From NCBI GenBank assembly GCA_964436655.1, contig CAYTDX010000001.1, positions 14,993 through 78,992 of the forward strand: DNA of 64,000 bases. The letters are read 5' to 3'. Below are positions 1 through 64,000 of this stretch, in pieces. Each line of letters starts with the position of its first letter. The first letter of the stretch is position 1. The notes below the pieces were generated by a model. That model was given only the letters and a program-made list of their open reading frames with translations, did not search any database and was not told the origin of the DNA. Both the position numbers and the translations under genes were made by a program. The stretch is from an uncultured Caldimicrobium sp. (GTDB lineage Bacteria > Desulfobacterota > Thermodesulfobacteria > Thermodesulfobacteriales > Thermodesulfobacteriaceae).

Positions 1-809
1 GAAAAACCAGCACCTTAACCCTTCAAAGGGCAGATTATATCCCCTGGGATGAGATTGAGGATTCTATTCATCTGGCAAAGAAAAGGGAAGGAGAATACGA
101 TTGTTTAACCTTCACAGGAAGTGGGGAACCAACCCTTAATATTCACTTTGAAAGGGCTATTTATCTGGCTAAAGAGCTTATAAAAAAGCCTATTGCAGTC
201 TTAACCAATAGTAGCACCCTGCACCTTGAAAGTGTAAGAAGGGCCCTTTCTGAGGTCAATCTGGTGCTGGCTTCCTTAGATTGCGCTACTGAGAGGTCCT
301 TTAGGCTTTTAAATCGTCCGGTAGAGGCACTAAAACTTGATACCATCTTAGAAGGGTTAAAGGTCCTCCGGGAGGAGATGCAGGGTGAGCTCTGGCTTGA
401 GATCTTGCTTGTAAAGGGAATCAATGATCAACCTGAGGATATAATAGCTCTGAAAGAGGCTATTTCCATAATCAGGCCCCACAGGGTCCAATTGAATACA
501 GTGGTCAGACCCCCGGCTTATAAGATTGCCCAGCCTCTTTCTCTTGAAGAACTTGAAAGAACTTGTGCCATCCTTGGAGAATCTGCAGAGGTTATCACTC
601 CAAAGGAAAGGATCTTCCAGTCTCAAGAGATCAAAGAGGGTCTCACTGAAAAAATTCTTGATTATCTTGCAAGAAGACCGGCTCCAATTTCAGAGCTGAA
701 GGCCCTTTTTGGTGAAAACACTGAGCTTTCCAAGCTTTTAGAAGAATTGGTGGTTTCTGGAAGGCTGAAAAGGGTTCTGCATCAAAAAGAGATCTTTTAT
801 TCCACTTAA
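1..809 (+). CDS. Radical SAM domain protein, 5'-truncated by the window edge, with a C-terminal winged-helix-like tail
   Basis: Frame 3 is open from base 3 with no stop before 809. The translation (TFTGSGEPTLN...VLTNSSTL...LASLDC...LVKGINDQ) matches radical-SAM core strands. The CxxxCxxC motif would lie upstream of the window. Confidence 0.7.
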   Translation, partial: KTSTLTLQRADYIPWDEIEDSIHLAKKREGEYDCLTFTGSGEPTLNIHFERAIYLAKELIKKPIAVLTNSSTLHLESVRRALSEVNLVLASLDCATERSFRLLNRPVEALKLDTILEGLKVLREEMQGELWLEILLVKGINDQPEDIIALKEAISIIRPHRVQLNTVVRPPAYKIAQPLSLEELERTCAILGESAEVITPKERIFQSQEIKEGLTEKILDYLARRPAPISELKALFGENTELSKLLEELVVSGRLKRVLHQKEIFYST

Positions 810-816
810 GGGTTCA

Positions 817-1377
817 GTGAGTTCCTTGGCCTTAGCTCCCGAAAAAAGGGCTTTCTATAAAAAGGTCATTGAGGCCCTGCTTTTCTGCGCAGGAAAACCT
901 CTTAAAATCAAAGATCTTCAATGCATAATTGAAGACTTATCTACCTCTGAGATAAAGGAGATCCTTGAGGAACTGATGATGGAATATGGCCAGAGGGGTT
1001 TAAGAATTGTGGAGGTTGCCTCAGGATACAGGGTTGAATCCGCCTCTGAGGTTGCTGATTATCTGAAAAAATTCTTTCAGCCCCAGGGCATTAAATGGAC
1101 AAGGGCTCTTCTTGAAACCCTTGCTGTGATTGCCTATTTTCAACCCATTACCAGAGCAGAAATTTCCGCTAAAAGAGGTGGAGTGGAGGTTGGGCCTCTC
1201 ATAAAGAGTCTTCTTGAAAGGGGATTCATCAAAATAGTGGGTAGGAAGTCTGTGCCGGGAAGACCGGCCCTTTATGGCACCACATCTTTTTTTCTTGAAT
1301 ATTTCGGATTAAAATCCCTCCAGGATTTACCACCTCTTGCAGAGATTGAAAAACTTCTTCAAAGGGAGGAAGAATGA
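817..1377 (+). CDS. scpB: Segregation and condensation protein B (ScpB)
   Basis: 186 aa with a GTG start. ALLFCAGKPLKIKDL...ITRAEISAKRG...GRPALYGTT is typical of the tandem winged-helix ScpB. Confidence 0.85.
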   Translation: MSSLALAPEKRAFYKKVIEALLFCAGKPLKIKDLQCIIEDLSTSEIKEILEELMMEYGQRGLRIVEVASGYRVESASEVADYLKKFFQPQGIKWTRALLETLAVIAYFQPITRAEISAKRGGVEVGPLIKSLLERGFIKIVGRKSVPGRPALYGTTSFFLEYFGLKSLQDLPPLAEIEKLLQREEE

Positions 1378-2000
1378 TAGGAATTGTTGATTACCGGGCT
1401 GGCAATTTAACCAGTGTGGCAAGGGCCCTTGACTATCTTGGAATTCCCTGGATTATAAGTTCCGATCCTGAGAGACTCAGGGTCTGTGAAAGGATTATTT
1501 TTCCGGGAGTAGGGGCCGCCCGTTCTGCCATGGAGAGTCTGAGCAAATTCGGATTGGACGATCTCTTAAAGGAGGCCTTTGCCAGAGGGGTCCCTATAAT
1601 GGGGATCTGTCTTGGCACACAGATCATCATGGAAGAAAGTGAAGAGGACGGAGGCACAAAGACCCTTGGGCTTATCCCAGGTAAAGTCCGCCGGTTTCCC
1701 TATCCACTCACCTTTAATGGTGAAAAACTGAAGGTGCCTCACATGGGCTGGAATAGCGTATCCTGGCTAAAGGAACATCCTATTTTAAAGGAGATAGAGC
1801 CTGATTATGAATATTACTTTGTGCATAGTTATTATCCGCAACCTGAAAGTCCTGATGTCCTGCTGGGTGTAACCACCTATGGAATAACCTTTCCCTCAGG
1901 ACTTGTCTACAAAAATTTGGTGGCCTTCCAGTTTCATCCTGAAAAAAGTGGAAGACCTGGTTTAAAGTTGATAAAGAATTTCTGGGAGTGGAAAATATAG
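1374..2000 (+). CDS. hisH: Imidazole glycerol phosphate synthase, glutamine amidotransferase subunit HisH
   Basis: MIGIVDYRAGNLTSV N-terminus, GICLG nucleophile elbow and HSYY / FHPEKS motifs. 4-nt overlap with scpB. Confidence 0.9.
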   Translation: MIGIVDYRAGNLTSVARALDYLGIPWIISSDPERLRVCERIIFPGVGAARSAMESLSKFGLDDLLKEAFARGVPIMGICLGTQIIMEESEEDGGTKTLGLIPGKVRRFPYPLTFNGEKLKVPHMGWNSVSWLKEHPILKEIEPDYEYYFVHSYYPQPESPDVLLGVTTYGITFPSGLVYKNLVAFQFHPEKSGRPGLKLIKNFWEWKI

Positions 2001-2002
2001 TC

Positions 2003-2527
2003 TTATTTTTTCAGCGGGGCTAAAACTGTGATCATCTGTCTGCCCTCAAGCTTGGGAGGAGATTCCACCTGCCCCATTCCTTCAATGGCCTGAAAGATAG
2101 TTGCAAAGACCCTATCAGCCATTTCAGGGTGGCTTAGCTCCCTTCCCTTAAAGACAACCCTCACTTTTACCTTATTTTTCTCTTCAAGGAACCTCAAGAT
2201 GTGTTTGATTTTTACTTCTAAGTCATGTTTATCTGTCTTAGGGCTTAGTTTGATCTCCTTTACCTCAACCACGGCCTGTTTCTTTTTGGCCTCTTTGGCC
2301 TTCTTGGCCTCCTGATACAGGAATTCGCCAAAGTCCATTATTTTACAGACAGGTGGAGTAGCGGTAGGGGCAATCTCCACCAGGTCTAAACCATAATCTT
2401 CAGCCATCCTGAGGGCCTCTCTGAGGGGCACAATCCCAATTTGTTTACCCTCTGGCCCGATTAAGCGAACCTCCTGAGCCCTGATTTTTTCATTGATCCT
2501 GTACTTGTGCTTTAAATCCTTTTGCAT
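2003..2527 (-). CDS. infC: Translation initiation factor IF-3
   Basis: 174 aa. INEKIRAQEVRLIGPEGKQIG ... PPVCKIMDFGEF ... IKLSPKTDKHDLEVK are IF-3 N and C domain signatures. Confidence 0.9.
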   Translation of the reverse strand: MQKDLKHKYRINEKIRAQEVRLIGPEGKQIGIVPLREALRMAEDYGLDLVEIAPTATPPVCKIMDFGEFLYQEAKKAKEAKKKQAVVEVKEIKLSPKTDKHDLEVKIKHILRFLEEKNKVKVRVVFKGRELSHPEMADRVFATIFQAIEGMGQVESPPKLEGRQMITVLAPLKK

Positions 2528-2630
2528 CTCTTCCTCCTACGATTTATTTTATCACCCCCTTTTAAAGGTAGCCTTTGACCCTTTAATGGATTGCTTTTTC
2601 TTGGTATGGTGAGAAAAAAGGGAAGTTTCA

Positions 2631-4556
2631 TCAAGAGGATAAGGGTTGATTTTCAGCTTTGAGGGTTTCTATGAATTCAGAGAGGCTAACGCCCTGCCTA
2701 ACCTCACCGGTTCGTTTCCTGATGCTCAAGCACTGGGCTTCCTCTTCTTTGTCCCCAAGGATAATCATATAAGGCACCTTTTCAAGCTGAGCAGCTCTGA
2801 TCTTGTAGTTTATCTTTTCGCTTCTGAAATCAGTCTCAACGCGGAAGCCTGCTTTTTTAAGCTCCTGGGTTATCTTTTGGGCATAAGGTGTGTTTCTGTC
2901 TGTGAGGGTAAGGACCTTGATCTGCACCGGAGCAAGCCAGAGGGGGAAGGCCCCGGCGTAATGCTCAATGAGGACACCGAAAAATCTCTCCAAAGAACCA
3001 AGAAGGGCCCTATGGATCATAATGGGGCGGTGAAACTGATTGTCCTCTCCAACATAAACGAGATCAAATCTTTCCGGAAGATTAAAGTCCACCTGAATGG
3101 TGGAACATTGCCAGAAACGTCCAAGGACATCTTTGATCTTTAGATCAATCTTTGGTCCGTAAAAGACCCCCTCTCCAGGATCTACTTCATAGGCAAGGCC
3201 CTTGTGCTCTAAGGCCATCTTCAGGGCCCCTTCGGCCTTATCCCAGATGGCAGGTTCACCCACAAATTTATCCGGTCTTGTGGAAAGATAGATCTGATAT
3301 TCTTCAAAACCAAAAAGCCTGAGAAAATAGATGACAAGATCCAGAACCTGAATTAATTCCTCTTCCAACTGGTCTTCTCTACAAAAGATGTGGGCATCAT
3401 CCTGGGTGAATCCCCTGACCCTGAGAAGTCCATGTAAAACCCCACTTCTCTCAAAGCGATAGACTGTTCCCAGCTCACAGAGTCTTATTGGAAAGTCCCG
3501 ATAACTTCTTCTCCTTTGATTGTAAATGTAGATGTGGAAGGGACAATTCATGGGCTTTACTTGATAGGTCCTATTCTCAAACTCCATGGGAGGGAACATG
3601 TTTTCTGCGTAAAAATCAAGATGTCCTGAGGTCTTCCAGAGGTCCCTTAAGGCAAGATGAGGGGTATAAACAAGCTGGTAATCCCTCTTCAGATGCTCCT
3701 CTTTCCAGAAGTCCTCAATTATTTTCCTGATGAGGGCCCCTTTGGGAAGCCAGATGACCAGCCCGGGCCCGATGTCTTCCTCTATAGTGAAGAGCTCAAG
3801 GTCTTTACCGAGCTTGCGATGGTCTCGCCTTTTTACCTCCTCTAACCAGTTGAGATAGCCCTTAAGATCCTCTTCACTGAAAAAAGCTGTGCCATAAATT
3901 CGCCAGAGCATGGGATTCCTCTCATCTCCTCTCCAGTAAGCCCCAGCAACCGATAGAAGCTTGAGGGCCTTAACCTGGCCTGTGGAGAGAAGATGAGGCC
4001 CTCTGCAAAGATCAACAAAATCTCCCTGTGTGTAAATACTTACCCTGTCTTCAGGAAACTCGGCAATCAATTCAAGCTTAAAGTCTTCATGAATCCTGGA
4101 AAAAAGCTCTTTGGCCTCCTCCTTGGAGAGTTCTTTTCGTTCAAGGGGAAGATTTTTTTTGATGAGCTCCCTTATTTTTTTCTCAAGGTTCTTAAGATCA
4201 TCTTCGGTAAAGGGTCTTTCATAGGCAATATCGTAGTAAAAGCCTTCATCTATGGCAGGGCCTATACCGAGCTTGGCCCCTGGAAAGAGCTCCTTTACCG
4301 CCTGGGCAAGGATATGAGAGGCGGTATGTCTCAAAACCTCTAAGGCCTCAGGTGAATCCTGATAAATGGGGTCAACATAAATCTTTTCTGCGCTATCAGG
4401 AAGGGGGGTATGCCAGTCGTAGATCTCTCCGTTGATTTTAAAGGCCAAGGGAAGCTTTTTGAAATCCTGTAACTTTTTGATTTCAGGAATAAGCCTTTTG
4501 AGGGGTTGATGAGGGGGGAGTTGAAATTCTCCCAGATCTTTGATGATGACCTTCAA
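2631..4556 (-). CDS. thrS: Threonyl-tRNA synthetase
   Basis: 641 aa with a TGS domain, HTASHILAQAV editing motif, class II core (RVRGFTQDDAHIF, FYGPKID) and an anticodon-binding tail. Confidence 0.95.
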   Translation of the reverse strand: MKVIIKDLGEFQLPPHQPLKRLIPEIKKLQDFKKLPLAFKINGEIYDWHTPLPDSAEKIYVDPIYQDSPEALEVLRHTASHILAQAVKELFPGAKLGIGPAIDEGFYYDIAYERPFTEDDLKNLEKKIRELIKKNLPLERKELSKEEAKELFSRIHEDFKLELIAEFPEDRVSIYTQGDFVDLCRGPHLLSTGQVKALKLLSVAGAYWRGDERNPMLWRIYGTAFFSEEDLKGYLNWLEEVKRRDHRKLGKDLELFTIEEDIGPGLVIWLPKGALIRKIIEDFWKEEHLKRDYQLVYTPHLALRDLWKTSGHLDFYAENMFPPMEFENRTYQVKPMNCPFHIYIYNQRRRSYRDFPIRLCELGTVYRFERSGVLHGLLRVRGFTQDDAHIFCREDQLEEELIQVLDLVIYFLRLFGFEEYQIYLSTRPDKFVGEPAIWDKAEGALKMALEHKGLAYEVDPGEGVFYGPKIDLKIKDVLGRFWQCSTIQVDFNLPERFDLVYVGEDNQFHRPIMIHRALLGSLERFFGVLIEHYAGAFPLWLAPVQIKVLTLTDRNTPYAQKITQELKKAGFRVETDFRSEKINYKIRAAQLEKVPYMIILGDKEEEAQCLSIRKRTGEVRQGVSLSEFIETLKAENQPLSS

Positions 4557-4594
4557 CTTTTGCCTTTTTAACTCCTTTGGGTTTAAGGATTAAA

Positions 4595-4669
4595 TGGTAG
4601 GCGCGGGCGGGATCGAACCGCCGACCTCTTGCGCGTCAAGCAAGCGCTCTCCCACTGAGCTACGCGCCT
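4595..4669 (-). tRNA. tRNA-Val (anticodon GAC), CCA encoded
   Basis: Manual cloverleaf: acceptor AGGCGCG/CGCGCCU, D arm GCUC-AGUGGGA-GAGC, anticodon stem CUUGC/GCAAG with loop UUGACGC, T arm GGCGG-UUCGAUC-CCGCC, then A-CCA. 75 nt. Confidence 0.85.
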
Positions 4670-4740
4670 TCGTTAGATGAGTATTTAAGATAACCAAAAA
4701 AATCTTCTTGTCAAGAGGGCTGGGGATGTATGTTTTTCAA

Positions 4741-4767
4741 TGCAGGCTAAAGGTCTTGAGGATTACC
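4741..4767. repeat. Single degenerate REP-like hairpin unit
   Basis: GCAGGCTAAAGGTCTTGAGGATTACC matches the CGCAGGCTAAAGGTCTTGCG-GCTACC unit seen at the other loci. Confidence 0.6.
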
Positions 4768-4825
4768 TTGGTTGTTAATTTGAAAGCTGGGGTTATACTT
4801 TATAAAAATCTTACCCTGTGCCAAA

Positions 4826-5458
4826 ATGAAGGTAACCTCGATCTTTAATGAGTTTTCCAAGCAATACGATTTGTGGTATGAAAAAAATAAAGCCCTTTAT
4901 ATCTCCGAAATTTCTGCCATAAAGCCCCACTTAGAGGCTGGTTTATCCCTTGAAGTGGGGGTGGGTTCAGGTAGATTTGCAGGCCCCTTGAAGGTTGATT
5001 TTGGAGTTGATCCCTCCTTTGAAATGCTTAAAATGGCTAAAGATCGTGGAATAAAGGTCCTGAGAGGAGTAGCTGAAAATCTACCTTTTAAAAAAGAGAT
5101 ATTTGATTCAGTCTTATTGGTAGTGACCCTTTGCTTTTTGAAGGAACCTGAGGTCTCTCTTCTTGAGATAAAAAGGGTTCTTAAATCTGAGGGAAGAATA
5201 ATTGTTGCTTTCGTGGATAAAGATAGTTTTCTGGGAAAGATTTATCTTGACAAAAAGGATAAAAGTGTCTTCTATCAGGAGGCACAATTTTACTCCTCCT
5301 CTGAGGTTTGCGAACTCCTTGAGAAAGCAGGTTTTAAGCCCTTGCTTTTCACACAGACCCTTTTTAGGCCCCCTGAGGAGATTACCCAGCCTGAACCTGT
5401 AAAAGAAGGTTATGGTGAAGGTGGCTTTGTGGTTATTTCAGCTAAAAAGACCTCATGA
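4826..5458 (+). CDS. Class I SAM-dependent methyltransferase (type 11 / UbiE-like)
   Basis: 210 aa. LEVGVGSGRF SAM motif I followed by a D-x-S-x-x-ML pattern. Confidence 0.7.
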   Translation: MKVTSIFNEFSKQYDLWYEKNKALYISEISAIKPHLEAGLSLEVGVGSGRFAGPLKVDFGVDPSFEMLKMAKDRGIKVLRGVAENLPFKKEIFDSVLLVVTLCFLKEPEVSLLEIKRVLKSEGRIIVAFVDKDSFLGKIYLDKKDKSVFYQEAQFYSSSEVCELLEKAGFKPLLFTQTLFRPPEEITQPEPVKEGYGEGGFVVISAKKTS

Positions 5459-6129
5459 GGCCAGGCTTATCTGTCATTATCCCAACTCTTAACGAGGAAA
5501 AGGCTCTTCCCTTAACCTTAAAATCCCTTGAACTTCTTGACCCCGATGAGGTGCTGGTTGTTGATGGTGGAAGTGAGGATAATACCCGAGAAATCGCAGA
5601 ATCCTATGATGCAAAGGTAATACCCAGTAAAAAGGGTAGGGGACTTCAGTTAAGAAAAGGGGCAGAATTGGCTCAAGGGGACCTTCTTTTTTTCATGCAC
5701 GCAGATTGTATAATCTTAGATAAAATTAATCTCAGAGACTTATATGGCTCTGGCCTAAGGGCTGGTTTTTTGAAATTAGTGTATAACGACAACAGGTTTT
5801 CTATCAAAGTCCTTGAAAGCTTAATCAATCTCAGGGCAAGATTACTGCATCTACCCTACGGGGATCAGGGGCTTTTCATTGAGAAAACCCTTTATGAAAA
5901 GATAGGTGGTTTCAAGGATTATCCCTTTCTTGAAGACTTTGACCTTGTTTTGCGTTTAAGGAAAGTCTTTCCCCCTAAAGAACTTCCGGGAAGGATCCTT
6001 GTCTCTCCCAGAAAGTTTAATAGTTCCAATCCCCTTTATCCCTTTTGGGTTAGCCTTAGAAATAATTTTATACTCCTAAGCTTTTTACTTGGAAAATCTC
6101 CTGAATATTTAAGAAAATTTTATAAATAA
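5455..6129 (+). CDS. Family 2 glycosyltransferase-like protein (the type annotated as rSAM/selenodomain-associated transferase 2)
   Basis: LSVIIPTLNEEKAL start typical of GT2, then VVDGGSEDNT and DQGLF motifs. 4-nt overlap with the preceding methyltransferase. Confidence 0.7.
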   Translation: MRPGLSVIIPTLNEEKALPLTLKSLELLDPDEVLVVDGGSEDNTREIAESYDAKVIPSKKGRGLQLRKGAELAQGDLLFFMHADCIILDKINLRDLYGSGLRAGFLKLVYNDNRFSIKVLESLINLRARLLHLPYGDQGLFIEKTLYEKIGGFKDYPFLEDFDLVLRLRKVFPPKELPGRILVSPRKFNSSNPLYPFWVSLRNNFILLSFLLGKSPEYLRKFYK

Positions 6130-6155
6130 CAGAGAACTTCTTTATATTTTTCTAT

Positions 6156-6184
6156 TTGACAGGGTAACCATTAAAGTTTATAAT
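6156..6184 (+). promoter_or_regulatory. Consensus sigma70-type promoter for the rhodanese / arsM-arsS operon
   Basis: TTGACA (6156-6161), a 17-nt spacer, then TATAAT (6179-6184). It sits 56 nt upstream of the ATG at 6240, which is preceded by AGGAGG. Confidence 0.55.
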
Positions 6185-6239
6185 ATTAAAATCTTTTATA
6201 TCCCTAAAGGACAAATAAAAAAACTTCAGGAGGTGTGAG

Positions 6240-6677
6240 ATGAGAGGAGTTGTTTTAAGGGTTTGGGGGGTTATGTTTTTAGGGCTCTTGGCAATTCTTT
6301 TTATGGCCAAAGCCTCTCTTGCCACTAATTTTCTTGAGCCAGAGGAGTTTAAAAAGTGGCTCCAAACAGGTAAGAAGGTTATCATTGTTGATATCCAGCC
6401 ACATGAGGATTTTGTGAAGCATCACTTCAAGGGGTCTATTGAGACCAATGCCTTTCCTGCCAATAATGACGCTTTGAGAAAAAGGATTGACAAGGCTCTT
6501 CCGATAATTAACAAATCCAATGACCCTGTGGTTGTTATCTGCCCCAGGGGTAAGAGTGGGGCTCAAAATACCTATGATTATCTGAAATCTAAGGGTGTTC
6601 CTGAATCAAGGCTTTACATCCTTAAGGGTGGTATAGCAGGCTGGCCCTATCCAGAACTTTTTGAGAAAGGCAACTAA
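6240..6677 (+). CDS. Exported single-domain rhodanese (sulfurtransferase)
   Basis: Hydrophobic signal-like N-terminus (VMFLGLLAILFMAKASLA) and a rhodanese active-site loop (ICPRGKSG). Confidence 0.8.
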   Translation: MRGVVLRVWGVMFLGLLAILFMAKASLATNFLEPEEFKKWLQTGKKVIIVDIQPHEDFVKHHFKGSIETNAFPANNDALRKRIDKALPIINKSNDPVVVICPRGKSGAQNTYDYLKSKGVPESRLYILKGGIAGWPYPELFEKGN

Positions 6678-8746
6678 TGCAAGTAGAATCAGCTGTTCTT
6701 GATACCTACAAAAGGGCAGCAAAGTCAAAGGAGGTCCGTCTTTGCTGCCCTGTGAGCTACACCCGTCCTGAGCTTTTAAAGGTCATTCCAGAAGAGATCC
6801 TTGAAAGAGATTATGGCTGTGGTGATCCCACCCAGTTTGTTAGAGAAGGAGAAATAGTTCTTGATCTCGGATCGGGTTCAGGCAAGCACTGCTACATGAT
6901 AGCCCAAATCGTAGGCCCAAAGGGCAAGGTCATTGGGGTGGATTTCAATGACGAGATGCTTGCCTTAGCGAGAAAGTATCAAAGGGAAATTGCCGGCAGA
7001 CTGGGTTATTTTAACACAGAGTTTCGCAAGGCCCATATTCAAAATCTGAGACTTGATCTTGAAAAAGTTGATAGGTATCTCAGAGATAATCCTCTGAGGA
7101 GTTCAGAAGACCTCATCAAGTTCAAAGAGTTTACTAAGGCTCTTATGGAGAGGGAACCACTTATTCCCGACAACTCAATTGATACCGTAGTTTCAAACTG
7201 TGTGCTGAACCTTGTGAGGGAGGACGAAAAGGAAAGGCTTTTTAACGAGATCTTTCGGGTGCTGAAATCAGGAGGAAGGGCGGTCATAAGTGATATTGTT
7301 TCGGATGAAGATGTGCCTGAACACCTCAAAGAGGATCCCGAGCTCTGGTCTGGTTGTATATCCGGTGCCCTGAGGGAGGATAGATTCCTTTCTGCCTTTT
7401 TGAAGGCGGGTTTTGGCAGTGTAAGGATTCTCAAATACGAAGAAAAGCCCTGGCAGGTAGTTGAGGGCATTGAATTCAGATCCATAACAATTGAGGCTGT
7501 GAAAGGGAAAAAGGGAGCCTGCATAGACAGGGGACACGCGGTAATTTATCTTGGGCCCTTCTTAAGGGTGGAAGATCCAGAGGGTCACATCTATGAAGTG
7601 GGCAAGAGAGTTGCGGTTTGTGAGAGGACCTTTGAGAATTTAAAGAAATTCGCCAAAGATCAGTTCGTTTTCATTGAGCCTGCTAAAAAATTACCTCCCA
7701 AGCCTTTCCCATGCGGGGAAAAGATTATCTATCGTTCACCAAAGGAGACCAAAGGTGGCAAATGGGAAAGTCTCGCTTTAGATGGCCCTTCTTGCTGTGC
7801 ACCAGGTGAGTTCATATCCTTTTCAGCGAAAATGAAAAACCTTGGGGTCAAACTTAAAAAGAGGACCATTGAGACCATTCAAATTAACTTGGGGACACGA
7901 TGTAACCTTCAATGCCGGCACTGCCATCTTCAGGCTGGACCAAAGGGTACGCTTATGGAGGATAAGGTCCTTTGGGCCTGTGTTGAGCTTTTAAAGAAAA
8001 ATCCCGGAAGAATCCTTGATATTACTGGGGGAGCACCTGAACTTCATCCAAGGATTAGAGACTTCATTGCCGAGGCCAAACCCTATGTTAAAGATATCTA
8101 TTTTCGCACCAATCTTGTGGCCCTTTTAGAGAAGGAAACCCTCATGGATTTTCTGGCAAAAGTTGGGGTGAAGATCATCGGGTCCTTCCCTGACTTAGTG
8201 GAAAAGAAGGCCGACTTTTTCAGGGGGAACGGCTTTTACAAAGGAGCTTTCCTGGCCTTAAGGAGGTTAAATCAATTCGGCTTTGGGAAAAATTTACCCC
8301 TCTATCTCATGGTTAATCCCACTGAATTAACCTTAGCCCCTGAAGAAAAGACGGTGAAAAGGGAATATCAGGAATTTTTTGAAAAGGAGGGGCTACACTT
8401 TACAGACCTCTTTGTGCTCAATAATTTACCCATCGGACGCTTTAAGACCTATCTCTCTAAAAAAGGTAAACTCAAGGCCTATTATCAGCTTCTTTATGCC
8501 AATTTTAATCAAGAAACCCTCAGTAAGCTAATGTGTCTAAGTCTTCTCAATATAAGAGCAGATGGTACCCTTTATGATTGCGATTTTAATCAGGCCTTAA
8601 GGTTAAAAATAAAGACCCCTGGAAATATCTTTGAACTTCTGGAAACAGGGCTTAAAGTTTTAGAAGGTAGGCCCATTCTTTTAGGAGACCATTGCTATGG
8701 ATGTACAGCCCTCTTTGGAACAGGCTGTTTCGGAGCTCTTACATAG
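6677..8746 (+). CDS. Fusion protein: ArsM-type (arsenite) SAM methyltransferase N-terminal half plus ArsS-type radical SAM / Cys-rich domain C-terminal half
   Basis: N-terminal half: LCCP, DYGCGDP, LDLGSGSG, SNCVLNL and WSGCISGA match the conserved ArsM cysteines and SAM motif. C-terminal half: CNLQCRHC radical SAM triad and a terminal DHCYGCTALFGTGCFGAL Cys-rich motif. Confidence 0.8.
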   Translation: MQVESAVLDTYKRAAKSKEVRLCCPVSYTRPELLKVIPEEILERDYGCGDPTQFVREGEIVLDLGSGSGKHCYMIAQIVGPKGKVIGVDFNDEMLALARKYQREIAGRLGYFNTEFRKAHIQNLRLDLEKVDRYLRDNPLRSSEDLIKFKEFTKALMEREPLIPDNSIDTVVSNCVLNLVREDEKERLFNEIFRVLKSGGRAVISDIVSDEDVPEHLKEDPELWSGCISGALREDRFLSAFLKAGFGSVRILKYEEKPWQVVEGIEFRSITIEAVKGKKGACIDRGHAVIYLGPFLRVEDPEGHIYEVGKRVAVCERTFENLKKFAKDQFVFIEPAKKLPPKPFPCGEKIIYRSPKETKGGKWESLALDGPSCCAPGEFISFSAKMKNLGVKLKKRTIETIQINLGTRCNLQCRHCHLQAGPKGTLMEDKVLWACVELLKKNPGRILDITGGAPELHPRIRDFIAEAKPYVKDIYFRTNLVALLEKETLMDFLAKVGVKIIGSFPDLVEKKADFFRGNGFYKGAFLALRRLNQFGFGKNLPLYLMVNPTELTLAPEEKTVKREYQEFFEKEGLHFTDLFVLNNLPIGRFKTYLSKKGKLKAYYQLLYANFNQETLSKLMCLSLLNIRADGTLYDCDFNQALRLKIKTPGNIFELLETGLKVLEGRPILLGDHCYGCTALFGTGCFGALT

Positions 8747-10364
8747 ATGTACTGAATGTGGAGTATGTCAAAAAGCCTGCCCCTTCCTTGAAAAATTTGG
8801 GCTCCCTAAGGAGATCCTTACCCATAGAAAAGAAGAGGTCTTCTATTGCACAAACTGTTCGGCCTGTAGCCTTCTTTGCCCGGAAAAGCTTGATCCTGCA
8901 GGTGCCCTTTATTCCCTTAAAATCTCTCTCTTGGAAGAAGGATCCGCTCTTGGGACAAAACTTAAAAAAAGCTCCTCAGCCTTTACCAGGAGGATACACT
9001 CCTTTCCCTTTGCACACTGGGAGAAAGCCGAAAAGGTTTTCTGGCCCGGTTGTAGTTTTTGGGGAACTTATCCTCGTTTAATCAATAAGATTTTAGACAT
9101 TTTAAATAAAAATTCTGAAAAAAGGATAGGTTTAATCCTTGATTGTTGTCTTGACCCCCTTTTTCAGATCGGGGATTTAAGGGAAACTGAAAAGTATTGG
9201 CAGGAATTAAATCAGAGATTTTTTCACTTTGGTATAAAGGAGATTATAGTTGGGTGCACCAATTGTTATAAAATTTTTAAGAGATTTAGTAAGGGGGTAG
9301 AGGTTTCTCATATCCTTGAGGTTATTCCAGAAGAGGAATTTTCGGGTATTCCAGAGAAATCCTTCTTGCACCTTCCCTGCCCCGCCTTTAAAGAGCAAAC
9401 CTTTAGAGAGAGAATATCAGCAAAATTTGGTCAGAAAGTCTCAAAACTTATGAAATATCCTTCCTGTTGTGGAGCAGGCGGGGGAGCCCATATCAATCAG
9501 GAGCTCTCTGAAGGGTTTCTTGAGAGAACCATTCAAAGGGCCGGAGGCAGGCCAATCCTTACCTTTTGCTTTGGATGTAAAAATCGTTTTATGAAAAAAG
9601 GGCAGAGGGCCCTGCATCTTCTTGAAACTTTAAGAGAGGTTAAACCCCTTGAAGATAGCCTCTCCTCAGGGGAAAAGTGGTTAAACCGTCTGAGATTCTC
9701 CGTAGCAAGAAAATTTTTGAGGCCAAAAGTCATAACCCTTTTCATTTTCTTAATCCTTCTATTTTTGAGTTTTTATCTCCAATGGAGAGGACTTTTAAAA
9801 ACAGAGTTGCTTGCCGAAGGCCTTAAAAGGTTTTCTGGGCATCCCCTTTCAATCCCTTTATATCTGCTTATATATTTAATAGCCCCGAGTCTATTCATTT
9901 CAAGTCTTGCCCTGACCATGCTTGCAGGTTTTTTATGGGGCCCACTTTATGGGGGACTCATTGCCCTTACAGGAGCAACTCTCGGGGCAACTCTTTCCTT
10001 TCAACTGGCAAGATACCTGTTTAGAGACCCCCTTAAGGCCCGTTTGGGATATGAAAAGTGGAAGTATCTGGAAGGGATCACTAAAAAACACGGCTGGAAG
10101 GCCGTTGCCTTTGCCAGACTTTTCCCTCTATTCCCTTATCCAGTGATAAATTACCTTTTTGGTTTAACCTCACTGGATTTGAAAACTTATATTCTTTGCA
10201 CCTTTATCTTCATGGCACCAGCAGGTTTTGCCTATACAGGTCTTGGCTACTCCCTTAAAGGCCTACTTTTGGAGGGTAATTTTGGGCCCTTGCTCCTTGT
10301 GCTTGCCCTTTTATTGGTCTTAACCCTTCTTTTGAGATATCTTTCCAGAAGATGGAAACTTTAG
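8697..10364 (+). CDS. Fusion protein: (Fe-S)-binding CCG-domain oxidoreductase (GlpC/HdrD-like) plus TVP38/TMEM64 (DedA-related) membrane domain
   Basis: CTECGVCQKACP and CTNCSACSLLCP ferredoxin motifs, then CCL / CCGAGGG cysteine-rich CCG repeats. About 200 aa of TM helices follow, with the RLFPLFPYPVINYLFG motif. The ATG overlaps the upstream stop by 50 nt. Confidence 0.75.
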   Translation: MDVQPSLEQAVSELLHRCTECGVCQKACPFLEKFGLPKEILTHRKEEVFYCTNCSACSLLCPEKLDPAGALYSLKISLLEEGSALGTKLKKSSSAFTRRIHSFPFAHWEKAEKVFWPGCSFWGTYPRLINKILDILNKNSEKRIGLILDCCLDPLFQIGDLRETEKYWQELNQRFFHFGIKEIIVGCTNCYKIFKRFSKGVEVSHILEVIPEEEFSGIPEKSFLHLPCPAFKEQTFRERISAKFGQKVSKLMKYPSCCGAGGGAHINQELSEGFLERTIQRAGGRPILTFCFGCKNRFMKKGQRALHLLETLREVKPLEDSLSSGEKWLNRLRFSVARKFLRPKVITLFIFLILLFLSFYLQWRGLLKTELLAEGLKRFSGHPLSIPLYLLIYLIAPSLFISSLALTMLAGFLWGPLYGGLIALTGATLGATLSFQLARYLFRDPLKARLGYEKWKYLEGITKKHGWKAVAFARLFPLFPYPVINYLFGLTSLDLKTYILCTFIFMAPAGFAYTGLGYSLKGLLLEGNFGPLLLVLALLLVLTLLLRYLSRRWKL

Positions 10365-10972
10365 AGGCACTGGCAGTTTTTTTTAAACTTCCCGAGAAAG
10401 GACGTGTTAAGACAAGGCTTGCCAAAAAAATTGGAGATGATAAGGCCTTAGAGGTCTATAAAAGTCTCCTTTCCAGAACTATAGACCTTGCAGAAACCCT
10501 TACTTCCATTAGACAGGTTAAACTGTTTGCTTTTTTTGACGGGAAGAGTCTTCCAGGAAATATTGAGTTTTTCAACTTAGAGCGGGCCTGGAGATTTATC
10601 CCTCAGGAAGGAGAGGGTCTAGGTGAGAGGCTCAAAGGGGCAGGGGAGTTACTTTTAGGCCTGAGTTTTGAAAAGGTGGTTATTATCGGCTCTGACTGCC
10701 CGGTTATCTACAGGGAATATCTCAAGGAGGCCTATGAAAAACTTGAAAAATATCCTGTTGTGATAGGCCCTGCTAAAGATGGAGGCTATGTCTTAGTTGG
10801 CTTCAATCACCTTTTTAAAGAAAGACTTTTTCTCTTATTTGATAATTTACCATTTGAAACAACGCAACTTTTAGATAAAACTCTTGAGAGATTGTCCCCT
10901 GGAGATTATTATCTACTGCCAGAGCTTTTTGACATAGATACCCTTGAGGATTATCTGAATCACCTTTATTAA
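10352..10972 (+). CDS. DUF2064 nucleotidyl/glycosyl-transferase-like protein (the type annotated as rSAM/selenodomain-associated transferase 1)
   Basis: AVFFKLPEKGRVKTRLA ... IGSDCP ... GPAKDGGY are hallmark DUF2064 motifs. Confidence 0.75.
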   Translation: METLEALAVFFKLPEKGRVKTRLAKKIGDDKALEVYKSLLSRTIDLAETLTSIRQVKLFAFFDGKSLPGNIEFFNLERAWRFIPQEGEGLGERLKGAGELLLGLSFEKVVIIGSDCPVIYREYLKEAYEKLEKYPVVIGPAKDGGYVLVGFNHLFKERLFLLFDNLPFETTQLLDKTLERLSPGDYYLLPELFDIDTLEDYLNHLY

Positions 10973-11010
10973 GGCCCTTTTTTCAAGGTACTAAATTTTA
11001 TGAAAGTGAC

Positions 11011-11038
11011 TTGACAAATTTAAGTTTTAGATTAAATT
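11011..11038 (+). promoter_or_regulatory. Candidate sigma70-type promoter of the peroxiredoxin gene
   Basis: TTGACA at 11011-11016 and TAAATT about 16 nt downstream. AAGGAGG lies before the ATG at 11071. Confidence 0.4.
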
Positions 11039-11070
11039 TTAACAAAAAATAATTCAAAGGAGGTGGACCT

Positions 11071-11670
11071 ATGTGCTGCAAGGTAGGTGCTTTAGCCCCG
11101 GATTTTGAGACGGATGCCTATTATCCCAATGGTGAGATCAAGAAGGTCAAGCTCTCTGATCTCAAGGGGAAGTGGGTTGTGCTTGTCTTTTATCCAGCGG
11201 ACTTTACCTTCGTATGTCCAACGGAGCTTGTGGATGTAGCGGAAAAATATGAGGAGCTTAAGGGTATGAATGTGGAGGTTCTTGGTATCAGTATTGATAC
11301 GGTTTTTGTACACAAGGTCTGGCAAGAAGTAGAGCTTTCAAAGATGTTTAAGGGAGGAGTGCCCTATCCCTTAGCCTCAGACCTTGGTGGAAAGATTGGA
11401 CAGCTCTATGGGGTCTATGATGAGGCCCTGGGTCTTGATCTGAGAGGCACCTTCATTATTGATCCAGATGGAGTCCTTCAGTCTGTGGAGATAAACAATG
11501 CTCCTGTAGGCAGGAATGCCGATGAACTTGTGAGAAAGATTAAGGCCTTCCAGTATGTAAGGGCTGCTGGCGGAAAAGAGGTATGCCCTGCCAAGTGGGA
11601 GCCTGGAAAAACCACTCTTAAACCTGGCATTGAGCTTGCTGGAAAGGTTTACGAGGTCTATAGTAAATAA
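11071..11670 (+). CDS. Typical 2-Cys peroxiredoxin (AhpC/Prx1 family)
   Basis: VLVFYPADFTFVCPTE peroxidatic Cys motif and a C-terminal resolving Cys (EVCPAKW). Confidence 0.9.
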   Translation: MCCKVGALAPDFETDAYYPNGEIKKVKLSDLKGKWVVLVFYPADFTFVCPTELVDVAEKYEELKGMNVEVLGISIDTVFVHKVWQEVELSKMFKGGVPYPLASDLGGKIGQLYGVYDEALGLDLRGTFIIDPDGVLQSVEINNAPVGRNADELVRKIKAFQYVRAAGGKEVCPAKWEPGKTTLKPGIELAGKVYEVYSK

Positions 11671-11681
11671 ATACAAATTCT

Positions 11682-11705
11682 GGGGGGGCTTGCCCCCTTT
11701 TTTCT
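11682..11705 (+). terminator. Rho-independent terminator after the peroxiredoxin gene
   Basis: GGGGGGGC-TT-GCCCCC hairpin followed by a T-run, 12 nt after the stop codon. Confidence 0.6.
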
Positions 11706-11724
11706 TTCTGGTTAGAATTATCTT

Positions 11725-12198
11725 GTGGATCTTTATTATTTCTCCTTCACTGGAACCTCTAAAAGCCTTGCCTTTGCCCTTGCAAGTAAACTTAAGATAA
11801 CTCCAAAGGAAATAAAGAGCTTCTCCTTTCCTTACCCAATCTGGCTTTTACTCTCTTTCATACCTCCTTTGTGCTTAAAAGCCAAATTTGAGCCACCTGA
11901 AAGCTCCTCTGGAATTCTTGTTTTCCCTAAGTGGACCTTTAATTGTCCTCCTGTGACATATTTTTTAAAAGGTGTCTCCTTTGAAAAACTTCTTTTGATT
12001 ATCCTTTATGGAGGCTGGAGAGAAAAACCCTATGGGGAGTATTACAGAAAGCTTGCTTTGAAAAAATGCAAAAGAGTTGATATTATATACATAAAGAGAA
12101 AAAAATGGCTCGGTGAAGGAGAGCTAATATTAAAAAAAATTTCAGCAAAAGCTGAGGAATTTTTTAGTGAGACACACACACTGAGAAAAGAGACTTAA
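11725..12198 (+). CDS. Hypothetical protein, possibly flavodoxin-fold
   Basis: 157 aa ORF with a GTG start. The N-terminus YYFSFTGTSKSLAFALA resembles the flavodoxin-like FS-TGNT loop. The assignment is weak. Confidence 0.35.
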   Translation: MDLYYFSFTGTSKSLAFALASKLKITPKEIKSFSFPYPIWLLLSFIPPLCLKAKFEPPESSSGILVFPKWTFNCPPVTYFLKGVSFEKLLLIILYGGWREKPYGEYYRKLALKKCKRVDIIYIKRKKWLGEGELILKKISAKAEEFFSETHTLRKET

Positions 12199-12592
12199 TA
12201 GAGTCCCTGCAAAGAGAGCTTAAAAAAGAAAAAGACATCCTTTTTGCCTATCTCTTTGGTAGTCAGGCAACTGGAAAAACCCATGGAGAGAGTGATCTTG
12301 ATATAGCTATATACTTAGAACCCCCCCAGAAGATACCCTGGAAAGAAAATTAGAATTAATTGATAAAATTAGCGAAATAACACATTTTAACCATATTGAC
12401 CTTATAATTTTAAATCAGGCTCCCCCTCTTTTGATACACTCGGTTATGAGGACAGGAAAACTTCTTTTTTCTAAAGATGAGGAGAGACGGGTTTTATTTT
12501 TGGCTAAAAAACTCTCTGAGGCCCTTGATTTTGAGATTCATCTACGAAAATATAAAGAGGCTTTGAGGAAGAGACTTGAGGAGGGTAAATAA
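12171..12592 (+). pseudogene. Frameshifted minimal nucleotidyltransferase (MNT-type antitoxin) remnant
   Basis: Frame A reads ILFAYLFGSQATGKTHGESDLDIAIYLEPP (the GS-x10-DxD NTase motif) and stops at 12351. The family continues in the -1 frame (EDTLERKLELIDKISEI...HIDLIILNQAPPLL...) to 12592. The switch occurs at a run of 7 C (12321-12327). There is no canonical start codon after the in-frame stop at 12168. Confidence 0.6.
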
Positions 12593-12701
12593 GGTCTTGT
12601 AGTTGGCAAGAAATTAAACTTTTCTATTTTACATAATATATCTTATCAGAAGTAAGTAGATGGAACCCTTTGGGTGCGATTTTTTAGACTATTTTTATTC
12701 T

Positions 12702-12755
12702 CGCGCAGGCTAAAGGTCTTGCGGCTACCAAAAAAACCTTTTTTGCGAAGAACTC
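12702..12755. repeat. REP-like hairpin unit plus one terminal-repeat arm (half element)
   Basis: CGCGCAGGCTAAAGGTCTTGCGGCTACC-A7-CCTTTTTTGCGAAGAACTC is the reverse complement of the left end of the 53173 element. Confidence 0.7.
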
Positions 12756-12768
12756 AGATACAATAAAA

Positions 12769-13995
12769 TCAGGCACCAAATTTATTCAATCTCTCAGCGT
12801 GGGCAAGAAGAAGGGGCATCAGTTTATAGCTTGGAAAAATACCCAGTTCTCCCTTGAAACACTCTCTTTCTGTAAACCTCTGAGAGAGGCCTCCCAGACA
12901 ATAGGGCGAATGTAAAAGCACTGGCACAGGATGCCAGGAATGAGCCTTCAGTATGCAAGGCGTGGAATGATCCCCGGTGATAGCTATGACTTGAGGATTT
13001 AATGAGAGAATTTCTAATAAATTTCTGTCAAACTCTTCAATTACCGAAATTTTTCCTTCATAATTTCCATCTTCTCCATAGGAATCGGTTTTTTTAATGT
13101 GCATAAAGAAAAAGTCATATTCTTCCCAGAAAGTTTTTAGAGCCTTGACCTCTGCCTCAATGGACTCCCCCTCAAAAGTAACCAGATCCATTCCAACAAG
13201 GCTTGCCAGTCCTTTATACATGGGATAAACGGCAATACAGGCACTTTTTATCCCAAATCTATCAGGAAAGGCCTCAAGGTCTGGTTTTACCGAAAATCCC
13301 CGCAATAGCACATAGTTGGCCTTAGGTTCGTTCTTCAGTAATTCTGAGGCCTTATCAATAAATTTTCTGGCAACTAAAGCCACCCTTTCAGCCTCTGGAT
13401 TTTCACCCACAGGAAGCAGTGGAGACCTCTCTGTTGCCTGTGGGTCTGTGTCATTTATCTTTTCAAAGAAGTGGGAGAGTCTGTAAGGAAATCGTAAGAT
13501 AAGGGAGAAGCGATGCTCTTTCCCGGAACAGAGTATCACCTCAGCTTCATCAATTTTTTTAATATTTTCCGATAAATATTTTATTAATCTCTTATTTTCT
13601 TCCGTGGGAATTCGTCCGGCCCTTCGGTCAATAACTACAGGCTTTCTATCGGTGTATCTCACTGTGGCAAAATTGCCTCTTATGGCCACATCTGTTTCTC
13701 TTACCTCCAGCCCAACTCCCACGGCCTCAAGTATACCTCTTCCAATCTCAATTTTCAGAGGATCATATCCAAAGATTCCCAGATGTCCTGGCCCGGAACC
13801 AGGGGTTATTCCATAATCCACAGGAATGTGGAGACCCGTTGCAGACCTGCGGGCAAGATTATCTAAATTGGGAGTTTTTGAAAGCTCTAAGGGGGTCTTC
13901 CCCTCCTTTATAGGTAAGTCCCCTACCCCATCCAGGACTAATAATATAATTTTAGACTTAGAATCCCTTTTTAATAGTTTCTTTAATCCTTCCAT
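12769..13995 (-). CDS. apgM: Cofactor-independent phosphoglycerate mutase, archaeal-type (ApgM family)
   Basis: [10 protein letters not shown] ... TGDHSTP metalloenzyme motifs. I prefer the ATG at 13995 (GGAGG-N6-ATG) over the ATG at 14001, which abuts the Shine-Dalgarno sequence. Confidence 0.8.
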
Positions 13996-14158
13996 CTTCA
14001 TCCTCCAGAGGCATCTTTTCTTTCAATTGTTCAATGTCTTCTTGATATTCCTTAGCAGGCCTTTCCATGCCACAGGTAAGACACCTTACCCGGGCCTTGG
14101 CTCATTTACCACAAAGAATGGCCCTTCCACCGCAGTAATGACAGGTTAGTCCATCCAT
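13958..14158 (-). CDS. Candidate small selenoprotein (66 codons, in-frame TGA at codon 19) with a CxxC-x6-CxxU-x6-CxxC array
   Basis: The ATG lies 2 nt after the mrp stop codon. Translation: MDGLTCHYCGGRAILCGK[TGA][48 protein letters not shown] stem-loop (14069-14095) has its apical loop starting 17 nt after the TGA. SelB is encoded in the same window. It is absent from the ORF track because of the TGA. Confidence 0.4.
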
Positions 14159-14160
14159 TT

Positions 14161-15324
14161 CTATGCTCTCTGGCTTAAAAGGGTATTTATTAGATTATCC
14201 GGATTAGCTTCCTTTTCTTCGGTTAATAATACTCTTATGCCCTGACTGGAAAGCTCATCAGCTAAAGAACTGGATGAAGAATGAAGTAGGATGTGTGTGG
14301 CTACTTGTTCTTGTAAAAAGTCAGTGAGACTTTGATTTTGGGGCTTTTTGGCCACATCTTTGACCAGAATTTTGTTATTTTCAATGTCATAAAGGGCAAA
14401 AAGTTCAAATCTCTCTGGACTTTCCTCAAATTTTTGAGGGTTTGAAATAGGAACAGCAATACGCATGAATTTTTCTTCCAAAAGCTCTTTTTGCATCTCT
14501 TCAGTAGCTGAAACAATGTTTCTTATTACTTCCTCAAAGGCTTGAGCAGTAAGGCTTTCAGGATAAGCCCCTACAATGGGTTTCCCCCTATCTCCTGTAT
14601 CCACCACTCTTGGATCAACAGGAATCTTTCCCAGAAATCTGATTCCCATCTCTTCGGCAAGTTTTTGTCCTCCTCCCCTCTTGAAGAGATCAAGGGGTTT
14701 TCCGCAGTGGGGACAGACAAAACCACTCATGTTCTCCACAAGGCCAAGGATACGCATCTTTACTTTCTGACAAAACTTTATAGACTTTTTAACATCAATT
14801 AGAGACACCTCCTGGGGAGTTGTAACTATAAGGGCATAGGCATCAGGAATAGTTTTGGCAACTGTAAGAGGTTCATCCCCGGTGCCAGGAGGTGCATCTA
14901 TTACAAGATAGTCAAGTTCTCCCCAGTCAATATCACCAATAAATTGCCGGATAGCTGAGATTTTTATGGGGCCTCTCCAGATAATGGCTGAGTCCTCGGC
15001 TGGAAGAAGGGGCTCAATGGAGAGAAATTTCAAATTGGGAGAGTATTTTATGGCCCCAAGCCTTCCATCCGGGCGTCTTGTCAGTTTCAGATCCCTTGCT
15101 CCGAGCATTTTCGGAATACTCGGGCCGTGCAGATCCACATCCAGAAGTCCTACCATAAAATCCTGAAGAGAAAGACCAACGGCCACATTAACTGCAACTG
15201 TGCTTTTGCCAACTCCTCCCTTACCAGACATGACCATGATTTTATGTTTGATCTTAGAAAGCTGTTCTTTGAGTTTTTTATCCTGCTGATCCAGTATGGC
15301 ACTCTTTTCTTTTTTGACGGGCAT
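14161..15324 (-). CDS. Mrp/NBP35/ApbC-type Fe-S cluster carrier ATPase fused to a NifX/NifB-C-like (dinitrogenase FeMo-cofactor-binding fold) domain
   Basis: SGKGGVGKST deviant Walker A and CPHCG motif in the N-terminal ~270 aa. The C-terminal ~110 aa (MRIAVPISN...FALYDIEN...) resembles the NifX-type domain. Confidence 0.85.
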   Translation of the reverse strand: MPVKKEKSAILDQQDKKLKEQLSKIKHKIMVMSGKGGVGKSTVAVNVAVGLSLQDFMVGLLDVDLHGPSIPKMLGARDLKLTRRPDGRLGAIKYSPNLKFLSIEPLLPAEDSAIIWRGPIKISAIRQFIGDIDWGELDYLVIDAPPGTGDEPLTVAKTIPDAYALIVTTPQEVSLIDVKKSIKFCQKVKMRILGLVENMSGFVCPHCGKPLDLFKRGGGQKLAEEMGIRFLGKIPVDPRVVDTGDRGKPIVGAYPESLTAQAFEEVIRNIVSATEEMQKELLEEKFMRIAVPISNPQKFEESPERFELFALYDIENNKILVKDVAKKPQNQSLTDFLQEQVATHILLHSSSSSLADELSSQGIRVLLTEEKEANPDNLINTLLSQRA

Positions 15325-15370
15325 TTAAAGACCTCCTAATAATTAGAAATTTTTAGCTTAGAGTCCTGTC

Positions 15371-15636
15371 TTGCAAGGGTCTCATCATAATCCTTTTTTG
15401 TTTTCTGGTAGCTACATTTTTTAGTTTGCTTTTTTTAGTTCTTACGCAGACTAAAGGTCTTGCGCCTACCTCAAAAATTCTATTTTTCTTCGCGGGCTAA
15501 AGGTCTTTCAGCTACCTTTCCCTTGTTTCCCCCTCACCCCGGCCCTCTCCCTCCGAGGGAGAGGAAGTATAATCCATTTTTATCACAGGTCAAAGGTCTT
15601 CAAGCTACCTTAAAAAACAATTTGGCAAAGAATTCT
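15371..15636. repeat. Composite REP-like cluster (4 hairpin units plus a CT-rich hairpin insertion)
   Basis: Units at about 15408, 15445, 15491 and 15587, each adjoining GCTACC/GGTAGC. The end CAATTTGGCAAAGAATTC matches the terminal repeat. Internal CCTCTCCC-TCCGA-GGGAGAGG hairpin at 15544-15564. Confidence 0.7.
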
Positions 15637-15773
15637 ATAAATTTTAACTCTTTAAGGGCTTTTGTCAATTTTTAATTCAACATTTCCTGGCAGAGTCAAA
15701 TGGGACCGGGGATTAAAGTTTTTTTAGTTTTATCCGATAAAAATTTTTTGAAAAAGTATCAAAGGGGGCTACC

Positions 15774-16127
15774 ATGAAGGTAGAACTTTACAAAAATATA
15801 GTTCTTGACCAGATTAATCTGGGCATAGAGACCAAACCTCAAAAGGTTAATCCCCCTGAAAAACAGGCTCAAGCAGAAAGTGCTCCTTCTCAAAAAAGGG
15901 TTAACCAGGAAAGACTCAAGGAGTTGACTGAGCATTTCCAGAAATTTTTAAATCAGTTCAATCTTGAGGCCAAGCTTGTCTATGAAAGGGACTATAATAC
16001 TATCGTGGTTCAGGTATTAAGAAAGGATACAGGAGACCTGATCAGGCAAATTCCCCCTCAGGAGCTTTTGGAGTTATCCAAAAGACTTCAGGAACTTGTG
16101 GGCATTCTTTTTAAAGAAAAGGTCTAA
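15774..16127 (+). CDS. flaG: FlaG family protein
   Basis: 117 aa. The C-terminal half (LVYERDYNTIVVQVLRKDTGDLIRQIPPQELLELSKRL) is the FlaG signature. Confidence 0.65.
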   Translation: MKVELYKNIVLDQINLGIETKPQKVNPPEKQAQAESAPSQKRVNQERLKELTEHFQKFLNQFNLEAKLVYERDYNTIVVQVLRKDTGDLIRQIPPQELLELSKRLQELVGILFKEKV

Positions 16128-16183
16128 GTTCTTGTAATCTCCTCATTTTGTGCTAACTTTATCCATTCAAAAGCCAGGGAGGA

Positions 16184-17212
16184 TTGAATATGAGAGAGTA
16201 TTCTGTAGCTGTTGTGGGCGCAACTGGTGCAGTGGGACGGATGATGATCAGTGTTCTTGAAGAGAGAAATTTTCCAGTCGGTGAACTGAGGTTGTTTGCC
16301 TCTCCCAAATCAAAGGGGCTGAAGATTCCTTTTAAAGGGGAAGAGGTTGAGGTTGAGGTCCTTGAAGAGACCCAGAGCTTTAAAGGTATAGAGATTGCTT
16401 TATTTTCTGCTGGGGGCTCAAGGAGCCTTGAGTATGCCCCAAGGTTTGCAGGGGATGGAGCGGTTGTAATAGATAATTCCAGTGCCTGGAGAATGGACCC
16501 AGAGGTGCCCCTTGTTGTTCCAGAGGTGAATCCCCATGCCATAGCCCAGTATAAAAATAAGGGCATCATTGCCAATCCCAATTGTTCAACCATTCAAATG
16601 GTGGTTGCCCTAAAACCCCTGCACGATGTAGCTAAGATTAAAAGGATTGTTGTTTCAACCTATCAATCTGTTTCAGGGGCTGGGCAAAAGGCTATTGAGG
16701 AGCTCATGGCTCAGGTAAGGGCCTGGTGTTCTGGAGAACCCCTTCCACCAGCCAAAAATCTTCCCAAAACCATTGCCTTTAATTGTGTGCCCCAGATAGA
16801 TGTGTTTTTACCCAACAGATACACTAAAGAAGAGATAAAGATGGTTGAAGAGACCAAAAAAATCATGGAAGATCCAGATATCAAGGTCACCGCTACTACT
16901 GTCAGGGTGCCTGTCTTTTATGGACACGCCGAGGCCGTAAACATTGAGACGGAAAAAAAATTAACCCCCGAGAAGGCCATTGAAATTTTAAGAGGGGCTC
17001 CAGGGGTTATTGTCCTTGATGATCCCGAAAATAAGGTTTATCCCCTTCAAATAGAGGTAGCTGGAAGGGATGAGGTCTTTGTGGGAAGAATAAGGGAAGA
17101 TTTTTCTATTGAAAAGGGGCTTAACCTCTGGATTGTTGCCGATAATCTCAGAAAGGGTGCAGCAACCAATGCGGTGCAGATTGCCGAAGTTTTAATAGAA
17201 AAGTATCTCTAA
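16184..17212 (+). CDS. asd: Aspartate-semialdehyde dehydrogenase
   Basis: VAVVGATGAVG NAD motif, IANPNCSTI active-site Cys and DNLRKGAA C-terminal motif. Confidence 0.95.
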   Translation: MNMREYSVAVVGATGAVGRMMISVLEERNFPVGELRLFASPKSKGLKIPFKGEEVEVEVLEETQSFKGIEIALFSAGGSRSLEYAPRFAGDGAVVIDNSSAWRMDPEVPLVVPEVNPHAIAQYKNKGIIANPNCSTIQMVVALKPLHDVAKIKRIVVSTYQSVSGAGQKAIEELMAQVRAWCSGEPLPPAKNLPKTIAFNCVPQIDVFLPNRYTKEEIKMVEETKKIMEDPDIKVTATTVRVPVFYGHAEAVNIETEKKLTPEKAIEILRGAPGVIVLDDPENKVYPLQIEVAGRDEVFVGRIREDFSIEKGLNLWIVADNLRKGAATNAVQIAEVLIEKYL

Positions 17213-17215
17213 GCC

Positions 17216-18316
17216 TTGCAAATCTTTGTAGAAAAAACTGCCCTACCCTATCAATTAACGCAGGATATTCTGGCTAAGGTCTCCTCCTATCAGGTCATTT
17301 CCTCTTATGAAGATTTTCCCTGGGAATTCAGGGCTGATGAGGAGCTTATTTCCCCTGGGAAAAAAAGGCTTTTTATTCTGAATTACAAAGGGGACTTTGT
17401 TAAGCCCTGCCCGGGAACGAAAAATTACCTCTGTTGCGGATATAAGATCTTCCACATTGGAGAGGGATGTCCCCTTGACTGCTCCTATTGCATCTTGCAG
17501 ATGTATCTTAACAGGCCGGGTCTAAAGGTCTGGGGAAACCTTATAGAGGAAGGGTTCAAGAGTCTTGAAGAATTTCTCTATACTCAGGCCGGTAAGAGAA
17601 GGGTAATAAGGATAGGGACAGGTGAATTTACAGATAGCCTTGCCCTTGAGGGAATTACTCACATCTCTGAAAGGCTCATTCACCTCTGGAAGGTTAAAAA
17701 ACCCTGGGCTATCCTTGAATTAAAAACCAAGGTGGCCCTATCGCGGGAATTTTTTAACAAATTTGAGGGGGATCCACGGGTGGTCTTTGCCTGGTCTGTA
17801 AATACAGAGAGGGTTATTCAATCTGAGGAGAGGAAAACAGCTCACCTTTCTGCAAGGCTTGAAAGTGCAAGAGAGGCAGTGGAGAGCGGTTTTTCTGTTG
17901 CCTTTCACTTTGACCCCATCATAAATTACCCTGGGGCAGAGCATGAATACCCCCGGGTGTTGGAAAGAATTCTGCAAAGGATACCCCTTGAAAAAATAGC
18001 CTGGATAAGCCTTGGAACTCTCAGATACCCAAAGCTCTTGAAAAAAATTGCCCAGATGAGATTCCCTGAAACCAGGATTTACTCCGAGGAATTCATAGAG
18101 GGGCTTGATCAAAAAAAGAGGTATTTTGTTGAGGTCAGAAAAAGGCTCTATAGGTCTCTATACAATCTCATTAAAGAAACTTCCGATAAGGTGACCTATT
18201 ATTTCTGTATGGAAAGCGAAAGGATATGGGAGGAAGTCCTGGGATTGAAGATCAATACTAATGAGGCCCTGGTTTTGCGTCTGGATAAGGTAGCAGAAAG
18301 ATTATGCTCCCTTTGA
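17216..18316 (+). CDS. Spore-photoproduct-lyase-family radical SAM protein (SplB-like)
   Basis: 366 aa with a TTG start. CPLDCSYC radical SAM triad, with SPL-like length and layout. Confidence 0.7.
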   Translation: MQIFVEKTALPYQLTQDILAKVSSYQVISSYEDFPWEFRADEELISPGKKRLFILNYKGDFVKPCPGTKNYLCCGYKIFHIGEGCPLDCSYCILQMYLNRPGLKVWGNLIEEGFKSLEEFLYTQAGKRRVIRIGTGEFTDSLALEGITHISERLIHLWKVKKPWAILELKTKVALSREFFNKFEGDPRVVFAWSVNTERVIQSEERKTAHLSARLESAREAVESGFSVAFHFDPIINYPGAEHEYPRVLERILQRIPLEKIAWISLGTLRYPKLLKKIAQMRFPETRIYSEEFIEGLDQKKRYFVEVRKRLYRSLYNLIKETSDKVTYYFCMESERIWEEVLGLKINTNEALVLRLDKVAERLCSL

Positions 18317-19551
18317 TCCTTGTTTTTTTACTGGTTCTGATTAGTTGTAAGCCCTCCTCCAGGGGGCCTCAAGCATTTACCTGTGAGGCCTGCCATAAAG
18401 TATCTCCTTTAAATCTTTCCCATTCTCAGCTCACCTGTAAAGATTGTCATTCAGGAAGTTCTCCGGCTCCATCTAAAGAAAGGGCCCATCAAGGTTTGAA
18501 AAGGACTCCATCTCATGAAGAAGTAGAGGCGATCTGTAGGGGATGCCATCCCGGGGAGGTTCTGGCCTTTAAAGGCACGGCTCACTCTACCTATGCAGGG
18601 GAGTTAAAGGATATCTTTAAAGGGTTTAATCTCAAGATAAAGGTTGATGATATCAAAGGCCTTTTGCCCTTAGAGGGCTCTACGCATACTGAGGAAGGCC
18701 TTCTTATAGATTTCTTAAAGAGAAGGTGTCTTAGCTGTCACATCCTGAGTGAGGGAGAAAGGTATCCCAGCACCTACAGAGCCAAGGGTTGTTTTAGTTG
18801 CCACAGGCCCCATCAACTCGGAAAACCCGGAGATGAGGAATGTCTGAGCTGTCATTACGGGACCAAAATTGGCTGGGATTACTATGGATATTCCCCCCAT
18901 CCCTGGTTTGTGGATTATCGCTCTCCCTTTATTAAGGGTAAACAGCCAGAAAGACCCTATGGAATTGAGGCCTATAATCTGAAAGAGGATATCCATAAAG
19001 AGAAAGGTCTTGCCTGTAAGGATTGCCATACCAAGCAGGAAATCATGTATGGCAAAGAGAAAATAGAGTGTCTTGGCTGTCACAAAGGCTTTAAAGAAAA
19101 GAGGTTCCATCAAAAAAAGATCCTCCAAAAGGTCAGATGTGAGGTCTGCCATGCCAGCTTCCTGAGTATGGATAAGGTGAAAAGGTGCTATCTTGAAGAT
19201 AAACCCGATCTAAAGGAGTGGATTGACCTTTCTGTTCAGGAATCTGCAGAGATTGAAGAGATTATGCGTGCTTTTGGGGAGGGGAAAAGCTTTGAGATAA
19301 AGATGCGGGATAAGTTTACGGGTAAAGAAAAAGAGGGGCTCTGGCTCTGCACCCTTGAAGGGCGAAGATTTGATGAGTTAATCCTGGGTAAAGATAGAGG
19401 TGGAAGGTTTTGTCTTTTGAGAAAAGAACGCCTCACCCTGGTCTACGGGGAAAGGGAGATCAGCGCTACCTTTGAGAACTGCAAAACCCCTCATTCCATT
19501 GGAAAGGCCGATCTTAACAGGTCTTTGAAGATATTAAAAGAACTGCCATGA
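18304..19551 (+). CDS. Nonahaem c-type cytochrome lipoprotein
   Basis: Lipobox-like LVLISC and nine CxxCH motifs (CEACH, CKDCH, CRGCH, CLSCH, CFSCH, CLSCH, CKDCH, CLGCH, CEVCH). Confidence 0.85.
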   Translation: MLPLILVFLLVLISCKPSSRGPQAFTCEACHKVSPLNLSHSQLTCKDCHSGSSPAPSKERAHQGLKRTPSHEEVEAICRGCHPGEVLAFKGTAHSTYAGELKDIFKGFNLKIKVDDIKGLLPLEGSTHTEEGLLIDFLKRRCLSCHILSEGERYPSTYRAKGCFSCHRPHQLGKPGDEECLSCHYGTKIGWDYYGYSPHPWFVDYRSPFIKGKQPERPYGIEAYNLKEDIHKEKGLACKDCHTKQEIMYGKEKIECLGCHKGFKEKRFHQKKILQKVRCEVCHASFLSMDKVKRCYLEDKPDLKEWIDLSVQESAEIEEIMRAFGEGKSFEIKMRDKFTGKEKEGLWLCTLEGRRFDELILGKDRGGRFCLLRKERLTLVYGEREISATFENCKTPHSIGKADLNRSLKILKELP

Positions 19552-20738
19552 GATACCCTCCAGTCAAGTTGAATCCTCAGGGATTAAAAAACTTTATTCA
19601 AGGAAGAATCTGGTTTACTCTCGGGGAAATAGAATCCTATGATAAAGTTAAAGATTCTATTGAACCAGGAAGTCTTGTCTCAATCTATTCTCGGGATGGA
19701 CATTTTCTCGGACAGGGATACTTTAATCCTCACTCCTTTTATAATCTGAAAATTCTTACCCGAAGAGAATGCCCCATTGACACACCCTTTTTTAGAGAAA
19801 GATTCAGGATGGCCCTTAGCTTAAGGGAAAAAACTCTTCCCGGTGAGTCCTCTTTCAGGCTTGTGCATGCCGAGGGAGATCATCTTCCTGGCCTTGTCAT
19901 TGATATCTTTGATAAGGTGGGGGTAATTCAAATTCACACCCTGGGTATGGAGAAGCTGAAACTTCATATCTTAGAGGCCCTTCTTCAGCTTATCCCCCTT
20001 GATAGCATAGTTTTTAAAAATGACCTTGAAAAGAGGAAAGAGGAAGGGCTACCACTTTATGTGGATATTTATTTAAGGGAGCCTCAGGACCCCTATCCTG
20101 TTTTAATGGATGGGATAAAGTTTCTTCTTCCCCTTACAAAAGGGCAAAAGACCGGTTTTTTCTTGGATCAAAGAGAAAACCGGAGATTTCTTCAAAGTAT
20201 TGCTAAGGGTTCAGTAGTCATGGATGGCTTTGCCTACTTAGGGGGATTTTCCTTTTATGCCCTAAAAGGTGGGGCCAGAAGGGCCTATCTCCTTGAAAGA
20301 TCAGGTTATGCCCTTGAAATTGCCCTGGAAATTGCAAAATTAAATGGATTCAAAGATAAAATTGTGCCTGTTGAAGGAGATGTCTTTCAACTTCTCAAAA
20401 ATCCTGTGGCTTATTCTGACCTGTTAATCCTTGATCCCCCTGCCTTTATAAAATCCAGAAAAGATTTTTCTCAGGGATACAAAAAGTATAAATCCCTCAT
20501 GGACCTTGCTCTCAATTTTTTCAGGGAAAGGGAAGGCTTACTTTTTTTCTTTTCTTGCTCTCATTTTTTTAAACTTCAAGACCTGCAAGAGCTCTTAAAA
20601 GAACTACTTCCTAAGAAGGGTTTCTCTTCAGGGATAATAAAATTTTTTCATCAGGGCCTGGACCATCCCGTCAATCCACTTGTTGAGGAAACGGAGTATC
20701 TGAAGGGAGTAGCCCTTAAACTAAGCAGAGGTAGCTAA
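19548..20738 (+). CDS. RlmI-like class I SAM-dependent rRNA (cytosine-C5) methyltransferase with a PUA-like N-domain
   Basis: 396 aa. FRLVHAEGDHLPGLVIDIF, TGFFLDQRENR and LILDPPAF motifs. Confidence 0.8.
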   Translation: MRYPPVKLNPQGLKNFIQGRIWFTLGEIESYDKVKDSIEPGSLVSIYSRDGHFLGQGYFNPHSFYNLKILTRRECPIDTPFFRERFRMALSLREKTLPGESSFRLVHAEGDHLPGLVIDIFDKVGVIQIHTLGMEKLKLHILEALLQLIPLDSIVFKNDLEKRKEEGLPLYVDIYLREPQDPYPVLMDGIKFLLPLTKGQKTGFFLDQRENRRFLQSIAKGSVVMDGFAYLGGFSFYALKGGARRAYLLERSGYALEIALEIAKLNGFKDKIVPVEGDVFQLLKNPVAYSDLLILDPPAFIKSRKDFSQGYKKYKSLMDLALNFFREREGLLFFFSCSHFFKLQDLQELLKELLPKKGFSSGIIKFFHQGLDHPVNPLVEETEYLKGVALKLSRGS

Positions 20739-21622
20739 ATCTCAGCTATCCCTTCCTTTGCAAGGGGAATCTCTTCCTCATTCCTTTCTATGGTCTCTTT
20801 CTGTAAGATTTCCAGATATTCAAGCTGAGTAATTTCTTCCAGTTTAAGCACCAGTCCTTCAAGATAAACCTTTGATGGCTCTAAGGGGTTATAAAAAAAT
20901 AAGTAGGTATTGACCTTTATTTCTGGCGATAGAAACATTATAACCTCTCGCAAAAAGGCTTCCTTGGACATAAAATCCTTTAGGTAGAATCTTTCCTCTC
21001 TTAGAGTTCGCTCCATTAATACCCAGGGCTCAATGTATTCTCTTTTAACAGCTCCGAGAAATTTGTAATTTCTGAGAAGCAAAAATTTCGGATTTATTCC
21101 TCCCCTTTTAAGGATGAACTCTGGTGAAAAAATCATCTCCTTGAAAAGTTGCTTTTTCTTCTTAAAGCCCAGATAATCGGAATAGTTGATGTGAGAAACC
21201 ACATCAAGAAGTCTCACCTTTAAGACAAAACCTTTCCGATAAAGTTCTTTAAGATATAAAAAGTTTTTTTCAAGAAATTGCCAGAATCTTTCCTTTAAGA
21301 GCTCCTGCTGAAAGGTCAGTTTTCTTAAACTTTGCTCTAAGGAGGTTAGCTCAGTTTTTAGTGTTTTTCGTGAGAGCCTTTGAAGATAGCTCTTTTTATA
21401 GTTTATAAAGGCCTGGGGATTTTTATCATAATTGATAGCCTCAAAAGCAAGATTGAGCTCAAGGGCCTTTCGGGGGTCCCCTCCCCTATCTGGATGATAG
21501 TGCATTTGAAGGGTTCTATAAATCCCTTTTATGATCTTAAAAAGAGTTTCATCGTTAATCTCCTTCACTAACTGAGGAGTAACCCCAAAAATCTCAAAGG
21601 GATTTTTTTTAATTTTTTTCAT
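20735..21622 (-). CDS. J-domain (DnaJ-like) protein with an uncharacterised C-terminal region
   Basis: NPFEIFGV...YRTLQMHYHPDRGGD contains the HPD motif. The remaining ~220 aa match no family I recognise. Confidence 0.75.
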   Translation of the reverse strand: MKKIKKNPFEIFGVTPQLVKEINDETLFKIIKGIYRTLQMHYHPDRGGDPRKALELNLAFEAINYDKNPQAFINYKKSYLQRLSRKTLKTELTSLEQSLRKLTFQQELLKERFWQFLEKNFLYLKELYRKGFVLKVRLLDVVSHINYSDYLGFKKKKQLFKEMIFSPEFILKRGGINPKFLLLRNYKFLGAVKREYIEPWVLMERTLREERFYLKDFMSKEAFLREVIMFLSPEIKVNTYLFFYNPLEPSKVYLEGLVLKLEEITQLEYLEILQKETIERNEEEIPLAKEGIAEI

Positions 21623-21634
21623 TGTAAAAAGTTG

Positions 21635-22327
21635 TTATGTTTCATTTAAAAGATATTTTCTTAAAAAAATCAAAAGTTCCTCTCTACGGGGGTTTAACTT
21701 CTTTTCCGGCCTTAGGGTTGTCATTTTTCCTAATTCGTCGGTTATAAAATGCAGGGCCATGGCTTTAATTCCATAGTAAGATGCAAGTGCGTAAAGGGCT
21801 GATGTTTCCATATCCATGGCCTGGGCTTTCATTAGAGGTAATTTAAAATCCTTTAGATTCTGTTCCACAACCCAAGGGGCATCAACACTCAAGATGGTTC
21901 CAGATTCAAAACTAAGATAGTCTTTCCTTAGTCGATTAATCAACTCTTTGAAAAAATCCTTTTCTGGTGTAAAGACCCTCTTTTTTTTGAAATATAGCTT
22001 GCTTGTTCCTTCAAGGGATATAGCCCTTTCTGCGATAAAGAGATCTCCCATTTCAATTGAAGCAAAGGGACTTTTTCCTGCCCAGCCAAGAAAAAGGATC
22101 TCCTCTACGCCTTTTTCCCTCAATAATTCCATTAAAAGGGCGAGGGCTGGAGAGGAGAGAACAGGGCCTGCAAGAAGGCCCCCTCCCTTAAGGAGCTTAA
22201 AATTTACATTTAACCAGCTAAAATTCTTAGCTTCCTCAAATCTCTTAGAGTAGTATCTCCACTCTGGAAGAGGAGAGAAAATAAGGGCCCTTTTTACAGA
22301 GGGAATCTTAACTCTGGGTAGGAACAC
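21635..22327 (-). CDS. PNP_UDP_1 family nucleoside phosphorylase/hydrolase-like protein
   Basis: 230 aa. AMDMETSALYALA motif typical of the MTAN / futalosine hydrolase / PNP fold. Confidence 0.6.
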   Translation of the reverse strand: MFLPRVKIPSVKRALIFSPLPEWRYYSKRFEEAKNFSWLNVNFKLLKGGGLLAGPVLSSPALALLMELLREKGVEEILFLGWAGKSPFASIEMGDLFIAERAISLEGTSKLYFKKKRVFTPEKDFFKELINRLRKDYLSFESGTILSVDAPWVVEQNLKDFKLPLMKAQAMDMETSALYALASYYGIKAMALHFITDELGKMTTLRPEKKLNPRREELLIFLRKYLLNET

Positions 22328-22342
22328 TTAATTATTATAAGC

Positions 22343-22696
22343 TTAATCCTCCTCTTCTTCAACCAGGTCCTCAAAAACCTCAAAACACTCCTTTACTAAG
22401 CATTTTTTATCGGGAAAGTGACATCCTCCCTCTTTCCGCTGGGGAATAGGTTTTTCTGGAAGCTTGAGCTGGTTTAAGATGTCCTCTATATCCTTGAGTT
22501 TACTTTTAAAAATCTCAGGTATAGAGTCGAAATTGGTGTATTCCTTAAATTTTTTAAATCCCTCCATAACCTCTTCGGCTACCTCTTTACGGGATTTACA
22601 AACGGAACATCTCGGATCAGTCTGCTGAAGTTTGAGGAGACCAGACATAAAATAAAAGGCCCTGATCTGGTTGATTATGTGCTTCTCTTTTTCCAT
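22343..22696 (-). CDS. Hypothetical Cys-containing acidic protein
   Basis: 117 aa ORF at the head of a three-gene minus-strand unit. CSVC and C-x7-C-x4-C patterns. No family recognised. Confidence 0.45.
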   Translation of the reverse strand: MEKEKHIINQIRAFYFMSGLLKLQQTDPRCSVCKSRKEVAEEVMEGFKKFKEYTNFDSIPEIFKSKLKDIEDILNQLKLPEKPIPQRKEGGCHFPDKKCLVKECFEVFEDLVEEEED

Positions 22697-22726
22697 GATG
22701 CTCCCCCCTTTTTTTTGTAGTAAATT

Positions 22727-22850
22727 GAGATTTTAGCAAAAGTATTTTTGGTAGCCGCAAGACCTTGAACCTGAGAAAAAATCAAAAAAAGCAACCTACG
22801 GGCCACGGCTATCATAACCCTAAAAAGATCCATAATTTTGCAAAGGTCTC
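22727..22850. mobile_element. MITE-like composite of two inverted REP-like units bounded by imperfect terminal inverted repeats
   Basis: Left end GAGATTTTAGCAAAAGTATTTTTGGTAGCCGCAAG. Internal AAAAAATCAAAAAAA. Right end GATCCATAATTTTGCAAAGGTCTC. Confidence 0.55.
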
Positions 22851-22978
22851 CAATTAAAATAAGCTTTTTTAAAGAAATCTTTTAGGTTTTGTGAAAAAAT
22901 TCATCTAAGGTAAACCAAAAAGGCATTGTCATATGCAAAGGACAATTTAAAATTATCCTTAGTTAAAACACTCAGGAG

Positions 22979-23527
22979 GTGGCCATGGTTACCTTTAAAG
23001 TTGGAGATTGTCTTTTAGAAATCGTAAAGGGAGATATTACAGAACAAGAGGTTGAGGCCATTGTCAATGCTGCCAATGAGAGGTTAATTCCTGGAGGAGG
23101 AGTGGATGGGGCAATTCACCGAAAAGGCGGCTCAGCAATTGTAGAAGAATTACGGGCAAAATACACTCATTGCCCAACAGGGGATGCTGTTGTGACAGGT
23201 GGAGGAAATCTTAAAGCCAGATATGTCATCCATGCCGTTGGGCCAATCTATAAGGATGGAAAAAGTGGGGAGTCAGAACTTCTTGCCAAGGCTTACTTGA
23301 GTGCCTTAAAAAGGGCCCTTGAATTAAATCTGAATTCAGTAGCCTTTCCTGCGCTTTCAACGGGTGCCTATGGCTATCCCATTGAAGAGGCTACCCAAAT
23401 TGCTTTAAAAACCATAATTGAGTTTTTAAAGGAACACCAAAGACCAAAACTCGTGAGAATGGTTCTTTTTCTAGAAGAGCATTATAATACCTTTATGAAA
23501 GTGCTTGAAAAATTAAATCTTTCCTAA
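22979..23527 (+). CDS. Macro domain protein (O-acetyl-ADP-ribose deacetylase / ADP-ribose binding, YmdB-like)
   Basis: GDITEQEVEAIVNAANERLIPGGGVDGAIH and AFPALSTGAYGYP motifs. Confidence 0.9.
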   Translation: MAMVTFKVGDCLLEIVKGDITEQEVEAIVNAANERLIPGGGVDGAIHRKGGSAIVEELRAKYTHCPTGDAVVTGGGNLKARYVIHAVGPIYKDGKSGESELLAKAYLSALKRALELNLNSVAFPALSTGAYGYPIEEATQIALKTIIEFLKEHQRPKLVRMVLFLEEHYNTFMKVLEKLNLS

Positions 23528-23534
23528 CGATAAT

Positions 23535-23680
23535 GAGTTATTTGCAAATTTGTTTTTTGGTGGTTGCTGCAAGACCTTTAGCCTGCGAAAAAAAAATCAA
23601 TAAAACTTCAAAAAAACGCGCAACCCACGGGTTGCGGCTGCCAGAAATCCCAAAAAGCCCCATAATCTTACAAAGGTCCC
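23535..23680. mobile_element. MITE-like composite, same family and orientation as 22727-22850
   Basis: Left end GAGTTATTTGCAAATTTGTTTTTTGGTGGTTGCTGCAAGACCTTTAGCCTGCG. Unit CGCGCAACCCACGGGTTGCGGCTGCC. Right end CCCCATAATCTTACAAAGGTCCC. Confidence 0.55.
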
Positions 23681-23693
23681 AATGATAAAATAG

Positions 23694-23741
23694 TTTGTTT
23701 GCTGCAAGACTTTTAGGTCTTCCGAAAAAATCAAAAAACCC
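23694..23741. repeat. Degenerate REP-like unit with an A-tract spacer
   Basis: GTTTGCTGCAAGACTTTTAGGTCTTCCG followed by AAAAAATCAAAAAACCC. Confidence 0.5.
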
Positions 23742-23847
23742 GAAAAATTTTTTATCTCGTCTCTATCCCGGAAGGGCTGAAAGTAATTTGATGAGCATAA
23801 GGATAATTCCAGGGATGTCAACTCCCCTATAAGGTATATTTTAATAT

Positions 23848-23875
23848 GGTAGCTGAGGGATTTGGCCTGCTGAGG
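23848..23875. repeat. Degenerate REP-like unit (GGTAGC head)
   Basis: GGTAGCTGAGGGATTTGGCCTGCTGAGG is the reverse complement of the AGCAGGCTAAAGGTCCTGAGGCTACC type. Confidence 0.5.
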
Positions 23876-23907
23876 AAATCTAAAATTCCCGCAATCTAAG
23901 GCTTGAA

Positions 23908-25056
23908 CTATATGAAGCTGTAAGCCAAATTTTCAATTTTCTGAGCAGGTTTTTCTAAGCGATAGTAATTCACAATTTTCAAAAAATCTTCCCTTTTAAA
24001 GGGGCTCTCAGAAAAGTAATAAAGATGAGAGGGACACCTGCAATCACTGGATCCAAAGCGAGGAACATAGCCCTGGGAGATACCCATTAAATCCTTAGCA
24101 AGCACACACTCTAAAACCTCAGGGCTAAGGATAAGAATGGTCTTATAAATATGGGCTTTTTCTAAGAGATAATCAATATGCCATCTTTTCTTTTTGCCTT
24201 TGCGAAGATGCCTTTTTACTCTTTCTCTTAGATTTTTTCTTCCTGAGCCCACATAAACATAAAATCCCTCTTTGAAGTTAATTTTCCCAAGCTCTCCAAT
24301 CTCAAGAGAGGCCTCCTCTTTTAACGAAAGTATCAACAGATAGGCCCCGCTATTCTTGAATTCCTGCTTTAGAAAGTCGGTGGGAATGGTCAAGTTTTTA
24401 ATTTCGTTGATCCTTTGAAGGTCTGAAGAAAAACGCACAGAGATGGCCTCAAAACGCACTTTTTGGTAGGTTTCAAGAAAGGCCTCAGTAAACTCAAAAT
24501 CAATGTGGTAGGCTGGAAGAAAATACCTAACCTCTGGACTCATTACCACAAAGAGACACCCGGCCTGATAGCCCTCTTCTGTAAGCTTCAAAAGTTCATA
24601 GAGATGCCTCGTTCCCCTCTTAGTTTCTGCATCAGGAAAAAGGGCAAGTTTTTCTCCAAAGAGGGTGCAGGTCTTAATCTCAAGAAAAAGTTTTTCCCCC
24701 TTTATCGGATTCTCAAGAAGAAGATCAAGTCTTCCCGAGGAAACCTTTGGTTCTCTCTTTAAAACCCTATAATCCTTAAAAAGGGGAATTCTTCCCTCTT
24801 CAATTATATTAGCGACATAGTGATTGGTAAGGTGGGTGTGAAGAAGAACTGGGTAATCTTTATGCAGGCAGGCTATCACTGTAAAGGGGTATTTTTCTCC
24901 TCTGTTCTTGCTTAAAAGCAAAGGCCTTCCAGGAAGAAGAAGCTCCCAGAGCCTTCCAGGATTAGGAAGATAGGCAAGTACTTGTCTTCCCTTGATTTCA
25001 ACTCTTACTACGAATCTATTTAATCTCTCCAGAAAAAGGGCTTTAATGAGCTCCAT
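23908..25056 (-). CDS. sfsA: SfsA nuclease-like protein fused to a DUF123 (GIY-YIG-related) domain
   Basis: N-terminal ~225 aa: RLNRFVV...LPNPGRL...FPDAETKRGTRHLYEL (SfsA). C-terminal ~150 aa: GFYVYVGSG...RHLRKGKKKRWHIDYLL...FGSSDCRCPSHLYYF (DUF123). Confidence 0.8.
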   Translation of the reverse strand: MELIKALFLERLNRFVVRVEIKGRQVLAYLPNPGRLWELLLPGRPLLLSKNRGEKYPFTVIACLHKDYPVLLHTHLTNHYVANIIEEGRIPLFKDYRVLKREPKVSSGRLDLLLENPIKGEKLFLEIKTCTLFGEKLALFPDAETKRGTRHLYELLKLTEEGYQAGCLFVVMSPEVRYFLPAYHIDFEFTEAFLETYQKVRFEAISVRFSSDLQRINEIKNLTIPTDFLKQEFKNSGAYLLILSLKEEASLEIGELGKINFKEGFYVYVGSGRKNLRERVKRHLRKGKKKRWHIDYLLEKAHIYKTILILSPEVLECVLAKDLMGISQGYVPRFGSSDCRCPSHLYYFSESPFKREDFLKIVNYYRLEKPAQKIENLAYSFI

Positions 25057-25066
25057 AACAAATACT

Positions 25067-25897
25067 TTAGAAAAGCCTTTGAAGAATCTCTATGGCTTCC
25101 TCTTTGGTAAGAGGGAGTTTTTTGAAAAATCTTTCAAAGGGCTTAAAAATCTCTGTTGGAAGAGGGGCTCTGAGGCTTAATGCTTCAGGATTAAAGGTAT
25201 TTGCAAAGAATTCATAAGGGCTACCGTAAAAGACCATTTTACCCTCTTTAAGAACAACCACTTTATCTGCAAAGTAGGGCACAAGGTCCACATTATGAGT
25301 AGCCATAACAAAAGAAAAACCCCTATTTTTTAAGTGGATAAGCAATTCTAAAAAATTTTTTTCAAGGATAGGGTCAAGGCCAAGGGTTGGCTCATCAAGC
25401 AATAAGATTTCATGCCCCATGGCAATTAGCCCAGCCAGAGCCACCCTTTTCTTTTCTCCAAAACTTAGCTGTTGTAAGGATCTTTTTTCATACCCAGAAA
25501 GGGAAACAAGTTCAAGGGCCCTTTTAACCGCCTCCTGGGTTCTTTCCTCCTCAAAGCCCATATTTCTTGGCCCAAAGGCCACATCCTCAAAAACAGTCTC
25601 TGCAAAAAGCTGTTCCTCTGGATTCTGAAAAAGGAGCCCCATTTTGGAATAAATTTCCCGTGGACTTAAGCCTTTTAGCTCTTTTCCATCTAAGAGAATT
25701 TTCCCTCTATAATTTTTGTAAAGGCCGTCAAGGAGCTTGAGTAAAGTGGTTTTACCTGCTCCACTTGCCCCAAGAAGGGCAATTCCCTCTCCCCGGTAAA
25801 CCTCAAAAAAGATTTCCCTGAGAGTGAACCCTTGGCTGAAACTGAAATCTCTAAGCTCAACCTTTAGTCTTAGGTAATTATCCACAGCAGGGTCCAT
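25067..25897 (-). CDS. cbiO: ECF transporter ATPase component (CbiO)
   Basis: GASGAGKTT Walker A, LSFGEKKRVA signature and LLLDEPT Walker B. Confidence 0.85.
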   Translation of the reverse strand: MDPAVDNYLRLKVELRDFSFSQGFTLREIFFEVYRGEGIALLGASGAGKTTLLKLLDGLYKNYRGKILLDGKELKGLSPREIYSKMGLLFQNPEEQLFAETVFEDVAFGPRNMGFEEERTQEAVKRALELVSLSGYEKRSLQQLSFGEKKRVALAGLIAMGHEILLLDEPTLGLDPILEKNFLELLIHLKNRGFSFVMATHNVDLVPYFADKVVVLKEGKMVFYGSPYEFFANTFNPEALSLRAPLPTEIFKPFERFFKKLPLTKEEAIEILQRLF

Positions 25898-26583
25898 AAA
25901 GAGAGGGCAAATAAAAGGTAGAATAACTCAGAGGCCTTGAGTGGATCTATGGTTCTGGCAAGATTTTTAAAGTCAAAACCCCTTTGTTGCATGCTCTGAA
26001 GGGTCTCTTCTGTATGTCTCAGGGCCTTAAAAAAAGAGGCCTGAACAAGATATTTGAGAGAGTTTAGAGATTTTCTAAAACCCCCATAGCCGAGTCTATT
26101 TTTTTGAGTAAGGTAAACCAAGGATAAATCCCCTCTCAAAAGGTGGATAAATTTGTAGCTTAAGAAAAAGAGCTCCTGAAAAAAGGGGGAAATTCTCAGC
26201 CAGTGCATAAGTTTTATGATCTCAAAAAAGCCAAGGGAGGCATAGAAAAACAGGAAAAGGGTGCAGGCCGAAAGCACACGGAGCCCTAAAAAGAGATTTT
26301 CTTTGATATTATAAAGGGTGTTATGAAAGGATGAAAAGTCAAGGCCCTTAAGAATCACCAAGATAAGAGCTATAAAGAGCGGTTCAAGATAAAAGTGGAT
26401 AAGCCCTCTAAGATTTTCTTTATCCCTCAAGAAAAAAACTAAGTGAAAAAGGAAAATAAGGAGCAAAAAAAGGGAGTTTTTAGAAAGAAGGATTAATAAA
26501 AGAAGTCCACAAAAATAGAGAAACCTTATTTTTATGTTAAGCCTTACGATAAAGACTGGAAGACTTCTCAGGGGAGGCTGCAT
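25870..26583 (-). CDS. cbiQ: ECF transporter transmembrane T component (CbiQ)
   Basis: Polytopic 237 aa protein between cbiN and cbiO, with the position and length of CbiQ. The start codon is uncertain. Confidence 0.7.
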   Translation of the reverse strand: MQPPLRSLPVFIVRLNIKIRFLYFCGLLLLILLSKNSLFLLLIFLFHLVFFLRDKENLRGLIHFYLEPLFIALILVILKGLDFSSFHNTLYNIKENLFLGLRVLSACTLFLFFYASLGFFEIIKLMHWLRISPFFQELFFLSYKFIHLLRGDLSLVYLTQKNRLGYGGFRKSLNSLKYLVQASFFKALRHTEETLQSMQQRGFDFKNLARTIDPLKASELFYLLFALSLWTLLWIIT

Positions 26584-26839
26584 TTTTCTCGTCGCTTAAA
26601 AGTTTTCTCCAGTAATAGCCTGTGATAAATCCTGCAAGGCCTGAAAAAAGGGAAAAAACAAAAAGCTCGGTATCCCCCTCAAGATTAAAAATACTTTTAG
26701 GGGCCCTACCCTTTTCTTCGGCAATCTTTTCAATCACCGCTTCATCAATACCCTTCCATTTTTCCTCTTTCTCCTCGGCTTGAGCTTGGCCCGAGACAAA
26801 GAAGATTACACAGAGTATTAATAACACAATTTTTTTCAT
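26537..26839 (-). CDS. cbiN: Small cobalt-transport membrane component (CbiN-like)
   Basis: 100 aa with an N-terminal TM/signal segment, a soluble loop and a C-terminal TM. Its ATG overlaps the cbiM stop by 4 nt. Confidence 0.6.
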   Translation of the reverse strand: MKKIVLLILCVIFFVSGQAQAEEKEEKWKGIDEAVIEKIAEEKGRAPKSIFNLEGDTELFVFSLFSGLAGFITGYYWRKLLSDEKNAASPEKSSSLYRKA

Positions 26840-27513
26840 TTGACCACCTCTTTGGCAGTTTTTAGACTTTCAAAGGCAAAAAGGTCTTTTCTTCTCTTAT
26901 ATATAGCCCTAACCAGGGCTCCGGTGATAACCCCTTCAAGGATGCCAAGAGGTGCCTGAGTGGGAATAAAGGCTATCAGGACCTTAAGAAAAAGGAAAGA
27001 AAAGGGCTCTTTATCTTTTAAGGCTATGGCCAGTTGAAAGGCTGTGGTAAGATAGGTCATCCAGTCAGCAAGGAGTCCTGCCAAAAGGCCCTTCAGAAAA
27101 AGGGAGAAATTATTCTTTTGGGTGATCTTAATAACCAAGTAGGCTGAAAGGCTTCCCATAATGGCCATAGAAAAGGCATTGGCCCCAAGGGTGGAAAGCC
27201 CTCCGTGGGCAAGAAAAAGGGCCTGAAGAAGAAGAACAATAAAACCTGAGACAATGCTTCCCGAAAGACCAAGCACAAATACAGCCACAGCTACTCCTAC
27301 GGGGTGAGAACAGGTGCCTGCAAAAGGAACAGGAATGGGCACCATGGAAAAGAGAAAAACCAAAGCTGTGATAAAGGCAAAAATTGCCTTTTTTTCGGGC
27401 TGAGGCTCCATTTCTTTTTTAAGTTTTTTAAAACTAAAAACAAGGGCAGATGCAGTTGCCCCCCACCAGGCAATAGCCCAGTTTAATGGCAAAATCCCCT
27501 CAGAGATATGCAT
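26836..27513 (-). CDS. cbiM: ECF transporter substrate-capture component CbiM
   Basis: The canonical CbiM N-terminus MHISEGILP starts at 27513 and is preceded by AGGAGGAAAGGG. The longer track ORF (to 27540) would read through the Shine-Dalgarno sequence and the palindrome. Confidence 0.85.
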   Translation of the reverse strand: MHISEGILPLNWAIAWWGATASALVFSFKKLKKEMEPQPEKKAIFAFITALVFLFSMVPIPVPFAGTCSHPVGVAVAVFVLGLSGSIVSGFIVLLLQALFLAHGGLSTLGANAFSMAIMGSLSAYLVIKITQKNNFSLFLKGLLAGLLADWMTYLTTAFQLAIALKDKEPFSFLFLKVLIAFIPTQAPLGILEGVITGALVRAIYKRRKDLFAFESLKTAKEVVK

Positions 27514-27523
27514 CCCTTTCCTC

Positions 27524-27571
27524 CTGATATGGTAATTCAAATTACCATATCAGTTTTTCAAAATTTGTCAA
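27524..27571 (-). promoter_or_regulatory. Candidate cbiM promoter with an overlapping 14-bp-arm perfect palindrome (operator or RBS-sequestering hairpin)
   Basis: Sense strand: TTGACA-N16-TATGGT. The palindrome CTGATATGGTAATT-NN-AATTACCATATCAG (27524-27553) covers the -10 hexamer. Its 3' arm runs into the AGGAGG Shine-Dalgarno sequence. Confidence 0.45.
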
Positions 27572-27572
27572 G

Positions 27573-27829
27573 TGAGTTCTTTGACGCAAACTAAAGGGTC
27601 CTGCGGCTACCTAATCTATGTCTCTTAATTTTTGGATTTGTAATAGCCGCAAGCTTTAGCTTGCGTGTGGTATTGATTTGTATTTTTGAAAACCTTCGCA
27701 GGCTAAAGGTCTTGCGCCTACAAAATTAATGATTTTTGGTTCTGGAGGTAATCGCAACCGGTAGGTTGCGCCAGATTTTTTGATTTTTTATTTTACGAAC
27801 CTTAGCAGGCTAAAGGTCCTGAGGCTACC
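27573..27829. repeat. Array of five REP-like hairpin units in strictly alternating orientation (BIME/REPIN-like)
   Basis: Forward units at 27585, 27697 and 27805 (..GCG/GAG-GCTACC). Reverse units at 27641 and 27747 (GTAATAGC-CGCAAGCTTTAGCTTGCG; GGTAAT-CGCAACCGGTAGGTTGCG). Spacing is about 55 nt, with T/A-tract spacers. Confidence 0.75.
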
Positions 27830-27916
27830 GAAAAAGATTAATTTTGTGAAAAACTCACAAAGTCTAAAATCCTTTTGCCTCATACACTCAGTTTACAAAT
27901 AGAAAAATCGGGTTAA

Positions 27917-27942
27917 ATTATGGTAAATCACTTTACCATAAT
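27917..27942 (+). promoter_or_regulatory. Candidate operator/hairpin upstream of cobT that shares a core with the cbiM palindrome
   Basis: ATTATGGTAAA-TCAC-TTTACCATAAT has 11-bp perfect arms. It ends 9 nt before the AAGGAGGG Shine-Dalgarno sequence of cobT. Confidence 0.4.
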
Positions 27943-27967
27943 ATCCAGAAAAGGAGGGCCTTAGGCT

Positions 27968-29026
27968 ATGCCAAAGGAATGGCCTTATCAGTTAAGAATT
28001 GAACCCCTAAAAGAAGAGTGGTTGAAGCAGGCCTGGGCAAGGCTGGATAATCTTACCAAGCCAAAGGGAAGCCTCGGACGGCTTGAAGAACTTGCAGCCC
28101 AGCTTGTAGCCATCTTTGAGAACCCCTCCCCTCGTATTAACAGAAAATTAAGCTTTGTCTTTGCGGGAGATCACGGGGTTACCGAAGAAGGGGTCTCAGC
28201 CTTTCCCAAGGAAGTTACAGCGCAAATGGTCTTTAATTTTCTTAGAGGTGGAGCTGGCATAAATGTCCTGGCCAGATTTGCAGGGGCAGATGTTAAGGTC
28301 ATTGATGTAGGGGTGGATTATGAATTTAAAAACCTTTCAGAACTAATCTCTAAAAAGGTCTGTCCCGGAACCAGAAATTTTGCCAAGGAGCCTGCTATGA
28401 CAAGAGAGGAAGCCTTGAGGTGCTTAGTAACAGGCTATGAACTTGCTAAGGAGGCTATCTCAACGGGCTATAATCTCATAGGAATTGGGGATATGGGCAT
28501 AGGAAACACCACCCCCTCCTCTGCTATAACGGCAGTCATTACTGGAAAATCCGTTGAAGAGGTCACAGGCCGTGGAACTGGGATCAATGATTACTTCTAT
28601 CTAAAGAAGATTGAGGTCATAAAGAGGGCTATAGAACTCCACAGGCCAGATCCTGAAGATGCCCTTGATGTTCTCTCTAAGGTGGGGGGGACAGAGATTG
28701 GGGCCTGTGCAGGGGTAGTTCTTGCCTGTGCTGAAAGTAGAGTGCCTGTTGTGATGGATGGGTTTATCACAGGGGCAGGGGTTCTCCTTGCTTACAAGAT
28801 CAATCCTCTGGTCAAAAACTATGTCATTGCCTCTCATAGATCCATGGAAAAGGGCCATCAGGCCCAGCTTGAATACATGAGTCTTTCACCCCTTCTTGAC
28901 CTCAACCTGAGATTGGGAGAGGGGACAGGGGCTGCCCTTGCCATGCTCCTAATAGAGGCAGCCTTGAGGATTTATCATGAAATGGCAACCTTTGAATCCG
29001 CAGGGGTTTCCAAAAATCTTCAGTAA
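27968..29026 (+). CDS. cobT: Nicotinate-nucleotide--dimethylbenzimidazole phosphoribosyltransferase
   Basis: KPKGSLGRLEELA, GDHGV, GIGDMGIGNTT and LRLGEGTGAA motifs. Confidence 0.9.
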   Translation: MPKEWPYQLRIEPLKEEWLKQAWARLDNLTKPKGSLGRLEELAAQLVAIFENPSPRINRKLSFVFAGDHGVTEEGVSAFPKEVTAQMVFNFLRGGAGINVLARFAGADVKVIDVGVDYEFKNLSELISKKVCPGTRNFAKEPAMTREEALRCLVTGYELAKEAISTGYNLIGIGDMGIGNTTPSSAITAVITGKSVEEVTGRGTGINDYFYLKKIEVIKRAIELHRPDPEDALDVLSKVGGTEIGACAGVVLACAESRVPVVMDGFITGAGVLLAYKINPLVKNYVIASHRSMEKGHQAQLEYMSLSPLLDLNLRLGEGTGAALAMLLIEAALRIYHEMATFESAGVSKNLQ

Positions 29027-29028
29027 TT

Positions 29029-29811
29029 ATGCTTAAAGGTCTACTCCTTGCAACTTCCTTTCTCTGGAGAATCCCTATAAAAATAAGTGGGATCACCGAG
29101 AGAGACTTTCAGAGGGCCCTTATTTTTTTCCCCCTCGTGGGGGCCCTTGAGGGCTTAATAATCCTTTCTTTGGCCAGGGGGCTTAGCGCTAAAATTTCTG
29201 CTGAAGTTCTCTCCCTTTTACTCCTTTTCACCATATTTTTTATACGAGGTATCTTTCATCTTGATGGACTTGCAGATACCTTTGATGCCCTTTCCTACAA
29301 AGGGGGAGGAAGTCCGGAAGAGGATAAGAAAAAAAGACTTTCCATTATGAAAGATAGCACAACTGGTGTAGCTGGGGTGTCTGCGGTAGTAATTGATATT
29401 CTCTCAAAATTTCTTTTTCTGCGAGAAATTCTCTTGCAGGGCAATTTTAACCTCCTCTTTTTACCTTATTTCCTCTCAAGAACCCTTCTTCTTCCTGTAA
29501 TTTTCTTTTCAAAACCTGCCCGAAAAGAGGGCCTCGGTTTTCTGATGAAAAAAAACCTGAAATCTTCAGGCATTCTGCAGGGACTTGTTCTTAGTCTGAT
29601 TATTCTTGGATTTGATTTTTATTTAGAATCCTTCTTTAAAATCTATCATATCACATTGATTTTCTGTATTAATTTTGCCATTATAATATACTTCAAAAGG
29701 AAATTTGAAAGGGCCTTTGGAGGACTTACAGGAGACAATTTTGGGGCTTTCGTTGAGATTATTGAGGGACTCACCCTCTTTTACGGTGGAGTTATATGGC
29801 CAAGGCTTTAA
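29029..29811 (+). CDS. cobS: Adenosylcobinamide-GDP ribazoletransferase (cobalamin synthase)
   Basis: Polytopic 260 aa with HLDGLADTFDAL and GLTGDNFGA motifs. Confidence 0.85.
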   Translation: MLKGLLLATSFLWRIPIKISGITERDFQRALIFFPLVGALEGLIILSLARGLSAKISAEVLSLLLLFTIFFIRGIFHLDGLADTFDALSYKGGGSPEEDKKKRLSIMKDSTTGVAGVSAVVIDILSKFLFLREILLQGNFNLLFLPYFLSRTLLLPVIFFSKPARKEGLGFLMKKNLKSSGILQGLVLSLIILGFDFYLESFFKIYHITLIFCINFAIIIYFKRKFERAFGGLTGDNFGAFVEIIEGLTLFYGGVIWPRL

Positions 29812-31289
29812 TGATAACAGGCACCAATTCCTCGGCAGGAAAATCCTTTCTGGTCACCGCTCTTTGCAGACACTTTGCCAAGAAGGGAATAAGGGTTGCC
29901 CCCTTTAAGGCACAGAATATGAGTCTTCAGAGTTTTGTCTGCAGAGATGGAAGTGAGATCGGGCTTGCCCAGGCTTTACAGGCCAGGGCCTGCAGAATTG
30001 AGCCTGAAAAATATTTTAACCCCATTCTTCTAAAACCCGAAGGGAATCAAAAAAGCCAGGTTCTTGTCCTGGGCAGGCTCTATAAAACCCTTCCGGCAGA
30101 GGCCTACTATCAGGAAAAAGAGCTGTTGTGGAAGACTGTTAGGGAAGCCCTTGAACACCTGATCGCTCACTATGATCTCATCCTTTTAGAGGGGGCGGGA
30201 AGTCCCGCTGAGATAAATCTGCTTGATGTGGATATTGTAAACATAAGACCTGCGCTTTATCTTAAGTGCCCCGTTCTACTTGTGGGGGATATTGACAAAG
30301 GTGGGGTCTTTGCCTCAATCTTTGGAACCCTGGAACTCTTGAAAAGATTTAAGCCCGATTATGCAAGGCTTTTTGAAGGTTTTATAATAAATAAATTCAG
30401 AGGAAAGGAAAGCCTTCTCCATTCGGGAATTAAAAAAATCAAGTCTTTAACCGGGCTCAAGAGCTTAGGTATTTTACCTCTAAAGGAGGAGCTAAAGATA
30501 TCCGATGAAGATGGCTTTTCCTTTTTCAGCAAAAAAAGATTCCAGAAAAAGGGGGAGGTCAAAATAGTGATTCTCCCTCTAAAGCACCTTTCCAACTTTT
30601 CAGATTTTGACCCCTTTTACCTTGAAGAGGATGTGGAGATACTTTACTCCCTCAGGGAAGAAGATCTCCTTACTGCGGATGTTATTATTGTCCCTGGAAG
30701 CAAAAACACCCTAAGTGACCTTTTATGGCTCAGAGAGATGGGGCTTAAGAGGGTCTTAGAGAAGGCCCTTGAGAGGGGGGCTGAGATTATTGGAATCTGC
30801 GGAGGCTTTCAGATGCTTGGAAAGATACTGCGAAACCCCTTTAAGGTTGAAGGGGAGCTTGTAGAAGTGGAGGGGCTCGGTTTTCTTGATGTGGAGACAA
30901 CCTTCTATCCGGAAAAGATTACAAGTCAGTGTTATGCCACTCTCCTAAAAAATGAGGCAATCAAAGGAGAACTCTGGGGGTTTGAGATTCATAAGGGATT
31001 GTCAGAGGGGGAGTTAAACCTCTTTGAGATCAGGCGACTTGCAACGGGTGAAAGGACTAAGGATGGCTCTCAAAAGGATAATGTCTGGGGAAGCTATCTC
31101 CACGGGATATTTACCAACGATCCCTTTAGAAGGGACCTTATTAATCGGCATCGCCTCAAAAAAGGTCTGAAGGCCCTCCCTATCAAAATTTCCTACTGGG
31201 AGACCCTTGAAGAGAATCTGGATGAGCTTTCTGCTTTTGTGGAAGAACACTTAGAGATGAAAAAACTCTATGAGATTCTCGGGCTTTAA
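29796..31289 (+). CDS. cobQ: Cobyric acid synthase
   Basis: MITGTNSSAGKS P-loop-like N-terminus and a GATase C-domain (GICGGFQMLG, YLHGIF). Confidence 0.9.
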   Translation: MAKALMITGTNSSAGKSFLVTALCRHFAKKGIRVAPFKAQNMSLQSFVCRDGSEIGLAQALQARACRIEPEKYFNPILLKPEGNQKSQVLVLGRLYKTLPAEAYYQEKELLWKTVREALEHLIAHYDLILLEGAGSPAEINLLDVDIVNIRPALYLKCPVLLVGDIDKGGVFASIFGTLELLKRFKPDYARLFEGFIINKFRGKESLLHSGIKKIKSLTGLKSLGILPLKEELKISDEDGFSFFSKKRFQKKGEVKIVILPLKHLSNFSDFDPFYLEEDVEILYSLREEDLLTADVIIVPGSKNTLSDLLWLREMGLKRVLEKALERGAEIIGICGGFQMLGKILRNPFKVEGELVEVEGLGFLDVETTFYPEKITSQCYATLLKNEAIKGELWGFEIHKGLSEGELNLFEIRRLATGERTKDGSQKDNVWGSYLHGIFTNDPFRRDLINRHRLKKGLKALPIKISYWETLEENLDELSAFVEEHLEMKKLYEILGL

Positions 31290-31291
31290 GG

Positions 31292-32263
31292 ATGAATCCT
31301 ATAGAAATTAAGGGTTACCAGATCCTGCTTGCCTTTCTACTGGATTTAATCCTTGGAGATCCAAGGATTGTCCCCCATCCTGTTAGAGGCATGGGAAGAT
31401 TGATCCTTTTTTATGAAAGGATTTTTAGAAAAATAAAGGGGCCCTCAGAAAAAATCCGAGGGGTCCTGTTTTTTATAGCTGTAAATCTTACCACCCTCTT
31501 GCTGGCTATATTGTTTTTGAGTGGGCTTCAAAAGCTCAGGAGCTGCTGTTTTTTTATAGCTGAGGGTATTTTTGTCCTCAGCCTTTCCCTTTTCCTGGCC
31601 TTAAGAGGGCTTATCTTTGAGGGCTCTAAAGTGGAAAAACTGCTTTCTCTTGAAAAAATAGAGACTGCCAGGGAGGCCCTTAAGGCCCTTGTGGGAAGAG
31701 ATACAGAGCCCCTTGGAAAGAGAGAAATCCAGAAGGCCGTCCTTGAAAGCTACGCTGAGAACCTGAACGATGGAGTAATTGCCCCGCTTTTCTGGCTAAC
31801 CCTCCTTGGTCTTCCAGGGATAGTATTTTATAAAACTGTCAATACCCTTGATTCCATGGTAGGCTATAAAAATGAGAGATATTATCACTTTGGATGGTTT
31901 TCTGCAAAGATGGACGATCTCTTAAATCTTATTCCTGCAAGGATTACAGCGCTCTTGATTGCCCTATCCAGTGCCCTCTATCTGGGTTTAAAAAGCGGAT
32001 TCAGGGCCCTGAGAGGGACTATAAAATATGCCAGATTGCATCCCTCACCAAATAGTGGATATCCAGAGGCAGCTCTGGCTGGGGCGTTGGGAATCAAGCT
32101 CCTTGGCCCAGCCTATTATGGCGGGAAACTTGTCCATAAACCCTATCTGGGGGAGGATTTACTTTTAAATCTTGATCAGGCCATACCTGTAGCGAAGAGG
32201 CTTTTATGGATCAGTTCGGCTCTCATGCTAAGCTTGATCTTACTTCTAAAGGGGATTAAGTGA
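31292..32263 (+). CDS. cbiB: Adenosylcobinamide-phosphate synthase (CbiB/CobD family)
   Basis: DLILGDPRIVPHPVRGMG N-terminus and HPSPNSGYPEAALAGALG motif. Confidence 0.9.
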   Translation: MNPIEIKGYQILLAFLLDLILGDPRIVPHPVRGMGRLILFYERIFRKIKGPSEKIRGVLFFIAVNLTTLLLAILFLSGLQKLRSCCFFIAEGIFVLSLSLFLALRGLIFEGSKVEKLLSLEKIETAREALKALVGRDTEPLGKREIQKAVLESYAENLNDGVIAPLFWLTLLGLPGIVFYKTVNTLDSMVGYKNERYYHFGWFSAKMDDLLNLIPARITALLIALSSALYLGLKSGFRALRGTIKYARLHPSPNSGYPEAALAGALGIKLLGPAYYGGKLVHKPYLGEDLLLNLDQAIPVAKRLLWISSALMLSLILLLKGIK

Positions 32264-33336
32264 AAATTTTAAGTCTTCCTGAACATGGTGGAAATGTCTA
32301 TTTTTATGCCAGACTACTGGGGGTCTCCCCTTTTGATCTCATTGATCTGAGTTCTTCCGTAAACCCGTTAATCAAAGACTTCTTACCCCTAAAAGAGGAA
32401 GAACTCTTTCACTTACTTCAGCTTTATCCTGATCCTGAGGCCTCTGAGATAAAAGGCCTTATTGCTGAAAGGTACGGACTAAAAGCGGAGAACCTTCTGC
32501 CTGGAAATGGGTCTTATGAACTTCTTCAGCTGTTAATCCTGAATTTACCCAGGTCTTGTAAGATCTTTCTGCCAGAACCCACCTTTGTCGGGTATAGGAA
32601 AATAGCCGCTCTGCGTAAAGATTTGAGCATTAAGCAAAATTTTTCATTAAATCCTGAGGATCAAATTCAGTCCATAGAAGATTTCTTAAAAAACTTGCAA
32701 GCCCCAGGGGCTGTCATCATCTGCAACCCCAATAATCCCACCGGGAAAGTTTTTAAGAAAAATTCTTTAAAATATCTTATATCTCGTTATGATAACGCAC
32801 TTTTTATTATTGATGAAGCCTTTATTGATTTTTCTGAGGATAACTCACTGTTAAGGGAAACCGCAAATTTTCCTAACCTCTTTGTTTGCAGGTCCTTAAC
32901 CAAATTTTACGGGCTTGCAGGGATGCGGGTAGGTTATCTTGCCTCCTCAAGTCACCTTCTTTCAAAAATAAGGGCCTTAAGACCGGAATGGAGTGTAAAC
33001 ACCTTATCCCAATACTTAGCCCGGAAGCTGCTTTTGAACTCAGCCTTCAAAAAAGAAAGCCTGAGACATTTTCATAAACTCAAAAATCTGTTTGAAAGGT
33101 CCCTTCAGGAAATGGGCCTTAGCTTTATTCCAAGTGAGACTAACTTCTACCTTTTAAGGCACCTTCCCAAGGGAAGGGACTTTTTCGCCTGGCTTCTTAA
33201 GGAGCGACTTATTCTTATCAGACCCTGTGAGAATTTTTATGGATTGAAGGAAGATGATTTCAGGGTATCCCTGAAGGATGAAAAAGGTTTAACACTCTTT
33301 ATTGAGGCCTTGAGAGAATGGTTAGGGGCTTTGTGA
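32260..33336 (+). CDS. cobD: Threonine-phosphate decarboxylase (class I/II aminotransferase fold)
   Basis: 358 aa. HGGN start motif, NPNNPTG and SLTKFYGLAGMRVGY PLP-lysine motif, within a cobalamin operon. Confidence 0.8.
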   Translation: MKILSLPEHGGNVYFYARLLGVSPFDLIDLSSSVNPLIKDFLPLKEEELFHLLQLYPDPEASEIKGLIAERYGLKAENLLPGNGSYELLQLLILNLPRSCKIFLPEPTFVGYRKIAALRKDLSIKQNFSLNPEDQIQSIEDFLKNLQAPGAVIICNPNNPTGKVFKKNSLKYLISRYDNALFIIDEAFIDFSEDNSLLRETANFPNLFVCRSLTKFYGLAGMRVGYLASSSHLLSKIRALRPEWSVNTLSQYLARKLLLNSAFKKESLRHFHKLKNLFERSLQEMGLSFIPSETNFYLLRHLPKGRDFFAWLLKERLILIRPCENFYGLKEDDFRVSLKDEKGLTLFIEALREWLGAL

Positions 33337-34595
33337 TTTCTGCACCGAGAAGCGGTGAAGGAAAGACCCTCTTGACCCTCGGGATATTGAGATTGTTAAC
33401 CCAGAGGGGCCTCAAGGTTCAGCCCTTTAAGGTGGGGCCAGACTATATTGACACCAAATGGCAGGCTGTGGCTGCTGGAAGGCCCTCTTATAATCTTGAT
33501 CTCTTCTCCATGGGAGAAGGCAGGATTAAGGCCCTCTTTTACCACAAAAGTAAGGATTGTGATTATTCTGTTGTTGAAGGTGTGATGGGACTATTTGACG
33601 GAAGATATTCCACCTTTAAGCTGGCAGGTCTCCTTGGACTCCCTATTATTCTTGTCCTTGATACCTCTGGCGTTGCAGAGACTATTTTTTATATCCTCAA
33701 GGGATTGGCAGAAAGAATCAAAAAGGCCGGGCTTGATCTTCTTTTATTTCTCAATAGGGTTTCCTCTCATAGGCATCTTTTGAGACTTGAGAGGACCCTT
33801 AAGGGATATCAAATCATTGGTCATCTCTTCAGGAAGAGGGAGTTAGAACTTCCTTCAAGGCATCTCGGCCTTTATTTGCCAGAACACATGAAGGAGGCCG
33901 AAGACCTTATCTCAAAGATTGCCTATGAGCTTGAAAAATCCATTGACCTATCTGTCTTTAAGCCCATACCGAAACCCCCGGAGGAAGCTCCCCTACCCCG
34001 CTTTTTTCCGGATTTGCCCTTTCAAAGGATCGCCATAGCCTTAGACCCTGCCTTTAACTTTTACTATCAACATATCCTTGAGGAAATCTCCCAGAAGCTT
34101 GAGCCTCTCTTTTTTAGCCCCCTTGAAGATTCAGGGCTTCCAACCTCTGCTCAGGGCCTCTATCTTGGAGGGGGTTACCCTGAGTTATTTGCCCGGAGAT
34201 TAAGTGAAAATAAAGGTATGCTTAAAGAAATCAGGGCCTTTGCTGAAGCGGACTTACCAATCTATGCCGAATGCGGTGGCCTTGTATATCTTTCAAAGGG
34301 GCTTTTCTGGGAAGATAATTTTTATCCCTTAGCTGGCATTTTTCCCTTTGAGGTTTCTAAGAAAGGACTTGCCCTTGGTTACAGAAGGGTTAAACTCTTA
34401 GCCAGGCACCCCTTCTTTCAAGGATTAAAGGAATTTTATGCCCACGAATTTCATTACACTCAAATTGAGAATACCGCAAATTTAGAAAAAATATATAAAG
34501 TATATACCCCTGAACATGGAAATTTTTACGAGGGTTTTTGTTATAAAAATGTGCTGGCCTCATATCTACACTTTATTGCAGTTAAAGAAAATTGA
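33318..34595 (+). CDS. cbiA: Cobyrinate a,c-diamide synthase
   Basis: ISAPRSGEGKT, KVGPDYID, and ECGGLVYL with the HEFHY GATase part. Confidence 0.85.
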   Translation: MVRGFVISAPRSGEGKTLLTLGILRLLTQRGLKVQPFKVGPDYIDTKWQAVAAGRPSYNLDLFSMGEGRIKALFYHKSKDCDYSVVEGVMGLFDGRYSTFKLAGLLGLPIILVLDTSGVAETIFYILKGLAERIKKAGLDLLLFLNRVSSHRHLLRLERTLKGYQIIGHLFRKRELELPSRHLGLYLPEHMKEAEDLISKIAYELEKSIDLSVFKPIPKPPEEAPLPRFFPDLPFQRIAIALDPAFNFYYQHILEEISQKLEPLFFSPLEDSGLPTSAQGLYLGGGYPELFARRLSENKGMLKEIRAFAEADLPIYAECGGLVYLSKGLFWEDNFYPLAGIFPFEVSKKGLALGYRRVKLLARHPFFQGLKEFYAHEFHYTQIENTANLEKIYKVYTPEHGNFYEGFCYKNVLASYLHFIAVKEN

Positions 34596-34601
34596 GGGCC
34601 C

Positions 34602-34740
34602 GAGACCTTTGCAAAAGCATGGTCCTACGCGGGCTTAAGCCCGCGGCTACCGGGGAAAAATTTTGCAACGAACCAGCCCTTTAATGGGGCCTCAGTTACA
34701 TTTTTGCTTTCGGTAGCCTCAAGCTTTGGCTTGCGCTGGA
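34602..34740. repeat. REP-like pair with one terminal-repeat arm
   Basis: GAGACCTTTGCAAAAGCATGG, then CGCGGGCTTAAGCCCGCG-GCTACC, then inverted GGTAGC-CTCAAGCTTTGGCTTGCG. Confidence 0.7.
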
Positions 34741-34795
34741 TTTTTTGGATTTGAGAGAACCTTGAGGAGTCTATTAAAAATAGAGGGGGGAGTTT

Positions 34796-35779
34796 ATGGA
34801 AAAGATCTTGATTATTTTACACGGAAGCCCCAAGAGGGAGGCCAATTACTGGGATAACTTTCTGAATCTTCTGGCTAAAGTTTTCAAAAGACCCCTGACT
34901 GATTTTTCCCTTGCCTTCCTTCAATTTGGAGAACCTGATATAGGCTCAGCCCTTGAGGATTCAATAAAAGAGGGTGCCAAAAGGATCGTTGTGCACCCTT
35001 TCTTTTTAAGTTCAGGGCTTCATGTAACCAAGGATATTCCAGAAATCCTTGAATCTACCAGGAAAAAATACCCGGAGGTAGAGATAATTTATACCAGACC
35101 CCTGGGAATACATGAAAAACTGGCTGAAATCGTCAAGGAAAGGATTGAGGAAGCAGGGATTAGAAGTGGAGAAGAGATTGAAAAAAAGAGTTTTGAAATC
35201 ATTGAAAGGGAGGTGGATTTAAGTCCCTTTTCAGAGGAAGAGAGGGTGATAATTAAAAGGGTTATCCACGCAACGGCTGACCTTGAGTTTAAGGATACCT
35301 TGGTCTTTCACAAAGAGGCTGTAAGTAAGGCCCTGGAAAATTTGAGACAGGGTAAGGATATTTTGGTGGATGTAAACATGGTAAAGGCAGGGATTTCAGA
35401 TAGGCTTCTTCAAAAGAACAGGGTTGTATGTTATCTATCAGAGGTTGAAGAAAACCCTGAGGATGGCACGCGTACTGAAAGGGCCATTGAGCTTGCTCTT
35501 GAGAGGGAGCCCAATATTGGAATCATAGCCATTGGAAACTCTCCCACGGCTCTCTTGAAAGCCATTGAAATACTCGGCCATTATGAAAATTCCCATTCTA
35601 TCGTAGTTGTGGGTATGCCCGTTGGTTTTGTTAAGGCCCTTGAGGCAAAGATACTTCTATCAACCCAGAGCTTTCCCTTTATTACCAATCTGAGCCAAAA
35701 GGGGGGGAGTCCAGCCTGCTGTGCGGTAATTAATGCCTTACTCAGGCTTGCAAACAAACCGGAAGGTGGTTTCAAATGA
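34796..35779 (+). CDS. Fusion: small CbiX-type sirohydrochlorin cobaltochelatase plus CbiC cobalt-precorrin-8 methylmutase
   Basis: N-terminal ~125 aa: ILHGSPKRE...VHPFFLSSGLHV (CbiX-S). C-terminal ~200 aa: SFEIIE...RVIHATADLEF...IGNSPTAL (CbiC). Confidence 0.8.
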   Translation: MEKILIILHGSPKREANYWDNFLNLLAKVFKRPLTDFSLAFLQFGEPDIGSALEDSIKEGAKRIVVHPFFLSSGLHVTKDIPEILESTRKKYPEVEIIYTRPLGIHEKLAEIVKERIEEAGIRSGEEIEKKSFEIIEREVDLSPFSEEERVIIKRVIHATADLEFKDTLVFHKEAVSKALENLRQGKDILVDVNMVKAGISDRLLQKNRVVCYLSEVEENPEDGTRTERAIELALEREPNIGIIAIGNSPTALLKAIEILGHYENSHSIVVVGMPVGFVKALEAKILLSTQSFPFITNLSQKGGSPACCAVINALLRLANKPEGGFK

Positions 35780-36531
35780 TTAAAAAGCTCTATCTCATTG
35801 GGATTGGACCAGGGGATCCCAGATATTTAACCCTTGAAGCCAAGGGTCTCCTGGAAAGGCTTGAGCTTTTCTTGATTCCTGAAAAAAAGGGCCCAAAAGA
35901 AGGGCTTACTCAGAAAAGGCTTGAAATCATAAAATTTGTAAGGGGTGATAGGCCCTTTCAATGCCTTTTTCTTCCCTTCCCTGAGAGAGAAAAAGGGATA
36001 AATTATAGGGATAAGGTAAAGGAATGGAGAAAGACCAAGGCTGAGATTTTAAAAAAAGCCCTTCTCAGAGGGGATGCCGAGGAGGCAGGGTTTCTTATCT
36101 GGGGGGATCCAACCCTGTATGATGGACATATTGACATACTAAGGGAGATAGAGAAGGAGATAAATCTTTCCTGGGAGGTGGTTCCAGGGCTCTCTTCCTT
36201 TCAGGTGCTTGGGGCAAGGCTCAAGGTTTCCCTGACGGATCTGGCTACCCCCCTTACCTTTCACACACCTCGCACCCTGAGAAAATTGAAAGAACTTGAT
36301 CACCCAGTCATAGTTTTCTTAGATAATTATGAAACCTTTTCTCTCTTTAAAGGACATCCCTACGAAATCCACTGGGGGGCCTATGTGGGACAGGAGGGTG
36401 AGGTCTATATTGAAGGTCCTTTAGAGGAGGTGGCCAGTGATATAAAGGAAACAAGGAGGCACCTCAAGGCTCAAAAGGGCTATCTTATGGAAATCTACTT
36501 AGTTAGACCCAGAGAGGAAAAGGATGCCTGA
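35776..36531 (+). CDS. CobF-type precorrin-6A synthase (deacetylating)-like corrin methyltransferase
   Basis: LIGIGPGDP, LFLIPEKKG, FLIWGDPTLYDGHIDIL, IHWGAYVGQEGE and GYLMEIYLVR match my recollection of Pseudomonas denitrificans CobF block by block. Confidence 0.7.
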   Translation: MIKKLYLIGIGPGDPRYLTLEAKGLLERLELFLIPEKKGPKEGLTQKRLEIIKFVRGDRPFQCLFLPFPEREKGINYRDKVKEWRKTKAEILKKALLRGDAEEAGFLIWGDPTLYDGHIDILREIEKEINLSWEVVPGLSSFQVLGARLKVSLTDLATPLTFHTPRTLRKLKELDHPVIVFLDNYETFSLFKGHPYEIHWGAYVGQEGEVYIEGPLEEVASDIKETRRHLKAQKGYLMEIYLVRPREEKDA

Positions 36532-37732
36532 GCTTTTGCATCTTATTGGAATTGGCTACAAAATTTTAACTCCAGAGGAAGAAGCCCTCCTTCAAAGGGT
36601 TGGAAGGATCTTTTGTTTTAAGGGGACGCTAAAGGTCCTTGAAAGATATCCCCAGCTGAAAAAAATTCAAGCAAAGATTAAGACCCTTTCCTCAAGCAGA
36701 GAGCTTATTTCATTAATCAAAAACTCCGCTGAAGAAATAGCTGTCCTTGCTGGAGGAGATCCCCTATTCTATGGCATAGGGGAGAGATTGATCAGAGAGT
36801 TTCCCCTTGAAAAAATTAAGATCTATCCGGATTTCACCACCCTGCAGGTCCTCTGCAGTCGCTTGAAGATCCCCTTCTATAAGGTCAAGACCCTATCTGT
36901 GCACGGACGGTCTTTTTCTTTAGAAGATTTCTTAAGGGCCGTAGATCAAAATCTCTATCTTTTTATCTACACTGATCCAGAGAAAAATCCCGCCTTTTTA
37001 GCTGACCTTCTGGATAAAAAGGGCTTAAAGGGGCTCATCCTTCATGTCGGTGAAAGACTGGGATATCCTGAGGAAAGAATTATTACCGATAAGCCTCAAG
37101 CTATAGCCAGAGCCACTTTTTCAGAACCCCATTGTCTATTAATTGAAAATCCCGATTGGGGGAAACTTCCCCTTTTTGGTCTTACCGAGGGAGAAATCCT
37201 TCATGCAAGGGGCATGATTACCAAAGATGAGGTTAGAGCTGTAATTGTTCACAAACTCAATCCCCCTCTGAGAGGAGTAGTCTGGGATATCGGTGCAGGC
37301 TCTGGTTCTGTAAGCATAGAGCTGGCAGGACTCTCCCCCCATCTTGAAATTTACGCCATAGAAAAAAGTCAAGAATCCTGCAGACTTATTGAGGAGAATT
37401 GTAAGAAGTTTTTGTTATCCAATGTAAAGGTTATTTATGGTGAGGCCCCAGAGGGTCTTTTTGATTTGCCGAAACCTCAGAGGGTCTTTGTAGGGGGGAC
37501 CTCTGGCAAACTAAAGGAAATTTTGAATTTTCTTGAGGACTTAAAGGACTTAAAGATTATGGTATTTTCCTTTGTAACCTATGAAAATCTGAAAGAGGCC
37601 TTAGAGTTTTTTAAAGAAAAATCCCATCAAATAGATTTAATTCAACTGCAAATCAATAAGTTTTCCTCTCTCAAGGACTATCATTACTTCAAACCAGAAA
37701 ATCCCCTCTTCATCTTAAAGGTCGTTAAATAG
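36524..37732 (+). CDS. Cobalt-precorrin-6B/7 C5,C15-methyltransferase (decarboxylating), CbiE-CbiT fusion (CobL-like)
   Basis: N-terminal tetrapyrrole methylase domain (LIGIG...GGDPLFYG) and a C-terminal class I methyltransferase domain (VWDIGAGSGSVSIE). Confidence 0.85.
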   Translation: MPELLHLIGIGYKILTPEEEALLQRVGRIFCFKGTLKVLERYPQLKKIQAKIKTLSSSRELISLIKNSAEEIAVLAGGDPLFYGIGERLIREFPLEKIKIYPDFTTLQVLCSRLKIPFYKVKTLSVHGRSFSLEDFLRAVDQNLYLFIYTDPEKNPAFLADLLDKKGLKGLILHVGERLGYPEERIITDKPQAIARATFSEPHCLLIENPDWGKLPLFGLTEGEILHARGMITKDEVRAVIVHKLNPPLRGVVWDIGAGSGSVSIELAGLSPHLEIYAIEKSQESCRLIEENCKKFLLSNVKVIYGEAPEGLFDLPKPQRVFVGGTSGKLKEILNFLEDLKDLKIMVFSFVTYENLKEALEFFKEKSHQIDLIQLQINKFSSLKDYHYFKPENPLFILKVVK

Positions 37733-37910
37733 TAACCTTCTCATGAATCTTTAACCCCGGGACTCTTAGGCTGTGTGAAATAATCAAACCTGACTTTGTC
37801 AGTTCAATTTCGGAAAGCCTTGAAAATAGACACATTTTAGCGTTTTTAAAAAACAAAGTTGCACTACAACCGCCTTCTATCCCTTGACTGTCAAGGCTTT
37901 GATTGAGATT

Positions 37911-38072
37911 GAGACCTTTGCAAAATTATGGTTCTTTTTAGGTTCTTGGTAGCTGTAGACTTTTGGTTGTGAAAAGTTTCTTAATTTTTTGGGTTCTGGT
38001 AGCCGCAAGCTTCAGCTTGTGATCATTTTTGTTTTTTGAAAAATCTACGCAGACTAAAGGTCTTGCGCTACC
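37911..38072. repeat. Composite REP-like cluster (3 units) with one terminal-repeat arm
   Basis: GAGACCTTTGCAAAATTATGGTTC..GGTAGCTGTAGAC.., GGTAGCCGCAAGCTTCAGCTTGTG, CGCAGACTAAAGGTCTTGCGCTACC. Confidence 0.7.
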
Positions 38073-38088
38073 TCCAAATGATGAGAAG

Positions 38089-38640
38089 TTAAAGGATAGA
38101 TAAATCTGAAGATAATTCTCTTTTGAGGGTAATTGAGAGGCCTGCCACTATAAAGTAAGCCTCATCTGAAATCTCAGCAATCCTCTGATTAAGATAGCCA
38201 ACATGTTCGCGATAACCCCTGGCAAGTTTATTTTCAGGAACTATACCCAGGCCCACTTCATTGGAGATTATTAATACCCAGGAGCTCTCTCTCCTTTGAT
38301 AATTCCTTAAGACCTTTAAAAAACTTTCATATTCCCTATCAAGGTCTTTTTTGAGATGTAAAAGATTGGAAATCCAGAGGGTTATACAATCAAGAAGGAT
38401 GATAGAATCTGAATTAGAGAACCTTTCAAGGTGATCAGAAATATAGAGGGGCTCTTCAAGGAGTTTCCAGAAAGAGGGTCTCTCCTTTTTATGTTTTTCA
38501 ATTTTTTCTCTCATCTCTTCATCCAAGGCCTGGGCTGTAGCTAAGTAATAATAGTTTTTAAAACCCTTTAGACCTTCGGCATATCTTAAGGCCCAGTTTG
38601 TTTTACCTGATTTTGCTCCACCAAGCACAAAGGTTATCAC
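38089..38640 (-). CDS. cobU: Adenosylcobinamide kinase / adenosylcobinamide-phosphate guanylyltransferase
   Basis: ITFVLGGAKSGKT P-loop, LLDCITLW and SNEVGLGIVP motifs. Confidence 0.9.
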   Translation of the reverse strand: MITFVLGGAKSGKTNWALRYAEGLKGFKNYYYLATAQALDEEMREKIEKHKKERPSFWKLLEEPLYISDHLERFSNSDSIILLDCITLWISNLLHLKKDLDREYESFLKVLRNYQRRESSWVLIISNEVGLGIVPENKLARGYREHVGYLNQRIAEISDEAYFIVAGLSITLKRELSSDLSIL

Positions 38641-39863
38641 CGGTAAGCCTCTCTCCAGAGCCTGACAAGAACTCTCTCCAGAAGGTTAATAAGGTTTTTG
38701 TAAAGGCCGCCATAGCTCTTTTTATTGTTTCCGAAGACCTCCTCTAAGAGAGAGTCAAAATCCTTCCCCTTTATACCTCTATATCTCAAATAATCGTATT
38801 TTAAGGCAAGCAGAACCTTTTGAACCATTGTCTCTGCAGAGACACAGGTTTCAGAAAAAAAGTCCAGGGTTTCCTTACCAAGTTCCATGTGATGAAGAAG
38901 ATAGACGATTTCTTCAAATAGATAGACCAGATTCAGAAGTTCAAGGCCCCTTATCCCCCTCTTCCACTGATAAAAAAAGGGAAATCTCTTATGAAAGAGA
39001 AAATTTCTCATACCAAAATTCAGGACCTCAAGGGCATTGTTATAACAGGTAGAGAGCTTTTTTTTAAATTTCCTCTGAAGCTGGGTCTTGCGGGTAATCA
39101 TTTTTAAGGTACTGGGATTAAGAGAAAGTTCGTAATATTCAAGAAGATTCTTAAGAAATCTCTGACCGTTTTTACAATTGGGGGTATCAAAGTGGATGAG
39201 AGAGAGAAGGACCCGGCCTTTTCCTGAGGCCTCCTCCAGGATCAGGGGTTTTTTCTTCATATGATCAGGATTCAAACGAATTCCATAGAAGTCCTCAAAG
39301 AAATCCAGGTGCTCCCTGTGATCGTCCAGAGAAAGGTCAGAGACATAGGCCCCCTTTTCAGGCCCTTTAAAAGAGGCAAGGATGGAAACATTTTTGGATA
39401 AAACCTCAAGTTCAGGAGGAAACCAGAGATAGAAACTGGGTTTTACCTTAAGAAAAAGGGGATGCCCTCTATCAAACTCCACTCTACAGGGTCCACTATA
39501 ACTTGGAACCCGCTCTGGAGTTCTTTGAACACCTGCAATTCCCAAACCATCAACTCCAGCCAGACTGGCTCCACCACAGATTCCAATATAAAGGCCTCCC
39601 TTCTTAACAAAGTCCTGCAAAATCTCCTTTTGTCTCTCCGTCAGGCCCTCCAGTTTGTTTTTTGACCAGCCGCCTGGAACAAAAAGGGCCTTGTATTTCA
39701 AAGAAAAGGTCTCATCAATCTCCTCAGAAAGAAGGGGTTCAAAATCAAGATTTGCTCTTTTCAAGGCCTGGTAGGTCCAAAGTCCCCAGAGATGAGAATC
39801 AGACATGAGAAGAGCTGATTTCATAGGCCTCTCCATATTTTTTCTCATACCCTCTTTTAGCAA
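38637..39863 (-). CDS. Uncharacterised protein: class I glutamine amidotransferase-like (BPL_N-like) N-domain plus an unknown helical C-domain
   Basis: ALFVPGGW...GGLYIGICGGASLAG nucleophile-elbow-like motif. The C-terminal ~170 aa are not recognised. It is translationally coupled between cbiGH and cobU. The start is probably one of the internal Met codons (39806-39836). Confidence 0.55.
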   Translation of the reverse strand: MLKEGMRKNMERPMKSALLMSDSHLWGLWTYQALKRANLDFEPLLSEEIDETFSLKYKALFVPGGWSKNKLEGLTERQKEILQDFVKKGGLYIGICGGASLAGVDGLGIAGVQRTPERVPSYSGPCRVEFDRGHPLFLKVKPSFYLWFPPELEVLSKNVSILASFKGPEKGAYVSDLSLDDHREHLDFFEDFYGIRLNPDHMKKKPLILEEASGKGRVLLSLIHFDTPNCKNGQRFLKNLLEYYELSLNPSTLKMITRKTQLQRKFKKKLSTCYNNALEVLNFGMRNFLFHKRFPFFYQWKRGIRGLELLNLVYLFEEIVYLLHHMELGKETLDFFSETCVSAETMVQKVLLALKYDYLRYRGIKGKDFDSLLEEVFGNNKKSYGGLYKNLINLLERVLVRLWREAYR

Positions 39864-41583
39864 TCAAAAAATTGCCCAAGCACTGGGTATCTTTGCTCCC
39901 AACAATTATAAGGCTATTCATACCCACTTTCTCCACTGGTAAATCAGAAAGGGTGCCAAGGATTATCTCCTCCTCCTCTCTTGAGGCAGAATTGATGATG
40001 GCAACAGGTGTCTCAGGAGGCCTTTTTTCTTTTAGAATCCCCAAGGCCTTTTCAAATTGAGCTTGCCTTCCCCTACTGCGAGGATTATATATCACTAAAG
40101 GTAAAAGAGTATTCAAAAGTTGTCTTAGGCGGTCTTCAATGACCTCCCAGGGGGTCAATCTATCCGAAAGGCTTATTACTGCAAAGTCATTTCCAAGGGG
40201 GGCTCCAAGGAGGGCATTTCCCATATTAAGGGCCGAGACCCCTGGAATAATCTCAACCTCAAGTTTGATTCTGTTTTTCTGAATTATCTCAAGAACAAGT
40301 CCAGCCATTCCGTAAATACCTGGGTCTCCCCCACTCACAAGGGCTGTGTCCTTTCCTGATAGGGCAAGCTCTATGGCCTTTTTAACCCGGTCAATCTCCT
40401 GGGTCATGGAAAACTGGTAGACCTCTTTGTTTTTAATGAGCGGTAGAATCTGTCTGATATAGGTCTTATAACCCACTACTGCCTTAACCTCACTCAAAAC
40501 CCTTAGGGCCCTCAGGGTAAGATAATCCTTTGAGCCAGGCCCAAGTCCAACCACATATAATTTCCCAAGCCTTTTATAGGGCTCAAGGGCAAGGGCTATG
40601 GTAAAGTCTTTGTAAACCCTTTTGGGATAAATCAAGACCCCCTGACTTGCAAGAAGGGCAGAGGCCTCAGAGACACTCTCAATACCCAAGGTCCTTTTAG
40701 CCGCAGAAGAGGGCGTTGAGATCTCAGCTCTTAAGAGCTCATCCTTGCTATAACCAAATAATCTTAATCCCTCTTTCAGAGCAAAATTCTTAAGGGGCAG
40801 ATACTCCGCCTTTCTATCAAGGGTCCCTATTCCTTTTAGAGCTTTAAACTCAAGGTTTAGCTCGTCAAAGACTTTTCTGAAAAGCTCCTCAAAATCAGCC
40901 TCGGTCAAGACCTCATGAAAGCCAACCCCTGCAAAAAGACATCTGGGAATAAGAATCAACTTATCCTTAAAGACCTGTCTTTTATAGGAAACCACAACCT
41001 CTGCCTCTTCTGGATCCGAAGCTCTTCTGAACCCCTGGGGTAAGGGATAATGCAGTTCAGGCTCAAAATAGACCCTGAGCTCCCTTTTTTCATTAAATTT
41101 TGACATTGTTGCATAAATTTGTTCTCGGTTTTGAATAAAAAATTTATGTTCCTTTATCCAGAGATCCAAAGGTGGTAGTCCTTTGTTGTCTGATGCGGTA
41201 GTAATCACAGGATGAGCCCCAAGATAGGTGGCTATCTCAAGGGTAATTTTATTGATCTCGGCATAATGGCCTCCGAGATAGCTAATCACATTATTCCCTG
41301 ATTCATCAATCACTATTATACCTGGATCCCTGTCCTTGCCTTTGAGGAATTTTGCCGTGACTCGGGCTACAATTCCAAGGGCCATGATAAAGATAAGAAC
41401 CTTTCCAGGCTGGAAACATCCTGTAAAGTCCCTTTGTCTTTTGGCTTCAAATCTAAGGACTTCAGCCCTCCCTAAGAAAGAGCTCAGGCCCTCAGCTAAT
41501 CCCCTACCCTCTTCTGATAGATAAAAGATGATAAATTCTTTATTTCTTTCCATAAAGATCTGATCTTTTGTAAAAATTTTCAT
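39799..41583 (-). CDS. Fusion: CbiG (cobalt-precorrin-5A hydrolase) plus CbiH (cobalt-factor III / precorrin-3B C17-methyltransferase)
   Basis: The N-terminal ~330 aa have CbiG N/mid/C layout. The C-terminal ~250 aa (LYVVGLGPGSKDYLT...SGGDPGIYGMA) form a tetrapyrrole methylase domain. Confidence 0.85.
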   Translation of the reverse strand: MKIFTKDQIFMERNKEFIIFYLSEEGRGLAEGLSSFLGRAEVLRFEAKRQRDFTGCFQPGKVLIFIMALGIVARVTAKFLKGKDRDPGIIVIDESGNNVISYLGGHYAEINKITLEIATYLGAHPVITTASDNKGLPPLDLWIKEHKFFIQNREQIYATMSKFNEKRELRVYFEPELHYPLPQGFRRASDPEEAEVVVSYKRQVFKDKLILIPRCLFAGVGFHEVLTEADFEELFRKVFDELNLEFKALKGIGTLDRKAEYLPLKNFALKEGLRLFGYSKDELLRAEISTPSSAAKRTLGIESVSEASALLASQGVLIYPKRVYKDFTIALALEPYKRLGKLYVVGLGPGSKDYLTLRALRVLSEVKAVVGYKTYIRQILPLIKNKEVYQFSMTQEIDRVKKAIELALSGKDTALVSGGDPGIYGMAGLVLEIIQKNRIKLEVEIIPGVSALNMGNALLGAPLGNDFAVISLSDRLTPWEVIEDRLRQLLNTLLPLVIYNPRSRGRQAQFEKALGILKEKRPPETPVAIINSASREEEEIILGTLSDLPVEKVGMNSLIIVGSKDTQCLGNFLIAKRGYEKKYGEAYEISSSHV

Positions 41584-42289
41584 TTATTAGTCTTAGGACA
41601 TCCCCTACTACGATGAGGGCAGTTTTAGTGATTTTCTCCTTTTGCATAGTCTCTTCCAGTTTGGAAAGGGAGGTAAGGAAGATTTTCTCATCCCTTCGGG
41701 ACAGCCTGTGAAGAAGAGCAACCTGGGTCTCTGGAGGGTAAACCCTTTGTAAAAGGGAAGATAGCCTGTCCACAAGTCCGGAACTCAAAAAAAATACCAA
41801 GGTAGATCTGGTTTCTGCAAATTTAAGGATCTCCTCTTCCTTTGCCCCTCCGGTTTTTCCGCTCAATCTGGTAAAGATTACTGAGTTTGATAGCTCAGGA
41901 TAGGTAAATTCTATCCCTAAGCGGGCAGAGGCCATAAAACCGGAAGAGACACCTGGAATAATCTCGTAGGTAAAACCCGCCTCCCTCAGGGCCTCAATGT
42001 GCTCCATAATGGAACTATAAAGGGCTGGATCCCCGCTAACCAGTCTTACCACAATCCTCTTTTGTTTAGTAACCTCTTTAATCTTCTGAAGGATCTCTTC
42101 AAGGCTTCTTCCAAAGGCATCGTAAAATTCGGCCTTCCCATTTTCCCCCTTTAAAAAGGCGTACATTTCTTCACTGATTAGACTTCCGGGATAGATAACG
42201 AGATCAGCCTCTTTTATTATCCTTAGAGCCTTAAGGGTTAAAAGCTCAGGATCCCCTGGTCCAATTCCAATAAAATATACCTTTTTCAT
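41540..42289 (-). CDS. cbiF: Cobalt-precorrin-4 C11-methyltransferase
   Basis: VYFIGIGPGDPELLTLKA...LVIYPGS...RLVSGDPALYS motifs. Confidence 0.85.
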   Translation of the reverse strand: MKKVYFIGIGPGDPELLTLKALRIIKEADLVIYPGSLISEEMYAFLKGENGKAEFYDAFGRSLEEILQKIKEVTKQKRIVVRLVSGDPALYSSIMEHIEALREAGFTYEIIPGVSSGFMASARLGIEFTYPELSNSVIFTRLSGKTGGAKEEEILKFAETRSTLVFFLSSGLVDRLSSLLQRVYPPETQVALLHRLSRRDEKIFLTSLSKLEETMQKEKITKTALIVVGDVLRLINENFYKRSDLYGKK

Positions 42290-42963
42290 AGTTTTTTCAA
42301 AATCACAAGGGTAAAATAATCCAATTCATCCTCATCCACTTCACTCAGATTATACCATATTTTTTCAAAGTCCTGCCCTATTCTTTTTCCAGTAAAACCG
42401 GTATATCCGTAAGTTCTGGCAAAGTCTCTGATTTCTTTTGTAAACCGATGGGTTTTCATTAAGACGATGGTATCAAAGGAGAGATATTTTTGAGGGCTCT
42501 TTAGAAAGGAGCCTGCATTAGTAATCACAACCTCTTCTCTATGAAGTGCCAAGGGAATTTTGAGACTGGCAGAAAAGCCGGAAAAAGAGCCTATACCGGG
42601 AATAATCTCTATTTCAATCCCCCTTTTTTCTATAAAACTCTGGAGATAAAAAAAGGTAGAATAAAAGGCCGGATCCCCGAGGGTAATAAAGGCCCCAGTT
42701 CTTGTGTCCGAGAGGTATGCACTTATCCTTTCGGTTAAATCCTCCCAATGCGGGGAGAGTTCTTCAACCCTCTGCATAGGGAAGTAAAGTTCCACAAGCC
42801 TTTTCTCTTCCAGAGGGATCACCTTTTTTATAATAGATAAGGCTAAGGTCTCCTTACCTCCAGTGGGATAAAAGATAAGGGGGGTATCCTTTAAGATTTT
42901 AAGACCCTTGAGAGTAATTAATTCAGGATCACCGGGGCCAACCCCTACTACATAGAGCCTCAT
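42286..42963 (-). CDS. cbiL: Cobalt-factor II (precorrin-2) C20-methyltransferase
   Basis: LYVVGVGPGDPELITLKG...TLGDPAFYSTF motifs, with CbiL-like length of 225 aa. Confidence 0.8.
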   Translation of the reverse strand: MRLYVVGVGPGDPELITLKGLKILKDTPLIFYPTGGKETLALSIIKKVIPLEEKRLVELYFPMQRVEELSPHWEDLTERISAYLSDTRTGAFITLGDPAFYSTFFYLQSFIEKRGIEIEIIPGIGSFSGFSASLKIPLALHREEVVITNAGSFLKSPQKYLSFDTIVLMKTHRFTKEIRDFARTYGYTGFTGKRIGQDFEKIWYNLSEVDEDELDYFTLVILKKL

Positions 42964-44639
42964 CTCTTTGATAGATAACCCTCTAAGATTTCAAAGACCT
43001 CTTTGACCGTAGAATAATAATCCCTCTTTTTTTCTGAGATCTTATCCAAGGACTCCTCAAGTCTTGCGGTAAATTCGTAATCCATAAAAAGGGGCGTTTT
43101 TCTTTCCAGAAACTCACAGACCCTTCTCCCAAGCTCTGTGGGTCTAAGATATCTCCCTTCCTTTTCCACATAACCCCTTGTGAAAAGAATATCAAGCATG
43201 GTGGCATAGGTGGAGGGTCTGCCGATCCCTAAGGCCTCCAATTTTTTTATCAAAGATTGGGGAGTAAATCTCTCAGGTGGCCTGGTAATGTGCTCTCTGA
43301 TTTTATAATCCTTAACCTTAAAAACGGCACCCTCTTTCAAATTAGGGACTTCCCCAGTATCCTTTTTCTCTTCTCCAAGAAGAATTAAGAATCCATCAAA
43401 GAGAAGTTTAGTTCTTTTCATTAAAAGCCTTAAGTCCTTTGGCAAGACCTCATTTCTAAACTCGTAGGTTCGCTCAAGATATTCTGCCTCTTTCATCTGG
43501 GAAGCTAAAAAGATCCTTCTGATTAGCTCATATAGGGCCTTTTCGGTTTTTCCAAGGGGAGGTGATTCTAAATTAACCTTGGTTGGCCTTACGGCTTCAT
43601 GAGCATCCTGGGCAAAGGCAGATAACCTGCCCTTCCTTTCCCCACCCACATAATGCTCTCCAAAGTGTCTGGCAATAAAATCCTTAGCCTCCCTTTTGGC
43701 TAAGGGACTTATCCTCGTGGAATCAGTTCTCATATAGGTGATGTAGCCCTCTTCATAGAGTCTCTGGGCAATTTTCATGGTGTCCTTTGGGGAGAGACCG
43801 AGAAATTTGCCTGAAAATTCTATCAGGGTACTTGTTTTTAGGGGTTGGGGAGGATATTTCTTCTGAATTTTTTCCCGCAGGTGCGAAAGTTTAATCTCCT
43901 CTCCCTTCAGATAATCTTCATAAATTTTTAAGAATTCTTCTTGATTTTGCTTTTTAAGTAATTCATTTTTTGTGAAAAGTTCAAGTTCATAAAGATTTCC
44001 GAATTCATCTTCAGCCACAACTACCAAGGAATAGCTTTTTTCAGGAATAAAGCCTTCAATCTCTCTTTCTCTCTCTACAATAAGCCTTAAGGCCGGACTT
44101 TGCACCCTTCCAGCAGAGAGGGCCTTTTTAAAATTTCTGGATAGAAAGGGGGAGATTCTATAACCAATGAGTCTGTCAAGGACTCTTCTGGCTTTCCAGG
44201 CAGTATAGAGATTTTCATTAATTTCTCTTGGATTTTTTAAGGCCTCTTTAATGCCAATTTCGGTGATTTCAAGGAGTTCAAGGCGTCTAATCTCTAAATA
44301 ATGAGATTTACTCTTCTGAATGTATTCAAAGAGGTGAAATCCTATGGCCTCTCCTTCCCGGTCTGGGTCTGTAGCAATATATACCTTTTTTACAGAGGGC
44401 AGAAGTTTTTTCAATCTGGATAAAAGGACCCTTTTCTTGGAGATAACCTCAAGATGGGGTTCAAAGGTCTGGAGATCGATTCCGAGGTTTTTGGCTGGAA
44501 GGTCCCTGATATGTCCAAGGGTGGCCATAAAAAGACAGGACTTTCCAAAATTATTGAGAATCTTATTCAGGGTTTTGATCTTACTGGGTGATTCAACGAT
44601 AAATAGGGCTTGGGTGTTATTTAAAACCTTCTTGGGCAT
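42960..44639 (-). CDS. Type IA DNA topoisomerase, short form without C-terminal zinc-ribbon repeats
   Basis: Toprim (LFIVESPSK, ATDPDREGE) and the catalytic-Tyr motif EEGYITYMRTDS. Only 559 aa, with no CxxC pairs in the tail. Confidence 0.9.
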   Translation of the reverse strand: MPKKVLNNTQALFIVESPSKIKTLNKILNNFGKSCLFMATLGHIRDLPAKNLGIDLQTFEPHLEVISKKRVLLSRLKKLLPSVKKVYIATDPDREGEAIGFHLFEYIQKSKSHYLEIRRLELLEITEIGIKEALKNPREINENLYTAWKARRVLDRLIGYRISPFLSRNFKKALSAGRVQSPALRLIVEREREIEGFIPEKSYSLVVVAEDEFGNLYELELFTKNELLKKQNQEEFLKIYEDYLKGEEIKLSHLREKIQKKYPPQPLKTSTLIEFSGKFLGLSPKDTMKIAQRLYEEGYITYMRTDSTRISPLAKREAKDFIARHFGEHYVGGERKGRLSAFAQDAHEAVRPTKVNLESPPLGKTEKALYELIRRIFLASQMKEAEYLERTYEFRNEVLPKDLRLLMKRTKLLFDGFLILLGEEKKDTGEVPNLKEGAVFKVKDYKIREHITRPPERFTPQSLIKKLEALGIGRPSTYATMLDILFTRGYVEKEGRYLRPTELGRRVCEFLERKTPLFMDYEFTARLEESLDKISEKKRDYYSTVKEVFEILEGYLSKR

Positions 44640-44702
44640 TGATGTATAAAATTAATAGGAATTCTCAAATCGTCAACCAGGATGGATGCTCCCATACAAA
44701 AC

Positions 44703-44775
44703 ACGCAACCTACGCGTTGAGGCTACCAGAAAAATCAAAAATTGTGGGTTTGGTAGCCGAGTGCACCACTTGTCT
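44703..44775. repeat. Inverted pair of degenerate REP-like units
   Basis: CGCAACCTACGCGTTGAG-GCTACC-AGAAAAATCAAAAATTG..GGTAGC-CGAGTGCACCACTTG. Confidence 0.6.
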
Positions 44776-44835
44776 TTGGTTAAAGATGGGCTAAAATAAT
44801 TTGTCAGACTTGGCAGGGCTGGAGGTTTTGACTTT

Positions 44836-45882
44836 ATGAATGATGCGGAGCGGTACAAAGAGGCAGGGGTTGACCTTGAAAAGGCCAATCTTTTAGTTGA
44901 AATAGTCAAAAAAAAGACCCAGAGACTTACTCAAAAGGGAGTTATACAGGACATCGGGGGCTATGCAGGTCTTTATTCCTTGGATGTCTCCTGCTGCAAA
45001 AATCCCGTTCTGGTATCCTCAACAGATGGGGTAGGCACAAAGATAAAGCTTGCTATCCTTGCTGATAGGCATGTAGGGATTGGGATAGACCTTGTGGCTA
45101 TGTGTGTGAACGATATTATCACCACAGGAGCTAAGCCCCTTTTCTTTCTGGACTATATTGCCATGGGGAAATTCAATGAAAAGGTCTTTAATGAACTTAT
45201 AGAGGGAATCACCCGGGGGTGTGAGACCTCACAATGTGCCCTTCTTGGTGGGGAGACCGCGGAAATGCCAGGTATGTATGCTGAAGGGGATTATGATCTT
45301 GCGGGATTTGTGGTGGGAATGGTTGAAAGAGATAAGATTATAGATGGTTCAGAGATCTCCATCGGAGATGCGGTCATTGGACTTGCTTCAAGTGGATTAC
45401 ACAGCAATGGTTTTTCTTTAGTAAGAAAGATCATCCTTGAGGAGCACAAATTACCCCTTGACCACATTCCTTCTGACCTTGGGAAAACTTTGGCTGAAGA
45501 ACTTCTTACCCCGACAAGGATCTATGTCCCCACCATATTAACCCTGATAAGTAAGGGCCAGAGGATCAAAGGTATCGCCCATATTACAGGAGGGGGCTTT
45601 TACGATAACATTCCCCGGATTTTACCCAGAAATTGTAAGGTAGTGCTTGAAAAAAAGGCCTGGGAATGGCCGCCTGTATTTAAATATCTGCAAAATCTTG
45701 GCAGGATAAGTGATGAGGAAATGTATCATGTTTTCAACTGCGGGATAGGAATGGTTCTTATTGTGGATAAATCCTCCTTAGATGAGGTATTTGCCTTTTT
45801 GAACGCCCTGGGAGAGACCTCTTATATCCTTGGACAGGTTGAAAAACTTCAGGAAGGGGAACCTCAGGTTCAGTTGGTGTAG
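44836..45882 (+). CDS. purM: Phosphoribosylformylglycinamidine cyclo-ligase (AIR synthetase)
   Basis: [25 protein letters not shown] and GGETAEMPG motifs. Confidence 0.95.
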
Positions 45883-45884
45883 AG

Positions 45885-46727
45885 ATGTTTTTCCAGGATG
45901 TTATAGCCAGACTCAATACCTTTTGGGCTAAAGAGGGATGTCTAATCCTTCAGCCTTATGATGTTGAAGCGGGAGCAGGGACCTTTCACCCGGCCACTTT
46001 TTTAAGGGCCCTTGGACCTGATCCCTGGGCCTGTGCTTATGTTGCCCCTTCACGCCGACCAACAGATGGAAGATATGGTGAAAACCCCAATCGCCTTCAG
46101 CATTATTATCAATATCAGGTTATCCTCAAACCTTCACCCCTTGATATTCAGGAAAAATATCTGGATAGCCTGAAATTTCTCGGCATAGACCCCACAGAAC
46201 ACGACATACGCTTTGTTGAAGATGACTGGGAGTCTCCCACTCTTGGGGCCTGGGGGCTTGGCTGGGAGGTCTGGCTTGATGGTATGGAGATTACCCAATT
46301 CACCTATTTTCAACAGGTGGGTGGCTTTGAATGTAAACCTGTTACAGTTGAGATTACCTATGGTCTTGAAAGACTTACCATGTACCTTCAGGGAATTGAC
46401 AATGTCTTTGAGCTTAAGTGGAACGAAAAGATAACCTATGGGGAGGTTCACTTAAGAGGAGAGGTTGAATTTTCCATTTTTAACTTTGAGGTTGCTGACA
46501 TAGCCTTATTAAAGGAACTCTTTGACAGATTTGAAGGAGAGGCCAAAAGGCTCTTTGAGCTTGGGCTTGCCCTTCCTGGCTATGATTATGTGCTTAAATG
46601 TTCCCATACCTTTAATCTTCTTGATGCCAGAGGGGCTTTATCCCCCGTTGAAAGGGCCAATTTTATAGCCCGGGTTAGGGCCTTAGCCAAAGGGGCGGCG
46701 GAAACCTATCTTGAGAGGACGGCATGA
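45885..46727 (+). CDS. glyQ: Glycyl-tRNA synthetase alpha subunit
   Basis: [17 protein letters not shown] and [23 protein letters not shown] are near-invariant GlyQ blocks. Confidence 0.95.
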
Positions 46728-48796
46728 GAAGAAACCTTCTCTTTGAAATCGGGACAGAAGAGCTTCCCGCCCGTTTTATTGAACCGGCCCTTGAAAGTAT
46801 TTTGGACTTTACTCAAAAAAGATTAGGAGAACTTGAATTAACCTATGAGGACATCAAAGTTGGGGGAACCTGCCGGAGATTAAGTCTTTTTGTTAAGGGC
46901 CTTTGGGAAAAACAACGCGACAGGGAGGAAGAGGTCCTTGGCCCATCCCTTAAGGTGGGAAAGGATGAAAAGGGAAATTTTACTCCTGCCCTCCTTGGAT
47001 TCCTGAAGAAACACTCTGCAGAACCGGAACAGGTATTTATCAAGGAAACTCCCAAGGGGTCCTACTTTTGTCTTAAGAAATCTATCCCCGGTCAAAAGAC
47101 CCTGGACCTTTTGCCAGGGTTTTTGCTGGAACTCTTACATAATATCTCTTTTCCGAAAAGGATGCGCTGGGGTGATTTTGACTTTGCCTTTGCCAGGCCC
47201 CTGAAATGGCTTCTTGCCCTCTATGGGGAAGAAATCATCCCCCTTGAGATCACCCGAATTCAGAGTCAGAATCTGACCTATGGACATCGTTTTCTCTCTC
47301 CTGAGGCTATGGCCATCAACTCTGCAGACTGGGAACAATACAAGGAGCTACTTTTTAAAAAATATGTGATCCTTGAGGTAGAGGAAAGACGAAAGCTTAC
47401 CCTCGAAAGCATTAAGGAGGTCTCGCTTCCTGCAGGAAATCCGGTAATAGTGGAGGACCTATTAAAGGAGAATGCCAACCTCCTTGAATTCCCCTTTCCA
47501 GTTCTGGGGCGATTTCCCGAGAGGTTTCTAAAATTGCCTGAAAAACTTGTCATTACCGCCCTTCAGGAACATCAACGCTACTTTTTCCTGAGAGATGCCA
47601 AGGGCTCGCTTCTGCCCTATTTTATTGCTGTAAACAATAATAAACCGAAGGACCCCGTGATCGTTATCAAGGGACACGAAAGGGTGGCCAAGGCAAGACT
47701 GGAGGATGCCCTTTTTTACTACGAAAGAGACATAAAAAAACCCCTTAAAAGCTATGTGGATAAACTCAAGGGTATTGTCTATCACATAAGGTGCGGGACC
47801 CTCTATGAGAAGACCGAAAGGCTTATAGCCATAGGCAAATATCTTGGAGTGGCCCTTTTCCCAGATCTACCAGAAAGGGACATAGAAAAGACCTGTCTTT
47901 ATGCCAAGGCAGATCTTGCAACTGAGGTTGTTAAAGAATTCCCGAGTCTTCAGGGTTATATGGGGAGTCACTACCTTTTCCTGGAGGGGGAACGGGAGAT
48001 CGCTCCTGCCCTTTATGAGCAATATCTCCCCTCACCCAAAGAGGAGGCCTACCCTGAAACTAAATTGGGAATAATTCTGTCTCTCTCTGACAAGTTAGAC
48101 CATCTTACAGCCCTTATTGGAGCAGGTGAAAAGTTAAGTGGGGAGGGGGATCCCTATGCCCTTCGCCGGTCTGCCTACGGGATCATTAAAATCCTGCTGG
48201 TTAAAGAAATAGACCTGAAACTTGAACCCCTTCTGAATTTCTCCCTTTTACAGGTTGAAAGACAGGGATATTTAAAAAATAAAAAGGCCTTAGAAGATCT
48301 TTTGGGATTTCTAAGAAAGCGTCTTGAAGGTGAATTTTTATCCCTTGATTTTACGAAAAATTTTATTCAGGTAGTCATGGAACAACCCTTAAACCCCCAT
48401 CTTCAACATCTAAAATTAAAGGCCCTAAGGAAGATTTATCCAAGAAAAGATTTTCAGGATCTTACTACCCTTTTTAAACGGGTAACTCAAATACTTAAAA
48501 ATATCGACCTCTCAAAACTTCCTGCTGTAAATCCTCAGCTTTTTGAGTATGCCGTGGAGCGAGACCTTTTTGAAAAAGTAAACCTTCTTGGGCCTGATTT
48601 ACTTCAACTGGAAAGAGAGAAAAGATACTTAGAATATCTGGAGAAACTCCTACAATTTAAACCCCTTATTGATCTCTTCTTTGACAATGTATTTGTCATG
48701 GTAGAGGAGGAAACTCTTCGTATGAATAGACTCTCCCTTTTAAAGGGGCTTTCAGATTATTTTTATCGCTTTGGAGATCTCTCCTTTTTAGCCTGA
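46724..48796 (+). CDS. glyS: Glycyl-tRNA synthetase beta subunit
   Basis: [13 protein letters not shown]-terminus and 690 aa length. 4-nt overlap with glyQ. Confidence 0.95.
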
Positions 48797-48797
48797 T

Positions 48798-50717
48798 ATG
48801 AACGAGGTAAAGCGAAGTCTGGTTATAGGCACAGCCGGTCATATAGATCATGGAAAGACTGCCCTTGTTAAGGCCTTAACAGGTATAGATACTGATCGTT
48901 TGAGAGAAGAAAAGGAAAGAGGTATCACCATTGACATTGGCTTTGCCAGGCTGATGCTTCCCTCAGGGGTTCAGGCAAGCATCGTTGATGTCCCCGGGCA
49001 CGAGAGATTTATTCGCAACATGGTGGCAGGCGCATCAGGTATTGACCTTGTCATGCTTGTTATAGCGGCTGATGAAGGAATCATGCCTCAGACAAGAGAA
49101 CATCTGGATATATGTGAACTTCTCGGAATAAAAGATGGTCTTGTGGTCTTAACGAAGACTGATCTTGTGGATGAGGAATGGCTGGAGCTTGTAAAGGCGG
49201 AGGTAGAAGAGTATCTGAAAGGGACCTTTTTGAAAGATGCCCCTATTGTGCCCTTTTCTGCCGTTACCCTGCAGGGTAAGGAAGAGCTTATTAAGATTCT
49301 GGATGCCAAGGCCCAAACCCTTAGAGTCAGGGAGAGAGCCTTGCCCTTTAGACTGCCTATAGATGGCGTTTTTCTAATCAAGGGATTTGGGCTGGTGGTT
49401 AGGGGGACAGCCCTTTCAGGGGAGGTCTCCATCAATCAGGAGCTTATGCTCTATCCCCATATCAAAAGGGTCAAGGTGAGAAATTTACAGGTCCATGGGG
49501 AGCCTGTGGAAAAGGCCTTTGCAGGTATGAGGGTGGCCATAAATCTCCTTGGTGCTGAAAAGGAGGAGATCAGCCGAGGAGATGTGATAGCAGAGCCGGA
49601 TGTCCTTGAACCCTCTCAGTGGTTAGATGTAAAAATAAGGGTATTAAAGGGAATAGATCCACCTCTTAGAATCTTTGAACCCCTTTTGTTCTATTCGGGG
49701 ACCTCAGAGGTCCTGGGAAAGTTAATCCTCTTCAATAGGGATACCCTTCAGGCTGAAGAGGACATTGCCCAGATTCTTTTACAGAAACCTCTTTGTCTCT
49801 GGCGAGGAGATAGATTTATTTTAAGAAGACCCGGGACTAATGAAACTGTTGGGGGAGGTGTGATTCTAAATCCTCTTGCCAGAAGAAGAAAAAGAACAAA
49901 GCCCTGGGAAAGGAAAGAGCTTGAATTTTTAGCCTCCTCTAAAGAGAATGAACTCCTTTTGCACTATATTGAAAAAAATGGAGTTAAGGGTATATCTCAG
50001 AGGGAACTATCATTATATACCAGTCTTTTCGGAGACAGGCTAAAAAGACACCTCACAGAGCTAAAATCTGATATAATTGACATTAAAGCAGGAGATAATC
50101 TCTATCTATTTTCGGTCAAGGCCCTTAAAGAATTAAAAGAAGAAATCGTAGAAAAATTGAGAAAATTTCACCAGAATAACCCCTTTTCACCTGGATTAAC
50201 CAAGGAATTTATTAAAAGTAGATTATCTCTTGAGCCTCGTGAAGTCCTCTTTGAAAGGGCCTTAGAGGAGTTAACTTCAGGTGGAGTTCTCCATAGAGAA
50301 AAGGAACTTTACTTTATTCCTGAATTTCGCAAAGAGTCCTCAGCCATGGAGACCTTAAGGAGAGAACTTGAAGAGAAATTTTTGCAAGAGGGACTGACTC
50401 CGAGAGATGCCGAGGAGATCCTTTTAGAATTCGGCAAGGAAGTCAAGGCAGCTGAAGAGGTATTGAAGTTATTGCTAAGAGAAGGGGTGCTTGTTAAGCT
50501 CACGGATAAACTAATTTTTCATAGCCGGGTGCTAAAAAAAATTGAAGAGGATGTAAGGGCCTTTTTCAAAAGTCATTCTGAGCTTACCATCGGGGATTTT
50601 AAAAAGATCGTCGGAGAAGGGGTTTCAAGAAAATATCTCATTCCCATAATGGAGTACCTTGATAAACAAAAAATAACCCTTAGAGTTGGGGATAAAAGAG
50701 TGCTTAGAAAGATATAA
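48798..50717 (+). CDS. selB: Selenocysteine-specific translation elongation factor SelB
   Basis: EF-Tu-like G domain ([22 protein letters not shown]) and a ~290 aa C-terminal winged-helix extension characteristic of bacterial SelB. Confidence 0.9.
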
Positions 50718-50718
50718 A

Positions 50719-53082
50719 TCACCTCTTTTTGGGGGTCTTCTTTCTTTTTGTTTTTTTGGCCGAGGTCTCTTTGGAAAGCTCATAGAATTTCTTCAGTCTT
50801 TCATAGACCCTTTTATGAAATCTTTCCGCCTTCAAACCGGTAAGAAGCTCTATGACATCATCAACTGTTTCTGCGGTAAAAAGATAAAACCTACCTCTTT
50901 TGACATCTTCCAGAATCTCCTCTTCACAGAGGAGATTATCCAGGTTTTGCACAGGGACTATCACTCCCTGTTTACCAGTGAAATTTAATATTTTACATAC
51001 CCTGTAGAATCCCTCTACCTTTTCTTTAATTCCACCAACAGGTTGAAGGTTCCCAAACTGATCTATAGAGCCAGTAACAGCAAGGTCCTGTCGAATGGGG
51101 ACCTGAGCAATAGCTGAAAGAATAGCTATCAATTCTGCACAGGAAGCACTATCTCCCTCAACGGGTTCATAGGCCTGTTCAAAGGTGAGGGTACAGGAGA
51201 GCTGGAGTGGGAAGTCCTCCCCGTATTTATGAAAGATGTATGAAGAGAGGGTAAGGACACCTTTGGTATGAATGGGGCCACTCATCTCAATTTCTCTTTC
51301 TATATTGATGACCCCTTTGGAACCGGGATAAACTGAAGCGGTAATTCTTGAAGGCCTGCCAAAGGCGTAATCCCCAAGGCTTATGACACTTAATCCATTA
51401 ATCTGTCCAATCCTTTTCCCTTCAACAGAAATAAGAATCTTGCCCTCTTTTATGTATTCTCTTATCTTTTCTTCAATTAAGTTCATACGCTTGATCTTTT
51501 CTTTTAAGGCCCTTTGAATATCCTCTGCCCTAATCTCCCCATCCCTTGCAAGCACATTGGCTTCTCTTAAGACATTTTTTATATCCTCAAGGATAAATTT
51601 CACCTTTTTTCTGTGGCCTGATTCCATTATGGAATATTTCAGGAGTTCACTTAACCCCTGGGCTGAAACCTCCTTGAGCCCCTCATCGTGAACCATTTTC
51701 TTTATAATTCCTGGAAAGGTTTTAAGCGTTAGCTCATCTAAGGGTAAAACAGGGTCAAATTCTGCTTTGATCTTAAAGAGCTCTCCGAATTCTTCGTCAT
51801 AAGTGGAGAGTAGATAATAGAGATAGGGGTCCCCAATTAGAAAGACCTTGGTAGAAAAAGGGGCAGGTTCAGGCAAAAGCCCTACATGAGGGACCGGGAT
51901 TTCCTCCATCATTCCTCCCATAAGGTGAAGCTTTTTATGCAGCAGGGCTCGTTTTAAGATAATCCACATATAGGGATTTTTCAGGATCTCCCAGAGGTCA
52001 ATAACCAGGAAACCACCATTGGCTTTATGGAGACTGCCAGCGGTAAGACTGAGGTGATCAGCATAGAGGATTCCCATCTCAGCCCTGTAATTAATCTGGC
52101 CAAAGAGACCTTTTAGAGTGGGAACCCTTTCATACACGAGAGGTGCACCCTGAGTCTGGGAATTATCAACTAAAAGATTGATTCTGAAGATATTTAAGGC
52201 CTTGTTAATTCCACTCTGGACCATAATATTTCCACGGGCCTTTTCCCACTCTATAAAAAGATGAATATTTTTGATGATTTCCCTTTTGAGGCCCTGAAAA
52301 TAAGATTTCACTTCAGGTAGATCTTTAAAGGTCTCTTCAAGCCTTTGAAAGGCTTTATTGACGAGATTTTCAGCTATTTTGTCCCTTAATTTAAAAAGGG
52401 CCTCTCCAAAGGCAGTATCAAGGTCCCGGAGCCTTCGCATATAATCTCTAAAGGTGGGTTCAAATTCCATCAAACTCTTTTGATATTCCTCACGAATTCT
52501 GGGATCTTTAAAGAGTTCCTCCTCAGAGATAGGGGCCTGGATCTTAAATAAGGGCAAAAGTTTTACCCCCTGAGGCCCAAAAAGAACCATTAGATTGTGT
52601 TTTTTAGCCTCCTCGGTAAGCTCTGCAAAGACCTTTTCTTTCTCGGCATCTATTTCTTTAGTGAGCTTAGCAAGTTCCTCTTCGTAATCCTTTCCTTCAA
52701 AGGATTTAAAGGTCTCCCTTTTTAAGAAATTTAAGACCTCTTCAAGCCCCTCCTCAAGCTTTTTCCCGTAACCTGCTGGTAATTGAAGACATTTAGGCCT
52801 TGCGGGATCCTCAAAGTTGTTGATGTAACACAGATCAGGAGGAGTTGGGAATTCCTTGGCCACCTCTTCGATGCGCTTAAGGGTATATCTCGTCCTGCCT
52901 ATACCTCTTGGGCCACAGACATAAACATTATAGCCCTCATCCCTTATTTTTAAGGCAAGGTCAAAGGCCTTTTCTAGTCGCTCTTGATGAGGAAAGATCT
53001 CTTCTGGCTGTAAATCACTGGTCCCCCTTAAAAATTGACTCTCAACTTGAAGGTCTTTAAACTCAACCCTTTTCCAGGCCAT
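50719..53082 (-). CDS. Lon-like protease with a degenerate AAA+ module (LonC-like)
   Basis: 787 aa. The Walker A position reads GPRGIGRT (Lys replaced by Arg). The C-terminal Lon proteolytic domain has GDSASCA serine and a downstream Lys. Confidence 0.75.
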   Translation of the reverse strand: MAWKRVEFKDLQVESQFLRGTSDLQPEEIFPHQERLEKAFDLALKIRDEGYNVYVCGPRGIGRTRYTLKRIEEVAKEFPTPPDLCYINNFEDPARPKCLQLPAGYGKKLEEGLEEVLNFLKRETFKSFEGKDYEEELAKLTKEIDAEKEKVFAELTEEAKKHNLMVLFGPQGVKLLPLFKIQAPISEEELFKDPRIREEYQKSLMEFEPTFRDYMRRLRDLDTAFGEALFKLRDKIAENLVNKAFQRLEETFKDLPEVKSYFQGLKREIIKNIHLFIEWEKARGNIMVQSGINKALNIFRINLLVDNSQTQGAPLVYERVPTLKGLFGQINYRAEMGILYADHLSLTAGSLHKANGGFLVIDLWEILKNPYMWIILKRALLHKKLHLMGGMMEEIPVPHVGLLPEPAPFSTKVFLIGDPYLYYLLSTYDEEFGELFKIKAEFDPVLPLDELTLKTFPGIIKKMVHDEGLKEVSAQGLSELLKYSIMESGHRKKVKFILEDIKNVLREANVLARDGEIRAEDIQRALKEKIKRMNLIEEKIREYIKEGKILISVEGKRIGQINGLSVISLGDYAFGRPSRITASVYPGSKGVINIEREIEMSGPIHTKGVLTLSSYIFHKYGEDFPLQLSCTLTFEQAYEPVEGDSASCAELIAILSAIAQVPIRQDLAVTGSIDQFGNLQPVGGIKEKVEGFYRVCKILNFTGKQGVIVPVQNLDNLLCEEEILEDVKRGRFYLFTAETVDDVIELLTGLKAERFHKRVYERLKKFYELSKETSAKKTKRKKTPKKR

Positions 53083-53172
53083 TTTGTTCTCCTCTTATCC
53101 TGAGATTATGGCATTATTTTAGAGAAAAAATTTCAAAAAACAAGTAAAAAGAGCTCCTTGCCAAAATAAATA

Positions 53173-53408
53173 GAATTCTTTACAAAATTGAGTTCTTTGC
53201 AAAATTGTTTTTTAGAGGTAGCCGCAAGACCTTTAGCCTGCGCAGGTTTTTTTAAAACAAAAAATCAAAAAAATCTAACGCAAGCTGAAGCTTGCGGCTA
53301 CCAGAACCCAGAAAAGATTTTGAATTGAAAAATCAAAAAAAATCTCACACAACTTACGGGGTTCCGCTACCAGAAACCTAAAAAGAACCATAATTTTGCA
53401 AAGGTCTC
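53173..53408. mobile_element. Best-preserved MITE-like composite: duplicated left terminal repeat, three hairpin units, right terminal repeat
   Basis: GAATTCTTTACAAAATT + GAGTTCTTTGCAAAATTGTTTTTTAGAG-GTAGC-CGCAAGACCTTTAGCCTGCG ... CGCAAGCTGAAGCTTGCG-GCTACC ... CAACTTACGGGGTTCC-GCTACC-AGAAACCTAAAAAGAACCATAATTTTGCAAAGGTCTC. Confidence 0.65.
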
Positions 53409-53527
53409 TATTAAAAATTCAAAAAACACGCGTACCTAAAGTTTCAAGGAAAGAAGGCAAACTAAAGCTTGATATTTAAAGGGAATTCAGTAAAATAATC
53501 AACAAAATCCTCAGAAAGGGAGGGAGC

Positions 53528-54271
53528 ATGCTTCGTGGAAAGGTGGCCCTGGTTACAGGTGCTTCAAGAGGAATTGGGAGGGCAATCGCTATAGAGCTTG
53601 CCAGAGCTGGTGCAGAAGTAGTTGTAAACTATCTTGGCTCGGAAGAAAGGGCAAAGGATGTAAAGCACACCATTGAATCCTTAGGGGGAAAAGCTCATCT
53701 GTTACGCTTTGATGTATCAAAGTCAGAGGAGGTAAAAAAGGCAGTGGCTGAAGTTGAAGAGGCCCTGGGAACCATCCATATTCTCGTTAACAATGCTGGG
53801 ATTACTAAGGATACCCTCTTTGTTCGCATGAAAGAAGAAGATTGGGAAACAGTGCTTAGAACCAATCTTTTTTCTGCCTTTTATGTAACCCAAGCGGTAC
53901 TACCTATGATGCTAAAGGCCCGTTGGGGAAGGATCATCAATATCTCCTCTGTGGTTGCCTTTACAGGAAATCCTGGCCAGGTCAACTACGCAACTGCTAA
54001 GGCCGGTCTTATTGGATTTACCAAGGCCCTTTCTTTAGAGGTTGCCGGAAGAAATATAACTGTTAATGCCATTGCTCCAGGCTATATTGAAACAGATATG
54101 ACGGAGAAATTACCTGAGAAGGTGAAAGAGACCTTTTTACAGGAGATACCCCTTAAGAGGGCCGGCCTTCCTGAAGAGGTAGCTTATTTAACCCTCTTTT
54201 TAGCCAGTGAACAGGCAAGTTACATCACAGGCACAGTTTTTCACATAAATGGAGGTCTCTTTCGGGGCTAA
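53528..54271 (+). CDS. fabG: 3-oxoacyl-ACP reductase (SDR)
   Basis: TGASRGIG, NNAG and Y-x3-K (YATAKAG) motifs, with a FabG-like C-terminus (HINGG). Confidence 0.85.
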   Translation: MLRGKVALVTGASRGIGRAIAIELARAGAEVVVNYLGSEERAKDVKHTIESLGGKAHLLRFDVSKSEEVKKAVAEVEEALGTIHILVNNAGITKDTLFVRMKEEDWETVLRTNLFSAFYVTQAVLPMMLKARWGRIINISSVVAFTGNPGQVNYATAKAGLIGFTKALSLEVAGRNITVNAIAPGYIETDMTEKLPEKVKETFLQEIPLKRAGLPEEVAYLTLFLASEQASYITGTVFHINGGLFRG

Positions 54272-54274
54272 TCC

Positions 54275-55324
54275 TTGCTCGTTATAGACGGCTCTTTTGG
54301 TGAAGGCGGGGGTCAGATTCTTCGCACAGCCCTTTCCCTCTCCCTTATCCTACTTAAGCCCTTTAAGATAGTAAAAATCCGGGCTAACAGACCAAGGCCA
54401 GGGCTCCAGCCTCAGCATCTTTCATGCGTAAAAGCCTCTTTGCTACTATCTTCTGCCATAACCGAGGGAGATCATCTGCACTCTCAGGAGTTAAGCTTTA
54501 TCCCCCGGAAAAGACCGCAGAGAGAGACCTATACCTTTGACATCGGGACCGCTGGTTCTACCTGCCTTCTTCTTCAAACCCTCTTTTATCCCCTTTCCTT
54601 TTCTGAAGGAGCTATCCTCTATCTAAAAGGGGGGACCCATGTCCCACATTCTCCCAACTATCACTATCTTGAAAAGGTATGGCTACCGGTCATCCAGACC
54701 TTTGGTTTTAAAGGAGGTCTTCAACTTGCAAGACCGGGCTTTTATCCTCAGGGAGGAGGCTTAATTGTTTCTCAAATAGAGAGAAAGGAGGGACTTAAAC
54801 TCCCAGATCTCTCAGATGGCTTTAACCCCGAGAAAATAGAAATTTTGAGTCTTATAACCGATAATCTTCCTACCCACATCCTTGAAAGACAGGCCAAATC
54901 CGCTCTCAATGTTTTATCTCAAAAAAATTTAAAGGCAGAACCTAAGTATGAAACCCTTAAAAGCCTATCCCCTGGAACCATGCTTCTTATAACAGCTAAG
55001 GATGGCGGTAAAAGGGTTGGCTTTTCCACCCTCGGTAAAAAGGGCTTTCCCGCTGAAGAAGTGGGTAAGACCTCGGGCCTTGCCTTTTTAAAGTTTTTGG
55101 AAAGCAGGGCCCAGTTTGAAGAATATCTGGGAGACCAGCTTCTATTGCCGGCAAGTTTAGCCCTTCTTGTAAGCCCTTCAAAGAGGTTTTCATATACAGT
55201 TGCCTCTGTTACTAAGCATCTTATAACTCAGGCCTGGTTAATTCCACAATTTTTGGATAAAATAAAGATAAAGGTTGAGGGTAAAATAGGAGAAAGAGGA
55301 GAGGTGGTTCTTGAGAGAACATGA
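54275..55324 (+). CDS. rtcA: RNA 3'-terminal phosphate cyclase
   Basis: TTG start. IDGSFGEGGGQILRTALSLS N-terminus and a GLQPQHL motif. Confidence 0.9.
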   Translation: MLVIDGSFGEGGGQILRTALSLSLILLKPFKIVKIRANRPRPGLQPQHLSCVKASLLLSSAITEGDHLHSQELSFIPRKRPQRETYTFDIGTAGSTCLLLQTLFYPLSFSEGAILYLKGGTHVPHSPNYHYLEKVWLPVIQTFGFKGGLQLARPGFYPQGGGLIVSQIERKEGLKLPDLSDGFNPEKIEILSLITDNLPTHILERQAKSALNVLSQKNLKAEPKYETLKSLSPGTMLLITAKDGGKRVGFSTLGKKGFPAEEVGKTSGLAFLKFLESRAQFEEYLGDQLLLPASLALLVSPSKRFSYTVASVTKHLITQAWLIPQFLDKIKIKVEGKIGERGEVVLERT

Positions 55325-56462
55325 AGAGATTAAAGGCTATCTAAAGGCCTGCTGGGAGAAAAATTTCTACCTGAAAAAGTTTGCCTGGGAGGAATGGGAA
55401 AGGGCCTATGACAAAGGCAAGGTCATCTTTTCCAGCTGGAAAGACCTTTCCTTTTTCAGGATAAACAAGGAATTCAAAAATTTTCCTGTAGGTACCTTCT
55501 TTAATGAAACCCTTTTTGTAAAGGGCTATCCCTCTATCCCAAGAATATATGTCCTTAAAACAGGGCTTTTAAGATACTTGACCTATCCCTTTTATGCGGA
55601 AGAAAAGATTGAGGGCTACAATGTAAGACTGGTTAGGATCGGAGTAAATATACTTGCCTTCACGCGTAGAGGATATGTCTGCCCCTTTGCCACAGATCGC
55701 TGGGAGGACTTTTTACCTGAGCTTCCGGAATTTTTTACTAAATACCCTGAGCTTGTGGTCTGCTGCGAGGTTGCAGGTCCGGAAAATCCCTTTGTCAGTG
55801 AATGGCCCCCTTATATCAAAGAGGACATTCATTTTTTCGTCTTTGACTTTGCCCAGAAAGGCTCAGGAGAATTTTTGCCCGGCCATGAAAAGATCCAACT
55901 CCTGCAAAGATTTAAACTGAATCATCCCGAAATATCCGGACCCTTCCACCCTGAAAGGGATTATGAGAAGATGAGAGGTCTTATCCGGAGATATCACCGG
56001 GAGGGAAGAGAGGGGCTCGTCTTTAAACCGGATGAAGGAGGGACAAGGATAAAATATGTCACCCCCTATTCCAATCTGACGGACCTGAAGGTGGTTTTTC
56101 CCTATCTCGGAGAGGTGGATCCCAACTTCATTGCCCTAAGACTCATAAGACTCTTGATGAATATGCATGAATTTGAAGAGTTCAAAGAGGAGATCTATGA
56201 AACCATAGGGCCAAACCTCTTTGAAGATGCCCTGAGGCTTATAAGAGAAAAAAAGGTCTTTGATGAGGTCTTTAGGGTGAGATTTAAAAACCTGGAAAAT
56301 TACCATGCCCTTTTGGCCCACTTTAAACAGACAAGGGTTAACATTGAGGTTATTAGAGAGAGCTGGGAAAAGGGCTATCTTGTTATAGAATTCAAAAAGA
56401 TTTACCCTAAGGCTACCCAATTCTGGGGACATAAATTAGAGGGGTGGGGAGAAGTTGACTGA
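55311..56462 (+). CDS. ATP-dependent RNA ligase, Rnl3 / Pab1020-like family
   Basis: 383 aa. Nucleotidyltransferase motif I is EEKIEGYNVRL (the KxxG lysine), followed by CEVAGPENP and EGLVFK motifs. Length matches the archaeal Pab1020-type ligase. TTG start overlaps the rtcA stop. Confidence 0.65.
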   Translation: MREHEEIKGYLKACWEKNFYLKKFAWEEWERAYDKGKVIFSSWKDLSFFRINKEFKNFPVGTFFNETLFVKGYPSIPRIYVLKTGLLRYLTYPFYAEEKIEGYNVRLVRIGVNILAFTRRGYVCPFATDRWEDFLPELPEFFTKYPELVVCCEVAGPENPFVSEWPPYIKEDIHFFVFDFAQKGSGEFLPGHEKIQLLQRFKLNHPEISGPFHPERDYEKMRGLIRRYHREGREGLVFKPDEGGTRIKYVTPYSNLTDLKVVFPYLGEVDPNFIALRLIRLLMNMHEFEEFKEEIYETIGPNLFEDALRLIREKKVFDEVFRVRFKNLENYHALLAHFKQTRVNIEVIRESWEKGYLVIEFKKIYPKATQFWGHKLEGWGEVD

Positions 56463-57135
56463 GTATTATCCTGTCTTTCTAAACCTTAAAAATAAACTTT
56501 GTGTGGTTATAGGTGGGGGTAAGGTTGCAGAAAGAAAGGTCCTCTCTCTTCTCAAGGCAGGTGCAAAGGTCAAGATAGTTTCTCCAGAGGTTACAGAAAC
56601 CCTGAAGAAACTCATCCAGACCCAGGATATTCAATGGGAAAAAAGGCCCTATCAGGAGGAAGACTTAAAGGGGGCCTTTCTGGTTATCGCAGCAACCAAT
56701 TCCCCGGAAGCACAAGCTAAGGTCTTTAAAGAAGCTGAAGAAAAGGGAATCCCCTGTAATGTTGTGGATAAACCAGAGTTCTGCTCCTTTATCGTGCCCT
56801 CTGTTGTTCAAAGGGGAGATCTCATAATTGCTATCTCCACAGGAGGAGCAAGCCCGGCTGTAGCAAGAAGGATCCGGGAGAAACTTGAATCCCTTTTTGG
56901 AGAAGAATATACAATATATCTTAGACTTATGCGTAAAATAAGAGAAAAAGTCTTATCTAAAAACCTCTCTCCTGAAGAAAAAGAAAGGAAGCTTCAGACC
57001 TTTGCCCTTGCTCCTCTTCCTGAGTATATAAAAGACAGAGATTATGACCTTTTAGCAACTCTACTTGACAAAGAGGGGCTATCTGAGCTCATTCCTGAGC
57101 TAAATATTCTTTGTAAAGTCTCCAGAGATAAATAA
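56455..57135 (+). CDS. Precorrin-2 dehydrogenase / sirohydrochlorin ferrochelatase (SirC / CysG N-domain type)
   Basis: YPVFLNLKNKLCVVIGGGKVAERK Rossmann start and AISTGGASPAVARRIREKLE motif. Confidence 0.8.
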   Translation: MTEYYPVFLNLKNKLCVVIGGGKVAERKVLSLLKAGAKVKIVSPEVTETLKKLIQTQDIQWEKRPYQEEDLKGAFLVIAATNSPEAQAKVFKEAEEKGIPCNVVDKPEFCSFIVPSVVQRGDLIIAISTGGASPAVARRIREKLESLFGEEYTIYLRLMRKIREKVLSKNLSPEEKERKLQTFALAPLPEYIKDRDYDLLATLLDKEGLSELIPELNILCKVSRDK

Positions 57136-57646
57136 AGGCAGGGCTGAAGATCTCTGGATTTTCAGCCAGAAGGCTTTCAAGCTCTGAGAGGGAGAAAAAT
57201 TTTCCCTCTGAGATCTCGGATGGATTAGGTCGGGGTGTTTTATCAGTGTTCCCCACAAAGAGGGTGGTGCACTCCCAGTTGGTTTCTGCACAGGGTTTCA
57301 CTCTAAAGGCCTCATCCAGTTTGACCTTGATGTTAAGCTCTTCCTTGAGCTCCCTCTGGGCTGCAAGTAGTGAAGGCTCTCCAGGACTTAAATGTCCTGA
57401 GGCAGAAGAACTCCAGAGACCAGGATGCTCCTCTCTATCTGGATTCCTCTTCTGAAGATAGATCTCCCCTTTGGAGTTGAAAAGGAAAATATGAACAGCC
57501 TTGTGAGATAGTCCACGGGCATGCACCTCCCCTCTTGCAAGCACCCCAAGGGGTTCACAATTTTCATCCACCACCTCTAAGGGCTCTTTCTTGATCCTGT
57601 CTAAGCTCTCTTTGGGTTTTCTCCCTCTCTTTTTACCTTCTGTCAT
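57089..57646 (-). CDS. NUDIX hydrolase
   Basis: Nudix box GHLSPGEPSLLAAQRELKEELNI. Confidence 0.8.
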   Translation of the reverse strand: MTEGKKRGRKPKESLDRIKKEPLEVVDENCEPLGVLARGEVHARGLSHKAVHIFLFNSKGEIYLQKRNPDREEHPGLWSSSASGHLSPGEPSLLAAQRELKEELNIKVKLDEAFRVKPCAETNWECTTLFVGNTDKTPRPNPSEISEGKFFSLSELESLLAENPEIFSPAFIYLWRLYKEYLAQE

Positions 57647-57651
57647 ATCCC

Positions 57652-60030
57652 TTATTTTAACACCAAATTTCTAATTTCATCTAAATGGGAAACCTTTATA
57701 AAGGTAATCTGGTCCCTTAAGTCCTGCGGGATTTCCTGAAGGTCCTTCTCATTCTGAGCGGGTATTATAACCCGGGTAATGCCCTTTCTGAGCGCAGCTA
57801 AGGCCTTCTCCTTGATTCCACCAACAGGGAGTATCCTTCCCCTTAAAGTTATCTCGCCGGTCATGGCATAGTCCTTGGATATAGATCTTTTGGTAAGAGA
57901 TGAAATTAAGGCCATAGCTATGGTAACCCCTGCGCTTGGACCATCCTTGGGGATGGCCCCTGCTGGAACATGCACATGAAAGTCATATTTCGTATGAAAC
58001 TTTGGGTCAAGGCCAAGCTCTTCACTCCGAGAACGGATATAAGAAAGGGCTGCCTGAGCACTCTCCTTCATCACCTCACCTAAGGAGCCCGTGAGAATCA
58101 GATTGCCCTTTCCCGGCATAACTACGGCCTCAACATAGAGAACTTCACCCCCGTAGGGTGTCCAGGCTAGTCCTGTGGCCACTCCTATCTCATCCTGCGT
58201 AAGTCTTAGATCTTCTATGAACTCGGGAGGGCCTAAAAATTCATGCAGATTTTCGGGATTTATATCAAAGGGTCCTTTTTCCCCTTCAGCGATCTTACGG
58301 GCTACCTTTCTGCAAAGAGTTGCAAGTTTCCGTTCAAGCTCCCTAACCCCTGATTCAGAGGTATATTCCTCAATCACCTTTAGGATTACCTCATCCTTTA
58401 ATCTAAATTCTTTTTTCTTGAGTCCGTGTTCCTTTAATAATTTGGGAAGAAGGTGTCTTTTGGCAATCTCAAGTTTTTCCTTGTAGGTATAGCCCGAAAG
58501 ATATATAATCTCCATTCTGTCAAGGAGGACCCGGGGGATAGGCTCAACCATATTAGCCGTTGCAATAAAGAGAACCTTAGACAGATCAAAGGGCACATCC
58601 AGATAATGATCCACAAATTCTTTGTTTTGCTCAGGGTCAAGGACCTCAAGAAGGGCAGCGGACGGATCCCCCTGAAAGGAGATGCAAAGTTTATCAATCT
58701 CATCTAAGAGAAAGACAGGATTGTTCACACCGGCCTGTTTTATACCTTGAATGATCCTTCCGGGCAGGGCCCCCACATAGGTTCTCCTGTGCCCTCTGAT
58801 CTCTGCTTCATCCCTGACCCCACCAAGTGCAACCCTCACAAACTTCCGACCAAGGGCCCTGGCAATGGACCTGCCAAGGCTTGTCTTGCCAACTCCAGGG
58901 GGACCCACAAAGCAGATAATAGCCCCTTTGGCCTTGGGATTTATTTTCTTTACTGCCAGGAATTCAAGGAGCCTTTCTTTAATCTTTTCAAGGTCATAAT
59001 GATCTTCATCCAGGACCTCTTTGACATGTTTAAGGTCTAAGTTATCAAGAGTAGAGATGCTCCAGGGGAGTTCAATTAACCACTCAAGGTAGTTTCTCAA
59101 AACAGCAGCTTCGGCTGATTCAGGATGCATCATCTCTAAGCGTTTTAACTGCCTGAAGGCCTCCTCTTCCACCTTTTTGGGCATCTTGGCCTTTTTAATC
59201 TTTTTCCTCAGCTCCAGGATCTCTGATTCTATGTCTTCTTCCTCTCCAAGCTCTCGCTTTATGGCCCTTAGTTGCTGACGCAGAAAATACTCCCTTTGAG
59301 ATCTCCCCATCTCTTCCTGGGCTTCGCTCTGAATCTTGTTTTGTAAGGTAGTAATCTCAATCTCCTCAAGGAGTATCTTGGAGATCTTCTTTAATCGCTC
59401 ATAACCATCTAAGGTTTCAAGGAGGTCCTGAGCAGTAGAAACCTTGAGTTTTAGATAGGCGCTAACGAGATCAGAGAGTCTTCCTGGTTCTTCCACCGAT
59501 TGAATAACATGAGAGATCTCAGGGTTAAGAAGTCCTTTGAGATTAAGTAATTTTTCCGTATTATCCTTTATAGATCGCATGAGGGCTTCAATATCCGGGG
59601 TAACAACCTCAGGTTCCCTTTCCTTACAGGGTTCAATTCTTACCTCAAAGAAGGGGTCAGTCTTTAAAAATTCTTTGATCTCTACCCTTGAAAGGACCTG
59701 CACAATTACCTTTTTGCGATTTTCTGAAAGATTTATGGTCTTGAGAATAAGGGCTATGGTGCCAATTCTGTAAAGATCCTTTTCCTTAGGATTTTCCAGA
59801 CGAGAATTTTTCTGAGTGATAAGCACAATGAGTTTTTCTCTCTCCTGGGCGGCTGCTACAGCCTGGAGTGACTTTGCTCTCCCCACAAAAAGGGGAACCA
59901 CCATGGAAGGAAATAACACCATGTCCCTGATAGCCATAAGGGGTAAGACCTCAGGGACATCTATGATCTCACCTTCCTGAACCTCCGCTAAGGTCTCTTC
60001 AACTTCCTGATTCATCCTCTCTCCCTTCAA
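57652..60030 (-). CDS. lon: ATP-dependent protease Lon (LonA)
   Basis: LON N-domain, GPPGVGKTS Walker A and [10 protein letters not shown] catalytic serine motif. 792 aa. Confidence 0.95.
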
Positions 60031-60310
60031 AGTAATTTTTTCTTAGAAAGTTCTTCCATTCTGGTCTAATTTCAAAGTAAATATAATTTTCCTTAGTAAA
60101 CACCTCTTTTATGATACCCAAATTTTTTAAAAATTTAAGACCCCTCTGGATTTCTTTCAAGTCAAGCCTTCGTCTTCGGGAAATAAATTCTGCGCAATCC
60201 GGCTCAAAGTAAAAGAGTTCCTTAAGAATAAGTCTCTCCCTTTCACTGAGAATATTCCAAAAAAGGAGATAGCGTTCAACTGAAGGAGGTTGTCTTAAGG
60301 ATTTCTCCAT
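59999..60310 (-). CDS. Hypothetical small protein, possibly winged-helix
   Basis: 103 aa ORF overlapping both neighbours by ~30 nt. No family recognised. Confidence 0.4.
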
Positions 60311-60947
60311 CTTTCATCTCCACTACAATCTTAGCCCTTCTGGCTAAACTGAGGTCATGAGTAACCATGAGCACGGTTGTCCCTTCCTGATTAACCTCTT
60401 CAAAGATTTCCATAACCCTTTCAGTGTTTTTAGAATCCAGATTTCCCGTTGGCTCATCACAGAGCAGGATCTCCGGAGAATTGGCAAGGGCCCTGGCAAT
60501 AGCCACCCTTTGCATCTCTCCACCGGATATCTCAAAGATCTGTCTTTTTTCTTTCCCCTTTAGCCCTAATCTCTCTAAGAGATTCTCGGCCCTTTCTCTG
60601 GCCTTTTTTTTAGATATTCCCTTTCTGATTTGAGGAGCCATGACATTTTCAAGGAGATTTAACTCCGGAATAAGATAATGGAACTGAAAAACAAATCCCA
60701 TTTTTTCATTTCTGAGGCGGGAGATTCTGTTTATCTGATCAGGATTAATCCTCTCTCCTCTGTAATAGATACTTCCTGAACTGGGACTATCCAGAAGGCC
60801 CATGATGTATAAGAGGGAACTTTTGCCTGACCCAGAGGGCCCGATTATTGCCATAAAGTCTCCCTCTTCAACCTCAAGAGAGAGATCTTTCAAGATCCTT
60901 TCCTGTCCTACCCATTTGTTCACCCTTTCAAGTTTGAGAAGGCTCAC
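60276..60947 (-). CDS. ABC transporter ATP-binding protein (LolD / MacB-type)
   Basis: GPSGSGKSS Walker A, SGGEMQRVAIARA signature and LLCDEPTGNLD Walker B. Confidence 0.9.
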   Translation of the reverse strand: MSLLKLERVNKWVGQERILKDLSLEVEEGDFMAIIGPSGSGKSSLLYIMGLLDSPSSGSIYYRGERINPDQINRISRLRNEKMGFVFQFHYLIPELNLLENVMAPQIRKGISKKKARERAENLLERLGLKGKEKRQIFEISGGEMQRVAIARALANSPEILLCDEPTGNLDSKNTERVMEIFEEVNQEGTTVLMVTHDLSLARRAKIVVEMKDGEILKTTSFS

Positions 60948-60949
60948 CC

Positions 60950-62194
60950 TTAAAGACTCCTGAATATTTCCACAGGATTCAATCTGCTTGCCCTGTAAGC
61001 AGGATAAAAACTTGCCAGCAGGGAAAAAAACAGGGAAAGAAGAAACCCTACTAAATAGTATTTCCAGGATCTATCAAGAATAAAGCCCTTACTCCTCAAA
61101 AGCCCTTCAATATTCAGCTCAAGATTGGCAAGATACTCAATAATCCCGTAGGCTAAAATAAAACCGAGGACTCCTCCAATGATGCTGATGATCAAGCCGG
61201 AGAAAAGAAAAATAATAGTTATATCCCTCGGGGTATAGCCCATGGCCATAAGGATTGCAATTTCCTTTCTCTTCTCCATCACGGTCATCATAATGATATT
61301 AAAGATACCAAAGGCAGAGACAGTGATAATAGCAAAGACGATCATATAGGTGATCATGCTCTGAATCTTAAAGATTTTGAGAAAATTCAAATAGGCCTTT
61401 TGCCAGGACTCTACCTCGTATCTAATCTCTTGCATAAGTCTCCTTGATAGGGCCTCTGCCTTATTGACATCCTTTATCTTAATCAAAATCACATTAACTT
61501 CATCTGTTCTATCCAGGAGTGCCTGAAGGGTCTTGAGAGGAATGTATACCCTTGAAGAATCTATATTGGTTATCCCGGAATTCAGGAAGTCAACGATTTT
61601 TAGAATCTTGGTCTCCCCATTGGGAAGTGTCAGAACTACCTTTTTGTTGAGTTCACTAATTCCAAGGTCTCTTGCAACCACCCTGCCCACGATTAAGGAA
61701 TCCTTATCCATCTCAAAGGCCTTAAGCCTTTTAAATTCAAGAAAACGCTCAATGACAGTGGTTTTGGCCTCAAGCTGGGGAATAATCCCGATGAGGCTTA
61801 CAGGTTTTTCCTTGGCTCCGTATTTCAAAATCCCCTTGCTTTCAAGATGTGGTGCTGTCCCTGAGACCTCGGGGTAGCTATCAACTAACCTCATAATCTC
61901 GCGCCAACCAAGTATCCTATCCTTTTCTCTGGGTTTATTTCCGAAAACCTTTACTAAGCTCCTGTTATCCACCCTTCTGATAAGTCTTTCCTCGGAAGCC
62001 TCTTCCTTTGGCTTGATGGTCAAATGGGCCTCAATGTCTATGACCTGCTGGATGAAATACTTTTGAAAGCCAAACATGATAGAGCTCATCACAATAAAGG
62101 CTGTGACACTTATACATACGCCAAGGATAGAGACCAGAGTCTGTTTCCGTCGCTTTTTGATAAAGGCTATGACTATAAAAAGGATGTGTCTCAT
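60950..62194 (-). CDS. ABC transporter permease, FtsX/MacB-LolCE family
   Basis: 414 aa with an N-terminal TM, a large periplasmic domain and a C-terminal FtsX 3-TM bundle (KEIAILMAMG). Confidence 0.85.
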   Translation of the reverse strand: MRHILFIVIAFIKKRRKQTLVSILGVCISVTAFIVMSSIMFGFQKYFIQQVIDIEAHLTIKPKEEASEERLIRRVDNRSLVKVFGNKPREKDRILGWREIMRLVDSYPEVSGTAPHLESKGILKYGAKEKPVSLIGIIPQLEAKTTVIERFLEFKRLKAFEMDKDSLIVGRVVARDLGISELNKKVVLTLPNGETKILKIVDFLNSGITNIDSSRVYIPLKTLQALLDRTDEVNVILIKIKDVNKAEALSRRLMQEIRYEVESWQKAYLNFLKIFKIQSMITYMIVFAIITVSAFGIFNIIMMTVMEKRKEIAILMAMGYTPRDITIIFLFSGLIISIIGGVLGFILAYGIIEYLANLELNIEGLLRSKGFILDRSWKYYLVGFLLSLFFSLLASFYPAYRASRLNPVEIFRSL

Positions 62195-63300
62195 TCAAAA
62201 ACTCTAACCTCTTCTCCTGTCTTAAGACCAGAGAGGACTTCCAGATAATCCCCAAACCTTTCCCCGGTCCTAATTTGGATTTTGCCCCTACCCTTTACCT
62301 CAACCCTTTCTCCATGCTCAAGGGCCTTTAAAGGGATGACAAGGGCCTTTCTTTCCTCAAGAAGGATGTTTGCCTCGGCTGTGGCTTGAGCAGGAAGGTC
62401 AAGATATTGAAAGAGTCTGGCCTTAGCAAGAAAACTCCTTTTATTTCGCTCAACCTCTTTTATCACCTGAAAGATCTCTCCCTCAAAAAGGGTATGCGGA
62501 TAGGCATCAAAGGCCAGATAAACCCTTTGCCCCTCCTTTACCTGTCCAGCATATTCTTCATCTACCTCAAGAACTATCTCAAAATCCTTGGTTCCGAGAC
62601 TAAAAAGTCGGTTTTCCCCAAAGACAGAATTCACGAAATCTCCAGTGTCTATGTATTTTTTGAGCACAAAACCTGATATGGGGGCTCGCACATAGTATTT
62701 AGAGACCTCTTCTTGAAGGGCCTTTTTCTGCTCCAAGAGGGCCTGTTTTTCCGTTCGGAGGCCTCTTATGGTATCGGCATAGGTATTTTTAATCCTTTCA
62801 AAGGAGTCCTTAGCATTCTGAAAGCTCCTTTCCGCTTCATCCAGAGACTCTCTGGCCAGAAGGCCTTCTCTATAGAGCTCTTTTCTTCTGAGAAGTTTCT
62901 TTTCTTCATTCAAGAGATTGGTTTTTGCAATCTCAATCTCCCTTTTCAGAGCCTTCTGAAATTCAGAATCTCCTCTTAAGCGTTCTTCCACTAAGGCAAG
63001 CCTGGCATCAAGTTCTGCAACTCTTGAGGGAAGACTTTTAACCTCAAGCACAGCAAGGATTTGACCTTTCTTTACATAATCTCCCTCTTTCACATAAAGC
63101 CTTTTCACATAACCTGAGACCTCGGCTTTAATAAGCACATAGTTAGAGGGCTTCACATAACCTGAGGCATAGATTAATTTTTTAATTGGCCTTTCCTCAA
63201 CCCTTTGATAGGTCTTGTTAAAGAGTTTCCTGGATGAAAGGACGAAAAAGGTCAACCCCAAAAGGAGCAGTATTAAGATTACAAGGTAGAGCCTTTTCAC
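62191..63300 (-). CDS. Periplasmic adaptor subunit (HlyD/MacA membrane fusion protein family)
   Basis: N-terminal TM, lipoyl-like hairpin (V..G..V..G..L) and a long coiled coil. Coupled to the permease by a 4-nt overlap. Confidence 0.8.
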   Translation of the reverse strand: MKRLYLVILILLLLGLTFFVLSSRKLFNKTYQRVEERPIKKLIYASGYVKPSNYVLIKAEVSGYVKRLYVKEGDYVKKGQILAVLEVKSLPSRVAELDARLALVEERLRGDSEFQKALKREIEIAKTNLLNEEKKLLRRKELYREGLLARESLDEAERSFQNAKDSFERIKNTYADTIRGLRTEKQALLEQKKALQEEVSKYYVRAPISGFVLKKYIDTGDFVNSVFGENRLFSLGTKDFEIVLEVDEEYAGQVKEGQRVYLAFDAYPHTLFEGEIFQVIKEVERNKRSFLAKARLFQYLDLPAQATAEANILLEERKALVIPLKALEHGERVEVKGRGKIQIRTGERFGDYLEVLSGLKTGEEVRVFE

Positions 63301-63356
63301 AGCCTTTAATATACCCAGGGTGTTTGATTTTGCAAGAAATTACAGGTACATGGCCA

Positions 63357-63481
63357 AATTCTTTGCAAAATTGTTTCTTGTGGTAGCCACTATACCTTTA
63401 TCCTGCGTTAAATTTGAATTTAATCCTCAGTTTAAAGCCCACGGCTATCGTATAGAATCACTTTGATTTTACAAAGATCTC
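63357..63481. mobile_element. Degenerate MITE-like composite of the same family, 59 nt upstream of tRNA-Ser
   Basis: AAATTCTTTGCAAAATTGTTTCTTGTGGTAGCCACTATACCTTTATCCTGCG ... CCCACGGCTATCG ... CTTTGATTTTACAAAGATCTC. Confidence 0.55.
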
Positions 63482-63539
63482 TACAAAGGCTTGTCTTTTT
63501 CTAAAGAGGGATTAAAATTAATCAACCTTTGAGGAGACT

Positions 63540-63631
63540 GGAGGGGTGCCCGAGTGGCCGAAGGGGTGCGACTGGAAATCGCATGTACGGGGCAAAACCC
63601 CGTACCGCGGGTTCGAATCCCGCCCCCTCCG
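63540..63631 (+). tRNA. tRNA-Ser (anticodon GGA), long variable arm, no encoded CCA
   Basis: Acceptor GGAGGGG/CCCCUCC, anticodon stem UGCGA/UCGCA with loop CUGGAAA, variable arm ACGGGG-CAAA-ACCCCGU, T arm GCGGG-UUCGAAU-CCCGC, discriminator G. Confidence 0.9.
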
Positions 63632-63656
63632 TATGATAGTTCCTCTATCTTATCTC

Positions 63657-64000
63657 TTATGCACAAAAGCTCCCCCTGTTCAAAAGAAAAAATAAAGTTT
63701 TTAAATAAATTTCCCTTAAGTGCTCTGGCAAAAGCTCGGCAGGATAGGTCCCATCCGCTATTTTCTCAAGGTGCCACCACCAGCGTGCTAAATCCTCATA
63801 ATCCCTCTCATAGGGTTTTTCCGCTTTTAGCTTTATTGCTTTGACAATTGCCTGCTTATCAAGCTCTTTTACCCTTTCATCCTCATCAAGCCCAAGCTTG
63901 TGAATCTCATCTCTTACAGGAAGCCAGGATGGAGCATTGTAATAATCATAGATACAATCATCCTCACTCACTGCAAATTCCCAATCTTCAATGAGCTTTT
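63657..64000 (-). CDS. Hypothetical protein, N-terminus beyond the window edge
   Basis: The frame stays open through 64000 (..KLIEDWEFAVSEDDCIYDYYNAPSW..ARWWWHLEKIADGTYP..). No family recognised. It lies 26 nt from the 3' end of tRNA-Ser, on the opposite strand. Confidence 0.4.
   Translation of the reverse strand, partial: KLIEDWEFAVSEDDCIYDYYNAPSWLPVRDEIHKLGLDEDERVKELDKQAIVKAIKLKAEKPYERDYEDLARWWWHLEKIADGTYPAELLPEHLREIYLKTLFFLLNRGSFCA

Follow-up and report, generated by a model that had tools for sequence, protein, structure and literature searches.

A divergent small gene of the OS_HP3/NF041197 selenoprotein family predicted in an uncultured Caldimicrobium

OS_HP3 is a selenoprotein family that was predicted in 2007 (Zhang & Gladyshev; PMC1976440). 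A 2026 review (PMC13188914) equates OS_HP3 with NF041197, the NCBIfam entry for 'dual CXXC motif small (seleno)protein', and the equation rests on that review. Both papers are computational. Our literature search found no experimental paper on selenium incorporation in any member of the family, and it goes unmentioned in the Haft and Gwadz paper on eight selenoprotein families. Proteins of this family are small and carry two CxxC motifs with selenocysteine (Sec) or cysteine between them, and an in-frame SECIS hairpin follows the UGA. For bacterial SECIS (bSECIS) elements, the criteria quoted in the review (PMC13188914) are an apical loop of 3–9 nt with a G in its first two positions, an upper stem of 4–16 bp, a distance of 16–37 nt from the UGA to the loop and a minimum free energy of −7.5 kcal/mol or lower.

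Here, we analysed a stretch of 64,000 nucleotides (the window) from contig CAYTDX010000001.1 of an uncultured Caldimicrobium sp., in which a 66-codon gene interrupted by a single TGA had been proposed to encode a new selenoprotein. The gene shares the small size, the dual CxxC arrangement and the in-frame hairpin of OS_HP3/NF041197 and matches the NF041197 profile from its first Cys onwards, so the claim of novelty falls to the prediction of 2007. On the comparative sequence evidence presented below, it is most probably a real, Sec-decoded member of this family.

Reading frame and family membership

The gene occupies positions 13958–14158 of the minus strand and consists of 66 codons followed by a TAA stop (13960–13958), with read-through of the TGA at codon 19; homologues keep this frame. 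Its ATG (14158–14156) lies 2 nt past the TAG stop (14163–14161) of the preceding mrp gene, and the minus-strand translation from 14158 to 13958 reads MDGLTCHYCGGRAILCGK-TGA-AKARVRCLTCGMERP...KKGF. The original prediction held that one TGA hides this frame in the gap between mrp and apgM; frame, start and stop are confirmed, and the open reading frame, TGA, hairpin and SelB gene that it listed are each present at the positions it gave. Its description of the frame as unannotated is correct for the full 66-codon gene, which is missing from the annotation, but not for the C-terminal part, as a 36-residue fragment starting at Met31 (13958–14068, minus strand; P0001) has already been called as a separate protein in NCBI/ENA. 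P0001 in fact corresponds to the C-terminal half of the predicted selenoprotein and is not a protein of its own. A word-indexed protein search with the sequence in which U was replaced by C matched only this fragment from the same genome. Retrieval of homologues needed a profile built from seven orthologues, and the protein representatives were searched with an alignment of database homologues (A2) as the query. The Cys forms are named in the databases only as 'hypothetical protein'.

NF041197 is the sole significant NCBIfam match of the window protein (E = 7.2e-8), residues 6–48 aligning with profile positions 1–43 of 53. The score of 32.5 bits is 7.5 bits below the curated cut-off of 40, and for this reason annotation pipelines miss the window copy. 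Two of the syntenic orthologues exceed the cut-off, L001 with 41.1 and L004 with 40.8 bits, and the other four score 33.7–39.4 bits; the Cys orthologue P0003 and the distant homologue P0026 reach 45.2 and 45.1 bits, respectively. The 66-residue protein contains the motifs CHYC (residues 6–9) and CLTC (residues 26–29), both of which are invariant in the alignment. The family is described by two CxxC motifs ~16 residues apart in a protein of roughly 50–80 residues, with Sec or Cys at one conserved column between them, and the window protein fits this description. By homology, and not by the automated NCBI rule, the gene is filed here as a divergent member of NF041197. The motif around Sec in the family is G-x-U-A. 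The close set has G-x-U, with an invariant Gly followed by T, A, K or a similar residue, whereas OS_HP3 is described in the review as having 'RxU' (PMC13188914) and the distant members have G-[RK]-U. The window copy differs further in lacking the usual Cys of the C-terminal tail and in having a unique Cys at position −3 relative to Sec.

The in-frame TGA and its hairpin

For comparison we used 37 distinct homologous DNA sequences, taken from genomes and metagenomes of Thermodesulfobacteriaceae/Caldimicrobium. Codon 19 (14102–14104, minus strand) is TGA in all 37; neither of the other two stop codons nor any sense codon is found there. Both flanks of the TGA are conserved at the protein level, and the VRCLTCG downstream of it is invariant. 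The entropies of the first, second and third codon positions are 0.57/0.56/1.38 before the TGA and 0.60/0.57/1.34 after it, a near-equality which indicates one translated frame. Homologues terminating at the TGA were looked for and none do so, conservation running on past the codon. A homologue with Cys at the Sec position was also sought and is found in P0003, which has TGT at this column (confirmed in L119–L121) and shares the neighbourhood rlmE-sbcD-dapB with the Sec forms L101, L104 and L110. Cys likewise aligns with the Sec position in P0017, P0020, P0021, P0023, P0025 and P0026. The column holds either Cys or TGA in distant family members; in L122 the TGA was confirmed, and a different hairpin occupies the same place. 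One hit of the metagenome scan (L118) was a false positive, a sirtuin-like protein that shares the peptide ARVRCLTCG.

The SECIS-like hairpin (14069–14095, minus strand) lies within the coding sequence and is the minimum-free-energy fold; from 14095 to 14069 it reads GCC-CGGGUAAG-[GUGU]-CUUACCUG-(U)-GGC. A lower stem (14095–14093 with 14071–14069) and a bulged U at 14072 precede an upper stem of 8 bp (14092–14085 with 14080–14073) and the apical loop GUGU (14084–14081), which begins 17 nt after the UGA. The folding energy is −15.4 kcal/mol for the 27-nt hairpin alone and −22.4 kcal/mol (z = −1.84) for a 61-nt stretch. Loop, upper stem, distance and energy all fall within the bSECIS model. The hairpin resembles the fdhF-type element in its position just downstream of the UGA inside the coding sequence, in the 4-nt loop opening with G-U at 17 nt from the UGA, in its stability, in the length of its upper stem and, in this genome, in the U bulge beneath that stem; it differs in that neither the bulged U nor the lower stem is conserved in the relatives. 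No sequence similarity to the Escherichia coli element is claimed, and SelB binding is predicted here from sequence. Searching Rfam with the hairpin gave no match at gathering thresholds or at E ≤ 10, a result that says little, since Rfam is not known to contain a family for bacterial SECIS elements.

The hairpin covers the codons A-R-V-R-C-L-T-C-G, including the second CxxC knuckle, and has the consensus GGUAAG-GUGY-CUUACC among homologues. Pairing throughout a 7-bp upper stem is retained in 32 of 32 sequences, and the hairpins of all 32 relatives fold at −7.8 kcal/mol or lower. A compensatory change from an A-U to a G-C pair, at the positions that correspond to 14087 and 14078 of the window, is seen where Val GTA with Leu CTT (32 sequences) is replaced by GTG with CTC (five sequences); it is limited to one clade and hence probably reflects a single evolutionary event. 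Synonymous sites are frozen in the stem, Arg being AGG in 37/37 and Thr ACC in 36/37 sequences, and third-position entropy is 0–0.57 in stem codons versus 0.9–1.7 at other invariant residues. The hairpin of the Cys orthologue P0003 has four substitutions, with three stem pairs broken and the loop G (G14084 in the window) replaced by A. These patterns point to selection on the hairpin as RNA, tied to the presence of the TGA, and support the view that it behaves as a SECIS element; the fdhF-like geometry originally proposed is borne out by the bSECIS fit.

A Sec-specific elongation factor for TGA decoding, SelB, is encoded in the window as had been stated (48798–50717, plus strand; TIGR00475, 390.8 bits against a cut-off of 242.25). 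Neither tRNA-Sec nor selA and selD (SelD by motif scan) were found in the 64-kb window. TGA is the commonest stop in the window and ends 19 of the 38 long open frames; the genetic code is therefore standard, and codes 4 and 25 are ruled out. The invariance of the TGA, the Cys orthologue and the conserved hairpin together make its reading as a Sec codon, the core of the original prediction, very probable. It is very unlikely that the UGA is instead read through without Sec, for example by a near-cognate Trp or Cys tRNA, the hairpin serving mRNA stability or pausing. Several databases give Trp at the site (P0002 and P0004–P0008), and Sec incorporation in the family is known from prediction only. 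The 'W' is, however, a gene-calling artefact, since L122 has TGA and not TGG. Moreover, replacement among homologues is always by Cys, the signature of Sec, and the hairpin, with its GU at the bSECIS distance, is lost exactly where TGA becomes TGT; the presence of SelB also speaks for Sec.

That the TGA is a true stop, ending an 18-residue leader peptide upstream of an independent 36-residue reading frame from Met31, would agree with the calling of P0001 as a protein and with the frequency of TGA as an ordinary stop in the window, but is highly improbable. Met31 is found in only six of the 37 homologues and is elsewhere I, L, A, Y or F, so that the half after the TGA has no start codon of its own. 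The 11 codons from the TGA to Met31, with the second CxxC knuckle, are the most conserved part of the protein, a plain stop would drift between TGA, TAA and TAG, and the Cys orthologue reads straight through. The leader peptide, which had been listed as an alternative from the outset, is rejected on the variability of Met31, the conserved codons after the TGA and the 37/37 TGA.

Gene neighbourhood

The predicted selenoprotein gene lies between mrpORP (14161–15324, minus strand), encoding an Mrp/NBP35 ATPase with a NifX-like C-terminal domain (NF041136, 421.9 bits; cut-off 450), and apgM (12769–14001, minus strand; NF003160, 588.9 bits), the longest frame of which shares 44 nt with the 3' end of the small gene. 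Given the 2 nt between the mrpORP stop and the ATG, the small gene is very probably co-transcribed with mrpORP; no terminator-like site was found between the two. The order mrp-small gene-apgM occurs in L001–L006 and in 11 metagenome loci, all of the Caldimicrobium-like clade. In other clades the small gene precedes dnaX, rimP-nusA, rlmE or a nucleoside-phosphorylase-like gene. The functional link to Mrp that had been suggested is not upheld by this distribution, and the idea of any conserved functional partner, Mrp included, was rejected because the five contexts are unrelated housekeeping ones. In a second clade an Mrp-like gene is situated 2.7 kb downstream; this and the adjacency in the first clade are the only grounds on which an Mrp partnership can be considered.

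A real protein could also act mainly in regulation, as a selenium-dependent upstream reading frame whose translation to the end is linked to initiation at the following gene, here apgM. In all five contexts the small gene is directly upstream of the next gene and co-directional with it, and at times it overlaps its start (by 44 nt here and by 50 nt at rlmE in L119). Nevertheless, we hold such a main role to be highly implausible: the strong conservation, at the protein level, of a folded zinc ribbon and helix speaks for the protein having a function of its own, thermophiles with compact genomes commonly space their genes this closely, the arrangement is kept by Cys forms that have no UGA, and the overlaps depend on the start codon chosen for the downstream gene. 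The decayed zinc-ribbon gene entertained in the original prediction, a pseudogene created by a nonsense mutation, is extremely improbable, for although one metagenome copy (L114) has truly decayed, with the first CxxC lost and extra stops, the comparative data contradict decay in that the TGA is kept among sequences that share only ~50% protein identity, purifying selection acts with equal strength before and after it and no other stops or frameshifts occur in the 37 distinct copies.

Modelled fold and proposed function of the predicted selenoprotein

An AF2 model of the Cys homologue P0003, of moderate confidence (mean pLDDT 71), comprises a zinc ribbon, in which strands 12–16 and 23–26 are joined by a turn that holds the Sec column (residue 19), and a helix (residues 35–53). 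The fold of the family is accordingly modelled as a zinc ribbon whose β-hairpin tip carries Sec, which supports the earlier description of the product as a small Cys-rich metal ribbon. As in the zinc ribbons of TFIIS/Rpb9/RPC10, eS27 and Lar, two CxxC knuckles clamp a three-stranded sheet, and, like the acidic DE loop of TFIIS, the key residue is placed at the β-hairpin tip between the knuckles. The zinc-ribbon matches are all below significance (eS27 E = 0.002) and bear on fold and logic only, not on membership. A PDB sequence search and Foldseek returned only generic, non-significant zinc ribbons (Foldseek E ≥ 0.3), and Pfam only sub-threshold matches to Lar (PF14354; 14.5–20.7 bits in four family members against a gathering threshold of 28.6). 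Membership of Lar was rejected at 18.7 bits.

The regular CxxC/CxxU/CxxC array that had drawn attention to the gene is present in the sequence, but is partly a local coincidence: Cys16 (TGT; 14111–14113, minus strand), which turns the motif into CGKU, occurs in one of the 37 Sec forms, that of this genome. The distant Cys form P0020 has an analogous CGRC. The window copy shares a literal C-G-K-U with the thioredoxin-fold CxxU/UxxC selenoproteins, and a Sec/Cys pair at the reactive position suggests redox chemistry; unlike in those proteins, the motif is modelled in a β-hairpin turn and not at the N-terminus of a helix. No thioredoxin-type family match was found in NCBIfam or Pfam. The interpretation of CxxU as the classic redox motif is therefore not sustained, given its single occurrence and the modelled zinc ribbon, which is unlike a thioredoxin fold. 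A tail Cys is present in 41 of 47 distinct proteins, and L117, P0017 and P0027 have no extra Cys at all.

Our proposal is that the locus holds a genuine gene for a selenoprotein and that it is transcribed together with mrpORP and apgM. When the ribosome reaches the UGA at codon 19, SelB with Sec-tRNA(Sec) would bind the in-frame hairpin 17 nt downstream and Sec would be inserted without termination. Cys6, Cys9, Cys26 and Cys29 would form the two zinc-ribbon knuckles, the metal most likely being Zn, and Sec19 would be exposed in the β-hairpin turn between them, followed by an amphipathic helix. The small protein could serve in redox reactions or in the handling of metals or chalcogens, with Sec as its reactive group. 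Sec may pair with the tail Cys in a selenenylsulfide in most relatives; the window copy, from which the tail Cys is deleted, probably uses Cys16 of CGKU as the partner instead. This specific mechanism, with Sec and either the tail Cys or Cys16, is put forward tentatively and may well be incorrect. The three members without an extra Cys and the lack of a conserved functional neighbour count against it, and the structural model behind it is that of P0003 and not of the window protein. By analogy with TFIIS, Sec at the ribbon hairpin tip might serve as an insertable reactive 'finger' that delivers a chalcogen, a metal or electrons to a partner enzyme or accepts them from it, in this lineage possibly the adjacent cluster-assembly ATPase MrpORP, an idea we consider unlikely. 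If true, the protein would be an accessory factor of a new, selenium-dependent kind for the biogenesis of metal clusters, and in this genome the role of resolving Cys would have shifted naturally from the tail to CxxU.

The gene adds a member to the already catalogued OS_HP3/NF041197 family and opens no new category. It shows a real gene to be missing, or reduced to a 36-residue fragment, in the annotation of this genome and of its relatives, because pipelines take the TGA for a stop (some of them for Trp) and because scores in the clade fall narrowly short of the NCBIfam cut-off. The NCBIfam model could be retrained with the 37 Sec forms and the Cys forms. One orthologue, found in a shared neighbourhood either with TGA and a hairpin or with TGT and no hairpin, constitutes a natural SECIS control, which strengthens a family so far backed by prediction. 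For a thermophilic lineage active in sulfur cycling, the selenoproteome grows by one predicted member, in which the codons of a metal-binding knuckle double as a SECIS element.

Evidence for translation of the in-frame TGA

On the minus strand, a frame of 66 codons opens with an ATG at 14158, 2 nt past the TAG stop (14163-14161) of the upstream gene, and runs through an in-frame TGA at 14104-14102 (codon 19, the Sec column) to a final stop at 13960-13958. A purine-rich GAGAG, read from the sequence, lies 7 nt 5' of the ATG (14170-14166, minus strand). The original prediction had placed the frame and its TGA correctly, and they are well beyond chance. The flanking genes and selB that it named were confirmed by NCBIfam matches: the upstream gene (14161-15324, minus strand) to NF041136 (MrpORP, 421.9 bits), the downstream gene to NF003160 (apgM, 588.9 bits) and selB (48798-50717, plus strand) to TIGR00475 (390.8 bits; cut-off 242). 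The Mrp homologue scores slightly below the NF041136 cut-off of 450 and, like the small gene, is borderline for its own family. The final 44 nt of the small gene (13958-14001, minus strand) are shared with the longest apgM open frame in another reading frame, which may reflect genuine coupling of translation or a downstream start called too far upstream; a comparable 50-nt overlap is called between the small gene and rlmE in three homologous loci (L119-L121). No tRNA-Sec is present within the 64-kb window. TGA is the commonest ordinary stop here, terminating 19 of 38 long frames, and the genetic code is therefore standard.

The window Mrp protein points to Thermodesulfobacteriaceae, with 86% identity to MAG UBA6232 and 79-82% to Caldimicrobium MAGs. 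The tblastn search suggested for homologues conserved past the TGA was positive in six of the seven closest genomes, where the small frame lies directly 3' of mrp with a stop in the same column and clear conservation beyond it; inspection of the DNA revealed TGA in all six. The small gene is absent from the seventh, Thermodesulfobacterium hveragerdense (L007). Directly after mrp, this genome carries (5158-5700) an ORF homologous to 11725-12198 (plus strand) of the window, with the common motif FPKWTFNCPPVTYFLK; the window copy is on the far side of apgM and on the other strand, a difference that indicates local rearrangement. A profile built from seven small proteins retrieved 38 metagenome loci and several database proteins. 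The Sec codon is TGA in all 37 distinct DNA versions; neither another stop (TAA or TAG) nor a sense codon occurs there.

Mean column entropy at codon positions 1, 2 and 3 is 0.57, 0.56 and 1.38 over the 13 codons before the TGA and 0.60, 0.57 and 1.34 over codons +11 to +30 after it, a third-position pattern of purifying selection that is the same, and in the same frame, on either flank; a pseudogene, decaying past its stop, is unlikely. Conservation within the protein peaks immediately after the TGA, in the segment A-x-A-[KR]-V-R-C-L-T-C-G, which holds the second CxxC knuckle. NCBI and ENA list a stand-alone 36-aa protein (P0001) starting at Met31 (13958-14068, minus strand), which is an artefact of truncating the selenoprotein gene. 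This Met occurs in only six of the 37 homologues, so the downstream half is not independently translatable in most species; a leader peptide ending at the TGA is likewise unlikely. P0003, a Thermodesulfobacteriota MAG protein with 64% identity to the window protein, has Cys (TGT) in the Sec column, and distant members found by an exhaustive HMMER search have Cys or 'W'. Trp appears there in the database entries P0002, P0004-P0008, P0015, P0016, P0018, P0019, P0022 and P0027. The DNA of P0016 has TGA (L122, 56-241), so its 'W' is a gene-calling artefact in which TGA was read as Trp, presumably under genetic code 4; entries of this kind mask selenoproteins as seeming Trp proteins.

Taken together, the periodicity, the lack of an independent start, the standard code and the Sec/Cys pair argue that the TGA is translated. 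Read-through inserting a residue other than Sec is unlikely, and so is a mainly regulatory role as a uORF. The proposed decoding as Sec is strongly supported by the comparative evidence (the invariant TGA, conservation past it and the Cys orthologue), and we consider it very probable.

The hairpin as a probable SECIS element

The predicted fold GCC-CGGGUAAG-[GUGU]-CUUACCUG-(U)-GGC (14095-14069, minus strand) has the lowest free energy of any structure for the 61 nt around it (-22.4 kcal/mol, z = -1.84). The bacterial SECIS model has an apical loop of 3-9 nt with G within the first two positions, usually G[G/U], an upper stem of 4-16 bp, a UGA-to-loop distance of 16-37 nt and a minimum free energy of <= -7.5 kcal/mol (PMC13188914); the corresponding window values are a GUGU loop, 8 bp, 17 nt and, for the hairpin alone, -15.4 kcal/mol. 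In all 32 distinct relatives the fold reaches -7.8 kcal/mol or lower, and the upper seven stem pairs are formed in 32 of 32 sequences.

The stem is carried by the codons of [KR]-V-R-C-L-T-C. Within it the synonymous sites of unchanging residues are frozen: Arg is AGG in 37/37, Thr is ACC in 36/37, the single ACT keeping a G-U pair, and Val is GTA and Leu CTT in 32/37 each. The five sequences with GTG are the five with CTC, a compensatory change from A-U to G-C through two synonymous substitutions. All five occur in a single gene context and probably go back to one evolutionary event, which keeps the number of covariations low. Outside the stem, the invariant Cys, Gly, Ile and Glu codons vary freely at synonymous sites (third-position entropy 0.9-1.7 bits), as does the Cys codon in the hairpin loop. 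The best control for the hairpin is a natural one, the Cys orthologue P0003, which shares the rlmE-sbcD-dapB neighbourhood with the Sec forms L101, L104 and L110. Its K-V-R-C-L-S-C segment (AAA GTA AGA TGT CTC TCC) breaks three stem pairs and loses the first loop G, indicating that the hairpin is kept only in the presence of the TGA. In L122, a distant Sec form, a different hairpin occupies this position. A decayed small-gene copy (L114, 1882-2004) has lost the first CxxC and acquired additional in-frame stops, with the hairpin sequence AAGGTAAGGTGTCTTACCTG still intact.

Family membership and gene neighbourhood

With Cys substituted for Sec, the window protein has just one meaningful match in NCBIfam, to NF041197, 'CxxC_Se_CxxC, dual CXXC motif small (seleno)protein' (curated cut-off 40). 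The window protein scores 32.5 bits (E = 7.2e-8), the L001 and L004 orthologues 41.1 and 40.8, four further orthologues 33.7-39.4, P0003 45.2 and the distant Cys form P0026 45.1. The thermophile clade to which the window gene belongs straddles the threshold, which leaves the window gene unannotated or truncated. OS_HP3 was predicted by Zhang and Gladyshev in 2007 on the basis of two ORFs with a TGA and SECIS-like hairpins, no Cys homologue being known then (PMC1976440); its equation with NF041197 is that of a review citing this work (PMC13188914), not of a comparison with the 2007 sequences. A 2025 methods paper also counts OS_HP3 as a known selenoprotein. The family is thus already catalogued, computationally only; the window gene adds a member below the cut-off to this predicted selenoprotein family, rather than founding a family of its own or being the new selenoprotein originally proposed.

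The suggested functional link to Mrp does not hold across the family: the order mrp-small-apgM is confined to the Caldimicrobium-like clade; elsewhere the small gene precedes dnaX-ybaB-recR, rimP-nusA or rlmE-sbcD-dapB, or lies between topA and a nucleoside-phosphorylase-like gene (neighbours identified partly by reading of sequences and partly, as around P0003, by Pfam). An Mrp-type gene is near in two of the five contexts, the second being the rlmE context, where a shorter Mrp/ParA-like ATPase (~260 aa) lies 2.7 kb downstream (L101, L104; 5844-6207 in L119-L121). This is weak evidence at best for a link, and could be a remnant of older linkage or coincidence.

Structural model and the second cysteine

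An AlphaFold2 model of P0003 from a seven-sequence alignment (mean pLDDT 71, ribbon 80-87) comprises strands 3-5, 12-16, 23-26 and 32-34 and a helix (35-53), the small sheet being clamped by the two CxxC knuckles. Residue 19, the Sec column, falls in the turn that joins strand 12-16 to strand 23-26, at the end distant from the metal site. Searches of the PDB by structure (Foldseek) and by sequence, and of Pfam, gave nothing significant, only generic zinc ribbons (Rpb9/RPC10/TFIIS-type, TopoI, eS27 and Lar).

The CxxC/CxxU/CxxC array is literally present in the window but is partly a genome-specific coincidence: Cys at -3 from Sec (Cys16) occurs in one of 37 Sec forms, that of the window. The conserved local motif is G-x-U-A, and G-[RK]-[U/C] in distant members. 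P0020, a distant Cys form (64 aa, ENA metagenome), has CGRC where the window has CGKU, so the extra Cys arose at least twice in the family. Among the 47 family proteins that are distinct and complete, 41 carry a tail Cys after the helix. Of the others, L002 and L003 have Cys at +19 instead, three are without any extra Cys, and the window protein has Cys16 in place of its lost tail Cys; the loss resembles an in-frame deletion of ~6 residues relative to L001. Sec (or Cys), presumably exposed, and a second Cys could form a reversible Se-S bond, on a scaffold that metal would stabilize; we infer that the small protein may act in redox or in chalcogen/metal handling. The value of the finding lies in an annotation fix, a clean natural SECIS control and a local CxxU variant.
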